A DNA stretch of 7,815 bases, taken from IMG/VR virus record IMGVR_UViG_2690316227_000004. One strand, given 5' to 3'. How positions within the stretch are numbered: the first letter of the stretch is position 1; every line of letters begins with the position of its first letter. This DNA is from a virus (taxonomy: Duplodnaviria > Heunggongvirae > Uroviricota > Caudoviricetes). The notes beneath the pieces are model-generated. The model saw only the letters and a list, made by a program, of their open reading frames with translations, did not search any database and had not been told where the DNA came from. Positions 1 to 7,815 of this stretch are shown here, piece after piece. A program made the translations under genes and the position numbers.

Positions 1-608
1 ACACCGGCCTGCGCCAGATGACCGGCATAGCTGACATGGCTCATCATCACGCCAATGGAGCCGATACGGGATGTCTGGGTAACCAGCCGTCGGGAGCAGG
101 CCGACGCCAGCAGCATGGCTGCAGAACAGGCCGTGTCATTGCACAGTGCCCAGACCGGCTTCTGCTGACGGAGGCGGTAAATCATGTCAGCGCAGTCAAA
201 CGCGCCGGCGGCCTGCCCGCCCGGACTGTCAATGTCCAGCAGTACGCCCCGCACCTGGCTATCCGCCATTGCCTGCTGAAGACAGGCGACAATGCCGTCA
301 TAGCCTGTCATTCCGGAAAATGGCCGCATACCCCCCAGCCGGTGCACCAGCGTGCCGGTCACCGGCAGTACAGCAATACCGTTCACCACCCGGTAAACAC
401 GGGCCGGTCGTTTACCTCCGGCCATGTACTCGTCCGTTTCAGCCAGCATTCCGGGAGCATCAAGCTGTACCTGCTGCTGTGGTACCGAAAGACTTGCTGC
501 CCCCATCTCGCGCCCGAGCGCGCAAAAGAAAACCCGCGCATAGGCGGGCTCCAGAAGCAGCGGTTCATTGAATGCTGCGGCAATAATGTGTGAAAGATTA
601 CGTCTCAC
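1..608 (-). CDS. C: Head maturation protease / minor capsid protein C (lambda gpC-like), 5' portion only; gene continues past the left edge
   Basis: Minus-strand frame translates from 608 downward as (GTG)RRNLSHIIAAAFNEPLLLEPAYARVFFCALGREMGAAS..., collinear with the lambda gpC N-terminus (..LRNLPHIASMAFNEPLMLEPAYARVFFCALAGQLG.. as recalled). No in-frame ATG exists between the upstream stop (645-647) and the conserved region, so GTG at 606-608 is the proposed start; it overlaps the end of B as in lambda. The + strand ORFs 18..593 and 146..571 are antisense artefacts. Confidence 0.8.
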   Translation of the reverse strand, partial: MRRNLSHIIAAAFNEPLLLEPAYARVFFCALGREMGAASLSVPQQQVQLDAPGMLAETDEYMAGGKRPARVYRVVNGIAVLPVTGTLVHRLGGMRPFSGMTGYDGIVACLQQAMADSQVRGVLLDIDSPGGQAAGAFDCADMIYRLRQQKPVWALCNDTACSAAMLLASACSRRLVTQTSRIGSIGVMMSHVSYAGHLAQAG

Positions 609-2190
609 GGGGTGTTGTCTCCTCTTCCGGCCTGCGACTCTCCGCTATCTGCTGCTGATACGCCTGCGCTATCCACACCGGACGTGAGAGTCCGGCTTTT
701 TGCCGCTCTGCAGATTCCCTGACCTGCTGGCGGAAAATGTCCTGATAATCCTCGCCCATCAGCGCCAGCTCTTTCTCATACGTGCTCAGTCCGGCCTCAA
801 TGCGCATCACCGATTCCTGAACCTCCTTGAGCCCGTCAATGGCCATTCTTCCGGCACCAATCCACTCTGCCCGTGACCAGGCTGATCGCGCCTGATAAAA
901 ATCAAAACGCGCCCGTGGCGGACGGATAATCCCCCGAAGAAGTGCCTCTTCCAGCCAGCAGGAAAACATCTGCGTGGCCAGCCGGGCCGCAATAAATTTT
1001 CGCCGCCCCATAAAATAGCGCCACGACTCATTGGCAGAGGCCCTGGCACTTGAATAACTGACCTTCGAGTAATCACGGGACAACTGTTCGTAGGAAACGC
1101 CAAGACCGGCGGCGATATACCGCAGCAGCGCCTGTTCAAGCGCCGAAAATCCATTGTCTGAATCCTGCGCAGTCTGTAGTTTCAGATCATCCCCGGGGAA
1201 AAGGTGCGGAATTTTGACACCACCCAGCGTCACGTTATTCGTGTCATACCAGCTGGAGAACTTCTCCAGAATATTAATAAGCGGATTATCCTTCTGCCCC
1301 TGCGGCGCACCGGCGATATATTCAAAGGCCTTTTCGGTATCAAGGTCACTTTCAATCGTCGCTGCATACATGGCTTTCACAATGGCCGACTGAAGCTGTG
1401 TTGCCTGCAGGGAATCGAGCATCTTCAGCCGTTCCATGACGCTGTAAAACTGGTTGGCCCCACGGGTCTGCCCGTCCTCCACCGGCTCGAAAATATGCAG
1501 CATGGCCGGACGCCCGGTGGGAAGTTCACGCGGGATCCGTTCCCATCGTCCACTCCCGGAGAACGGAAAATCATCCTCACAGATATGGTACGCAACGGCA
1601 CGGCCATATCGATCGACCTCCACCCCGGCCCGCAGAAAACGGTTCCCCATACCGTGTCCTGGCGTGTCCACCCGTTTCGGACTCACGGCTTTAAAACGCG
1701 TACGGAATAACTGCGTGGTTTCCGTATCCCAGACCGGCTGCACAAAGATTTCGCCGTTAAACGCATGAACGCCAACACCTTCACGGATAAACTCCGTAAA
1801 TGTGCGTTTTCCTTCCACGTCGATCTCGCCAGACATCCCTTCTGCGTATTCCGACCAGGCCGCCTCCACCTCATCGACAAAGCTTTTTGCTGCGGTCTCC
1901 CGCATCCCCAGCCAGCGCCAGTTCGGACGGTAGCTGATCAGAAACATATGCCCGACAATGTGATCCTTATGCAGTGCCACCGCATTGGCCGCTATTCCGT
2001 TATTGCGCACCAGATCATCTGCCCGGGCATTCCCCAGACGCAACGCGGGCAGCAGGGCCGCATCGACACTCTGCGCCGGTGGCAACCACTCCGCCATTTG
2101 CCCGCCAAATCCTGCGCCGCCCCCGTTGTAGCTGAGACTCTCACGAAGCGGAACGCCGTTCACATCAATCAGGACAGGCGTTCGTTTCAT
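598..2190 (-). CDS. B: Portal protein (lambda gpB-like), 530 aa
   Basis: Full ORF with ATG at 2188-2190. Contains GGGAGFGGQ...SVDAALLP...GNARADDLVRNNG..A.NA..LH.DHIVG, matching the lambda gpB N-terminal region. Size and position (after W, before C) fit the lambda head-gene order. Confidence 0.93.
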   Translation of the reverse strand: MKRTPVLIDVNGVPLRESLSYNGGGAGFGGQMAEWLPPAQSVDAALLPALRLGNARADDLVRNNGIAANAVALHKDHIVGHMFLISYRPNWRWLGMRETAAKSFVDEVEAAWSEYAEGMSGEIDVEGKRTFTEFIREGVGVHAFNGEIFVQPVWDTETTQLFRTRFKAVSPKRVDTPGHGMGNRFLRAGVEVDRYGRAVAYHICEDDFPFSGSGRWERIPRELPTGRPAMLHIFEPVEDGQTRGANQFYSVMERLKMLDSLQATQLQSAIVKAMYAATIESDLDTEKAFEYIAGAPQGQKDNPLINILEKFSSWYDTNNVTLGGVKIPHLFPGDDLKLQTAQDSDNGFSALEQALLRYIAAGLGVSYEQLSRDYSKVSYSSARASANESWRYFMGRRKFIAARLATQMFSCWLEEALLRGIIRPPRARFDFYQARSAWSRAEWIGAGRMAIDGLKEVQESVMRIEAGLSTYEKELALMGEDYQDIFRQQVRESAERQKAGLSRPVWIAQAYQQQIAESRRPEEETTPRET

Positions 2191-2393
2191 AACCTCACTC
2201 CCAGCGGACGACGGCGACGTCGGGTTGTCCCCAGTACCGACTCCGCATCATTGATCGCCCGGTTAAGCTCATCCAGAGAAGCCGCCGTATATTCAATTCT
2301 GCGACCATCTTTCTGGACAGACACCACCCGTTTACCGGTTAATAAATCAAGGCGCGCCTGACGCAGCGCCTGCAGTTCAGCGACTGTAACCAT
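2187..2393 (-). CDS. W: Head-tail connector / head completion protein W (lambda gpW-like), 68 aa
   Basis: 68-aa ORF MVTVAELQALRQARLDLLTGKRVVSVQKDGRRIEYTAASL... resembles lambda gpW (..[21 protein letters not shown]..) and has the same length. Its stop TGA overlaps the B start (ATGA), and its start lies within the 3' end of A. Confidence 0.9.
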   Translation of the reverse strand: MVTVAELQALRQARLDLLTGKRVVSVQKDGRRIEYTAASLDELNRAINDAESVLGTTRRRRRPLGVRL

Positions 2394-4305
2394 TCACTCC
2401 TCCGGACAGCTTCGCTGCCAGTTCTTTCAGGGTTGGCCGGGTCGTCTCTTCTTCCCGGGATTTTGCCAGTACAGCCAGATCAAGCTGCCAGCGTTGCACG
2501 GACACACGTAATGCCGCGTAGGCATACACCAGGCAGTCCAGCGCTTCGTTACGCCGCTTTTTGTTATCCCACAGCAGACGCATCTTTCCTTTTTCCCACT
2601 TCTCCACCAGCTCTTCCGCCACCAGTTGCTGCGCCTCTGTCTGCGAAAAAATCTCCGGATCATCAGGAAAACGGATGGCATACGACGTGGCTTCATCCGC
2701 AGGCGAGGGATCGGCTTTCATACGGGCATAGAGAATTTCTTTTGCGGTGTCCGTTCCCACTTCACACAGATACACGCCCCGCTGATTGCGGGTTTTTGGC
2801 ATGGTGATCACCGGCTTGCCATAGACAGATGCGCCTTTTACCGGCAGCACCCGGAAAACACCGTGTTTTTTTGATCTCTGATAAACAATTTCACCATCGA
2901 TCCCCCCGGTGTCCCAGCAGACACGGGAAATAGTCATTTCGGTGCCATCCGCATGGCGGTATTTTTTGTTGATCGCCGCATCCACACGTAACAGCGTCTC
3001 TTCCTCATCAGGACGCCCCATAATGATGATTTTATCCACCAGAAAGGCTTCCTCTCCCGGAGCCCATCCCCAGACATACATCTCAAAACGGTTTCGCTGC
3101 GAGTCAATGCCCGCCGTCAGATAAACCACCCGGGCAGGCACCGCCGCCGTGTAACGCACCACCTTATCCATCAGTACCTGGTGATCGAGTTTTTCGCCCA
3201 CGGCCTCTTCCCAGGTCTCGCCCAGCGTGGTGTTCACAAAGGTTTTCAGGCCGTTGGGATCTTTCAGTGCATCCAGCCAGTCATAGACAATCTGTACCCA
3301 GGTGGTGAACGGACTGTACGCCGTCCAGATATGGAACGTGATGGAGCGCGGCGGCGGAATTTCATCACCCCGGGCGCTGAAAAACGTCAGACCGTCACGG
3401 GTCCACATGCCCGTGTTTTCACAGATCCACCGCCCGTTGCTCTGGTCCAGTTCAGACTGATGGATCACGCAGCCATGATGTTCACAGAGGTAGAAAACAC
3501 TTTCAGGGCTGTCCTTCTCCCATTTAAGCCCAAAAGGCGTGGACTCATCGCCAAATTTCAGATACTGCTCCTCCCCACAGTGCGGGCAGGGCACATAAAA
3601 ACGCATAAAATGCGCCGACTCGTTAGCGGCTTTTTCGATCTGGCAGGTGCCTTTGATTTTAGGCGTCGAGCCGCGAATGGATTTTGGCCACACCGACCCC
3701 TCAATACGCTTATCCCCCAGCAGGGTTGGCGAGCCCTCTTTTTCGACATCCGGCTCGAACGAGGAAAGTTCGTCATAGCAGACCACGTCCACGGATTTTT
3801 CACGGTAGTTTTTGGCGGCAGCGCCGCCCAGGCACCAGAAACCGACGCCCGATGAAAAGCGTTTCAGCGTGAGAGTATTGTCACGATGTTTACGACCCAG
3901 CCATGGGGAAAGGTCTTTCAGGCATGGCACGTTCCGAATCGTCGCCTCCACGTGAGACTTCATAAAATCTTCAGCGGCAGAATCCGTGGGCTGAAAAAGC
4001 AGACTGTTTCGGGATTTATGCTCAATAAAATACCCGACCACCCCCAGCAACATCTTTGTATAGCCAACACGGGCAGATTTAATCAGATTAACAGTGCGGA
4101 TCTGATCATTCCCCATGCTGTTCATGATGGCGATCTGGAATGGCAGCGTTTTCCATTCGCCCTCACCATATGAAGATTCTTTAGGCAGATAATAATTTTG
4201 ATCAGCCCATTCAACTGGCGTCACCGGCAATGCCCTTATCAGGGGCTGTAATGCAGTTGTGACAGCGCTCATCATATTATTCAGTTGTTGCTCTGATATA
4301 TTCAT
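2377..4305 (-). CDS. A: Terminase large subunit (lambda gpA-like), 642 aa from ATG at 4303-4305
   Basis: Long collinear similarity to lambda gpA (VEWAD.NYYLPKES.Y.EG.W.TLPFQ.AIMN.MG.D.IR.VN..KSARVGY.KMLLGV..YFIEHK..., CPHCGEEQYLKFGD, WDTGGID, KRRNEALDC.VYA.AALR). The track ORF starts at a TTG 19 codons upstream (4360-4362); the first ATG (MNISEQQ..) aligns with the lambda gpA N-terminus (MNISNSQ..), so it is taken as the start. Overlaps the end of Nu1 as in lambda. Confidence 0.93.
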   Translation of the reverse strand: MNISEQQLNNMMSAVTTALQPLIRALPVTPVEWADQNYYLPKESSYGEGEWKTLPFQIAIMNSMGNDQIRTVNLIKSARVGYTKMLLGVVGYFIEHKSRNSLLFQPTDSAAEDFMKSHVEATIRNVPCLKDLSPWLGRKHRDNTLTLKRFSSGVGFWCLGGAAAKNYREKSVDVVCYDELSSFEPDVEKEGSPTLLGDKRIEGSVWPKSIRGSTPKIKGTCQIEKAANESAHFMRFYVPCPHCGEEQYLKFGDESTPFGLKWEKDSPESVFYLCEHHGCVIHQSELDQSNGRWICENTGMWTRDGLTFFSARGDEIPPPRSITFHIWTAYSPFTTWVQIVYDWLDALKDPNGLKTFVNTTLGETWEEAVGEKLDHQVLMDKVVRYTAAVPARVVYLTAGIDSQRNRFEMYVWGWAPGEEAFLVDKIIIMGRPDEEETLLRVDAAINKKYRHADGTEMTISRVCWDTGGIDGEIVYQRSKKHGVFRVLPVKGASVYGKPVITMPKTRNQRGVYLCEVGTDTAKEILYARMKADPSPADEATSYAIRFPDDPEIFSQTEAQQLVAEELVEKWEKGKMRLLWDNKKRRNEALDCLVYAYAALRVSVQRWQLDLAVLAKSREEETTRPTLKELAAKLSGGVNGYSR

Positions 4306-4783
4306 CAAGTAAATCCGGTAATTTATCCCCTGCCCGCGCACACTGATTTGCCCCCTTAGCAATAAGGGTTTTCAGATGGTCAAGATGGCGCGGTGTTAAA
4401 TCAGGAAACTGTCGCTGCATGGATAAAGGGATGGAATCAAGCGTACTGGATAACGCCATTGCCAGCTTACTGAGGGCAAAAATACAGAATCCGGTGTCAA
4501 TAAGCTTACCTTCGGTTACCTGATTTTTAAGTTTTTGAGCTACGGCCTGTTCTTCTGTCAGTTCAGCTCTGGCCCGAAGCAGCCTTTCCTCCAGATCGCC
4601 CTCGTCATCAGGTATTCTCTGATTGTGTTGTCGCCGCTCGCGATCTATCTCCAGTACAGTTTTAACGTCATAAAAAACTTCCCTCCCCCGACGCTCAACA
4701 GGAGGAACGCCCCATTTATCAAATGCCTGAACAGATATACCGATGGAGGAGGCCATATCACTTTTATTCAATAAAAAGGCCAT
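4277..4783 (-). CDS. Nu1: Terminase small subunit (lambda Nu1 / phage 21 gp1-like), 168 aa from ATG at 4781-4783
   Basis: MAFLLNKSDMASSIGISVQAFDKWGVPPVERRGREVFYD..V aligns residue-for-residue with the lambda Nu1 N-terminal winged-HTH region (MEVNKKQLADIFGASIRTIQNWQEQGMPVLRGGGKGNEVLYD). The C-terminal region (FCIFALS...PLSMQRQFPDLTPRHLDHLK) matches the lambda Nu1 C-terminus. GGAGAGGAG lies just upstream of the chosen ATG. The track ORF begins 35 codons upstream at ATG 4886-4888, but that stretch is AT-rich, lacks an SD and overlaps the cosB repeats. Confidence 0.85.
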   Translation of the reverse strand: MAFLLNKSDMASSIGISVQAFDKWGVPPVERRGREVFYDVKTVLEIDRERRQHNQRIPDDEGDLEERLLRARAELTEEQAVAQKLKNQVTEGKLIDTGFCIFALSKLAMALSSTLDSIPLSMQRQFPDLTPRHLDHLKTLIAKGANQCARAGDKLPDLLDEYIRATTE

Positions 4784-4810
4784 CTCCTCTCCATAAGCCA
4801 TCGATAAAAA

Positions 4811-4964
4811 GCGATACAACAACCATGTGTTTTTACAAAACCATTTGATATCATTTACATTTTTCGCATTGACGACATCAAAACACATCGTAAGGTTGTT
4901 GTATTTATTTTATTTTCACCTTACTTATCAATTAGATATACCAAACAATTAAACAACAACTCCC
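4811..4964 (-). promoter_or_regulatory. cosB-like terminase small-subunit binding region: three copies of an ACAACAAC-type element (R3/R2/R1-like) with an AT-rich spacer
   Basis: Between cosN and the Nu1 start there are three related elements: + strand 4942-4962 (caaacaattaaacaacaac), 4894-4903 (ggttgttgta, inverted) and 4814-4824 (atacaacaacc). Sites 2 and 3 belong to a longer imperfect inverted repeat (4814-4835 vs 4880-4906). The two-direct-plus-one-inverted layout, the AT-rich stretch 4904-4950 and the spacing to cosN and Nu1 mirror lambda cosB (R3-I1-R2-R1), though the motif is not lambda's. Confidence 0.55.
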
Positions 4965-4993
4965 CCTCAAAAAATCTCATAAATAGCGAAAAC

Positions 4994-5015
4994 CCGCGAG
5001 GTCGCCGCCCCGTAA
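4994..5015 (-). other. cosN nicking site; 12-nt cohesive end GGGCGGCGACCT (minus strand) at 4999-5010
   Basis: The reverse complement of 4981-5010 is GGGCGGCGACCTCGCGGGTTTTCGCTATTT, identical to the lambda left cohesive end and its first bases as recalled. The adjacent bases on the other side (reverse complement of 5011-5040, GGGTCCTTTCCGGCGATCCGGGCCGTTACG) closely match the lambda right end (GGGTCCTTTCCGGTGATCCGACAGGTTACG). Confidence 0.9.
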
Positions 5016-5070
5016 CGGCCCGGATCGCCGGAAAGGACCCGCTAAAATGATAATGGTTATCAGTTGCAGC
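5016..5070 (-). other. Conserved genome right-end segment upstream of cosN (expected to contain cosQ)
   Basis: Minus strand reads ..GATAACCATTATCATTTTAGCGGGTCCTTTCCGGCGATCCGGGCCGTTACG, resembling the lambda right end ..GATAATCATTATCACTTTACGGGTCCTTTCCGGTGATCCGACAGGTTACG. The exact cosQ boundaries were not determined. Confidence 0.5.
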
Positions 5071-5332
5071 AAATCCAGTTTCTTCCACCATCGCACCGGA
5101 CCAGCGACCATGAGGGGACAACGCCGCGCTCCGTTTACGCGGTAAACCCCGGTGTGTATCGTTTTTGATTATCCCCGCACACTCGCGCAGAGGAGTCTCC
5201 CTGTCGGGCTGCGGTCTCTGTTAATGAGGGAATACAGCGACGATACAGCGCATGATGTGTCAGGCTTGAATACCTTTATCCGTTAAAAGGGATATCAGTT
5301 AAGTTATCCCGTGTAGGGTATAAGCCATTATC

Positions 5333-5355
5333 AAGCCCACCAGTAGATGGGCTTT
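5333..5355. other. Stem-loop (7-bp stem, 8-nt loop) just downstream of the 85-aa ORF stop; possible weak terminator
   Basis: aagccca(5333-5339) / tgggctt(5348-5354) form a perfect 7-bp stem. No strong U-tract follows on the minus strand (GAUAAUGG); only a short T run follows on the + strand. Function is uncertain. Confidence 0.25.
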
Positions 5356-5362
5356 GTAATGG

Positions 5363-5620
5363 CTACTTCGCTTTTGCTTCCGCTCGCTTACGCCGGCGCT
5401 CTTCTTTCCTCTCGGCTTTTGCCATGTCCATGAATGCCTGCATGATCGAGTTCCGCATCATGTAGCTAACAAAGTGATGATTGACACAGCCGTTGAGGCG
5501 CAGCTGCTCGCCAAACTCATCCACCGAGGCCAATGCTTCCATCATACCCTTCTCGCCTTTCATGAACTCTGAGAAGTCGCGCCCCGCTCTGGAGGCGCAT
5601 TCAATGACACGATCACTCAT
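5363..5620 (-). CDS. Hypothetical small protein (85 aa) with a highly basic Lys/Arg/Glu-rich C-terminal tail; translationally coupled to the upstream KilA-N-like gene
   Basis: ORF with ATG at 5618-5620 overlapping the upstream gene's stop (ATGA). The C-terminus is AKAERKEERRRKRAEAKAK. No family recognised from memory. The coding call rests on the coupling and on its position in an otherwise gene-dense phage segment. Confidence 0.6.
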   Translation of the reverse strand: MSDRVIECASRAGRDFSEFMKGEKGMMEALASVDEFGEQLRLNGCVNHHFVSYMMRNSIMQAFMDMAKAERKEERRRKRAEAKAK

Positions 5621-6114
5621 CCCGGAAGCCCGGGGATCGAAATCTGCAACTGGTTAGCCAGGGAGTTAATTTCAGCGATCAAACCAGGTTTCGTGTAGCG
5701 CCATGCCGCGAGGCCTTGTCCACAGAAGCTCGCCATGTCTTTTTTCTGATCAAACTCATGACATTTCATGTTGAGCTGCGCACTTAAGCTGTTCCGATGA
5801 TGAAGCTCTCCGGTGAAGTAATCATCGAGGACTTTATAGGCTGCATATTTAAATCCGGGGTTTAGCCATGCTGCGTAATCATAAGCAACGAACTTTCCGC
5901 CATAAGTTCCACCGTGCGCACCGCGTTCCGTAAAAACCACAGATTCGTGGTTTTTCTCCAGCTCAGCCAAGAACTCTTTGGTCTGCTTGTTTCGCAGGTA
6001 GTGGTACGGAGATTCAGATTCACTTTTACCACTGGCTTTCCACATATCAGTGAGGCAGATCATGCCATCTTCACCGATACGGATTGGTTGATTGAAGAGG
6101 GTTAATGATTTCAT
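5617..6114 (-). CDS. KilA-N-like domain protein (putative DNA-binding accessory/moron protein), 165 aa
   Basis: ATG at 6112-6114. The N-terminal region IRIGEDGMICLTDMWKASGK....YLRNKQTKEFLAEL...GG.GTYG..FVAYDYAAWLNPGFKYAAYKVLDDY fits the pattern I recall for KilA-N/APSES-type domains. The assignment is from memory, not a search. Confidence 0.6.
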   Translation of the reverse strand: MKSLTLFNQPIRIGEDGMICLTDMWKASGKSESESPYHYLRNKQTKEFLAELEKNHESVVFTERGAHGGTYGGKFVAYDYAAWLNPGFKYAAYKVLDDYFTGELHHRNSLSAQLNMKCHEFDQKKDMASFCGQGLAAWRYTKPGLIAEINSLANQLQISIPGLPG

Positions 6115-6229
6115 AGCGTGTACCTACTCTTTGAAATGAACCTTTGCCGCACAGGAAACCAGCCCACCGAGGCTCGCCAGCACTAACTGGTATCCTCAAA
6201 GGCCCATTCCAAAGGGGCAGGTTCGGTGT

Positions 6230-6254
6230 AAAAAACATGCGTTGCGGTACGCAT
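6230..6254 (-). terminator. Rho-independent terminator (distal of a tandem pair downstream of Rz)
   Basis: Minus-strand RNA AUGCGU-ACCGCA-ACGCAU (perfect 6-bp stem, 6-nt loop) followed by G then UUUUUU (+ strand A-run 6230-6235). Confidence 0.55.
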
Positions 6255-6261
6255 TTATTGC

Positions 6262-6285
6262 AAAAAGCCCCGCATCGCGAGGCTC
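6262..6285 (-). terminator. Rho-independent terminator (proximal of a tandem pair downstream of Rz)
   Basis: Minus-strand RNA AGCCUCGC-GAU-GCGGGGCU (7-8 bp GC-rich stem with one G-U pair) followed by UUUUU, about 30 nt after the Rz stop. Confidence 0.6.
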
Positions 6286-6316
6286 ATTAAATGGACTTTG
6301 TGATTTGCAAAAAAAA

Positions 6317-6754
6317 TTATTTCAGGCATTGCGTCCTGATGTACTCCTGCAGGTAGTTAACCTGCGCGGTTATCTTGTCGATTCCACCTCGGAGACGGTA
6401 ATAATTGAGTTCAGCATCTGCTGTAAGTCCTGGGCTTTCTCCATCGCCCATGCTGCTGGCTCCGGTCGTTGACTTTGCACAGGTGGCGGAGACTTGCAGG
6501 CGCTTACGCCCAGCAGAAACATCAGCACGGAGACTTTCGATAGTCGCATTAGCATCAGCAAGCTCCTTTGTGTATCTGGCGTCAAGTTCTGCTACATCAC
6601 GTTGCCGCTTCTGCATATCAGCGATGATGGATGTGGCTTTATCGCGCTGCTCTTTGTAGGCGATGGCGTTATCACGGTAATGATTAACAGCCCATGAAAG
6701 GCAGACGATGAGGCAGATGACCAGAACGTAGATAATCGCGGTTACTCTGCTCAT
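6317..6754 (-). CDS. Rz: Spanin inner-membrane subunit (i-spanin, lambda Rz-like), 145 aa from ATG at 6752-6754
   Basis: [39 protein letters not shown]... is nearly identical at the N-terminus to lambda Rz ([39 protein letters not shown]) and shares YTKELADA and a C-terminal QC. The track ORF begins 4 codons upstream at GTG; the ATG overlapping the endolysin stop (ATGA) is preferred. Confidence 0.92.
6370..6555 (-). CDS. Rz1: Spanin outer-membrane lipoprotein subunit (o-spanin, Rz1-like), 61 aa, fully embedded in Rz in the +1 frame
   Basis: [20 protein letters not shown]|[16 protein letters not shown]... has a signal peptide, a lipobox (VSAC) and a Pro-rich mature region, as in lambda Rz1. 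AAGGAG lies 7 nt upstream of ATG 6553-6555. The track ORF start at 6583-6585 is a TTG. Confidence 0.8.
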
Positions 6755-7248
6755 TGTTGCCCCCACAAACAGACTTCACGCTCAATCTCACGGCGAGTCA
6801 TCAGCCCTTTCCATTGCTTACCGCCAGCGTATGTCCAGCGCCGTAGCTGATCACATGCGCCTTTGATATCGCCCTGGTTTATTTTGCGAAGAAGCGTCGA
6901 TGTTCTGAAATTGCCAGCGCCCACGTTGTAAACGAACGAGTAAAGAGCGCCGCGCGTTGTTTCCGGTATATCGACTTTGATGTACGGGTTTATTTGTCTG
7001 GCGACCGTGGCAAGGTCTTTATTCAGGAGGGCTTTGCATTCTGCTTCGGTATACGTTTTACCGGGCATGATGTCTTTTCCGGTGTGTCCATGACATACAG
7101 TCCATACGCCAACGATATCTTCGTATGGTATGTAGCTGACACCTTCCAGGCCATCGTCACCACTCGGACCAGTGATGAGCACAGACGCTATGGCAACAGC
7201 CCCACCACCAATAGCAGCAGCAACGGCTTTTCGTAATGATGGAGGCAT
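6751..7248 (-). CDS. R: SAR (signal-anchor-release) endolysin, T4-lysozyme-type muramidase (phage 21 R21-like), 165 aa
   Basis: The N-terminus [30 protein letters not shown] is a Gly/Ala-rich weakly hydrophobic SAR domain. It is followed by an E-x8-D-x5-T catalytic arrangement ([17 protein letters not shown]). The sequence is near-identical to the phage 21 endolysin as I recall it. The start ATG overlaps the holin stop (TAATG). Confidence 0.93.
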
Positions 7249-7454
7249 TATTCACCTCTCGCAGCCTTGCGCTTATCTTCTTTAATCTTGAAATAAAGGT
7301 TTGTCAGATACGTCAGCAGGCCAAACAGCAGACTCCCCAGCACACCTATTGCCACCCACTGGGACGGAGAGACTTTGTCCAGCAGCTGCAGTAACCAGTA
7401 TCCCGTCCCCACCGCTGACGTGGTGTATGACACACCCGTTGTGATTTTTTCCAT
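7248..7454 (-). CDS. S: Class II holin / pinholin (phage 21 S21-68-like), 68 aa
   Basis: [68 protein letters not shown] has two predicted TMDs and a charged C-terminus, closely resembling S21-68 ([68 protein letters not shown] as recalled). GGAGA lies upstream of the ATG. It sits immediately upstream of the SAR endolysin. Confidence 0.92.
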
Positions 7455-7499
7455 CTGATGTATGTCTCCGTCACCGCCGACAGAAAATGAAAGTAAAGG

Positions 7500-7534
7500 A
7501 AAACAAAAAGCCGCCAGTGTCGCCCACTGACGGC
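7500..7534 (-). terminator. Strong rho-independent terminator 45 nt upstream of the holin ATG (tR'-like terminator of the late leader)
   Basis: Minus-strand RNA GCCGUCAGUG-GGCGA-CACUGGCGGC (10-bp stem with one G-U pair, 5-nt loop) followed by UUUUUGUUUU. In lambdoid phages the late promoter pR' is followed by a leader ending in tR', which Q-modified polymerase reads through. Confidence 0.7.
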
Positions 7535-7612
7535 CAACGCCGGGAGCCGTGATTATGGCATTCAGGCTCTGCTAAAAATGCCAGATAACATTCCGGCTCC
7601 CCCCTGATTCAG

Positions 7613-7639
7613 GTTATAAATGACACAATATCTTGACAA
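7613..7639 (-). promoter_or_regulatory. Candidate late promoter (pR'-like) reading toward the lysis genes
   Basis: Minus strand TTGTCA (7634-7639) followed by either TATAAC (15-bp spacer) or TAACCT (17-bp spacer), about 100 nt upstream of the tR'-like terminator. Hexamers and spacing are imperfect; this is a positional inference. Confidence 0.3.
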
Positions 7640-7652
7640 CACCCATCACTGT

Positions 7653-7681
7653 CTGTCAGAAAATGTACTGCCAGATATAAG
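7653..7681 (+). promoter_or_regulatory. Candidate sigma70-type promoter on the + strand (CTGTCA-17 bp-TATAAG) facing the 7710-7752 terminator
   Basis: -35-like CTGTCA at 7653-7658, a 17-bp spacer, and -10-like TATAAG at 7676-7681. It would start a transcript near 7688-7690 that ends at the + strand terminator about 60 nt downstream. Confidence 0.3.
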
Positions 7682-7707
7682 TATCATGTGAAACCCAACT
7701 ATCCTTC

Positions 7708-7815
7708 TTAGCCAGTACTTCTCCGAGGAAAGTCAGTACTGGCTGTTTTTTTCCTTAATAAAGCATCTGTAACTGAAACAATCCGCATATTGATAATATA
7801 TTGACAGGCATCATT
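7708..7815 (-). CDS. 3' end of an ORF entering from the right edge (35 codons then TAA); possibly the late antiterminator Q gene
   Basis: The minus frame is open from the window edge to TAA at 7708-7710 (..NDACQYIINMRIVSVTDALLRKKTASTDFPRRSTG*). In lambdoid phages Q sits immediately upstream of pR' and the lysis genes. I do not recognise the peptide, so the call is positional only. Confidence 0.3.
   Translation of the reverse strand, partial: NDACQYIINMRIVSVTDALLRKKTASTDFPRRSTG
7710..7752 (+). terminator. Strong intrinsic terminator on the + strand (perfect 10-bp stem, U7 tail)
   Basis: agccagtact (7710-7719) pairs perfectly with agtactggct (7735-7744) around a 15-nt loop, followed by ttttttt (7746-7752). 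On the minus strand the same hairpin is preceded, not followed, by the homopolymer run, so it is oriented for + strand termination. Confidence 0.55.

What the first reader, a model, noticed from the sequence alone, without database searches (positions are those of the whole stretch)
4811..5070. Complete cos site: lambda-identical cohesive end but a divergent cosB built from ACAACAAC-type repeats
The 12-nt cohesive end and about 20 bp on either side are essentially lambda's. The downstream region where lambda has its R3-I1-R2-R1 elements instead carries three ACAACAAC-type elements (two direct, one inverted) and an AT-rich spacer. This matches the known situation where phage 21 and lambda share cosN but have different cosB and terminase small-subunit specificity. 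The window therefore contains a physical genome end; in a prophage this is the packaging start site.
Basis: partly seen in the sequence, partly recalled or inferred. Interest (0 to 1): 0.5.

Follow-up and report, generated by a model that had tools for sequence, protein, structure and literature searches.

The report
Prophage cos site, N15/Monarch-type cosB
This is the DNA-packaging start site (cos) of an E. coli lambda-like prophage: the cut site is lambda's, but the adjacent recognition site belongs to the packaging-specificity class already described for phage N15 and the "Monarch" prophages, so it is a real but essentially known kind of feature.

Summary
On the minus strand the window carries cosQ (5034-5040), the lambda cohesive end GGGCGGCGACCT (4999-5010), and the lambda "I2" segment. 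It also carries three copies of GGTTGTTGTWT: R3 at 4951-4961, R2 at 4894-4904 (inverted) and R1 at 4814-4824. These lie in 27% G+C DNA directly upstream of a Nu1-family terS, gpA-family terL, gpW and portal.

The phage 21/lambda analogy is right in principle, but a closer known relative exists. R3 sits in exactly the register of the mutationally mapped R3 of phage N15 (13/16 identical, against 6/16 to lambda or 21). The TerS recognition helix (GISVQAFDKW) is identical to N15's.

R3, an IHF-like site and R2 fall within 1 bp of their annotated positions in phage 21. That is the "complex cosB with N15 specificity" which Feiss et al. (2015) described for the Monarch prophage group. All five features they list that can be checked by sequence are met.

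Two details may not have been described. R1 lies 79 bp from R2 (about 41 bp in lambda), and a conserved second IHF-like site sits in between. EcCICFT073-like satellites also carry this whole cosB without terS.

Function is inferred from homology, not shown. Novelty: new member of a known kind.

The parts
5034..5040 (-). cosQ (GGGTCCT), the packaging-termination subsite
   Evidence: Identical to lambda's cosQ and 23 nt from the nick, as in lambda. It is invariant or nearly so in 16 non-redundant related cos regions (mean majority fraction 0.99). Its role is taken from lambda literature (PMC9026076).
4999..5010 (-). cosN: the 12-nt cohesive-end sequence GGGCGGCGACCT. Left-end bp 1 is window 5010; the predicted nicks flank this stretch.
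   Evidence: 12/12 identical to lambda and phage 21, and 10/12 to N15. Cleavage is inferred, not shown.
4961..4993 (-). I2-equivalent segment (left-end bp 18-50), including the conserved box CGCTATTTATGA at 4977-4988
   Evidence: Left-end bp 18-34 are identical to lambda. The box has a mean majority fraction of 0.96 across relatives. In lambda, I2 is a static bend that is critical for packaging, with bp 30-35 essential (PMC4856287).
4951..4961 (-). R3 (AGTTGTTGTTT, left-end bp 50-60): predicted critical TerS binding site
   Evidence: It is in the same ungapped register as N15 bp 51-63, GTTGTTGTTTAAT. N15 R3 was mapped by block mutations to bp 48-59, with bp 54-59 most important (PMC4669245). 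Here bp 54-59 are identical. 10/11 columns are invariant in relatives.
4926..4938 (+). I1-like IHF consensus match (TATCAATTAGATA, 12/13 to WATCAANNNNTTR), left-end bp 73-85, flanked by the A/T tract 4905-4919
   Evidence: Found. It has the same orientation as the IHF site I1 annotated in phage 21 and sits 1 bp from it (bp 74-86); lambda has its consensus match at the same coordinates. The TTGATAAGTAAG core is conserved in enteric lineages (0.89). The consensus count is not significant across the whole window (10 observed vs 5.8 expected). IHF binding is not tested.
4894..4904 (+). R2 (GGTTGTTGTAT on the + strand, inverted relative to R3 and R1), left-end bp 107-117
   Evidence: Phage 21 R2 is annotated at bp 107-122 and is also inverted. 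The R3-to-R2 core spacing is 58 bp in nearly all related loci.
4838..4850 (-). Second IHF-like site (TATCAAATGGTTT, 12/13 to consensus), left-end bp 161-173, in the opposite orientation to I1, with an A5 tract 9 nt upstream. Candidate element only.
   Evidence: It is conserved at 0.88, against 0.73-0.78 for its flanks. It stays 26-27 bp from R1 even in the lineage whose R2-R1 spacing is 67 bp instead of 79 bp. It is retained in satellite copies that lack terS. Function untested.
4814..4824 (-). R1 (GGTTGTTGTAT), left-end bp 187-197
   Evidence: An exact 11-mer copy of R2 in the opposite orientation. It was not part of any search pattern, yet 10/11 columns are invariant in 16 non-redundant relatives. 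It lies 79 bp from R2, compared with about 41-43 bp in lambda and phage 21.
4277..4783 (-). terS (small terminase, Nu1 family). The likely start is the ATG at 4783-4781, preceded by GGAGAGGAG. The N-terminal DNA-binding domain carries the recognition helix within GISVQAFDKW.
   Evidence: - Family: Pfam Phage_Nu1, E 5.8e-21.
- Similarity to N15: the first 52 residues are 71% identical to N15 gp1, with an identical helix.
- Similarity to lambda/21: a profile comparison aligns residues 5-45 with Nu1 residues 3-48 (E 2.3e-5).
- Start codon: RefSeq starts the homologue at the position equivalent to 4756. An in-frame ATG at 4801 is also possible.
2377..4362 (-). terL (large terminase, gpA family), the enzyme predicted to nick cosN
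   Evidence: Pfam GpA_ATPase (E 1.1e-55) and GpA_nuclease (E 1e-71).

Best explanation
The region is the cos site of an E. coli lambdoid prophage, read on the minus strand as cosQ - cosN - I2 - cosB(R3-I1-R2-[IHF-like]-R1) - terS - terL.

Proposed mechanism, by analogy with lambda and N15:
1. The N-terminal winged-helix domains of a TerS dimer dock on R3 and on the inverted R2.
2. A bend at the intervening IHF site brings R3 and R2 face to face.
3. Bound TerS positions TerL to make nicks staggered by 12 bp at 4999-5010. This creates the GGGCGGCGACCT 5' overhang.
4. DNA is then packaged toward decreasing window coordinates, terS first.
5. cosQ serves termination at the next cos.

The packaging specificity is that of phage N15, in the tripartite 'Monarch-type' layout. 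It is not the specificity of lambda or phage 21.

What is shown here: the sequence anatomy, the register, the conservation and the link between helix and R site. What is inferred: protein binding, bending and cutting.
For: 1. Anatomy and chance.
2. R3 has N15's sequence and exact distance from the nick. It is 13/16 identical to N15, against 6/16 to lambda and 6/16 to phage 21. N15's R3 was mapped genetically to bp 48-59 (PMC4669245).
3. The TerS recognition helix is identical to N15's, and the domain is homologous to Nu1.
4. All 25 genome loci recovered with this DNA-binding domain (GISVQAFDKW strictly conserved in the 17 sequences aligned) carry GGTTGTTGTT (in one locus AGTTGTTGTT) about 50 bp beyond a cosN-like or CGCTATNTATGA box. 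They come from Escherichia, Trabulsiella, Pluralibacter, Erwinia, Pseudomonas, Halomonas, Aeromonas, Oceanimonas and others.
5. Phages that share this cosQ/cosN/I2 but carry another TerS N-terminus also carry other R repeats. Stx1 phages have lambda-type repeats; PhiR12 phages have CATGTCCGGTT-type repeats.
6. R3, the IHF-like site and R2 are within 1 bp of the positions annotated in phage 21.
7. In 16 non-redundant relatives the three R elements are 98-99% conserved, against 68-85% for the spacers. R1 was never used as a search term.
8. PICI-like satellites keep the complete R3...R1 block without terS. This argues for a cis-acting packaging signal rather than a terS regulatory region.
9. Intact Nu1-family terS and gpA-family terL, gpW and portal follow directly.
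Against: - There is no experimental evidence for this prophage: no virion ends, no binding data and no induction data.
- The IHF consensus matches are 12/13, and their number is not significant across the window (10 observed vs 5.8 expected).
- R3 and R2 conservation is partly inflated, because some loci were retrieved with a pattern containing them.
- The recognition-helix invariance is partly by construction, because GISVQAFD was one of the search peptides.
- R1 is about 37 bp further from R2 than in lambda or phage 21, so the lambda model may not transfer fully.
- The Monarch sequence itself could not be inspected, because the Virology 2015 paper is not held.
Confidence: 0.88

Rival explanations
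1. The site has this anatomy but is a relic. The prophage is defective, and this cos is no longer cut or used for packaging in its host.
For: Many lambdoid prophages of E. coli are defective. Genomes with any match carry a median of 2, and up to 12, matches to the 501-nt cos-region query. No induction data exist for this element. Some close relatives of the window are interrupted by IS66/IS600 elements near the terminase and portal genes.
Against: terS, terL, gpW and portal are full-length open frames with strong Pfam matches. All cos subsites are intact and match the family consensus. About 40 complete E. coli genomes and hundreds of IMG/VR contigs carry the same arrangement.
Confidence: 0.1
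2. The cosB defines a further specificity that is functionally distinct from N15. Despite the shared helix and R core, N15-specific terminase would not package it. Possible reasons are the different wing or flanking residues, or a requirement for R2, R1 and IHF.
For: - The DNA-binding domain is only 71% identical to N15 outside the helix.
- R3 differs from N15 at bp 49-50.
- The architecture (three R sites, IHF-like sites) differs from N15's single R3.
- Packaging relations are known to be asymmetric: N15 terminase packages lambda DNA, but lambda terminase does not package N15 DNA (PMC4669245).
Against: The helix is identical, and bp 54-59 of R3, the most important block in N15, are identical and in the same register. 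Feiss et al. inferred shared specificity for Monarch from the same criteria.
Confidence: 0.1
3. The GTTGTTGT repeats are operators for a transcription factor that controls terS/terL expression, or a replication or partition-type iteron set, and are unrelated to terminase recognition.
For: The repeats lie in an AT-rich intergenic region just upstream of terS. One weak sigma-70-like match lies on the opposite strand at 4832-4861.
Against: - The promoter scan is at chance level (2 found vs 1.6 expected).
- The first repeat has a fixed distance from cosN across genera.
- The identical element in N15 is genetically required for packaging.
- The block persists in satellites with no terS downstream.
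- The repeat sequence changes together with the TerS helix type.
Confidence: 0.02

Closest known systems
cosB of the 'Monarch' prophage group (complex cosB with N15 packaging specificity; Feiss et al., Virology 2015 and PLoS One 2015, PMC4669245)
   Same: - TerS recognition helix identical to N15's.
- R3 strongly matches R3-N15.
- Three R sequences, with R2 inverted.
- An IHF-type site between R3 and R2.
- No rR2 inside terS.
All were checked here.
   Different: The Monarch sequence could not be read, so identity or divergence is unknown. It is also unknown whether Monarch has the 79-bp R2-R1 spacing and the second IHF-like site. This window combines the cosB with a lambda-identical cohesive end.
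Phage N15 cos (simple cosB: R3 only, plus remote rR2)
   Same: R3 core sequence and register (GTTGTTGTTTAAT at bp 51-63). TerS helix GISVQAFDKW. The I2 box. A Nu1/gpA-type terminase.
   Different: - N15 has no I1, R2 or R1.
- N15 terS starts at bp 89, against bp 228 here.
- N15 has rR2 at about bp 250 in gene 1, absent here.
- N15's cohesive end differs at 2 of 12 positions.
- The distance from R1 to the terS ATG here (33 nt) is close to the distance from R3 to the ATG in N15 (31 nt). This fits the published idea of an R3 x R1 unequal crossover.
Lambda cos (cosQ-cosN-I2-R3-I1-R2-R1, gpNu1/gpA)
   Same: - cosQ and its spacing from the nick.
- The 12-nt end, and bp 13-34.
- The order and orientation of the R sites.
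- The position of R3, and the I1-like site at lambda's coordinates; R2 lies a few bp closer to R3 here (core spacing 58 vs 61 bp).
- The gene order terS-terL-W-portal.
   Different: The R sequences are unrelated (6/16). The TerS helix differs (RTIQNWQE in lambda, QAFDKWGV here). R2-R1 is 79 bp rather than about 41 bp, with an extra IHF-like site. The TerS C-terminal half is diverged.
Phage 21 cos
   Same: It shares cosN with lambda and with this window. It has a tripartite cosB, with annotated R3 at 50-65, I1 at 74-86 and R2 at 107-122. It is the classic case of an exchanged cosB plus TerS-domain specificity.
   Different: Its R consensus (CATGTCGG-type) and its TerS helix are different (6/16 at R3). 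Its R1 is at bp 150-166.

Membership tests
Lambda-like cos site | [quoted passage not shown] | tested here: met
   12/12 identical at 4999-5010. The physical overhang itself is not testable here.
Lambda-like cos site | Conserved 7-bp cosQ upstream of cosN at lambda-like spacing | tested here: met
   GGGTCCT at 5034-5040, 23 nt from the nick as in lambda.
Lambda-like cos site | I2 segment (bp 18-50) between cosN and R3, with the critical bp 30-35 | tested here: met
   bp 18-34 are identical to lambda, and bp 30-35 are 5/6 identical. The static bend was not measured.
Lambda-like cos site | Site is cut by terminase to give the virion chromosome ends | not testable with these tools
   Needs virion DNA end mapping.
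Complex (tripartite) cosB | Three related R sequences, with R2 opposite to R3 and R1 | tested here: met
   R3 4951-4961 (-), R2 4894-4904 (+), R1 4814-4824 (-). Three hits against 0.27 expected.
Complex (tripartite) cosB | [quoted passage not shown] | tested here: inconclusive
   A 12/13 consensus match at left-end bp 73-85, against bp 74-86 in lambda and phage 21, conserved in enteric relatives. Consensus matches are not enriched across the window, and binding is untested.
N15 packaging specificity | R3 matching R3-N15 (bp 48-59, especially bp 54-59) at the same distance from cosN | tested here: met
   bp 48-59 are 10/12 identical and bp 54-59 are 6/6, in ungapped register.
N15 packaging specificity | TerS recognition helix identical to TerS-N15 | tested here: met
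   GISVQAFDKWGV is present in both proteins.
N15 packaging specificity | Packaged by N15-specific terminase but not by lambda- or 21-specific terminase | not testable with these tools
   Requires a helper-packaging assay as in PMC4669245.
Monarch group (complex cosB of N15 specificity) | No rR2 sequence inside terS | tested here: met
   No match with 1 or fewer mismatches in terS. N15 has one at bp 250.
Monarch group (complex cosB of N15 specificity) | Sequence relatedness to the Monarch prophage cos itself | not tested
   The paper that gives the Monarch sequence (Virology 482:260, PMC4461450) is not held. No taxonomy entry was found.
N15-type simple cosB | Single R3 followed directly by terS (start near bp 89), with no I1, R2 or R1 | tested here: not met
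   terS starts at bp 228, and R2 and R1 are present.
Lambda or phage 21 packaging specificity | R sequences and TerS helix of lambda (CGTTTCC-type) or phage 21 (CATGTCGG-type) | tested here: not met
   6/16 identity at R3 to each, and a different helix.
Nu1-family small terminase / gpA-family large terminase | Significant match to the family profiles, adjacent to cos | tested here: met
   Phage_Nu1 E 5.8e-21; GpA_ATPase E 1.1e-55; GpA_nuclease E 1e-71. DNA-binding domain profile against lambda/21: E 2.3e-5.

The most novel reading that the evidence does not exclude
cosB in this lineage may not be simply 'lambda with other R boxes'. The conserved 79-bp R2-R1 interval with its own conserved IHF-like site, inverted relative to I1, could form a second protein-assisted hairpin. 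In that case R2 could pair with either R3 or R1, or a TerS tetramer could bridge all three. The same terminase might also, like N15's, package lambda-type cos DNA, and it would mobilise the PICI satellites that carry this cosB. That would make it a cross-packaging hub in polylysogenic STEC strains.
Probability: 0.25. Interest if true: 0.45.

Novelty: new member of a known kind. Interest (0 to 1): 0.27.

Why it matters
The site marks the physical chromosome end and the packaging origin of a prophage lineage found in pathogenic and commensal E. coli (O145:H28, O113:H21, swine isolates). It assigns that lineage to the N15 packaging-specificity class. This matters in three ways.

- Cross-packaging: it predicts which co-resident prophages, cosmids or satellites its terminase can package. 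N15-specific terminase is known to package lambda DNA, but the reverse does not occur.
- Annotation: RefSeq leaves the cos site unannotated and truncates terS.
- Experimental value: it offers a natural complex counterpart to N15's minimal cosB, for asking what R2, R1 and IHF contribute.

It does not reveal a new kind of system.

Tried and rejected
- Lambda or phage 21 specificity: rejected by direct alignment (6/16 at R3 for each).
- N15-type simple cosB: rejected, because R2 and R1 are present, terS starts at bp 228, and there is no rR2.
- A structured RNA in the region: Rfam gave only a sub-threshold snoRNA chance hit.
- Promoter or terminator signals around cos: at chance level.
- Solved-structure relatives of TerS by sequence: only a non-significant match to lambda TerS 6hn7_B (E 0.48). 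Homology rests on Pfam and the profile comparison instead.
- Finding the Monarch sequence: the Virology 2015 paper is not held. Two literature searches and a taxonomy look-up gave nothing further.
- Deposited phages: a search of 50,697 records found no phage with this lineage's cosB. Only N15, one Enterobacter phage and Pseudomonas F10/MD8-like phages share the DNA-binding domain at 66-80% identity.
- Rpp-like function for the ORF downstream of the satellite cos: no PDB hit.
- Not run: a structure prediction of the TerS domain and the large protein-database searches. The family assignment was already clear.

Full report
**What is in the sequence**

The window is the late/head region of an E. 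coli lambdoid prophage. It is 99.0% identical over its full length to E. coli CP062871. All genes are on the minus strand:
- S21-type holin, lysozyme and Rz;
- a KilA-N/ORF11CD3 protein and an 85-aa ORF;
- a gap of about 580 bp without convincing genes;
- then a Nu1-family terS, gpA-family terL, gpW and a lambda-type portal.

The finding lies in that gap. Read on the minus strand, GGGCGGCGACCT occupies 5010-4999. I number from there as 'left-end bp 1'.

**Check of the observation**

- Left-end bp 1-34 are identical to lambda, 34/34.
- Upstream of the nick, 26 of the last 31 nt equal lambda's right end. This includes cosQ GGGTCCT (5034-5040) at the same 23-nt distance from the nick. Only 6 of the 10 nt next to the nick match.
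- The three repeats are real. GGTTGTTGTWT with up to one mismatch occurs three times in 7815 bp, all here. The expectation is 0.27, and no shuffle out of 200 reached three.
- The copies are R3 at 4951-4961 (-), R2 at 4894-4904 (+) and R1 at 4814-4824 (-).
- The repeat-bearing stretch is 27% G+C, in a 52% window.

**What it is**

Beyond bp 34 the sequence leaves both lambda and 21.
- The 16-bp R3 interval is 6/16 identical to each of them, but 13/16 identical to N15.
- GTTGTTGTTTAAT occupies bp 51-63 in both the window and N15, without any gap.
- In N15 this element is the genetically defined R3. Block mutations of bp 48-53 and bp 54-59 reduce packaging, the latter most strongly (PMC4669245).

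The protein side agrees.
- From the ATG at 4783, TerS begins MAFLLNKSDMASSIGISVQAFDKWGVPPVERRGREVFYD.
- N15 gp1 begins MAVLLNKSDMASSLGISVQAFDKWGVQPVEKRGREVFFD.
- A profile of this domain aligns with lambda/21 Nu1 residues 3-48 (E 2.3e-5). That places the lambda recognition helix (residues 17-24) on residues 19-26, which are identical to N15.

[quoted passage not shown] It matches PhiR12-type phages at 91% DNA identity.

**Architecture**

Unlike N15, whose terS starts at bp 89 right after R3, this cosB is tripartite. The curated phage 21 record annotates the following:

| Element | Phage 21 (bp) | This window (bp) |
|---|---|---|
| R3 | 50-65 | 50-60 |
| I1 / IHF consensus match | 74-86 | 73-85 (12/13 match, same orientation) |
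| R2 (inverted) | 107-122 | 107-117 |
| R1 | 150-166 | 187-197 |

So the first three elements are superimposable on the lambda/21 plan. This is the arrangement Feiss et al. describe for the 'Monarch' prophage group. [quoted passage not shown] I checked each of these here. The absence of rR2 is shown. I could not read the Monarch sequence itself.

**Evidence from relatives**

- A protein-seeded scan of one genome per species returned 25 loci in Escherichia, Trabulsiella, Pluralibacter, Erwinia, Pseudomonas, Halomonas, Aeromonas, Oceanimonas and others.
- In every one, GGTTGTTGTT (AGTTGTTGTT in Pluralibacter) lies about 50 bp beyond a cosN-like sequence or the CGCTATNTATGA box.
- Most are of the simple N15 type. 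A minority carry the inverted R2, with or without R1.
- IMG/VR holds 301 relatives of the domain.
- About 40 of 5426 complete E. coli genomes carry at least 80% of this cos region.
- No deposited phage genome has this lineage's cosB.

In 16 non-redundant complex cosB sequences, conservation (mean majority fraction) is as follows:

| Element | Conservation |
|---|---|
| R3, R2, R1 | 0.98-0.99 |
| I2 box | 0.96 |
| I1 core | 0.89 |
| Spacers | 0.68-0.85 |

R1 was never part of a search pattern, so its conservation is an unbiased footprint. The values for R3, R2 and the helix are partly inflated by how the loci were found.

Spacing is rigid. R3 to R2 is 58 bp almost everywhere. R2 to R1 is 79 bp, with one lineage at 67 bp.

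**Exchangeable cassette**

Phages that share cosQ, cosN and I2 with the window at 94-96% identity switch to other R repeats together with another TerS N-terminus. Stx1 phages have the lambda type. PhiR12 phages have CATGTCCGGTT repeats and a different helix. So cosB plus the TerS DNA-binding domain behaves as one exchangeable unit. The breakpoints lie near left-end bp 35-41 and inside terS near window 4581.

**Mechanism (inferred)**

By analogy with lambda (PMC9026076 and PMC4856287):
1. A TerS dimer docks on R3 and R2 across a bend at I1.
2. It anchors TerL to nick cosN 12 bp apart.
3. Packaging proceeds toward terS, and cosQ acts at termination.

Nothing here demonstrates binding or cutting.

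**What may go beyond the published description**

R1 lies about 37 bp further out than in lambda or phage 21. The extra spacer holds a second 12/13 IHF-consensus match (4838-4850), inverted relative to I1 and preceded by an A5 tract.
- It is conserved at 0.88, against 0.73-0.78 for its flanks.
- It keeps a distance of 26-27 bp to R1 even in the lineage with 67-bp spacing.

A second bend that brings R2 and R1 together is possible but speculative.

**By-product**

EcCICFT073-like PICI satellites carry the complete R3-I1-R2-IHF-like-R1 block with no terS behind it. Some also carry a second, convergent cos whose cosB is of the PhiR12 type.
- Their gene content is integrase, primase, SSB, capsid and decoration homologues.
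- One example sits between cspD/yljB and clpS in E. coli STEC2018-607.

This supports the view that the whole block is a cis-acting packaging signal.

**Verdict**

The feature belongs to a class already described in the literature, the N15 specificity in its Monarch-type complex cosB form. It is a new member of a known kind and of modest interest.

Noticed in passing
L115:4160-4760 (IMG/VR 2698536428_000001); chromosomal counterpart L232:2557-12774 (E. coli STEC2018-607, NZ_CP075697): An EcCICFT073-like PICI satellite (integrase, ash, icd-like, primase, SSB, PerC, capsid E-like, decoration D-like) carries two convergent cos sites. One has the full N15/Monarch-type cosB (R3-I1-R2-IHF-like-R1) with no terS behind it. 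The other, inverted, has a PhiR12-type cosB (CATGTCCGGTT repeats). No Rpp-like protein was recognised. This suggests a satellite tuned to helpers of two TerS specificities. Published EcCICFT073 work reported that no phage cosB could be identified.
   Followed up: partly
window 4581 and 4970-4976 (mosaic breakpoints); L004, L005: Stx1a-converting phages and PhiR12_x phages share cosQ-cosN-I2 with the window at 94-96% identity. PhiR12_x phages also share the TerS C-terminal half and terL at about 91%. Both groups carry different cosB plus TerS N-terminal cassettes: the lambda type, and a CATGTCCGGTT-repeat type with N-terminus VATQTEVARHLSLTDRQLRRLQKL.
   Followed up: partly
L012, L014, L031, L074, L088, L137, L218, L221 (alignment): The same N15-type cosB, I2 box and cosQ are combined with quite different predicted 12-nt cohesive ends in other lineages, for example GGTGCGTATACC, GGGTCAGAGGAC and GGGGATGTATAC. 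These ends are inferred by alignment only. cosN therefore varies more than cosQ, I2 or the R sites.
   Followed up: no
L008, L010, L011, L013, L015-L030: The simple, N15-like cosB (R3 only, terS starting within a few to about 30 nt) is the common form in Pseudomonas, Halomonas, Aeromonas, Oceanimonas, Erwinia and Trabulsiella. The tripartite form is mostly enteric. This bears on the published proposal that N15's simple cosB derived from a Monarch-like complex one. The breadth of the simple form leaves the opposite direction open. The R1-to-ATG distance in the window (33 nt) is nevertheless close to N15's R3-to-ATG distance (31 nt).
   Followed up: no
window 4756-4801; L003:5445: RefSeq annotates the terS homologue from the internal Met equivalent to window 4756 (MASSIGIS...). 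That cuts off nine N-terminal residues conserved with N15 gp1. The ATG at 4783 has a strong GGAGAGGAG Shine-Dalgarno sequence and aligns with N15's start. The cos site itself is unannotated.
   Followed up: partly
window 4822-4833 and 4880-4891: The inverted repeat formed by R1 and R2 extends into their inner flanks (ACCATGTGTTTT / AAAACACATCGT, 92% complementary). This extension does not look conserved in the more divergent lineages.
   Followed up: no
L014 (CACSKA010000005.1): A contig labelled Chryseobacterium sp. carries a gammaproteobacterial-type cos (cosQ, I2 box, R3, inverted R2) and an N15-like terS. This may be contamination or mislabelling of the assembly.
   Followed up: no

Follow-up and report, generated by a model that had tools for sequence, protein, structure and literature searches.

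The window, as we call the whole stretch of 7,815 nucleotides of phage DNA that was analysed, carries between its lysis genes and cos two real, conserved and mobile genes with an anatomy that reads, from 5' to 3' on the minus strand, two terminators, an mRNA hairpin of ~86 nt, a gene coding for a 165-aa protein, a gene coding for an 85-aa protein and a 3' hairpin. The explanation that we favour, with confidence that is evenly balanced, is that this is a promoter-less accessory cassette of the Bro network inside the late operon.

Both genes are in the orientation of the late operon, the 165-aa gene at 6114-5617 and the 85-aa gene at 5620-5363, and they overlap in an ATGA at 5620-5617. This agrees with the earlier note on this DNA, as does the run of K, R and E that can be read in translation at the C terminus of the 85-aa protein. 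The placement of the pair between Rz and cos also stands, as the lambda cosN cohesive-end sequence GGGCGGCGACCT is matched exactly at 5010-4999 on the minus strand, outside the cassette, which lies on its upstream side at a distance of ~310 bp. The claim that the pair is AT-richer than its flanks does not fare as well. The G+C content of the cassette is 49.7%, compared to 51.1% for the lysis genes, 46.2% for Nu1, 52.9% for the terminase, and 56.6% for the portal, so its composition is like that of its immediate neighbors and any difference is marginal or negligible. HK97 gp74, an HNH protein, acts in DNA packaging at cos, and the short distance to cosN, together with the fact that the cassette adjoins an HNH gene in HK97-like phages, could point to a packaging accessory factor of the same kind. 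We consider this hardly credible, as the same pair is found in the headful packager HK620 and also between tail genes, where no packaging site is near, and as the 85-aa gene is present in only 57 records of the phage collection.

The 165-aa protein contains the KilA-N domain (PF04383) that had been expected at its N terminus, at residues 9 to 101 (E 7.4e-16, 58.4 bits versus a cutoff of 23.8), followed by a C-terminal ORF11CD3 domain (PF10549) that had been overlooked, at residues 109 to 161 (E 2.1e-12, 47.5 bits versus a cutoff of 25). Its match among the PHROGs is phrog_129, annotated as "transcriptional regulator." The AF2 model (pLDDT 83.5) has an alpha/beta N-terminal domain and then a long helical hairpin (H86-131 / H134-156). 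As to an APSES/KilA-N alpha/beta fold, the first 84 residues form two beta-hairpin strands plus helices, and the best Foldseek match to Mbp1 (1l3g) is weak (E 0.9). Foldseek of the whole model against the PDB gave no significant match. We were unable to identify a Phage_pRha domain (PF09669) in this protein at E <= 1. For both the 165-aa and the 85-aa proteins, NCBIfam gave no meaningful match, PDB sequence searches gave nothing, and Pfam revealed neither ANT, P22_AR_N, P22_AR_C, or AntA domains nor a nuclease domain (GIY-YIG/T5orf172, HNH, or LAGLIDADG). The founder of the KilA-N family, P1 KilA, has this domain in common with the 165-aa protein, and the HK620 gene hkbK was first annotated as KilA-like. 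P1 KilA is longer, has a different C terminus and is located in the lytic replicon. With its two domains, the 165-aa protein belongs to the Bro network (KilA-N, Bro-N, pRha, ANT, ORF11CD3, P63C, and T5orf172), a group of domain-shuffling phage proteins in which an N-terminal module of the DNA-binding type can be joined to one or another exchangeable module at the C terminus (Iyer et al. 2002; PMC10111431). Such shuffling was seen here as well, with ORF11CD3 joined to KilA-N, pRha, or P22_AR_N and KilA-N joined to ORF11CD3 or P63C.

The same slot, between Rz/Rz1 and the packaging genes and in late-operon orientation, is occupied in other phages by the rha gene of P22 and phi80 (P22 ORF201; ES18 gp79). 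The leader of P22 rha has 93% nucleotide identity to that of the window over 127 nt, and homology with P22 is unbroken from Rz through the leader to 6102, 12 nt inside the gene, where the two sequences diverge. P22 Rha is composed of pRha and ORF11CD3; its C-terminal domain is 35% identical to that of the 165-aa protein, whereas its N-terminal module is pRha (PF09669) instead of KilA-N. The cassette has the slot, the leader, and the ORF11CD3 hairpin of P22 rha, with KilA-N in place of pRha. P22 has no homolog of the 85-aa gene behind rha, and the next gene, orf80, was rejected as its counterpart, being a DUF2560 gene homologous to HK620 hkbM. Rha blocks phage growth in IHF-deficient hosts, the only phenotype known for it, which is noted too in the annotation of ES18 gp79. 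The pair itself is present in other phages. The "kilA" pair of Stx phage 1717/2851 consists of the same genes (99.5% identity over a 1.2-kb query covering the pair), as does hkbK/hkbL of HK620 (91% nucleotide identity, from 6187 to 5326), and HK97 has the same small gene behind gp73 (KilA-N plus P63C). In all these phages the genes are labeled only "KilA-N domain-containing protein" or "hypothetical protein."

The 85-aa gene, which has no Pfam match, matches phrog_875 (3e-54), and its homologs share 20 invariant residues in alignment A1. Strong purifying selection acts on it (median dN/dS, 0.11), and it is thus the real coding gene that had been proposed. An identical protein is coded on ~80 contigs with differing flanks. 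The AF2 model (pLDDT 92.9) shows three helices in a bundle, the C-terminal one being basic. Comparison with hhalign gave a probability of 96.4% (E 1e-9) with the T5orf172 protein P0132, which, like P0135, is a fused homolog, and the 85-aa protein is, by its core, a stand-alone homolog of the N-terminal domain of some T5orf172/MUG113 (GIY-YIG-like) proteins. Such T5orf172 proteins also occupy the same genome slots as the 85-aa gene. Another T5orf172 protein, D15, was discarded as a relative for its weak match (hhalign probability, 21%), and a zinc site formed by C8, C45, H48, and H49 was dropped, with C8 and C45 being replaced in the fused homologs. A comparable relation is known for CapR of PLE, a satellite of Vibrio cholerae, which is a small solo N-terminal domain of T5orf172 putative homing endonucleases acting as a DNA-binding repressor (PMC8096241). 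The likeness is one of domain relation to the T5orf172 proteins (P0132 and P0135 in our case). CapR needs four cysteines, while the 85-aa protein has two that are unconserved in the fused homologs.

The gene was found in Enterobacterales only, including 426 of the 5,426 complete Escherichia coli genomes, and a scan of genome contigs gave only 7 loci. It has several genome positions, but in all loci examined a Bro-network gene stands immediately 5' of it. The partners show four architectures (KilA-N+ORF11CD3, KilA-N+P63C, pRha+ANT, and pRha with an unassigned C terminus), and the pRha-type partners rule out an exclusive tie to KilA-N or ORF11CD3. The small ORFs behind the distant KilA-N+ORF11CD3 genes of phiEt88-like and Cronobacter prophages are unrelated to it, and a frameshifted remnant is left in Salmonella Kottbus. 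Through the ATGA overlap, the 85-aa gene is probably translationally coupled. One alternative is a toxin with its antidote or an obligate two-subunit complex, in which the KilA-N protein would be harmful and the coupled 85-aa protein its partner or neutralizer. P1 KilA is lethal on expression and, with the block by Rha in IHF-deficient hosts, offers a parallel; coupling would also set the production ratio, and in P0001 an ORF11CD3 tail is fused to an 85-aa-type protein. However, P0001 is a single 99%-identical sequence on one contig, for which a frameshift is the simplest explanation, the 85-aa gene follows four architectures without any single domain in common, and there are KilA-N+ORF11CD3 genes without the small gene in phiEt88 and Cronobacter prophages. 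We regard this possibility as unlikely.

How the cassette is transcribed is suggested by its upstream region, in which the two tandem terminators reported after Rz were recovered by sequence, terminator scan, and fold. The first terminator-like hairpin (6261..6285, minus strand; sequence and MFE fold) has a G+C-rich 9-bp stem at 6285-6265, a 3-nt loop, and five U at 6266-6262. The second (6230..6254, minus strand; terminator scan and fold) has a 6-bp stem, ATGCGT/ACGCAT, at 6254-6237, a 6-nt loop, and six U at 6235-6230. They had been taken as a bracket of the cassette, but homology with HK97 and mEp234 spans Rz and the first hairpin and stops at 6262, so this hairpin is part of the Rz module and travels with it. 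The second one moves with the leader in L019, L022, L059, L071, and L074, as homology begins at 6252 there. A scan of 4800-6800 on the minus strand, which includes the interval from Rz to the gene, found no sigma-70-like promoter; it used the strict sigma-70 consensus and could miss a weak or activator-dependent promoter. As two terminators precede the cassette, only antiterminated late transcription should reach it.

These signals bear directly on the view of the pair as a classical moron, that is, a self-contained unit expressed from the prophage that would defend the lysogen through superinfection exclusion or, as BstA does, through abortive infection. True morons are known from this part of the genome, with bor in the Rz-to-cos interval of lambda and pid in the Rz-to-terminase interval of P22-like phages. 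The prophage Abi protein BstA carries a KilA-N-like domain at its N terminus (PMC8585504), and for the 165-aa protein PADLOC gives a match to its candidate PDC-S22 (E 1.1e-8). This match, however, is the only one from PADLOC and reaches just 32.6 bits, with its best stretch at residues 60 to 90, inside KilA-N. The architecture is also not that of BstA, since the C-terminal domain is ORF11CD3 and the gene belongs to the late operon, while BstA has ~307 aa, an unrelated C-terminal domain, a position next to cI with which it is cotranscribed, and an aba self-immunity element, none of which apply to the cassette. The lack of a detected promoter, the two terminators directly upstream, the lack of a U tract downstream, and the co-orientation with the late operon all speak against prophage expression, and the same cassette is found between tail genes in other phages. 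In BTP1, a P22-like prophage, the highly expressed genes in lysogeny (TPM of >100) are bstA, cI, pid, and gtrAC, and a single polycistronic operon contains the late genes (PMC7067206). BTP1 carries the same leader with rha in the slot of the cassette, and rha is not among the reported highly expressed genes, although this transcriptome concerns rha and not the KilA-N/85-aa pair. We found no evidence in favor of the superinfection-exclusion or anti-defense role that had been suggested, and lysogen protection by a moron seems to us quite improbable.

Between the second terminator and the 165-aa gene, at 6129..6214 on the minus strand, lies the structured mRNA leader, identified from alignment A2, RNAalifold, and a covariance model. 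This is a previously unannotated conserved RNA structure. RNAalifold on alignment A2 gives a long interrupted hairpin of ~86 nt with 34 base pairs in three helices, the 3' end of which abuts the Shine-Dalgarno sequence (GG at 6124-6123, with the ATG at 6114). In alignment A2 there are compensatory changes at seven pairs and 97.7% of the cells are paired, values that were reached by 0 of 500 shuffles. In a wider set of 40 diverse copies, 27 of the 34 pairs change on both sides, a count that rests on an alignment fitted to the covariance model. The model is strand specific, with 158.8 bits in sense and 18.3 in antisense. No Rfam match was found for the leader, its sole overlap (above E 0.1) being with a 25-nt DUF805b hit of 14.1 bits versus a gathering threshold of 35.6. 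This and the rimP and isrJ matches are at chance level, as is a DicF match at 3800-3829 (E 0.89).

The covariance model finds 100 copies of the leader. One of them is truncated at a contig end, and in each of the other 99 an ORF of 67 or more codons begins at an ATG at the expected distance. Scanning of representatives of ten downstream gene types identified pRha with or without ORF11CD3, KilA-N, ANT, T5orf172, or HNH_3+AP2 (one of the ten had no Pfam match), and a P22_AR_N+ORF11CD3 gene stands behind another copy. A leader of the window type is present in 954 of the 5,426 complete E. coli genomes, with up to 5 copies per genome, mostly unannotated. The basal helix contains or borders the Shine-Dalgarno sequence, for which the mean unpaired probability is 0.24 in the window (median across variants, 0.49), and in the ES18 variant the scanned Shine-Dalgarno region is unpaired. 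As the RNAalifold consensus hairpin stops ~5 nt before the GG, occlusion is partial in many variants.

The other end of the cassette is formed by the 3' hairpin (5323..5364, minus strand; inverted repeat I1), which begins inside the stop codon of the 85-aa gene and has a two-tier stem with 17-nt arms at 5364-5348 and 5339-5323 (fold z = -5.6 versus shuffles). The stem-loop that the earlier note placed at 5333-5355 is therefore real but larger than described, and it is not followed by a U tract, nor did the terminator scan make a call there. Its core is nearly invariant behind different upstream genes, and C-to-T changes in it keep G.U pairs. The hairpin marks the 3' boundary of the exchanged module: in many phages homology is lost at 5326, and the hairpin piece is duplicated around inserted DNA. 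Compared with other phages, breaks in nucleotide homology recur at 6262/6252, 6187, 6102, 5605, and 5326, and in phages of Klebsiella and Enterobacter the pair also lies between tail genes, which supports the independently exchanged module that had been postulated. It may be that the leader and the 3' hairpin owe their conservation mainly to a role as recombination linkers and not to RNA regulation.

In its organization the cassette recalls the free-standing homing endonuclease genes of T4-like phages (seg and mob), which lack promoters of their own, use the transcription of the host operon, and have a stable RNA hairpin that sequesters the ribosome binding site and limits translation (PMC2988022). 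Judged from sequence, the cassette has both traits, with no promoter in the strict scan and an RNA hairpin next to the site of ribosome binding. The T4 genes differ in coding for nuclease domains and in having an internal late promoter that bypasses the hairpin, neither of which was found in the cassette. A purely selfish origin could be considered, in which the cassette would be a degenerate element of the free-standing homing endonuclease type, kept by mobility and linkage without a phage function. The leader also precedes HNH_3+AP2 and T5orf172 (GIY-YIG-like) genes, the 85-aa protein corresponds to a T5orf172 N-terminal domain, cassettes recur in the same intergenic slots, and phage Dewey has an HNH gene in its Rz-to-cos interval. 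Yet neither protein has a nuclease domain, and the strong conservation of both genes, with the low dN/dS of the 85-aa gene and its identity on so many contigs, speaks for a maintained activity, which makes this origin rather doubtful.

Another alternative is an antirepressor module, in which one or both proteins would bind and inactivate the repressors of coresident prophages or satellites, leading to cross-induction, by acting protein on protein and not on DNA. Homologs of the 85-aa gene end immI-like operons, made up of Arc/Mnt, Arc, Bro-N+P22_AR_C, pRha (with or without ANT), and the small gene; RefSeq labels P22 Rha and its relatives as "anti-repressor"; and Gifsy phages have established antirepressors that act in trans (Lemire 2011, as cited in PMC7067206). 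Nevertheless, these labels come from annotation transfer and not from experiments, neither protein has the ANT, P22_AR_N/C, or AntA domains, late lytic expression follows the decision of the phage itself, and the immI-like loci lack the structured leader according to the covariance model. We would therefore not expect an antirepressor here.

We return to the accessory cassette of the late operon as the best explanation. Transcription would come only from Q-antiterminated late transcription reading through both terminators. The leader hairpin, with its basal helix holding or abutting the Shine-Dalgarno sequence, would hold the first gene at a low or conditional level of translation, and it could be relieved by RNase III-type processing or by melting of the hairpin. 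The 85-aa gene seems to lack a Shine-Dalgarno sequence that it could use and would be translated by termination-reinitiation, so its expression probably depends on translation of the preceding Bro gene. The 165-aa protein may be a dimeric sequence-specific DNA binder, with KilA-N binding and the helical hairpin of ORF11CD3 dimerizing, and the 85-aa protein a solo targeting domain of the kind found in GIY-YIG-like T5orf172 proteins, whose basic helix could contact nucleic acid. Together, both would act as nonessential late regulators of the DNA of the phage or of a coresident element, while the conserved leader and 3' hairpin could double as homology arms for swapping gene contents between phages. 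A broader proposal, to which we give slightly less credence than an even balance, is that the leader and the 3' hairpin define an undescribed cassette system of Enterobacterales temperate phages. In such a system, the RNA would act in cis to throttle or gate the translation of genes carried in late operons, the ends would be portable recombination arms for exchanging the genes between them, and the 85-aa protein would be an unnamed new Bro-network module, namely, the solo targeting domain of T5orf172 enzymes. The gated genes would be of the KilA-N, pRha, P22_AR_N, ANT, T5orf172, and HNH classes, which are DNA binding or endonucleolytic and potentially harmful.

This analysis revealed no new virulence, defense, or anti-defense function. 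Among the carriers of the small gene or the leader of the cassette are Stx-converting O157:H7 phages. Bro-network genes (KilA-N, Rha, Bro, and Ant-like) are among the commonest genes annotated without a function in temperate phages and satellites, and a common RNA leader would give a shared handle on their expression. Its covariance model is a way to find them, and the leader corrects start-codon calls, for example, that of P22 rha. Last, the links of the 85-aa protein with T5orf172 and of the leader with HNH and T5orf172 genes tie the Bro network closer to the biology of homing endonucleases.

The window corresponds to the late region of a lambda-like prophage, in which the ORFs, read on the minus strand, follow the order holin, endolysin, Rz, cassette interval, cos, Nu1, terminase A, W, and portal. 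The lysis genes code for a 68-aa holin (7454-7248), an endolysin (7248-6751), and Rz (6766-6317), with an embedded Rz1-like frame (6370-6585). The holin has a charged C terminus and the endolysin a hydrophobic N terminus (residues ~9 to 27), and we take both to resemble the pinholin/SAR-endolysin type of phage 21. The cosN sequence GGGCGGCGACCT (5010-4999, minus strand), about 310 bp downstream of the cassette, matches that of lambda exactly and has lambda-like flanks, so packaging is from a lambda-type cos. Within the interval, both cassette genes (6114-5617 and 5620-5363), their ATGA overlap (5620-5617), and the K/R/E tail of the 85-aa product are present as described in the earlier note, as are two terminator-like hairpins with U runs after Rz (6285-6261 and 6254-6230). 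The proposed AT richness is marginal, with a GC content of 49.7% versus 51.1% in the lysis genes, 46.2% in Nu1, and 52.9% in the terminase. The 1.2-kb stretch around the cassette is 99.5% identical to the Stx2-converting phages 1717 and 2851 and several Stx2a phages, and 100% identical to one Escherichia coli chromosome. The cassette is real. Its genes are not new as sequences, as the database entries for HK620 hkbK/hkbL and the HK97 gp73 region are over 20 years old, and its proteins belong to a known kind.

The KilA-N domain expected in the 165-aa protein was recovered with Pfam (residues 9 to 101, E = 7.4e-16), followed by a second domain, ORF11CD3 (residues 109 to 161, E = 2.1e-12). Both domains belong to the Bro network, a set of phage proteins with shuffled N- and C-terminal modules (Iyer et al. 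2002, cited in PMC10111431). A direct test found this shuffling, with P22 Rha combining pRha with ORF11CD3 and HK97 gp73 combining KilA-N with P63C, while on one Salmonella contig a P22_AR_N + ORF11CD3 gene adjoins two KilA-N + ORF11CD3 genes. The C-terminal domains of P22 Rha and the 165-aa protein are 35% identical, and both proteins end in IPGL. The AF2 model (pLDDT 83.5) contains an alpha/beta N-terminal domain followed by a hairpin of a 46-residue and a 23-residue helix, a predicted shape typical of dimerization modules; a Foldseek search of this model against the PDB found nothing significant. More distant relatives (50 to 58% identity) in Erwinia phage phiEt88, Cronobacter, and Salmonella all occupy the slot between lysis genes and terminase.

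The 85-aa ORF is a real gene. It has no match in Pfam or NCBIfam and belongs to phrog_875. Its distribution is narrow: its matches form 138 clusters at 90% identity, a search of 1.8 billion proteins gave just 22 representatives at 50% identity, and all matches with a source name are from Enterobacterales. Twenty residues are invariant in an alignment of sequences down to 61% identity, the identical protein is encoded by 20 distinct nucleotide variants, and the median pairwise dN/dS is 0.11. In every locus examined, a Bro-network gene lies directly 5' of the small gene, usually overlapping it or 2 nt apart. The partner type and genome position vary. The partner is KilA-N + ORF11CD3 after Rz in this window, HK620, and the Stx phages, and between the tape-measure and Dit genes in an Enterobacter prophage; it is KilA-N + P63C after Rz in HK97 and mEp234. 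In Klebsiella phages, where the pair lies among tail genes, the partner is of either KilA-N type. The reverse link fails, as some KilA-N + ORF11CD3 genes have no small gene. A small gene trailing four architectures with no single domain in common fits poorly with a specific toxin-antidote pair. In immI-like Arc/Ant operons, the small gene stands at the end, behind pRha + ANT or pRha with an unassigned C terminus; this context of some homologs suggests an antirepressor role, but no antirepressor domain is present.

The core of the small protein (residues 4 to 59) resembles the N-terminal domain of proteins with a C-terminal T5orf172/MUG113 (GIY-YIG-like) domain. The match to one of these relatives, P0132, has a probability of 96.4% (E = 1e-9, hhalign), and P0135 and phrog_4284 also support it. 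The T5orf172-fused relatives share the cassette slots, between the lysis genes and the small terminase or in the tail region beside a KilA-N + P63C gene. By this homology, the small protein is a solo N-terminal domain of T5orf172 proteins and thus itself a Bro-network module, an identity that appears to be new. The PLE repressor CapR stands in the same relation to T5orf172 endonucleases (PMC8096241), and the small protein would likewise be a solo counterpart. A 123-aa protein from one NCBI contig (P0001) joins the last ~25 residues of ORF11CD3, a frameshifted linker, and the complete 85-aa protein, most likely because of a frameshift or sequencing error at the ATGA overlap rather than as a genuine fusion.

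Nucleotide homology to about 90 related loci revealed recurrent breaks at 6262, 6252, 6187, 6102, 5605, and 5326. On one side of 6262 lie Rz and the first terminator, as in HK97; at 6102, the homology to P22, unbroken from Rz onward, ends 12 nt into the gene; and at 5605, HK97 has a different KilA-N gene with the same small gene. The break at 5326 is the 3' end of the downstream hairpin, which is present but larger than the stem-loop noted before, with 17-nt arms (5364-5348 and 5339-5323) and no U tract. It begins within the stop codon and folds with z = -5.6 relative to shuffled sequences. Its core is almost unchanged from one upstream gene to another, with ES18 gp79 among them; where the core differs, a C opposite G has become T, which keeps G.U pairs on the sense strand. 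This conserved boundary hairpin appears to be new. The piece at 5360-5275, which contains the 3' hairpin, is repeated in many phages after 160 to 800 bp of inserted DNA (e.g., L001:2957-3043 and L013:5860-5974 in two related loci), and it looks as though each successive cassette brings its own copy of the boundary hairpin.

Boundary definition also drew attention to the 114 nt before the ATG, which are 75 to 95% identical upstream of quite different genes: P22 rha, ES18 gp79, a Hafnia phage Rha gene, a Klebsiella KilA-N + P63C gene, a Klebsiella phage HNH gene between Q and holin, and a Salmonella P22_AR_N + ORF11CD3 gene. This leader forms a long, interrupted hairpin of 34 pairs (6214-6129, minus strand). 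In 18 variants aligned with MAFFT, pairing extends to 97.7% of the cells and 7 pairs show compensatory changes, versus a shuffled mean of 2.6 +/- 0.9 (0 of 500 shuffles reach the observed value) and 0 to 2 in slid controls. Among 40 diverse copies, in an alignment fitted to the model, both sides change in 27 of the 34 pairs and 87.5% of cells pair, versus 70% in shuffled and 40 to 51% in slid controls. The covariance model, R1, scores 158.8 bits on the sense strand of the window and 18.3 on the antisense; Rfam contained no match. The Shine-Dalgarno sequence lies in or just past the basal helix, and the probability that it is unpaired is 0.24 in the window (median over 37 variants, 0.49).

Weaker R1 matches precede HK620 hkbK, genes of Cronobacter and Trabulsiella, four Bro genes at separate places on a single Salmonella contig, and a T5orf172 gene whose contig has 33% GC. 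A 17- to 18-nt pattern from the divergent leader group retrieved 80 viral contigs, in which R1 gave 75 matches (E <= 0.01) in 73 of the 80. Among 100 leader matches, one is cut by a contig end and all 99 others are followed by an ORF of at least 67 codons with its ATG at the expected distance. Representative genes code for pRha with or without ORF11CD3, KilA-N, ANT, T5orf172, and HNH_3+AP2, and one lacks any match in Pfam. Counting only the window-type leader, 954 of 5,426 complete E. coli genomes carry it, mostly unannotated, and copies at about 100 other loci (e.g., L005:2045-2132, L111:1515-1602, and L004:1908-2000) place it in many enterobacterial temperate phages. The link to endonuclease genes is what a purely selfish element would show, but such an element would not account for the strong conservation of two nuclease-free proteins.

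The annotated GTG start of P22 rha/ORF201 falls within the leader hairpin (L005:2076-2144; NC_002371 39575-39643), and its first 23 codons are hairpin sequence. As the starts of the window gene and ES18 gp79 align with the codon-24 ATG (MNELIANHDF...), P22 Rha probably has 178 aa, not 201. The annotated starts of the Hafnia phage Meifeng Rha gene and the Klebsiella RothC HNH gene likewise lie within the leader. In Salmonella Kottbus (L106, AAHRTZ010000048, 443-3768), one lysis cassette is ringed by four leader-plus-Bro-gene units (KilA-N+ORF11CD3, P22_AR_N+ORF11CD3, KilA-N+ORF11CD3 with a frameshifted small-gene remnant, and another KilA-N gene), and the locus is a hotspot for such units. A Scandinavium hiltneri prophage (L009:3561-5204) carries, in order, the leader, an HNH_3+AP2 homing-endonuclease-type gene, a KilA-N+P63C gene, and the small gene, so endonuclease and pair share one unit.

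The earlier reading of the cassette as a moron does not agree with these data: no coding-strand promoter was found for it, two terminators precede it, and its 3' hairpin lacks a U tract. In BTP1, the late genes make up one operon, and high expression in lysogeny is limited to bstA, cI, pid, and gtrAC (PMC7067206). Because of the missing promoter, the terminators, and the BTP1 operon, the cassette would be expressed late only, and a lysogen-expressed moron or defense gene is unlikely. BTP1 itself carries the leader and rha. In P22-like phages (Salmonella phage P6, L116:2040-2300; BTP1), the lysogeny-expressed gene of the interval is pid, which lies between rha and gene 3 but on the other strand, the true moron position of the region. 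For a late-expressed cassette, the leader may throttle translation or, equally possibly, serve as an RNase III-type processing site, for which the lambda N leader is a precedent. Throttling has an analogy in the free-standing endonuclease genes of T4, promoter-less cassettes with the ribosome binding site sequestered by hairpins (PMC2988022). The small protein would be made by reinitiation, because its ATG has no usable preceding Shine-Dalgarno sequence.

Both products may bind DNA, and the cassette contents would be exchanged by recombination within conserved ends. To our knowledge, the only phenotype among the nearest relatives is that of Rha, which Henthorn and Friedman reportedly found in 1995 to inhibit phage growth on IHF-deficient hosts; the ES18 annotation echoes it. 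A structured leader common to many Bro-network and endonuclease genes appears to be a new organization.

Follow-up and report, generated by a model that had tools for sequence, protein, structure and literature searches.

Here we show that positions 6254-6123, read on the minus strand, of a 7,815-nucleotide (nt) stretch of viral DNA (IMG/VR record IMGVR_UViG_2690316227_000004; hereafter the window) are one conserved structured RNA of approximately 140 nt, which carries two pseudoknots, both supported by covariation, and which leads into the start codon of an accessory gene. By combining comparative sequence analysis, RNA folding, and the gene content found downstream of the element, we propose that this leader acts in cis as a translational gate on the late transcript, a model that we consider somewhat better than even (probability roughly 0.55).

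This double-pseudoknot RNA has remained unannotated in the late operons of the much-studied phages P22, HK620, and ES18 and of Stx phages, and is a candidate for a new Rfam family as well as a target for structural work. Together with a preceding terminator and an interchangeable gene it forms a reusable cassette, which explains how antirepressor-type and nuclease genes are slotted, promoterless, into the late transcript. It also provides a testable handle on the restraint of genes that are often toxic, including the unexplained Rha/IHF phenotype, and in Stx phages the genes concerned are co-transcribed with lysis and toxin-release functions.

The late-operon locus, its predicted terminator, and the missing promoter

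The window comes from an Stx-converting lambdoid phage, of which it represents the late region; across positions 5600-6800 it shares 100% identity with Stx1a phage Stx1_121427 and 99% with phages 1717 and 2851. On the minus strand, genes follow the order holin, endolysin, Rz/Rz1 (6766-6317), intergenic region, and a gene encoding KilA-N and ORF11CD3 domains (6114-5617), past which lie an 85-amino acid (aa) open reading frame (ORF), a Nu1-type small terminase, the large terminase, and the portal. A first-pass annotation, made from the letters of this DNA alone, had placed Rz upstream of the intergenic region and an accessory gene downstream, and Pfam agreed on both (Phage_lysis; KilA-N and ORF11CD3). 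Features of the locus are given below in transcript order.

6317-6319, minus strand: Rz stop codon (TAA), where the intergenic region starts; Rz ORF at 6317-6766 (Pfam Phage_lysis, E 1e-34)
6262-6283, minus strand: hairpin 1, intrinsic-terminator-like by sequence and folding; stem 6283-6267 with loop GAU, U5 at 6266-6262
6237-6254, minus strand: P0 hairpin, earlier read as the stem of a second terminator; loop bases 6247-6243 (CCGCA) are the 5' strand of pseudoknot 1 (PK1)
6230-6235, minus strand: U6 run in the linker from P0 to pseudoknot 2 (PK2), lineage-specific, which gives P0 its terminator look
6223-6228, minus strand: PK2 5' strand (CACCGA), pairing with the apical loop at 6170-6165
6217-6221, minus strand: anti-Shine-Dalgarno sequence (CCUGC), pairing with 6127-6123
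6197-6214, minus strand: P1 5' strand, forming an 18-bp helix with 6146-6129
6187-6196, minus strand: P2 5' strand (AGGA, 6196-6193) and P2b 5' strand (ACCAG, 6191-6187), from covariation
6172-6181, minus strand: P3 mini-hairpin (GCU-GGCG-AGC) in the apical loop, tentatively assigned
6165-6170, minus strand: PK2 3' strand (UCGGUG), from covariation and duplex energy
6153-6162, minus strand: P2b 3' strand (CUGGU, 6162-6158) and P2 3' strand (UCCU, 6156-6153), from covariation
6147-6151, minus strand: PK1 3' strand (UGCGG), in the internal loop that separates P2 from P1 on the 3' side
6129-6146, minus strand: P1 3' strand, from covariation
6123-6127, minus strand: Shine-Dalgarno (SD) region (GUAGG) of the KilA-N gene, predicted to be paired
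5617-6114, minus strand: KilA-N and ORF11CD3 gene, the cargo of the leader, with its ATG at 6114-6112 (Pfam KilA-N, E 7e-16; ORF11CD3, E 2e-12)

The first-pass annotation had described tandem intrinsic terminators after Rz, and two hairpins with U tracts are present on the minus strand at 6283-6262 and 6254-6230. The description stands for the first of them, a credible plain terminator whose position is kept across the family, and fails for the second, which is helix P0 of the conserved RNA. Hairpin 1 (GCCUCGC-GAU-GCGGGGC, then U5; ΔG -13.7 kcal/mol) begins 34 nt past the Rz stop codon and has the G+C-rich stem (7-9 bp, six of them G-C pairs) and U tract by which intrinsic terminators are recognized. 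A terminator-like hairpin with a T tract lies 10-50 nt 5' of the element in 230 of 256 copies (90%), with stem sequences that differ widely and are unrelated between copies; that is, the feature is kept and the sequence is not. Its counterpart has been annotated as a rho-independent terminator by other groups in HK544, Emek, and ES18, and in our search of phage records the Rz-proximal part, hairpin 1 included, accompanied Rz (e.g. in HK97 and HK446). Hairpin 1 was not among the sites listed by a consensus terminator scanner, in our reading because extension of the stem putatively consumes part of the T run.

Hairpin 2 (AUGCGU-ACCGCA-ACGCAU, followed by G and U6) has 6 bp, three of them G-C, with a ΔG of -6.9. 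The P0 hairpin itself is universal in the family, whereas a run of five or more T residues 3' of it was found in 42 of 256 copies and 12 of 149 distinct sequences, and the versions in P22, ES18, and Klebsiella phages have an A/C-rich linker where the window has U6. In this lineage P0 and U6 may act as a weak second terminator. That the interval consists of two independent intrinsic terminators and an ordinary leader, either unstructured or promoter-bearing, as first read, is in our judgement very improbable: U runs do follow both hairpins, and P0 with U6 could terminate some transcription here, but P0 is weak, the U run is missing from most relatives, covariation ties the P0 loop and the linker to partners situated 95 and 55 nt farther 3' (below), and the structured RNA at 6254-6123 contains no promoter site.

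A scan of 6050-6400 on both strands for sigma-70-like sites returned 0 (shuffles, mean 0.5), in agreement with the earlier remark that 6115-6229 shows no obvious sigma-70 promoter, and no conserved promoter hexamer pair was found by eye across the family alignment, including the interval between the terminator and P0. Since the conserved RNA starts 10-20 nt past the terminator, there is no room for a promoter, and since the P0 loop and linker co-vary with distant 3' parts, these 5' parts must be transcribed. Reading of polymerase through terminators after modification by Q is established lambda biology. Given a promoterless cassette whose 5' RNA elements are transcribed, expression would proceed via read-through by Q-modified polymerase; of the options that the first-pass annotation had left standing, the comparative data thus favour expression of the cassette only within the late transcript.

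A double-pseudoknot fold supported by covariation

From 5' to 3' the leader is composed of P0, a linker, a long stem (P1-P2-P2b with a small P3), the SD sequence, and the ATG, and the 231-nt region folds better than shuffled versions of itself (z = -2.64). Compensatory changes were already given by RNAalifold. A hand-built structure of the window was projected on a MAFFT alignment of 54 members with <94% mutual identity, in which 27 pairs were changed on both sides compared with 17.3 in shuffles (0 of 500 matched), the counts contributed by P3 and by P1 being underestimates, because P3 and the P1 register of types 2 and 3 are roughly aligned by MAFFT. The covariation score for these 54 members was 0.210, compared with 0.092 when shuffled and 0.05-0.07 in slid controls. 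An independent covariance-model alignment yielded changes on both sides in 16 of 33 pairs, against 7.4 in column shuffles (0/500 matched) and 1-5 when partners were slid.

Among the individual helices, P2 and P2b are 91.4% paired and 7 of their 9 pairs show changes on both sides (e.g. ACCAG:CUGGU exchanged for GUCAG:CUGAC). The CCAG..CTGG dyad pointed out in the first-pass annotation is real and belongs here, as ACCAG at 6191-6187 pairs with CUGGU at 6162-6158; the GC-rich dyads of the region are helices and pseudoknot strands of the leader RNA, not operator-like DNA sites. P3 is 63.5% paired in the mixed-type alignment, with equivalents in types 2 and 3 identified by eye. The apical hairpin AGCCU-CGGU-GGGCU of the minimum-free-energy fold was superseded by PK2 and P3 on the basis of covariation. 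P1 contains G-U pairs at which the opposite strand would have C-A mismatches, and the frequency of such pairs means that the fold fits the gene-sense strand only. Helices are joined by 0-2 nt, and the number of unpaired bases that are invariant across types is small.

PK1 joins the P0 loop (6247-6243) with 6151-6147, and PK2 joins the linker (6228-6223) with 6170-6165. Mean duplex energies of PK1 strands were -8.62 kcal/mol with their own partner and -5.84 with the partners of other members, and those of PK2 were -11.54 and -9.05 kcal/mol, respectively; in neither case was the result matched in 10,000 permutations. In the alignment 94.3% of PK1 cells are paired, with changes on both sides in 4 of 5 pairs, and 97.5% of PK2 cells, with such changes in 4 of 6 pairs; one PK2 column pair passes through all four Watson-Crick types (AU 25, GC 14, UA 8, CG 6). 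We distinguished at least 8 co-varying versions of PK1 and at least 12 of PK2. PK1 versions include CCGCA:UGCGG (window and P22), ACCGCAAU:AUUGCGG, UCGCAU:AUGCGA, UCACAC:GUGUGA, UCUCAC:GUGAGA, UCGCAC:GUGCGA, ACGCCC:GGGCGU, and UGCCC:GGGCA, and those of PK2 include CCACCGA:UCGGUGG, CGUCGA:UCGACG, CAUCGA:UCGAUG, CACAGA:UCUGUG, CUCAGA:UCUGAG, CCAAGA:UCUUGG, CCACAGAG:CUCUGUGG, CCCCGAG:CUCGGGG, and GAAAGU:ACUUUC. Given that partners lie approximately 95 nt (PK1) and 55 nt (PK2) apart, that the two pseudoknots assort independently, and that rare recombinants with a mismatched P0 occur (loci L183 and L118), linkage alone cannot explain the covariation of the pseudoknots.

The 3' end of the fold is tied to the ribosome-binding site. 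Based on nearest-neighbour folding without pseudoknots, the GG of the SD is predicted to be paired in 52 of 52 members scored, with a mean unpaired probability (partition function) of 0.02-0.03 compared with 0.87 for the AUG. In type 1, which includes the window, only 2-5 bp involve the SD; PK2 ends 1 nt before the CC that pairs with the SD GG, and no type-1 row has lost either of the two anti-SD C-G pairs (columns 47-48 with 151-152). The CC at the homologous position in types 2 and 3 is part of CCUUU, and CCUUU:AAAGG constitutes the last 5 bp of P1 and, at the same time, the SD itself. A search for a conserved alternative "ON" conformation found none. An ORF of at least 40 aa begins within a few nt of the 3' end of the element in 253 of 262 copies. 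The element itself is neither a leader peptide nor an N-terminal extension of that ORF, given that the in-phase frame closes within 5 codons in 27 of 54 members and that 1-nt indels occur.

Family spread and interchangeable cargo

From hairpin 2 to the start codon, the leader shares approximately 93% identity with the region upstream of P22 rha. In P22 itself, the start annotated for orf201 (rha) falls inside the RNA and is best read as an annotation artefact, which the present fold corrects. The element also precedes the Rha-like gene of ES18, unrelated genes in HK544, Emek, HK620, and HK106, and the HNH gene of Klebsiella phage RothD, where it lies after tRNA genes and before the holin with no Rz nearby. 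The 933W-like Stx2 phages P13374 and POCJ13 each have two diverged copies, one in the endolysin-Rz gap before ant and the other after Rz before rha. In P22, ES18, HK620, HK544, and Stx phages the slots occupied by the element belong to the late operon, and the cargo is interchangeable.

Exact-word scans of IMG/VR recovered at least 120 contigs in each of two scans, and a covariance model together with a profile HMM identified 262 copies spread over 237 loci, three being the most in any one phage. The type found in the window is alone present in 836 of 5,426 complete E. coli genomes (approximately 15%), where it is unannotated save where it overlaps the next coding sequence, and further variants, those of HK620 and HK106 among them, were found in phages infecting Salmonella, Shigella, Klebsiella, Enterobacter, Citrobacter, Hafnia, Pantoea, and Providencia. 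In genome contigs (596 Gb) queried with a 14-mer, which is too short for a collection of this size and for which most of the loci listed were spurious, four of the matches listed were true: two from Enterobacter, one from Symbiopectobacterium, and locus L336.

Clustering of the proteins encoded by the downstream ORFs gave 21 groups, most of them antirepressor-type DNA binders or small nucleases; their domains include Phage_pRha, KilA-N, P22_AR_N, ANT, AntA, ORF11CD3, P63C, HNH_3, T5orf172/MUG113, and TerB. As every copy has the same layout while the cargo varies, the leader is the constant part of the cassette and the gene its variable part. Homology between phages breaks at the 3' edge of the element, which is therefore a mosaic boundary. 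This boundary, the swapping of cargo, and the P0-mismatched recombinants L183 and L118 are what would be expected if conservation operated at the DNA level, with the sequence bound by a protein or used as a linker at which recombination exchanges modules. We regard such an origin of the conservation as extremely improbable, as pairing is maintained through compensation, G-U pairs specific to one strand are frequent, and the RNA is detected in vivo (below); conservation may well bring with it, in addition, a function as a recombination joint.

Searches of Rfam 15, which covers Pistol, C4, isrK, twister, and HDV-like ribozymes as well as riboswitches, with the whole window gave no match in the region at E <= 1, and searches with three variants at E <= 10 gave chance-level matches only, well below gathering thresholds (e.g. 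of miRNA-precursor models to the hairpin). The prophage anti-sRNAs AgvB and AsxR (Tree et al. 2014) belong to a different locus, 3' of PR'/stx. In the literature, searched by keyword and by sequence string, the sequence of the element was found only in a study of phage P22.

A candidate translational gate and its relation to known systems

In that study, ten phage loci emerged from small-RNA sequencing of Salmonella infected with P22, among them P22F (Naaz et al. 2026, Noncoding RNA 12:21, PMC13397905). P22F is an 89-nt RNA (AAUGGGCC...AAGGCA) whose 3' end lies 6 nt before the rha ATG; it was found in infected cells only, was presented as a novel small RNA with its function stated as not known, and appears in the list of RNAs to be validated by RT-PCR, with primers both internal and flanking (PMC13397905). 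The RNA is abundant and discrete and is also reported in vesicles, and the authors draw an analogy with IsrK (PMC13397905). On window coordinates P22F corresponds to 6208 to approximately 6121, with its 5' end inside the 5' strand of P1 and its 3' end between the SD and the AUG. It therefore has the same sequence as the core of our element without the 5' third, and the paper describes no P0, pseudoknots, family, SD link, or variable cargo (PMC13397905). The ends of P22F show that the leader is cut in vivo, and are compatible with either activation or inactivation of the downstream message. They fit no simple gate model and could reflect excision of the leader or inactivation, rather than activation, of the downstream mRNA.

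In the proposed gate, the leader would be transcribed within the Q-antiterminated late (PR') transcript, with hairpin 1 stopping unmodified polymerase after Rz and Q-modified polymerase, by analogy with lambda, reading through. Polymerase would next produce P0, the A/C- or U-rich linker, and the long P1/P2/P2b hairpin with P3, whereupon PK1 and PK2 would close the fold, PK2 lying 1 nt from the base of the stem at which CC(UGC) holds the SD of kilA. The double pseudoknot would clamp this base such that the ribosome-binding site is locked and the AUG free. By default, translation of a potentially harmful KilA-N, Rha, Ant, or nuclease cargo would be held down on a very abundant transcript and would depend on an opening step, for example endonucleolytic processing or a trans factor. 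We infer repression as the direction of the effect, as well as the opening step; a very stable structure beside a start codon could instead protect the mRNA or enhance its expression.

Because so little unpaired sequence is invariant, selection appears to act on shape and not on a ligand pocket, which leaves RNase III- or RNase E-type processing or stability as the main rival. According to this explanation, the fold would be a nuclease-resistant module, perhaps with an RNase III or RNase E site, which sets the half-life of the accessory cistron and separates it from the lysis mRNA, any effect on translation being secondary. The duplex of P1 (18 bp), P2 (4 bp), and P2b (5 bp), whose internal loop on the 3' side is asymmetric, resembles phage RNase III signals and provides the approximately two turns of near-continuous duplex that characterize them, the short junctions and few invariant unpaired bases suggest conservation of shape rather than of contacts, and a discrete 89-nt fragment accumulates in P22 infection. 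The only available ends, those of P22F, are not the 2-nt staggered cut expected of RNase III, and the constant overlap with the SD is left unexplained. We consider a processing module rather unlikely as the primary function.

The same scarcity of invariant unpaired bases lowers the odds of a riboswitch or ribozyme, in which formation of a pseudoknot would be the step under regulation or in catalysis. A double pseudoknot with its expression platform at the SD is typical of riboswitches, and the PK1 topology (that of the pistol ribozyme), the phage setting typical of small ribozymes, and the discrete RNA ends seen in vivo would suit a new self-cleaving ribozyme. Three variants nonetheless had no Rfam match at E <= 10, the 21 unrelated cargo clusters share no common metabolic or signalling theme to which a small molecule or second messenger might belong, very few unpaired nucleotides are invariant across types, and capture in a standard small-RNA library may point to 5'-phosphate rather than ribozyme-type ends. 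A sensor or catalyst is accordingly improbable in our estimation.

P22F could also be the functional product, a processed hairpin that acts in trans as a small RNA and whose position upstream of genes is incidental. Its abundance as a discrete RNA in P22 infection and in vesicles (PMC13397905) fits this explanation. Against it, copies within one phage differ in pseudoknot and loop sequences and so share no seed (three copies in locus L088), the element always adjoins a start codon, it has neither a 3' terminator nor its own promoter, and the IsrK and C4 models give no match; a trans-acting small RNA is thus quite improbable.

According to the secondary account in PMC4936722, IHF regulates P22 rha (Henthorn & Friedman 1995), and this control may be connected with the element. 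A broader interpretation is that the element represents a phage RNA device of a new class, namely a switch built on a ring-closed double pseudoknot (triggered by a ligand, protein, or nuclease, or self-processing) that times or conditions the expression of antirepressor-type and nuclease "moron" genes in temperate phages of Enterobacterales, including Stx phages, and is possibly the missing cis element for the effect of IHF on rha. We put this forward tentatively, as a speculation that is unlikely to hold in full.

Structured leaders that sequester the SD are of a known kind. As far as our searches show, neither the present fold, nor how widely it occurs, nor its use as the constant module of promoterless late-operon cassettes has been described. 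A topological likeness exists to the pistol ribozyme, which is itself common in phage DNA and in which, as in PK1, the loop of a 5' hairpin pairs with the 3' side of an internal loop in a two-part second hairpin. The pistol core is, however, approximately 50 nt long with about 10 invariant nucleotides and a G-U cleavage site, whereas the element, at approximately 140 nt, lacks these, has a second pseudoknot and a single C or U junction after PK1, and does not match the pistol model. With T7 R1.1 and the lambda N leader the element shares a long irregular hairpin with an asymmetric 3' internal loop, located between cistrons of polycistronic phage mRNA and directly 5' of a ribosome-binding site; in the lambda N leader, RNase III cleavage alters translation. 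These leaders have neither pseudoknots nor a conserved 5' hairpin, unlike the element.

In its layout the element is similar to c4-icd-ant of P1/P7 and isrK-orf45-anrP of Gifsy-1, where a structured RNA just 5' of an antirepressor-type gene, on one transcript with it, controls its translation. C4 and IsrK, which show no sequence similarity to the element in addition to the lack of an Rfam match, act in trans by base pairing after processing or termination, while the complementarity of the element is internal to the leader. The preQ1-II and SAM-II riboswitches likewise have a pseudoknot contiguous with a helix that buries the SD; the element differs from them in its few invariant unpaired bases and heterogeneous downstream genes, and in that no ligand is suggested. 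Finally, the cassettes occupy the same kind of terminator-bounded late-operon slots (after PR'/tRNAs, R-Rz, Rz-terminase) as lambdoid morons (Juhala et al. 2000), accessory genes of which the classical form is reported to have its own promoter. The cassettes described here have no promoter and share a conserved structured leader instead.

Multiple and recombinant leader copies

The leader, the conserved RNA of about 140 nt that lies between Rz and kilA in the window, occurs twice or three times within some phages (L088, and also L127, L177 and L223), each time in a different slot of the late operon.

L088 1352-1487, 3829-3967 and 9812-9942: leader copies

The slots occupied by such co-resident leaders are one after tRNAs and ahead of a TerB gene, the R-Rz interval before ant, and the position after Rz and ahead of kilA or rha. 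Within each copy the pseudoknot sequences are matched and particular to that copy, as if co-resident leaders were kept orthogonal. Three further loci (L138, L141 and L199) hold paired leaders about 180 nt apart.

L138 2344-2471 and 2656-2781: paired leaders

In all three of these pairs the first leader lacks a following ORF of 40 aa or more, which gives it the look of a cassette that has decayed in situ. Recombination within the linker also occurs, since two copies (L183:2512-2685 and L118:4272-4446) combine the loop of the 5' hairpin P0 of one subtype with the body of another; PK1, the pairing of the P0 loop with the internal loop of the long stem, is weakened in these recombinants to -5.4 and -5.5 kcal/mol, respectively.

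Reading frames adjoining the leader

The annotated GTG start of P22 rha/orf201 (39575, NC_002371.2) falls within the RNA element.

L004 (P22) 2046-2651: rha/orf201 as annotated, overlapping the element at L004 1977-2117

Translation from an ATG located 57 nt 3' of this GTG, which lines up with the start codon of every other member of the family, would yield a 182-aa protein; the annotated length of 201 aa is probably an overestimate.

Window 5363-5620 (-): 85-aa ORF overlapping the kilA stop codon

This ORF had no match in Pfam. Its product shares 41% identity (E 9e-16) with the first 67 residues of a T5orf172/MUG113 protein of 161 aa in L111, itself encoded 3' of another leader copy. The ORF has the appearance of a remnant, or of an N-terminal module that can be detached.

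Window 4889-5362: 474 bp separating the 85-aa ORF from the Nu1-type small terminase gene

No substantial ORF is present here on the gene strand, and cos presumably lies within this stretch.

Other hairpins and motifs

A weak DicF-like Rfam match within the large terminase gene (3800-3829, +) is at chance level (20 bits, E 0.89; gathering score 48). In the family alignment, all three subtypes share a short motif, (A)UUUCA(C/U), 6-10 nt 5' of P0, which the lineage of the window itself lacks; no strand that would pair with the motif was identified.

Window 7509-7535 (-): strongest terminator-like hairpin of the window, upstream of the holin gene; 11 bp with 7 G-C pairs, then UUUUUGUUUU
Window 6309-6339 (-): third small hairpin, at the end of Rz; UCAGG-ACGCAAUG-CCUGA at 6339-6322

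After the Rz-end hairpin come AAUAA and eight U (6316-6309, -), which together straddle the stop codon; the hairpin is conserved along with Rz in HK97-like phages.

What the first reader, a model, noticed from the sequence alone, without database searches (positions are those of the whole stretch)
6751..7454. Pinholin plus SAR-endolysin lysis pair with overlapping stop/start (TAATG)
The endolysin N-terminus ([18 protein letters not shown]) is a Gly/Ala-rich SAR domain rather than a cleavable signal or a cytoplasmic enzyme. Such endolysins are exported by the Sec system, tethered inactive in the membrane, and released when a pinholin depolarises it. The E-x8-D-x5-T catalytic spacing matches T4-lysozyme-type muramidases. 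This is well-described biology, but it places the phage firmly in the phage 21 lysis class.
Basis: partly seen in the sequence, partly recalled or inferred. Interest (0 to 1): 0.35.

Follow-up and report, generated by a model that had tools for sequence, protein, structure and literature searches.

The report
Phage-21-type pinholin and SAR endolysin genes
This is an ordinary, already well-studied lysis gene pair of an E. coli lambda-like prophage: a small membrane "pinhole" protein and a membrane-tethered lysozyme, followed by the two spanin genes that finish lysis.

Summary
On the minus strand, a 68-aa class II holin (7454..7248) ends in TAATG, where its stop overlaps the start of a 165-aa lysozyme (7248..6751). 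The lysozyme has an N-terminal R6-K7 followed by [18 protein letters not shown] (56% Gly+Ala) and the triad E35-x8-D44-x5-T50.

The lysozyme is 158/165 identical to phage 21 R and about 97% identical over its full length to the solved structures of R21 (3hde) and E. coli DLP12 RrrD (4zpu). The holin is 100% identical to phage 434 S, which is annotated as a pinholin. It is 75% identical to phage 21 S68, with TMD2 and its G-x3-S-x3-G zipper conserved.

The cassette continues with an embedded Rz/Rz1 spanin pair, whose start is coupled to the lysozyme stop by ATGA.

These exact proteins occur on 845 or more public contigs each. Published surveys report this pair in 99% of the Stx phage genomes they analysed.

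One small departure from phage 21 is that this holin allele has no dual start. ATA stands where relatives have ATG, so no S71-type antiholin is encoded.

The parts
7248..7454 (-). S, a 68-aa class II holin (pinholin), single ATG start at 7454..7452
   Evidence: ORF. Pfam PF04971 E=1.2e-32. PHROG holin families. 100% identical to phage 434 S and 51/68 to phage 21 S68. The exact sequence occurs on 982 contigs.
7380..7445 (-). S TMD1 (residues 4-25, [22 protein letters not shown]): a weakly hydrophobic, SAR-like helix
   Evidence: Summed Hessa dGapp is +7.2 and 50% of residues are G/A/S/T. It corresponds to the S21-68 TMD1 that exits the membrane.
7290..7358 (-). S TMD2 (residues 33-55, [23 protein letters not shown]) with the G37-x3-S41-x3-G45 zipper, followed by the basic C-terminal tail [13 protein letters not shown]
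   Evidence: 19/23 residues are identical to S21 TMD2 and the zipper residues are identical. The glycine zipper of S21 TMD2 is cited in PMC9025707.
7461..7463 (-). ATA codon, three codons upstream and in frame with the S start, at the position where relatives carry the first ATG of a dual start
   Evidence: The window reads GGAGAC ATA CAT CAG ATG. Phage Evi reads ATG TAC CAG ATG. Phages 21 and 434B read ATG AAA TCC ATG, i.e. MKSM. In an IMG/VR sample there were 97 ATG-type and 14 ATA-type loci.
7466..7469 (-). Probable Shine-Dalgarno GGAG for S, 11 nt before the ATG, inside a predicted 9-bp hairpin
   Evidence: Sequence. An RBS is annotated at the equivalent place in phage 434. RNA fold of 7545..7420. 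The hairpin's role is inferred only.
7509..7535 (-). Intrinsic-terminator-like hairpin (11 bp, then a T-run) just upstream of S
   Evidence: Terminator scan. Annotated as a terminator at the equivalent place in phage 434. Late transcription from pR' under Q antitermination would read through it. A Q gene lies about 3.8 kb upstream in the best-matching prophage.
7246..7250 (-). TAATG: S stop (7250..7248) overlapping R start (7248..7246), with a GAGGTG Shine-Dalgarno inside the S 3' end
   Evidence: Junction sequence GCGAGAGGTGAATAATGCCT. The junction is the same in phage 21.
6751..7248 (-). R, a 165-aa SAR endolysin (GH24 / T4-lysozyme-type muramidase)
   Evidence: Pfam PF00959 E=8e-46. PDB 4zpu RrrD and 3hde R21, E about 1e-108 over the full length. 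158/165 identical to phage 21 R. The exact sequence occurs on 845 contigs and is named 'lysozyme RrrD'.
7174..7227 (-). SAR domain codons (residues 8-25, [18 protein letters not shown]), preceded by R6-K7
   Evidence: 56% Gly+Ala and summed Hessa dGapp of +0.55, against -2.99 for the Rz TMD. It contains no Cys; the Cys residues are at 52, 71, 132 and 160. Residues 1-30 are identical to R21 except I18V.
7099..7146 (-). Catalytic triad codons E35 (7146..7144), D44 (7119..7117) and T50 (7101..7099)
   Evidence: Direct count on the translation. The E-X8-D-X5-T motif is as stated in PMC9239132.
6751..6754 (-). ATGA: Rz start (6754..6752) overlapping R stop (6753..6751)
   Evidence: Junction GGGGGCAACAATGAGCAG. 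Phage 21 has the same arrangement.
6317..6754 (-). Rz i-spanin, 145 aa, with an N-terminal TMD (residues 5-23)
   Evidence: Pfam PF03245 E=1e-34. PHROG 13 Rz-like spanin E=3e-71. TMD summed dGapp is -2.99.
6370..6555 (-). Rz1 o-spanin, embedded in the +1 frame of Rz. It has a lipobox LLGVSA|C, and the mature 42-aa lipoprotein begins CKSPPP. The start may be the ATG at 6555 or the ATG at 6549.
   Evidence: Pfam PF06085 E=4e-20. PHROG 3198. Codon table and lipobox position.

Best explanation
This is the late-operon lysis cassette of a lambdoid E. coli prophage, of the phage 21 / 434 / DLP12 type. It consists of S (pinholin), R (SAR endolysin) and the embedded spanin pair Rz/Rz1, all on the minus strand. 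The genes are translationally coupled by TAATG and ATGA overlaps. How it most likely works is inferred from phage 21 and was not tested here. R is exported by Sec and stays tethered and inactive in the inner membrane by its uncleaved, weakly hydrophobic Gly/Ala-rich N-terminal helix. S accumulates in the same membrane with two TMDs. Its weakly hydrophobic TMD1 leaves the bilayer, and TMD2 helices then assemble through the G-x3-S-x3-G face into about 2-nm heptameric pinholes that collapse the proton motive force. Depolarisation releases the SAR helix, and R refolds into an active muramidase that uses E35/D44/T50. This follows the R21 refolding mode, not the P1 Lyz disulfide mode, because the SAR helix has no Cys. 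Once the murein is degraded, the Rz-Rz1 complex disrupts the outer membrane. This allele has only one start codon, so it should make only the active 68-aa pinholin and no S71-type antiholin.
For: Family assignments are all far above cut-off: PF04971, PF00959, PF03245 and PF06085, plus PHROG lysis families. R matches the solved structures 4zpu (RrrD) and 3hde (R21) at E about 1e-108 over residues 1-165, and matches the SAR-less construct 3hdf over residues 27-165. R is 158/165 identical to phage 21 R and S is 51/68 identical to S21-68, with TMD2 and the zipper conserved and the junctions identical. S is 100% identical to phage 434 S, annotated as a pinholin, and R is 160/165 identical to the 434 SAR endolysin. 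Hydropathy fits the model: the R SAR helix is 56% Gly+Ala with marginal dGapp of +0.55, S TMD1 is +7.2, and the bona fide Rz TMD is -2.99. The SAR domain has no Cys. The context is a complete lambdoid prophage with a Q antiterminator upstream, and with cos, terminase, portal, capsid and tail genes downstream. The mechanism itself comes from the literature: PMC9239132, PMC6116005, PMC9636201, bioRxiv 10.1101/2021.04.20.440580 and PMC7278021. Prevalence in Stx phages is documented in PMC8136144 and PMC10462455.
Against: Nothing contradicts this reading, but three limits apply. First, function was not tested here; pinhole size, non-cleavage of the SAR helix and PMF-dependent release are all transferred from phage 21 by homology. 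S TMD1 is the least conserved part, and 14 of the 17 S differences from S21-68 lie in residues 1-34, that is TMD1 and its flanks. Second, R carries N31D and K43E, the latter next to catalytic D44, relative to R21, RrrD and 434 R, plus L62P and K68E relative to R21 and RrrD. Each of these differences is shared with other natural alleles (and the 434 R). Third, the canonical S71/S68 dual start is absent, so the timing control described for phage 21 cannot apply unchanged.
Confidence: 0.95

Rival explanations
1. The N-terminus of R is an ordinary Sec signal peptide, cleaved by signal peptidase I (for example after A19-I20-A21), so that R is a constitutively secreted soluble lysozyme.
For: The sequence has a basic n-region (R6, K7), a hydrophobic stretch and an AxA-like motif (and direct reading). 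No signal-peptide predictor was available, so this could not be scored.
Against: Residues 1-30 are identical to R21 except I18V. The R21 and P1 Lyz signals are reported not to be removed after Sec transport (PMC6116005). The solved structure 3hde aligns from residue 1 to 165. A constitutively active secreted lysozyme would kill the cell before assembly and would make the tightly coupled holin pointless.
Confidence: 0.02
2. S is a canonical large-hole class II holin and not a pinholin, and merely happens to sit next to a SAR endolysin, as P1 LydA does.
For: S is only 75% identical to S21-68, and TMD1 differs at many positions. Some SAR-endolysin phages do use canonical holins (PMC6116005).
Against: The pore-lining TMD2 is 19/23 identical to that of S21, including the glycine-zipper residues. 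S belongs to the same Pfam family at 112 bits. The identical protein in phage 434 is annotated as a pinholin by a specialist lysis group. The Stx-phage homologues are classed in the P21 holin S family as pinholins (PMC10462455).
Confidence: 0.03
3. The cassette is a silent relic of a defective prophage and does not work as a lysis system in its present host, although its genes are intact (compare DLP12 essD-rrrD-rzpD in E. coli K-12).
For: Many E. coli genomes carry several such cassettes: a median of 3 and up to 18 matching places per genome. Expression was not examined.
Against: All four reading frames are intact with preserved coupling overlaps. The best-matching genome shows a full set of Q, nanS-p, lysis, cos, terminase, portal, protease, capsid and tail genes around it. 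An exact lambda-type cosN lies in the window. This would in any case be a statement about the prophage, not about what the genes encode.
Confidence: 0.1

Closest known systems
Phage 21 S21 (S68/S71) pinholin and R21 SAR endolysin (OL657228; PDB 3hde/3hdf)
   Same: The gene order is the same (S-R-Rz/Rz1), as are the TAATG and ATGA overlaps. R is 158/165 identical, with the same SAR helix (I18V only) and the same E35/D44/T50. S is 51/68 identical, with conserved TMD2, glycine zipper, acidic-then-Lys residues at positions 2-3 and a basic C-terminal tail.
   Different: There is no MKSM dual start; ATA CAT CAG precedes the only ATG. TMD1 is richer in Thr/Ser and poorer in Gly/Ala. R has N31D, K43E, L62P, K68E, M98T and I159V. 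The spanins are a different allele (Rz 83/154, Rz1 22/70). In place of the pR'-tRNA region of phage 21, a nanS-p esterase gene lies upstream.
Phage 434 S / R (OL657226), annotated 'holin class II; pinholin' and 'SAR endolysin glycosyl hydrolase'
   Same: S is 68/68 identical. The upstream non-coding region with its terminators is shared, with 94.5% DNA identity over window 6638-7815. R is 160/165 identical. S has a single start.
   Different: R has five substitutions (P2S, S29G, D31N, E43K, T139A). The Rz 3' part and the genes downstream differ: 434 carries a bor/iss-like gene where this window has KilA-N.
E. coli K-12 DLP12 prophage EssD / RrrD (PDB 4zpu) and the 434B hybrid
   Same: R is 160/165 identical to the RrrD-type protein, and RefSeq names the window protein 'lysozyme RrrD'. 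S is 57/68 identical to the S68 form.
   Different: The DLP12/434B S has the MKSM dual start, annotated as antiholin plus holin; the window S does not.
Stx-phage (933W / H-19B type) S pinholins
   Same: They fall in the same 90% protein cluster and are identical or nearly so from Met-Glu-Lys onward. The window S is 100% identical to S of several Stx1a/Stx2a phages.
   Different: The commonest allele is 71 aa with a genuine ATG TAC CAG ATG (MYQM) dual start. In most sampled loci it is followed by another small gene, not by an overlapping R21-type endolysin: 88 of 91 in the sample. Their extension lacks a basic residue.
Phage P1 Lyz (PDB 1xjt/1xju), the first SAR endolysin
   Same: It is a GH24 lysozyme with an uncleaved, releasable N-terminal SAR helix. 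It is a distant hit to the window R at E about 3e-9.
   Different: Per the literature, P1 Lyz is activated by disulfide isomerisation that involves a Cys in its SAR domain. The window R has no Cys before residue 52, so it should follow the R21 refolding mode.
Lambda S105/S107 holin and R transglycosylase
   Same: The late-operon position and gene order S-R-Rz/Rz1 are the same. The cosN and the Nu1/A/W/B packaging genes nearby are lambda-type.
   Different: Lambda S is a three-TMD class I large-hole holin, and lambda R is a cytoplasmic transglycosylase with no export signal (PMC9636201).

Membership tests
Pinholin of the P21 holin S family (class II holin; Pfam PF04971) | Sequence membership in the family model above the curated threshold | tested here: met
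   PF04971 scores 112.1 bits against a cut-off of 26, E=1.2e-32, covering residues 2-64. S is 51/68 identical to S21-68.
Pinholin of the P21 holin S family (class II holin; Pfam PF04971) | A small protein with two TMDs, a short N-terminus and a basic cytoplasmic C-terminal tail (N-in/C-in before activation) | tested here: met
   There are two hydrophobic segments, residues 4-25 and 33-55. The tail [13 protein letters not shown] has a net charge of +3. Topology itself is predicted, not measured.
Pinholin of the P21 holin S family (class II holin; Pfam PF04971) | TMD1 is weakly hydrophobic (SAR-like) and able to leave the bilayer | tested here: inconclusive
   The composition fits: 50% G/A/S/T and summed dGapp of +7.2, much weaker than TMD2 (+2.2) or the Rz TMD (-3.0). 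Actual externalisation can only be shown experimentally.
Pinholin of the P21 holin S family (class II holin; Pfam PF04971) | Glycine-zipper face (G-x3-S-x3-G) in the pore-forming TMD2 | tested here: met
   G37, S41 and G45 lie in GVLGSLLFG, aligned to GVLGSLVLG of S21. The motif's role is cited in PMC9025707. The S21 position numbers G40/S44/G48 are from my own recollection.
Pinholin of the P21 holin S family (class II holin; Pfam PF04971) | Forms about 2-nm holes that depolarise the membrane but do not pass a cytoplasmic endolysin | not testable with these tools
   This needs complementation with lambda R versus R21, or cysteine-accessibility or EM assays (PMC9636201).
S21-type dual-start holin/antiholin gene | Two in-frame start codons, three codons apart, the longer product carrying an extra basic residue (MKSM...) | tested here: not met
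   The only Met codon is the start. The upstream in-frame codons are ATA CAT CAG. Phages 21 and 434B have ATG AAA TCC ATG. This is a feature of the S21 gene, not a requirement for being a pinholin.
SAR endolysin, R21 type (GH24 muramidase; Pfam PF00959) | Lysozyme-family catalytic domain | tested here: met
   PF00959 scores 155.9 bits against a cut-off of 22.3. The PDB hits 4zpu and 3hde score E about 1e-108.
SAR endolysin, R21 type (GH24 muramidase; Pfam PF00959) | Catalytic triad E-x8-D-x5-T | tested here: met
   E35, D44 and T50 by direct count. The motif is as defined in PMC9239132.
SAR endolysin, R21 type (GH24 muramidase; Pfam PF00959) | One to three N-terminal basic residues followed by a weakly hydrophobic TMD rich in Gly/Ala/Ser/Thr | tested here: met
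   R6 and K7 precede 18 residues with 56% Gly+Ala and summed dGapp of +0.55. The criteria are as described in PMC9239132.
SAR endolysin, R21 type (GH24 muramidase; Pfam PF00959) | The signal is not cleaved, and the enzyme is released from the membrane on depolarisation or by a pinholin | not testable with these tools
   This is inferred from near-identity of residues 1-30 to R21 and from the literature on R21 (PMC6116005). PMC9239132 calls release by a pinholin the definitive test.
SAR endolysin, R21 type (GH24 muramidase; Pfam PF00959) | No Cys in the SAR helix (this separates R21-type refolding control from P1 Lyz-type disulfide control) | tested here: met
   The only Cys residues are at 52, 71, 132 and 160.
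Two-component embedded spanin (Rz/Rz1) | An i-spanin with an N-terminal TMD, plus an o-spanin lipoprotein gene wholly embedded in its +1 frame | tested here: met
   PF03245 and PF06085 both hit. Rz1 (6555..6370) lies inside Rz (6754..6317), offset by 199 nt, which is the +1 frame. The lipobox LLGVSA|C is present.

The most novel reading that the evidence does not exclude
The ATA-for-ATG allele seen here may be a naturally antiholin-less pinholin. On this reading, its lysis timing is set only by S68 accumulation, perhaps tuned by the predicted hairpin that buries the GGAG Shine-Dalgarno and by the long 11-nt spacing. Its preferential linkage to the overlapping R21-type endolysin (8 of 14 loci, against 3 of 91 for the ATG allele) would then reflect co-adaptation of holin timing and endolysin type. 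It would be mildly surprising if the ATA codon were used as a weak near-cognate start that yields a low-level 71-aa regulator.
Probability: 0.2. Interest if true: 0.25.

Novelty: already known. Interest (0 to 1): 0.1.

Why it matters
It matters little beyond correct annotation. The pinholin/SAR-endolysin pathway is a textbook alternative to lambda-type lysis. These exact proteins are annotated on hundreds of E. coli genomes and in reference phages (434 and Stx phages), and near-identical proteins have crystal structures. The only point a lysis specialist might note is the natural variation at the holin start. Phage 21 and DLP12 have MKSM, most 933W-type alleles have MYQM with no basic residue, and this allele has a single start. 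That variation offers ready-made natural variants for asking how much the antiholin form contributes to lysis timing.

Tried and rejected
An Rfam scan of the whole window at E<=1 found nothing relevant, only a sub-threshold DicF match inside the terminase gene. No tRNA or known sRNA lies upstream of S, unlike phage 21.

NCBIfam gave no above-cut-off equivalog for any of the four lysis proteins. The only matches were sub-threshold lysozyme-domain hits to BgtA and SpmX.

The sigma-70 scan found no convincing promoter directly upstream of S on the minus strand. That fits transcription from a distal pR'.

I tried to read the primary papers (Sun 2009, Park 2006, Pang 2009, Pang 2010, Pang 2013, Kuty 2010, Ahammad 2019) by PMC or PubMed id. 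None is held. The mechanism therefore rests on reviews and secondary papers, and a few details (S21 residue numbering, the E35 repositioning in R21) rest on my own knowledge.

A literature search for a discussion of dual starts in Stx-phage pinholins found nothing.

I did not run structure prediction, fold search or the large homology searches. Identity of 96-97% to solved full-length structures already answers the question.

I considered that the 71-aa 'MHQM' and 'MHRM' database entries show a dual start in this allele. They are more likely gene calls from the ATA codon (ATA CAT CAG/CGG), because 120 of 122 loci matched in the first scan read ATA CAT CAG and none had ATG at that position. The MYQM form is genuine, reading ATG TAC CAG.
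Full report
**Observation**

The two genes lie on the minus strand. The ORF list and the sequence show a 68-aa ORF at 7454..7248 and a 165-aa ORF at 7248..6751. These are exactly the finding's coordinates.

The junction reads ...GGT GAA TAATG CCT.... The holin stop TAA (7250..7248) and the endolysin start ATG (7248..7246) share one base. A GAGGTG Shine-Dalgarno sits inside the end of S.

The endolysin begins [30 protein letters not shown].

It is not chance. Pfam gives PF04971 'Bacteriophage P21 holin S' at 112 bits (cut-off 26) and PF00959 'Phage lysozyme' at 156 bits (cut-off 22). PHROGs places both proteins in lysis families.

**What surrounds it**

The cassette does not stop at 6751. The endolysin stop overlaps the start of a 145-aa Rz i-spanin as ATGA (6754..6751). 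That gene runs 6754..6317 and hits PF03245.

Embedded in its +1 frame is an Rz1 o-spanin at about 6555..6370. It hits PF06085 and has the lipobox LLGVSA|C. The unit is thus a complete S-R-Rz/Rz1 lysis cassette.

The window as a whole is 99% identical to a lambdoid prophage in E. coli strain Res13-Lact-PEA14-20. Parts of it match 5296 of 5426 complete E. coli genomes.

In that prophage the gene order is Q antiterminator, two small genes, nanS-p esterase, S, R, Rz/Rz1, KilA-N gene, an 85-aa gene, Nu1, A, W, portal, protease, capsid and tail.

An exact lambda cosN (GGGCGGCGACCT) lies at 5010..4999. A terminator-like hairpin (7535..7509) sits just upstream of S and is annotated as a terminator in phage 434. 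S-R-Rz is therefore expected to be read from the distal late promoter under Q antitermination. That last step is inference.

**Identity of the endolysin**

Against PDB sequences, R matches E. coli DLP12 RrrD (4zpu) and phage 21 R (3hde) at E about 1e-108 over residues 1-165. It matches the SAR-less construct 3hdf over residues 27-165.

Against the phage 21 genome record it is 158/165 identical. Residues 1-30 differ only by I18V.

The SAR stretch has these properties:
- It is 56% Gly+Ala.
- Its simple summed Hessa free energy is about +0.5, against -3.0 for the ordinary Rz membrane anchor.
- It follows two basic residues, R6 and K7.
- It has no Cys; the Cys residues are at 52, 71, 132 and 160.

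These are the published criteria for a SAR domain (PMC9239132). The lack of Cys places the enzyme with R21, which is controlled by refolding, and not with P1 Lyz, which is controlled by disulfide isomerisation.

The differences from R21 include N31D, and K43E next to catalytic D44. Both recur in many natural alleles. The exact protein occurs on 845 contigs, named 'lysozyme RrrD'.

**Identity of the holin**

S is 100% identical to S of phage 434, which that record annotates as 'pinholin; holin class II'. It is also identical to S of several Stx1a/Stx2a phages.

It is 57/68 identical to the DLP12/434B S68 form and 51/68 identical to S21-68. My recalled S21-71 sequence was verified as a 100% match to the phage 21 record.

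Conservation is uneven:
- TMD2 (residues 33-55) is 19/23 identical, with the G-x3-S-x3-G face intact (G37, S41, G45).
- The acidic-then-Lys N-terminus (M-E-K against M-D-K) and the basic C-terminal tail are kept.
- TMD1 has drifted towards Ser/Thr but remains very weakly hydrophobic.

Published mutagenesis shows that K3 delays TMD1 exit and the acidic residue at position 2 promotes it, and that TMD2 forms the pore (bioRxiv 10.1101/2021.04.20.440580; PMC7278021; PMC9636201).

**The one departure from phage 21**

S21 and DLP12 S begin MKSM, which gives the S71 antiholin and the S68 holin. The window S has a single Met.

The in-frame codons before it are ATA CAT CAG (7463..7455). Close relatives in the same 90% cluster include 71-aa forms. 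Phage Evi shows a genuine ATG TAC CAG ATG, i.e. MYQM.

All but two of 122 loci matched by a narrower pattern were ATA CAT CAG.

The ATA allele was more often fused by TAATG to an R21-type endolysin (8 of 14) than the ATG allele was (3 of 91). In most sampled loci the ATG allele is followed by another small gene.

So this allele should make only the active 68-aa product. That is an inference. A predicted hairpin buries the GGAG Shine-Dalgarno 11 nt upstream, but I did not test whether that matters.

**Mechanism**

The shown parts are gene structure, family membership, motif conservation and composition.

The rest is inferred from phage 21 through 75-96% identity:
- R is exported by Sec and stays tethered and inactive.
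- S accumulates, its TMD1 leaves the membrane, and TMD2 builds about 2-nm heptameric pinholes.
- Loss of proton motive force releases and activates R.
- The spanins then disrupt the outer membrane (PMC9636201; PMC6116005; PMC12642591).

**Rivals**

1. A cleavable signal peptide cannot be excluded by prediction here. An AxA-like motif (A19-I20-A21) might even attract a predictor. But the R21 signal is reported as uncleaved, and the solved full-length structure includes residues 1-165.

2. A large-hole holin is unlikely, given the conserved TMD2.

3. Silence of the prophage is possible. However, it concerns expression and not what the genes encode.

**Comparison and novelty**

This is the same system as phage 21 S/R, phage 434 S/R and DLP12 EssD/RrrD. 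Surveys report a predicted SAR endolysin plus pinholin in 99% of Stx phages (PMC8136144). They also place Stx2a-phage S proteins in the P21 holin S family (PMC10462455).

This is typical lambdoid mosaicism.

**Verdict**

The system is already known, and interest is about 0.1.

Noticed in passing
window 6317-6754 (-) and 6370-6555 (-): An Rz/Rz1 spanin pair lies directly downstream, coupled to R by ATGA. The allele is far from phage 21's (Rz 83/154, Rz1 22/70 identical). The mature Rz1 ([14 protein letters not shown]...) has no Cys other than the lipidated one, whereas Rz has periplasmic Cys92 and Cys143. Any disulfide-linked dimerisation would therefore have to rest on Rz alone.
   Followed up: partly
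window 4999-5010 (-): There is an exact lambda cosN, GGGCGGCGACCT, followed by CGCGGGTTTTCGCTATTTATGA as at the lambda left end. It lies in the roughly 470-bp non-coding gap between the 85-aa gene and Nu1. The virion chromosome ends would therefore fall inside this window.
   Followed up: partly
window 7455-7815, both strands: The long non-coding leader of S contains a minus-strand terminator (7535..7509), a second weaker one (7597..7580), and a plus-strand hairpin plus T-run (about 7707-7752) that is annotated as a terminator in phage 434. No Rfam family, tRNA or ORF explains a plus-strand transcript there.
   Followed up: partly
window 7455-7457 and about 6638 (mosaic breakpoints): Homology to Stx phages (97-99.6%) stops exactly at the S start codon. 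Homology to phage 434 covers the upstream leader, S and R, but ends inside Rz. These are recombination joints at gene boundaries, typical of lambdoid phages.
   Followed up: partly
IMG/VR loci L004-L211 (scans): The same pinholin is followed in many prophages not by R but by an inserted small gene (for example MKKKYELVVKGINNYPDK..., 114-250 aa) before the endolysin. Only about a third of the ATA-allele loci have the TAATG fusion to an R21-type endolysin.
   Followed up: partly
window 5617-6114 (-) and 5363-5620 (-): Between the spanins and cos sit a KilA-N + ORF11CD3 (Bro/Rha-like) gene and an overlapping 85-aa gene of unknown function (PHROG 875). Phages 21 and 434 carry bor/iss-like and other genes at this position.
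   Followed up: no
window 18-593 (+), 146-571 (+), 1765-2361 (+), 3181-3855 (+): There are several long plus-strand ORFs (141-224 aa) antisense to the protease, portal and terminase genes. They are most likely shadow ORFs of the minus-strand genes and not real genes.
   Followed up: no

Follow-up and report, generated by a model that had tools for sequence, protein, structure and literature searches.

The question raised by this locus is whether a prophage lysis gene of the phage 21 type encodes an antiholin at all. In textbook accounts, holin timing is fine-tuned by a dual-start antiholin, and a sequence-only reading of the DNA had proposed that the S21-type pinholin gene found here lacks that form. 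The DNA analyzed (hereafter, the window) is a 7,815-nt stretch of IMG/VR virus record IMGVR_UViG_2690316227_000004, and all positions given are those of the window. Comparison with relatives supports the proposal; judging from sequence, the gene very probably yields only the 68-residue form of the phage-21-type pinholin, because the codon homologous to the S21-71 start, from which the inhibitor form would be read, is ATA.

The pinholin gene and its lysis cassette

The pinholin gene (S21 family, class II holin) occupies positions 7248..7454 on the minus strand. According to the ORF list and its translation, it consists of 68 codons followed by TAA, with a single ATG at 7454 and the stop codon at 7250-7248, and its 68-aa product starts with MEKITTG. 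The sequence-only reading had placed and described this ORF correctly, including its match to the 68-residue form. Translation upstream of Met1 showed that the reading frame is closed by a TAG at 7574-7572 (minus strand) and that none of the 39 in-frame codons between this stop and the pinholin ATG is ATG, GTG, or TTG, confirming the earlier claim that no such start precedes the stop. The program used to list ORFs, which begins each one at the first ATG, GTG, or TTG after a stop, agrees with a single pinholin start, and the PGAP gene model in a 99%-identical E. coli prophage is the same 68-aa CDS (RefSeq WP_000411802.1). The informative comparison, however, is with the homologous upstream ATG, which is kept in nearly all relatives, and not with the chance absence of starts in 39 codons.

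Two other candidates in this region were considered and rejected. A GTG at Val8, taken as an internal downstream start, would truncate the protein into its first transmembrane domain (TMD1) and is suggested by no relative. A hidden antiholin was sought in the only other minus-strand ORF of at least 40 aa that overlaps the region upstream of the pinholin (7346..7537, minus strand; 63 aa with a TTG start). This ORF is out of frame, overlaps S, and is annotated neither in phage 434 nor by PGAP, and it was judged to be spurious.

The predicted pinholin matched Pfam PF04971 ("Bacteriophage P21 holin S") over residues 2-64 and scored 112.1 bits (E=1.2e-32), above the curated cutoff of 26. Its N-terminus is short (MEKITT) and its C-terminal tail is basic, with six Lys/Arg vs. 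three Asp/Glu, which is the pattern seen in S21-68. The topology is a prediction from hydropathy estimates only, in which mean Kyte-Doolittle values were 0.71 for TMD1 (weak and SAR-like) and 1.59 for TMD2 (strong); TMD1 is slightly more hydrophobic in the window than in S21 (0.71 vs. 0.45). In the protein alignment, G37, S41, and G45 (68-residue numbering) were invariant among the window, 434, H-19B, and phage 21, and we take these residues to be the GxxxSxxxG glycine zipper of TMD2 (G40/S44/G48 in S21-71 numbering). Every testable defining feature of the S21 pinholin family was found, partnership with a SAR endolysin among them, and by sequence the window gene is a member of that family. Because TMD2 is conserved and the protein is 75% identical to S21, it would be expected to form heptameric pinholes of ~2 nm, depolarizing the membrane without endolysin release.

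The pinholin gene opens a lysis cassette of the phage 21 type, in which SAR endolysin and Rz/Rz1 spanin genes follow, and it very probably gives one translation product and no holin/antiholin pair. Its stop codon overlaps the ATG of the endolysin gene (TAATG). The latter, at 6751..7248 on the minus strand, encodes an R21-type lysozyme of 165 aa (PF00959, E=8e-46) that is identical to phage 21 R at 158 of 165 residues (96%), including the Gly/Ala-rich N-terminal SAR segment. An Rz-type i-spanin gene is found at 6317..6754 (minus strand; PF03245, E=1e-34), where the PGAP CDS of the 99%-identical E. coli prophage also maps. The Rz1-type o-spanin gene lies within Rz in another frame (6370..6555, minus strand) and was recognized from the ORF translation (PF06085, E=4e-20); its start is approximate, and we infer it to be Met11 of the listed ORF, ahead of the lipobox LGVSAC. 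Upstream of the pinholin, a scan found a terminator-like hairpin of 11 pairs (7 G-C) followed by TTTTTGTTTT at 7499..7535 (minus strand), ~45 nt from the pinholin start. Phage 434 has an annotated "terminator" at the corresponding stretch, which phage 21 conserves in part. A second terminator-like hairpin was observed at 7580-7597 (minus strand). Both hairpins are upstream of the pinholin gene and inside the late operon, where Q antitermination presumably lets transcription pass them.

The DNA of the window comes from a lambdoid Escherichia prophage, and along its whole length it shares 99.0% identity with a prophage of E. coli Res13-Lact-PEA14-20. The lysis cassette is followed by the KilA-N gene, cosN, Nu1-like small terminase, large terminase, W, and portal. 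Between the spanins and cos lies a gene for a 165-aa protein with KilA-N and ORF11CD3 domains (5617-6114, minus strand), which is overlapped by an 85-aa ORF with no Pfam match (5363-5620, minus strand). Since 434 has a bor/Iss-like lipoprotein gene in this interval, the interval looks like a moron or mosaic slot. An exact copy of the lambda cosN 12-mer, GGGCGGCGACCT, occurs at 4999-5010 (minus strand) between the 85-aa ORF and the Nu1-like gene, where cos is expected. As ~0.8 matches with up to two mismatches are expected by chance, it is the position of the site and not the count that makes it credible. The terminase ORFs (small, 4277-4888; large, 2377-4362; both minus strand) are longer than the corresponding PGAP models of 480 nt and 1,929 nt, respectively, and translation probably begins at internal ATGs. 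In the listed 203-aa small terminase ORF, the Nu1 domain starts only at residue 41.

The start region

Alignment with S21 and its relatives placed Met1 of the window protein at Met4 of S21-71, i.e., at the start of S21-68. The sequence-only reading had stated that the two S21 starts are three codons apart, and this is how S21-71 and S21-68 are annotated in the phage 21 record (OL657228.1), which the S21-71 query sequence matched at 100%. From the Shine-Dalgarno (SD) region to the start, the window reads GGTGAC GGAG AC ATA CAT CAG ATG GAA, so that ATA CAT CAG ATG (I-H-Q-M) stands where phage 21 has two in-frame ATGs. The ATA (7461..7463, minus strand) is homologous to the upstream ATG of S21-71 and of 933W, as determined from the phage 21 DNA alignment, the start-region classes over 160 loci, and the 933W sequence. 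The SD core, GGAG (7466..7469, minus strand), pairs more stably with the anti-SD than any other site in the 40 nt upstream (about -6.6 kcal/mol) and is located 11 nt before the pinholin ATG and 2 nt before the ATA; the equivalent bases in phage 434 are annotated as ribosome_binding_site. Phage 21 reads GGAGG CGTTGCT ATG AAA TCA ATG GAC and 933W, annotated at 71 aa, reads GGGAGACGGGGT ATG TAC CAG ATG GAA, and in each the SD is 7 nt before the upstream ATG. Judged from these alignments, the upstream start in the window is destroyed and its ribosome-binding site is 5-6 nt closer to the remaining ATG than in phage 21. An equivalent of S21-71 therefore cannot be made in the window, since ATA replaces the upstream ATG and the SD has moved.

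Three features define the dual-start holin/antiholin class, and the window gene has none of them. Two in-frame starts a few codons apart, as in lambda S105/S107 and S21-68/S21-71, are absent. The codons between the ATA and the ATG (CAT CAG) specify His and Gln, neither of which is the extra Lys or Arg of an N-terminal extension, and the SD that would serve an upstream start is only 2 nt from the ATA. The window gene is thus outside this class.

It could be argued that a trace of an N-terminally extended, 71-residue product is still initiated at the near-cognate ATA (7463-7461) and acts as an antiholin. The ATA is exactly at the position of the S21-71 and 933W upstream ATG, a weak GGTGA precedes it by 7 nt, and AUA can be used for initiation in E. 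coli at ~1-2% (range, 0.02-3%) of the level of AUG (10.1101/063800). Against this, the strongest SD is only 2 nt from the ATA, and a minority species of 1-2% is unlikely to titrate the holin. Moreover, the product would begin with fMet-His-Gln and have no Lys or Arg, whereas it is the extra basic residue of S21-71 that is credited with making this protein an antiholin (PMC9636201; 10.1101/2024.01.23.576932; PMC13056207). We consider functional initiation at the ATA to be highly improbable and retain the reading in which only the 68-residue protein is made.

RNA structure resembling sdi was also considered as a regulator of the start and was rejected. When 101 nt at the start were folded, z-scores were -0.84 for the window, -0.25 for phage 21, and -1.68 for a 933W-type locus, and none of the three folds stood out from shuffled sequences.

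Distribution of start types

In order to survey the family, 160 loci were fetched and their in-frame starts classified. With one genome per species (77 loci, from genera including Enterobacter, Klebsiella, Salmonella, Kosakonia, Phytobacter, Raoultella, and Buttiauxella), two Met starts with Lys or Arg between them were found in 73 of the 77 (~95%). By type, these were MYRM (30 loci), MKSM (20), MRM (7), MLRM (6), MHRM (4), MIRYM (4), and MKM (2). Two ATGs without a basic residue (MYQM) were present in three loci, and a single start was seen in one, from E. albertii. Among the best 80 IMG/VR hits, all of which were at least 92% identical to the window protein, no Lys/Arg dual start was found; 58 had two ATGs without a basic residue (MYQM, MNQM, or MDQM) and 22 had a single start.

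Some near-identical loci of the Escherichia-type S21 holin were found in assemblies labeled as unrelated organisms. One was a 376-nt contig labeled Xanthomonas pisi (L085), and others (L088, L092, L095, L101, L125, and L130) were in MAGs labeled Nanosynbacter, Bacillota, Veillonella, Segatella, and Geobacteraceae. Contamination or mis-binning of enterobacterial prophage contigs is the likeliest explanation for these odd taxa.

The single-start allele itself is widespread. The exact 29-mer GGAGACATACATCAGATGGAAAAAATCAC of the start region occurred in at least 120 IMG/VR contigs. When a 151-nt query (91 nt upstream and 60 nt coding) was compared with complete E. coli genomes, with a match defined as coverage of at least 80%, the window-type start region was found in 698 of 5,426 genomes (~13%). 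Equivalent queries, also counted by coverage, identified the 933W type in 2,134 complete E. coli genomes and the phage-21 type in 81. These data bear on the suggestion that the loss of the upstream start reflects a sequencing error or the decay of a pseudogene in a defective prophage, of which E. coli has many. The same start region is present in the functional phages 434 and H-19B as well as in the viral contigs and complete genomes just described. In addition, the window ORF is intact and 100% identical to the 434 pinholin, and the R, Rz, and Rz1 genes that follow it are intact. An error or pseudogene is exceedingly improbable, being ruled out by the prevalence of the allele and by the functional phages that carry it.

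A second possibility is that an antiholin is supplied from elsewhere, either by a separate phage gene or in trans by dual-start S21 genes of co-resident lambdoid prophages. E. coli genomes carrying the window region had a median of two and up to 14 S21-like start regions each, and separate antiholin genes are known in other phages, e.g., P1 LydB and T4 RI. However, neither the interval from the upstream esterase gene to S nor that from Rz to Nu1 contains an ORF for a small membrane protein; the two ORFs in the latter encode the KilA-N protein and a soluble 85-aa protein. The curated annotation of 434 lists no antiholin. The commonest co-resident type (933W-like, MYQ) is also without a basic residue, and supply in trans would require co-induction. 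An external source of antiholin therefore seems improbable, and a pinholin gene with the 68-residue protein as its only form remains the preferred reading.

Two distinct 68-aa cores, that of the window among them, were each found with both MYQ and single-start upstream sequences, and homology between the 933W-type and the 434/H-19B-type upstream regions ends within a few bases of the ATG. Taken together, the shared cores and the break in homology at the ATG imply that the difference in start is a property of the upstream module and not of the protein. When IMG/VR loci, including L014-L017, were compared with window positions 7455-7484, a sharp mosaic junction was seen at the translation start, where identical cores adjoin unrelated upstream modules.

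Start types were also observed in Shiga toxin (Stx) phages. Stx1a-converting phages of the phage collection matched the window at ~95% across the upstream region and S. These phages and H-19B match the single-start upstream region of the window, and the Stx2 phage 933W has the MYQ dual ATG. Such sequence matches hint that pinholin start type may track stx type, an association read from match coverage for most records.

By parsimony, a dual start with a basic residue would be ancestral in the family, with the Escherichia clade either degenerate (no basic residue) or without the upstream ATG. The window allele may accordingly represent the final stage of a process in which one S21 clade, restricted to Escherichia, lost the charge-based antiholin isoform in two steps and came to time lysis without a trans-acting antiholin, a proposal we find plausible without quite leaning toward it. 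In the first step the basic residue would have been lost, giving the 933W/Stx2 type (M-Y-Q-M), and in the second the upstream ATG would have been lost and the SD moved, giving the 434/H-19B/Stx1 type. A full-text literature search found no statement of such a two-step loss in the Escherichia S21 clade.

Lysis timing and known systems

The route from gene to lysis is drawn here by analogy with phage 21. The 68-residue protein would first build up in the inner membrane in its inactive state, in which both TMDs are inserted. TMD1, which is weakly hydrophobic and acts as an intramolecular inhibitor, would then leave the bilayer and free TMD2, whose conserved glycine zipper would allow it to oligomerize into small pinholes and so dissipate the proton motive force. 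Release of the membrane-tethered SAR endolysin would follow, with its refolding and activation, after which the spanins would disrupt the outer membrane. In phage 21, the extra Lys of S21-71 holds TMD1 in the membrane and ties S21-68 into inactive heterodimers (PMC9636201; 10.1101/2024.01.23.576932; PMC13056207). Since an S21-71-like isoform would not be made from the window gene, timing would be set solely by the level of expression and by the brake that TMD1 exerts within its own molecule. By this analogy, TMD1 is likely the sole timer of the pinholin, without any antiholin isoform acting in trans, and the expected phenotype would be somewhat earlier lysis than with an isogenic dual-start allele. 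The higher hydrophobicity of TMD1 relative to S21 might offset the missing antiholin. If the two-step loss is true, the phages of this clade, many Stx phages included, would time lysis, and hence toxin release, without a trans-acting antiholin, perhaps with that slight increase in TMD1 hydrophobicity as compensation.

The single-start allele is real but ordinary, and it is already in databases with this gene model (434, the H-19B architecture, and RefSeq). A full-text literature search, with key older papers outside its reach, found no explicit comment on loss of the antiholin start in the pinholins of 434, H-19B, or Stx phages. As a naturally occurring single-start form of the best-studied pinholin, the allele offers a comparison that already exists, yet the window adds no new biology. 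What remains useful is the pattern across the family, in which the basic-residue dual start is strongly conserved in enterobacterial S21 homologs and is degenerate or absent in the Escherichia clade, including Stx1 and Stx2 phages; this constitutes a natural experiment on antiholin function. Nature has already joined the three start configurations to one core, which bears on the share of S21-71 in lysis timing and on Shiga-toxin release.

Pinholins without a dual start have already been described. Haemophilus phage HP1 has an experimentally studied pinholin/SAR-endolysin system that is reported to be without a dual-start motif or antiholin (PMC7312051). Its pinholin, likened to that of the window by description, is an unrelated protein of 78 aa for which another change of topology has been proposed.

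Phage 21 S21 (OL657228.1) shares with the window pinholin its Pfam family, two-TMD layout, TMD2 glycine zipper, and basic C-terminal tail; the phage 21 holin is 75% identical to that of the window, and its gene likewise overlaps the SAR endolysin gene. They differ at the start. The phage 21 record carries nested annotations for "antiholin, S21-71 product of dual start" (MKSMDK...) and "holin class II, S21-68", with ATG AAA TCA ATG (M-K-S-M) at the start where the window has ATA CAT CAG ATG and an SD moved 5-6 nt downstream. The S protein of 933W (AF125520, AAD25449.1; Stx2-phage type) has a near-identical 68-residue core (65/68 per the 434 record), and at some loci of the 933W type the core is 100% identical to that of the window. 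Unlike the window, 933W has retained both ATGs in frame (M-Y-Q-M; annotated 71 aa), separated by no basic residue, and it has another upstream module, with a DUF826 gene, and another endolysin.

The single start is shared with two phages. S of the Stx1 phage H-19B (AF034975, AAD04658.1) is annotated as a 68-aa protein, 96% identical to that of the window, with the same single start and upstream sequence and with three residue differences, all in the C-terminal tail. The H-19B R gene does not overlap S and is ~400 nt downstream, whereas R overlaps S in the window. The phage 434 pinholin (OL657226.1, CPT_434_72, UMO75336.1; 68 aa) is 100% identical to the window protein, and its upstream sequence is the same, with GGAG as the ribosome-binding site, a terminator upstream, and ATA CAT CAG ahead of the ATG. 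The record gives one "holin class II; pinholin" and no antiholin, although the same annotators marked both forms in phage 21. Downstream of the spanins, 434 has the bor/Iss-like lipoprotein gene, whereas the window has the KilA-N gene and 85-aa ORF before cos/Nu1. In 434, as in the window, the pinholin gene overlaps that of an R21-type SAR endolysin, and the two are 94.4% identical at the DNA level over a 716-nt region.

Follow-up and report, generated by a model that had tools for sequence, protein, structure and literature searches.

The window, the whole 7815-nt stretch of DNA analysed here, corresponds to the late region of a lambdoid prophage that resembles Stx phages. As originally predicted, all of its recognisable genes lie on the minus strand, as judged both from the open reading frames and from the annotated relative in E. 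coli Res13-Lact-PEA14-20 (locus L004). They encode a class II holin, an RrrD lysozyme, an Rz-like lysis protein, a KilA-N domain protein, terminase subunits and a portal protein. Window positions 4857-7815 are identical to the L004 sequence (there are 75 differences over the whole window), and the region is 94-95% identical to Stx1 phages including H-19B and YYZ-2008 (NC_011356). The features discussed below are collected in Table 1.

Table 1. Features of the spacer upstream of the holin gene and of its surroundings, in window coordinates.
Feature	Position	Strand	Remarks
Class II (phage 21 S-type) holin gene	7248..7454	-	68-aa ORF; downstream neighbour defining the synteny
Terminator-like hairpin	7499..7535	-	11 pairs (7535..7509), T5GT4, -20.5 kcal/mol; 45 nt upstream of the holin start codon
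Nearly invariant upstream block	7633..7667	+	TTGACA (7633-7638), GAAAAT (7659-7664); candidate promoter (putative role)
Originally predicted promoter, CTGTCA-17-TATAAG	7653..7681	+	CTGTCA 7653-7658, TATAAG 7676-7681
PasA-family sRNA gene (probable)	7668..7752	+	Extent predicted from the 85-nt major PasA species of E2348/69
Intrinsic terminator	7710..7752	+	10-bp perfect stem (7710-7719 / 7735-7744), 15-nt loop, G, U7
Equivalent of the proposed PasA seed	7711..7720	+	PasA GCCAGCACCU; window GCCAGUACUU, two C-to-U changes
Start of a second, paralogous module (EcOnc52 type)	7801..7815	+	TTGACA 7801-7806; cut by the window edge

The same holin accession (WP_000411802.1) is annotated at the matching position in both L004 and E. 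coli E2348/69. In L004 the gene upstream of the holin gene encodes a 616-aa SASA-family carbohydrate esterase of the NanS-p type, the stop codon of which falls at the window-equivalent position 7902, outside the window and about 150 nt past the plus-strand hairpin described below. The antitermination gene Q (L004 12838-13461) is located approximately 3.4 kb further upstream. The original prediction had a minus-strand ORF, a candidate Q, enter from the right edge of the window, and a plus-strand RNA run antisense to its last codons and across the late promoter region. This setting did not survive the comparison. The candidate Q ORF was rejected: in L004, with its identity to the window over 4857-7815, the open-looking frame amounts to no more than 26 aa, and the real neighbour is the esterase gene. 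No annotated minus-strand CDS crosses 7668-7752, where this spurious 26-aa frame is the sole ORF, so that the 85-nt form of the RNA is antisense to no coding sequence. Because Q lies so much further upstream, there is no late promoter (pR') at the hairpin. The context is thus corrected from a Q/pR' junction to the spacer between the esterase and holin genes.

On the plus strand this spacer carries an inverted repeat consisting of AGCCAGTACT and AGTACTGGCT, separated by the loop TCTCCGAGGAAAGTC (7720-7734) and followed by G7745 and a run of seven T residues (7746-7752). The predicted free energy of the hairpin alone is -15.6 kcal/mol, and RNAfold closes the 10-bp stem within 7688-7752 as well (-16.5 kcal/mol, z = -2.3). 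A comparable structure, defined as a perfect stem of at least 9 bp with a loop of 3-20 nt and a run of at least six T residues within 2 nt, was found in none of 300 dinucleotide-preserving shuffles of the window; two of the 300 pass when the stem limit is relaxed to 7 bp. The sole reason that a consensus scan missed the hairpin is that its loop limit is 8 nt. The perfect 10-bp stem with U7 in plus-strand orientation is therefore as it had been described, and its U-tail is likely to be an Hfq-binding 3' end. The accompanying claim that it is the strongest terminator in the window is doubtful, as the minus-strand hairpin between the spacer and the holin gene is the more stable of the two. Over the whole window the consensus scan reports 20 terminator-like sites (7.3 +/- 3.0 in shuffles), on both strands and inside coding regions, and three promoter-like sites, fewer than the 7.0 expected.

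The plus-strand sequence at 7668-7752 aligns without gaps with PasA of EPEC E2348/69 (69 of 85 nucleotides identical, 81%) and with the copy in prophage Sp12 of O157 Sakai (74 of 85, 87%); a blastn comparison of the window RNA with the 88% class of homologues gives E = 2e-20. The PasA-D sRNAs of EPEC were found by RIL-seq, and PasA was validated in E2348/69 by Northern blot, RNA-seq and RIL-seq (Pearl Mizrahi et al., 2021, Sci Adv, PMC8550237). In that study the gene is placed on the minus strand of NC_011601.1 at 743499..743415 (Table S6 therein), between E2348C_0688 (esterase) and E2348C_0689 (holin) in a '> < >' arrangement; the major form is 85 nt long, and a minor form of 236 nt ends at 743264, at a second downstream terminator. 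The complement of the PasA Northern probe GCCAGCACTGACTTTCGGTGGAGAG fits window positions 7717-7743 with few substitutions.

The Sakai copy had been detected earlier, when prophage sRNAs encoded opposite the late operon were studied (Tree et al., 2014, Mol Cell, PMC4104026). It appears there as EcOnc51, an Hfq crosslinking (CRAC) cluster in Sakai Sp12 (2237479-2237555, plus strand; Table S2 therein), which is listed together with EcOnc52 without further characterisation. It covers the homologous hairpin and tail (window-equivalent 7697-7773) on the equivalent strand; unlike the window, the Sakai copy has a GCAC/GUGC stem and the PasA seed. In the literature searched for EcOnc51 and EcOnc52 we found nothing beyond the tables of Tree et al., with EcOnc50 alone appearing in one review.

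The position of the element is also conserved. In the window, as in E2348/69, the RNA gene is flanked by the genes for the SASA sialate esterase and the class II holin and is convergent to both, and the order esterase > PasA < holin > is found in E2348/69, L004, Sakai Sp12 and phage YYZ-2008, the last of which has been named as a PasA carrier in a study of PasA distribution (Zhu, Shabalina and Storz, bioRxiv 2026, 10.64898/2026.05.13.724894). The likeness to PasA of E2348/69 extends to the near-invariant block upstream, the homologous 5' end, the U7 terminator architecture and the presence of a second terminator downstream. The two differ by 16 substitutions, two of which are in the proposed seed and three more in the loop, and PasA has a 9-bp stem rather than one of 10 bp. 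Hairpin, homology, synteny, stem covariation and conserved upstream block are all carried by the sequence itself. Taken together, these data indicate, with a probability of roughly 0.85, that the plus strand at 7668-7752 carries an allele of pasA, a prophage sRNA gene, that has escaped annotation (PasA/PasC family; EcOnc51 in Sakai) and would encode an Hfq-dependent, trans-acting sRNA.

Rfam 15 includes no family for PasA/PasC-type RNA. The whole window gave no AgvB or AsxR match (RF02702/RF02703) at the gathering score, and positions 7000-7815 searched at E <= 10 gave no match to AgvB, AsxR, STnc100 or OOP; the matches returned were at chance level (Bacillus ncr982, 26.7 bits against a gathering score of 50, and SNORD45). 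An Rfam model for PasA/PasC would allow such loci to be annotated. The finding is already known in the sense that the gene family, its position, orientation, terminator and Hfq dependence have been published (in 2014, 2021 and 2026), and no new biology is claimed on these points. The case illustrates that a true sRNA gene overlooked by automatic annotation can be recovered when the raw sequence is read with care. The original prediction of a short plus-strand RNA that is convergent to the late genes and ends at the hairpin is right in substance by homology to PasA, while the neighbouring gene, length, promoter and mechanism that went with it are wrong. The predicted length of 60-65 nt, for example, compares with 85 nt for the published major PasA species, the 5' end of which corresponds to window position 7668.

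The published 5' ends of PasA and PasC fall on the same homologous nucleotide, the C of CTGCC, the two RNAs being encoded in separate prophages. Both ends were derived from RNA-seq coverage and approximate Northern sizes, without 5' RACE (Pearl Mizrahi et al., 2021), and the PasA 5' end may arise via cleavage of a longer transcript (Zhu et al., 2026). Across 35 unique sequence variants, TTGACA of the upstream block is present in all 35 and GAAAAT in 34. The mean majority frequency is 0.97 in 7633-7667 and 0.85 in 7668-7696, where 25 of the 29 columns are variable. A conserved block up to 7667, a variable stretch at 7668-7696 and a conserved 3' part form the layout expected for an sRNA that starts near 7668-7671.

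Two promoter candidates on the plus strand were compared with a rough sigma-70 weight matrix built from approximate literature consensus frequencies. The originally predicted promoter, CTGTCA-17-TATAAG, has its motifs as described and scores 8.4 bits with a predicted start at about 7688; TTGACA-20-GAAAAT scores 8.5 with a predicted start at about 7671, and its spacer, at 20 nt, is unusually long. Scores of at least 8 are reached by about 27 sites in the window (both strands), and neither candidate is above chance. The two scores tie and do not discriminate between the candidates. The original candidate has further weaknesses. Its -10 box takes the forms TAGAAG (including the validated E2348/69 gene), TATAAG, CATAAG, TCTGAA and TATAAA among the 35 variants; TATAAG was not listed by the consensus scan because it lacks the T at -7, and it falls inside the mature RNA because the published 5' end is at 7668. 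CTGTCA-17-TATAAG is therefore probably not the promoter of the 85-nt species, and the TTGACA...GAAAAT block, as a candidate promoter with a predicted start at about 7671, is the better fit to the published 5' end. For the window allele a start at or close to 7668 is accordingly inferred from the homologues. A search for LexA boxes (CTG-N10-CAG) found none at either candidate promoter. The only CTG-N10-CAG near the element is CTGCTAAAAATGCCAG at 7569-7584 on the plus strand, which by eye fits the LexA consensus poorly and is located at least 49 nt upstream of either candidate.

The window allele departs from PasA in the region proposed to select targets. The proposed PasA seed GCCAGCACCU (Fig. 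S5 of Pearl Mizrahi et al., 2021) coincides in part with the terminator's 5' arm and complements the motif CUG(A/G)UGCUGG in the targets. The corresponding GCCAGUACUU of the window is identical at eight of the ten positions. One of the two changes is the compensated pair of the stem, and the other closes the C.A mismatch of PasA, which gives the window stem its tenth base pair. Pairing with G is kept by wobble since both differences are C to U, but with two of ten positions changed the targets of the altered seed may differ from those of PasA.

This allele is a minority form of the element. Homologues are present in 637 of the 5426 complete E. coli genomes, at 1841 places; 80 of the 644 matching E. 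coli records reach at least 95% identity to the window, while in 562 records the best copy is at 80-90% identity. Among the matches listed for the E. coli genomes, no annotated feature was present at the homologue sites. A pattern scan of IMG/VR matched at least 120 contigs, and 18 distinct 85-nt variants were obtained from the viral contigs sampled, the commonest being those of the Sakai Sp12 type (40 copies) and the E2348/69 type (37 copies). The exact 85-nt sequence of the window was found four times and a one-nucleotide loop variant 13 times, which together amount to 17 of the viral contigs sampled. The window allele shares with the E2348/69 PasA and PasC queries only exact words of 14-17 nt. 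As the longest common word is 17 nt, the published blastn survey of bacterial genomes with a word size of 28 (Zhu et al., 2026) probably missed it, and the PasA copy numbers reported there may be undercounts. The present analysis thus flags a seed-variant allele that a survey of this kind would miss.

The stem itself shows covariation. In a 15-sequence alignment, 92.7% of the cells of the 10-pair stem are paired, compared with 14-58% when the 3' partner is slid. Three pairs differ on both sides: a C:G pair is replaced by U:A in the window type and an A:U pair by G:C in PasC and module 2, and at pair 10 PasA has a C.A mismatch where the window type has U:A and PasC has C:G. With only two or three independent events behind it, this support is consistent but modest. 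Any perfect inverted repeat can fold on both strands, and the hairpin could in principle be a structured element of the minus-strand late mRNA, for instance one at which the esterase message is processed or its 3' end stabilised, with its resemblance to a plus-strand terminator being incidental. The pair 10 mismatch of PasA would indeed be a G.U pair on the minus strand. The converse holds for PasC, in which a U:G pair would become a C.A mismatch on the minus strand. Moreover, the run of seven T residues is 3' of the stem on the plus strand only and is conserved, and the Northern, RNA-seq, RIL-seq and CRAC signals of the homologues are all on the strand equivalent to plus. A role confined to the minus strand is consequently highly improbable.

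A second alternative is that the hairpin with its T-run acts only as a terminator or insulator that blocks stray plus-strand transcription into the esterase and late genes, with the RNA being functionless or the allele in decay. The altered seed could be read in this way, as could the disruption of the module by IS elements in some prophages and the PasA-3 variant, which lacks a terminator and has been called a possible pseudogene (Zhu et al., 2026); function has been demonstrated for no PasA. In the window allele, however, the upstream block, hairpin and U-tract are intact, and the change in the stem is compensated, so that its 10 bp compare with 9 bp in PasA. The allele also recurs in the E. 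coli records and viral contigs counted above, and its homologues are among the most connected Hfq-bound sRNAs (Pearl Mizrahi et al., 2021). We consider a terminator without a functional RNA, or a decaying allele, quite unlikely.

The expected behaviour of the window RNA as a PasA-type sRNA follows that of its published homologues, from which its expression, size, Hfq dependence and RNA partners would carry over. In EPEC lysogens the baseMean of pasA is 3879, against 3.5 for the holin and 102 for the esterase, and deletion of hfq lowers pasA sevenfold (log2FC -2.78, padj 8e-17). PasA has 41 RIL-seq partners and is nearly always the second RNA of the chimera, as expected for the 3' end of an Hfq-bound sRNA; the partners comprise core and accessory genes, most of them unlinked, and 34 chimeras join PasA to the 3' end of the esterase mRNA (p = 1.7e-26; all from Pearl Mizrahi et al., 2021). 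By analogy, the window gene should give rise to an Hfq-dependent, trans-acting sRNA of about 85 nt. In a lysogen, its transcription would begin in the spacer between the genes for the NanS-p-type sialate O-acetylesterase and the holin and run opposite to the silent late operon. Transcription would mostly halt at the 10-bp hairpin and U7, giving an RNA of approximately 83-85 nt, and a minority would read through to the second, paralogous terminator just outside the window, beside the esterase stop codon. Hfq would be bound via the U-tail, the hairpin and the U/A-rich stretch that precedes it, and the RNA would pair in trans with mRNAs through a seed overlapping the 5' arm of the terminator stem. 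As in EPEC, its partners may belong to both the core and the accessory gene sets and include the adjacent esterase mRNA at its 3' end.

The original prediction had instead likened the design to lambda OOP RNA. Both are short, converge on a phage operon and have a strong intrinsic terminator at their end. In the case of OOP the overlap is with the 3' end of cII, and the action is in cis via RNase III, whereas the window RNA overlaps no CDS; the two share no sequence similarity, and the candidate promoters of the window have no LexA box. A cis-acting regulator of this kind in the esterase-holin spacer would work chiefly by pairing with the late transcript, or by convergent transcriptional interference, and so lower or delay holin and lysis gene or esterase expression. 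Such a role would suit an RNA that is convergent to the late operon and perfectly complementary to the Q-antiterminated transcript over 7668-7752, the more so as the 236-nt read-through form extends to the esterase stop codon, the holin is nearly silent in EPEC lysogens with abundant PasA and RIL-seq ties PasA to the neighbouring esterase mRNA. The 85-nt form, however, overlaps no minus-strand CDS, ribosome-binding site or promoter. The contact with the esterase message is within the CDS, past the end of the long form, and consists of imperfect, seed-type pairing that is separate from the antisense overlap. Most of the 41 partners are unlinked genes, OOP-type LexA control is not evident at the candidate promoters, and the putative minus-strand terminator upstream of the holin gene would already explain its silence. 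The published evidence favours a trans-acting, Hfq-dependent sRNA with many mRNA partners, and an OOP-like action in cis is unlikely.

AgvB and AsxR (RF02702, RF02703), two anti-sRNAs from lambdoid prophages, are likewise short, Hfq-binding and antisense to the late operon downstream of pR', and also combine a conserved 3' terminator part with a variable 5' part. They differ from the window element in being located between a moron CDS and the next conserved ORF, the window element lying one gene further downstream, and in their length (51-60 nt, compared with 85 nt for the PasA type). The window RNA matches neither family even at the relaxed E-value threshold given above, and sponge activity has been demonstrated for no PasA.

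Returning to the reading of the locus as a pasA allele, two extensions of it can be raised: that the minority allele of the window is a functionally retargeted PasA not captured by the published survey, and/or that PasA-type RNAs act locally, on the 3' end of the esterase mRNA or on the late transcript. Local action would mean that expression of the NanS-p esterase or of the lysis genes is tuned, and would tie an sRNA expressed in the lysogen to the late operon of its own prophage. Neither extension is likely at present. The seed variant of the sRNA shows no co-variation with the site that RIL-seq marks at the esterase 3' end, as the site forms CTGGTGCTGGA and CTGATGCTGGA each occur with either seed. 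Full-length RNAduplex predictions for the sRNA and the esterase 3' end were no better than those for shuffles and were discarded as physically meaningless.

The spacer extends into a second, paralogous module, which corresponds to EcOnc52 of Sakai Sp4. It begins within 7773-7815 on the plus strand and continues past the right edge of the window (L004 9347-9450). Its terminator (GCCAGCG...CGCTGGC followed by T7), at the window-equivalent positions of about 7865-7900, abuts or overlaps the esterase stop codon and is the end of the 236-nt PasA form in E2348/69. A promoter-like CTGAAA-18-TATATT (7773-7802, plus strand) was flagged by the consensus scan. PasC of E2348/69 resembles the window element in its upstream block, its 5' end (CTGCC) and a similar 5' half, and it too adjoins an esterase gene, but its terminator is of the module 2 type (GCCAGCG...CGCUGGC) and immediately adjoins the esterase stop codon. 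In its make-up PasC resembles module 1 fused to module 2. IS629/IS3-family insertions with the common junction GGGGCGGTTCA are present in Sakai Sp4 (L125, 1182130) and in viral contig L106; in some prophages such insertions cut into or remove the first sRNA module, leaving module 2 only or a truncated stem.

On the minus strand, the hairpin at 7499..7535 may act as a terminator: the drop in baseMean from 102 for the esterase to 3.5 for the holin in EPEC lysogens would fit a stop of transcription between the two genes. The top-scoring promoter-like site of the region, TTGTCA-17-TAACCT at 7611-7638 on the minus strand (11.1 with the approximate matrix, start at about 7604), sits about 70 nt upstream of this hairpin. 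Its -35 element, TTGTCA, is the reverse complement of the plus-strand TTGACA(A), so that the two candidate promoters would stand back to back. Site and hairpin together predict a minus-strand RNA of about 105 nt, or a terminated leader that silences the holin gene in lysogens.
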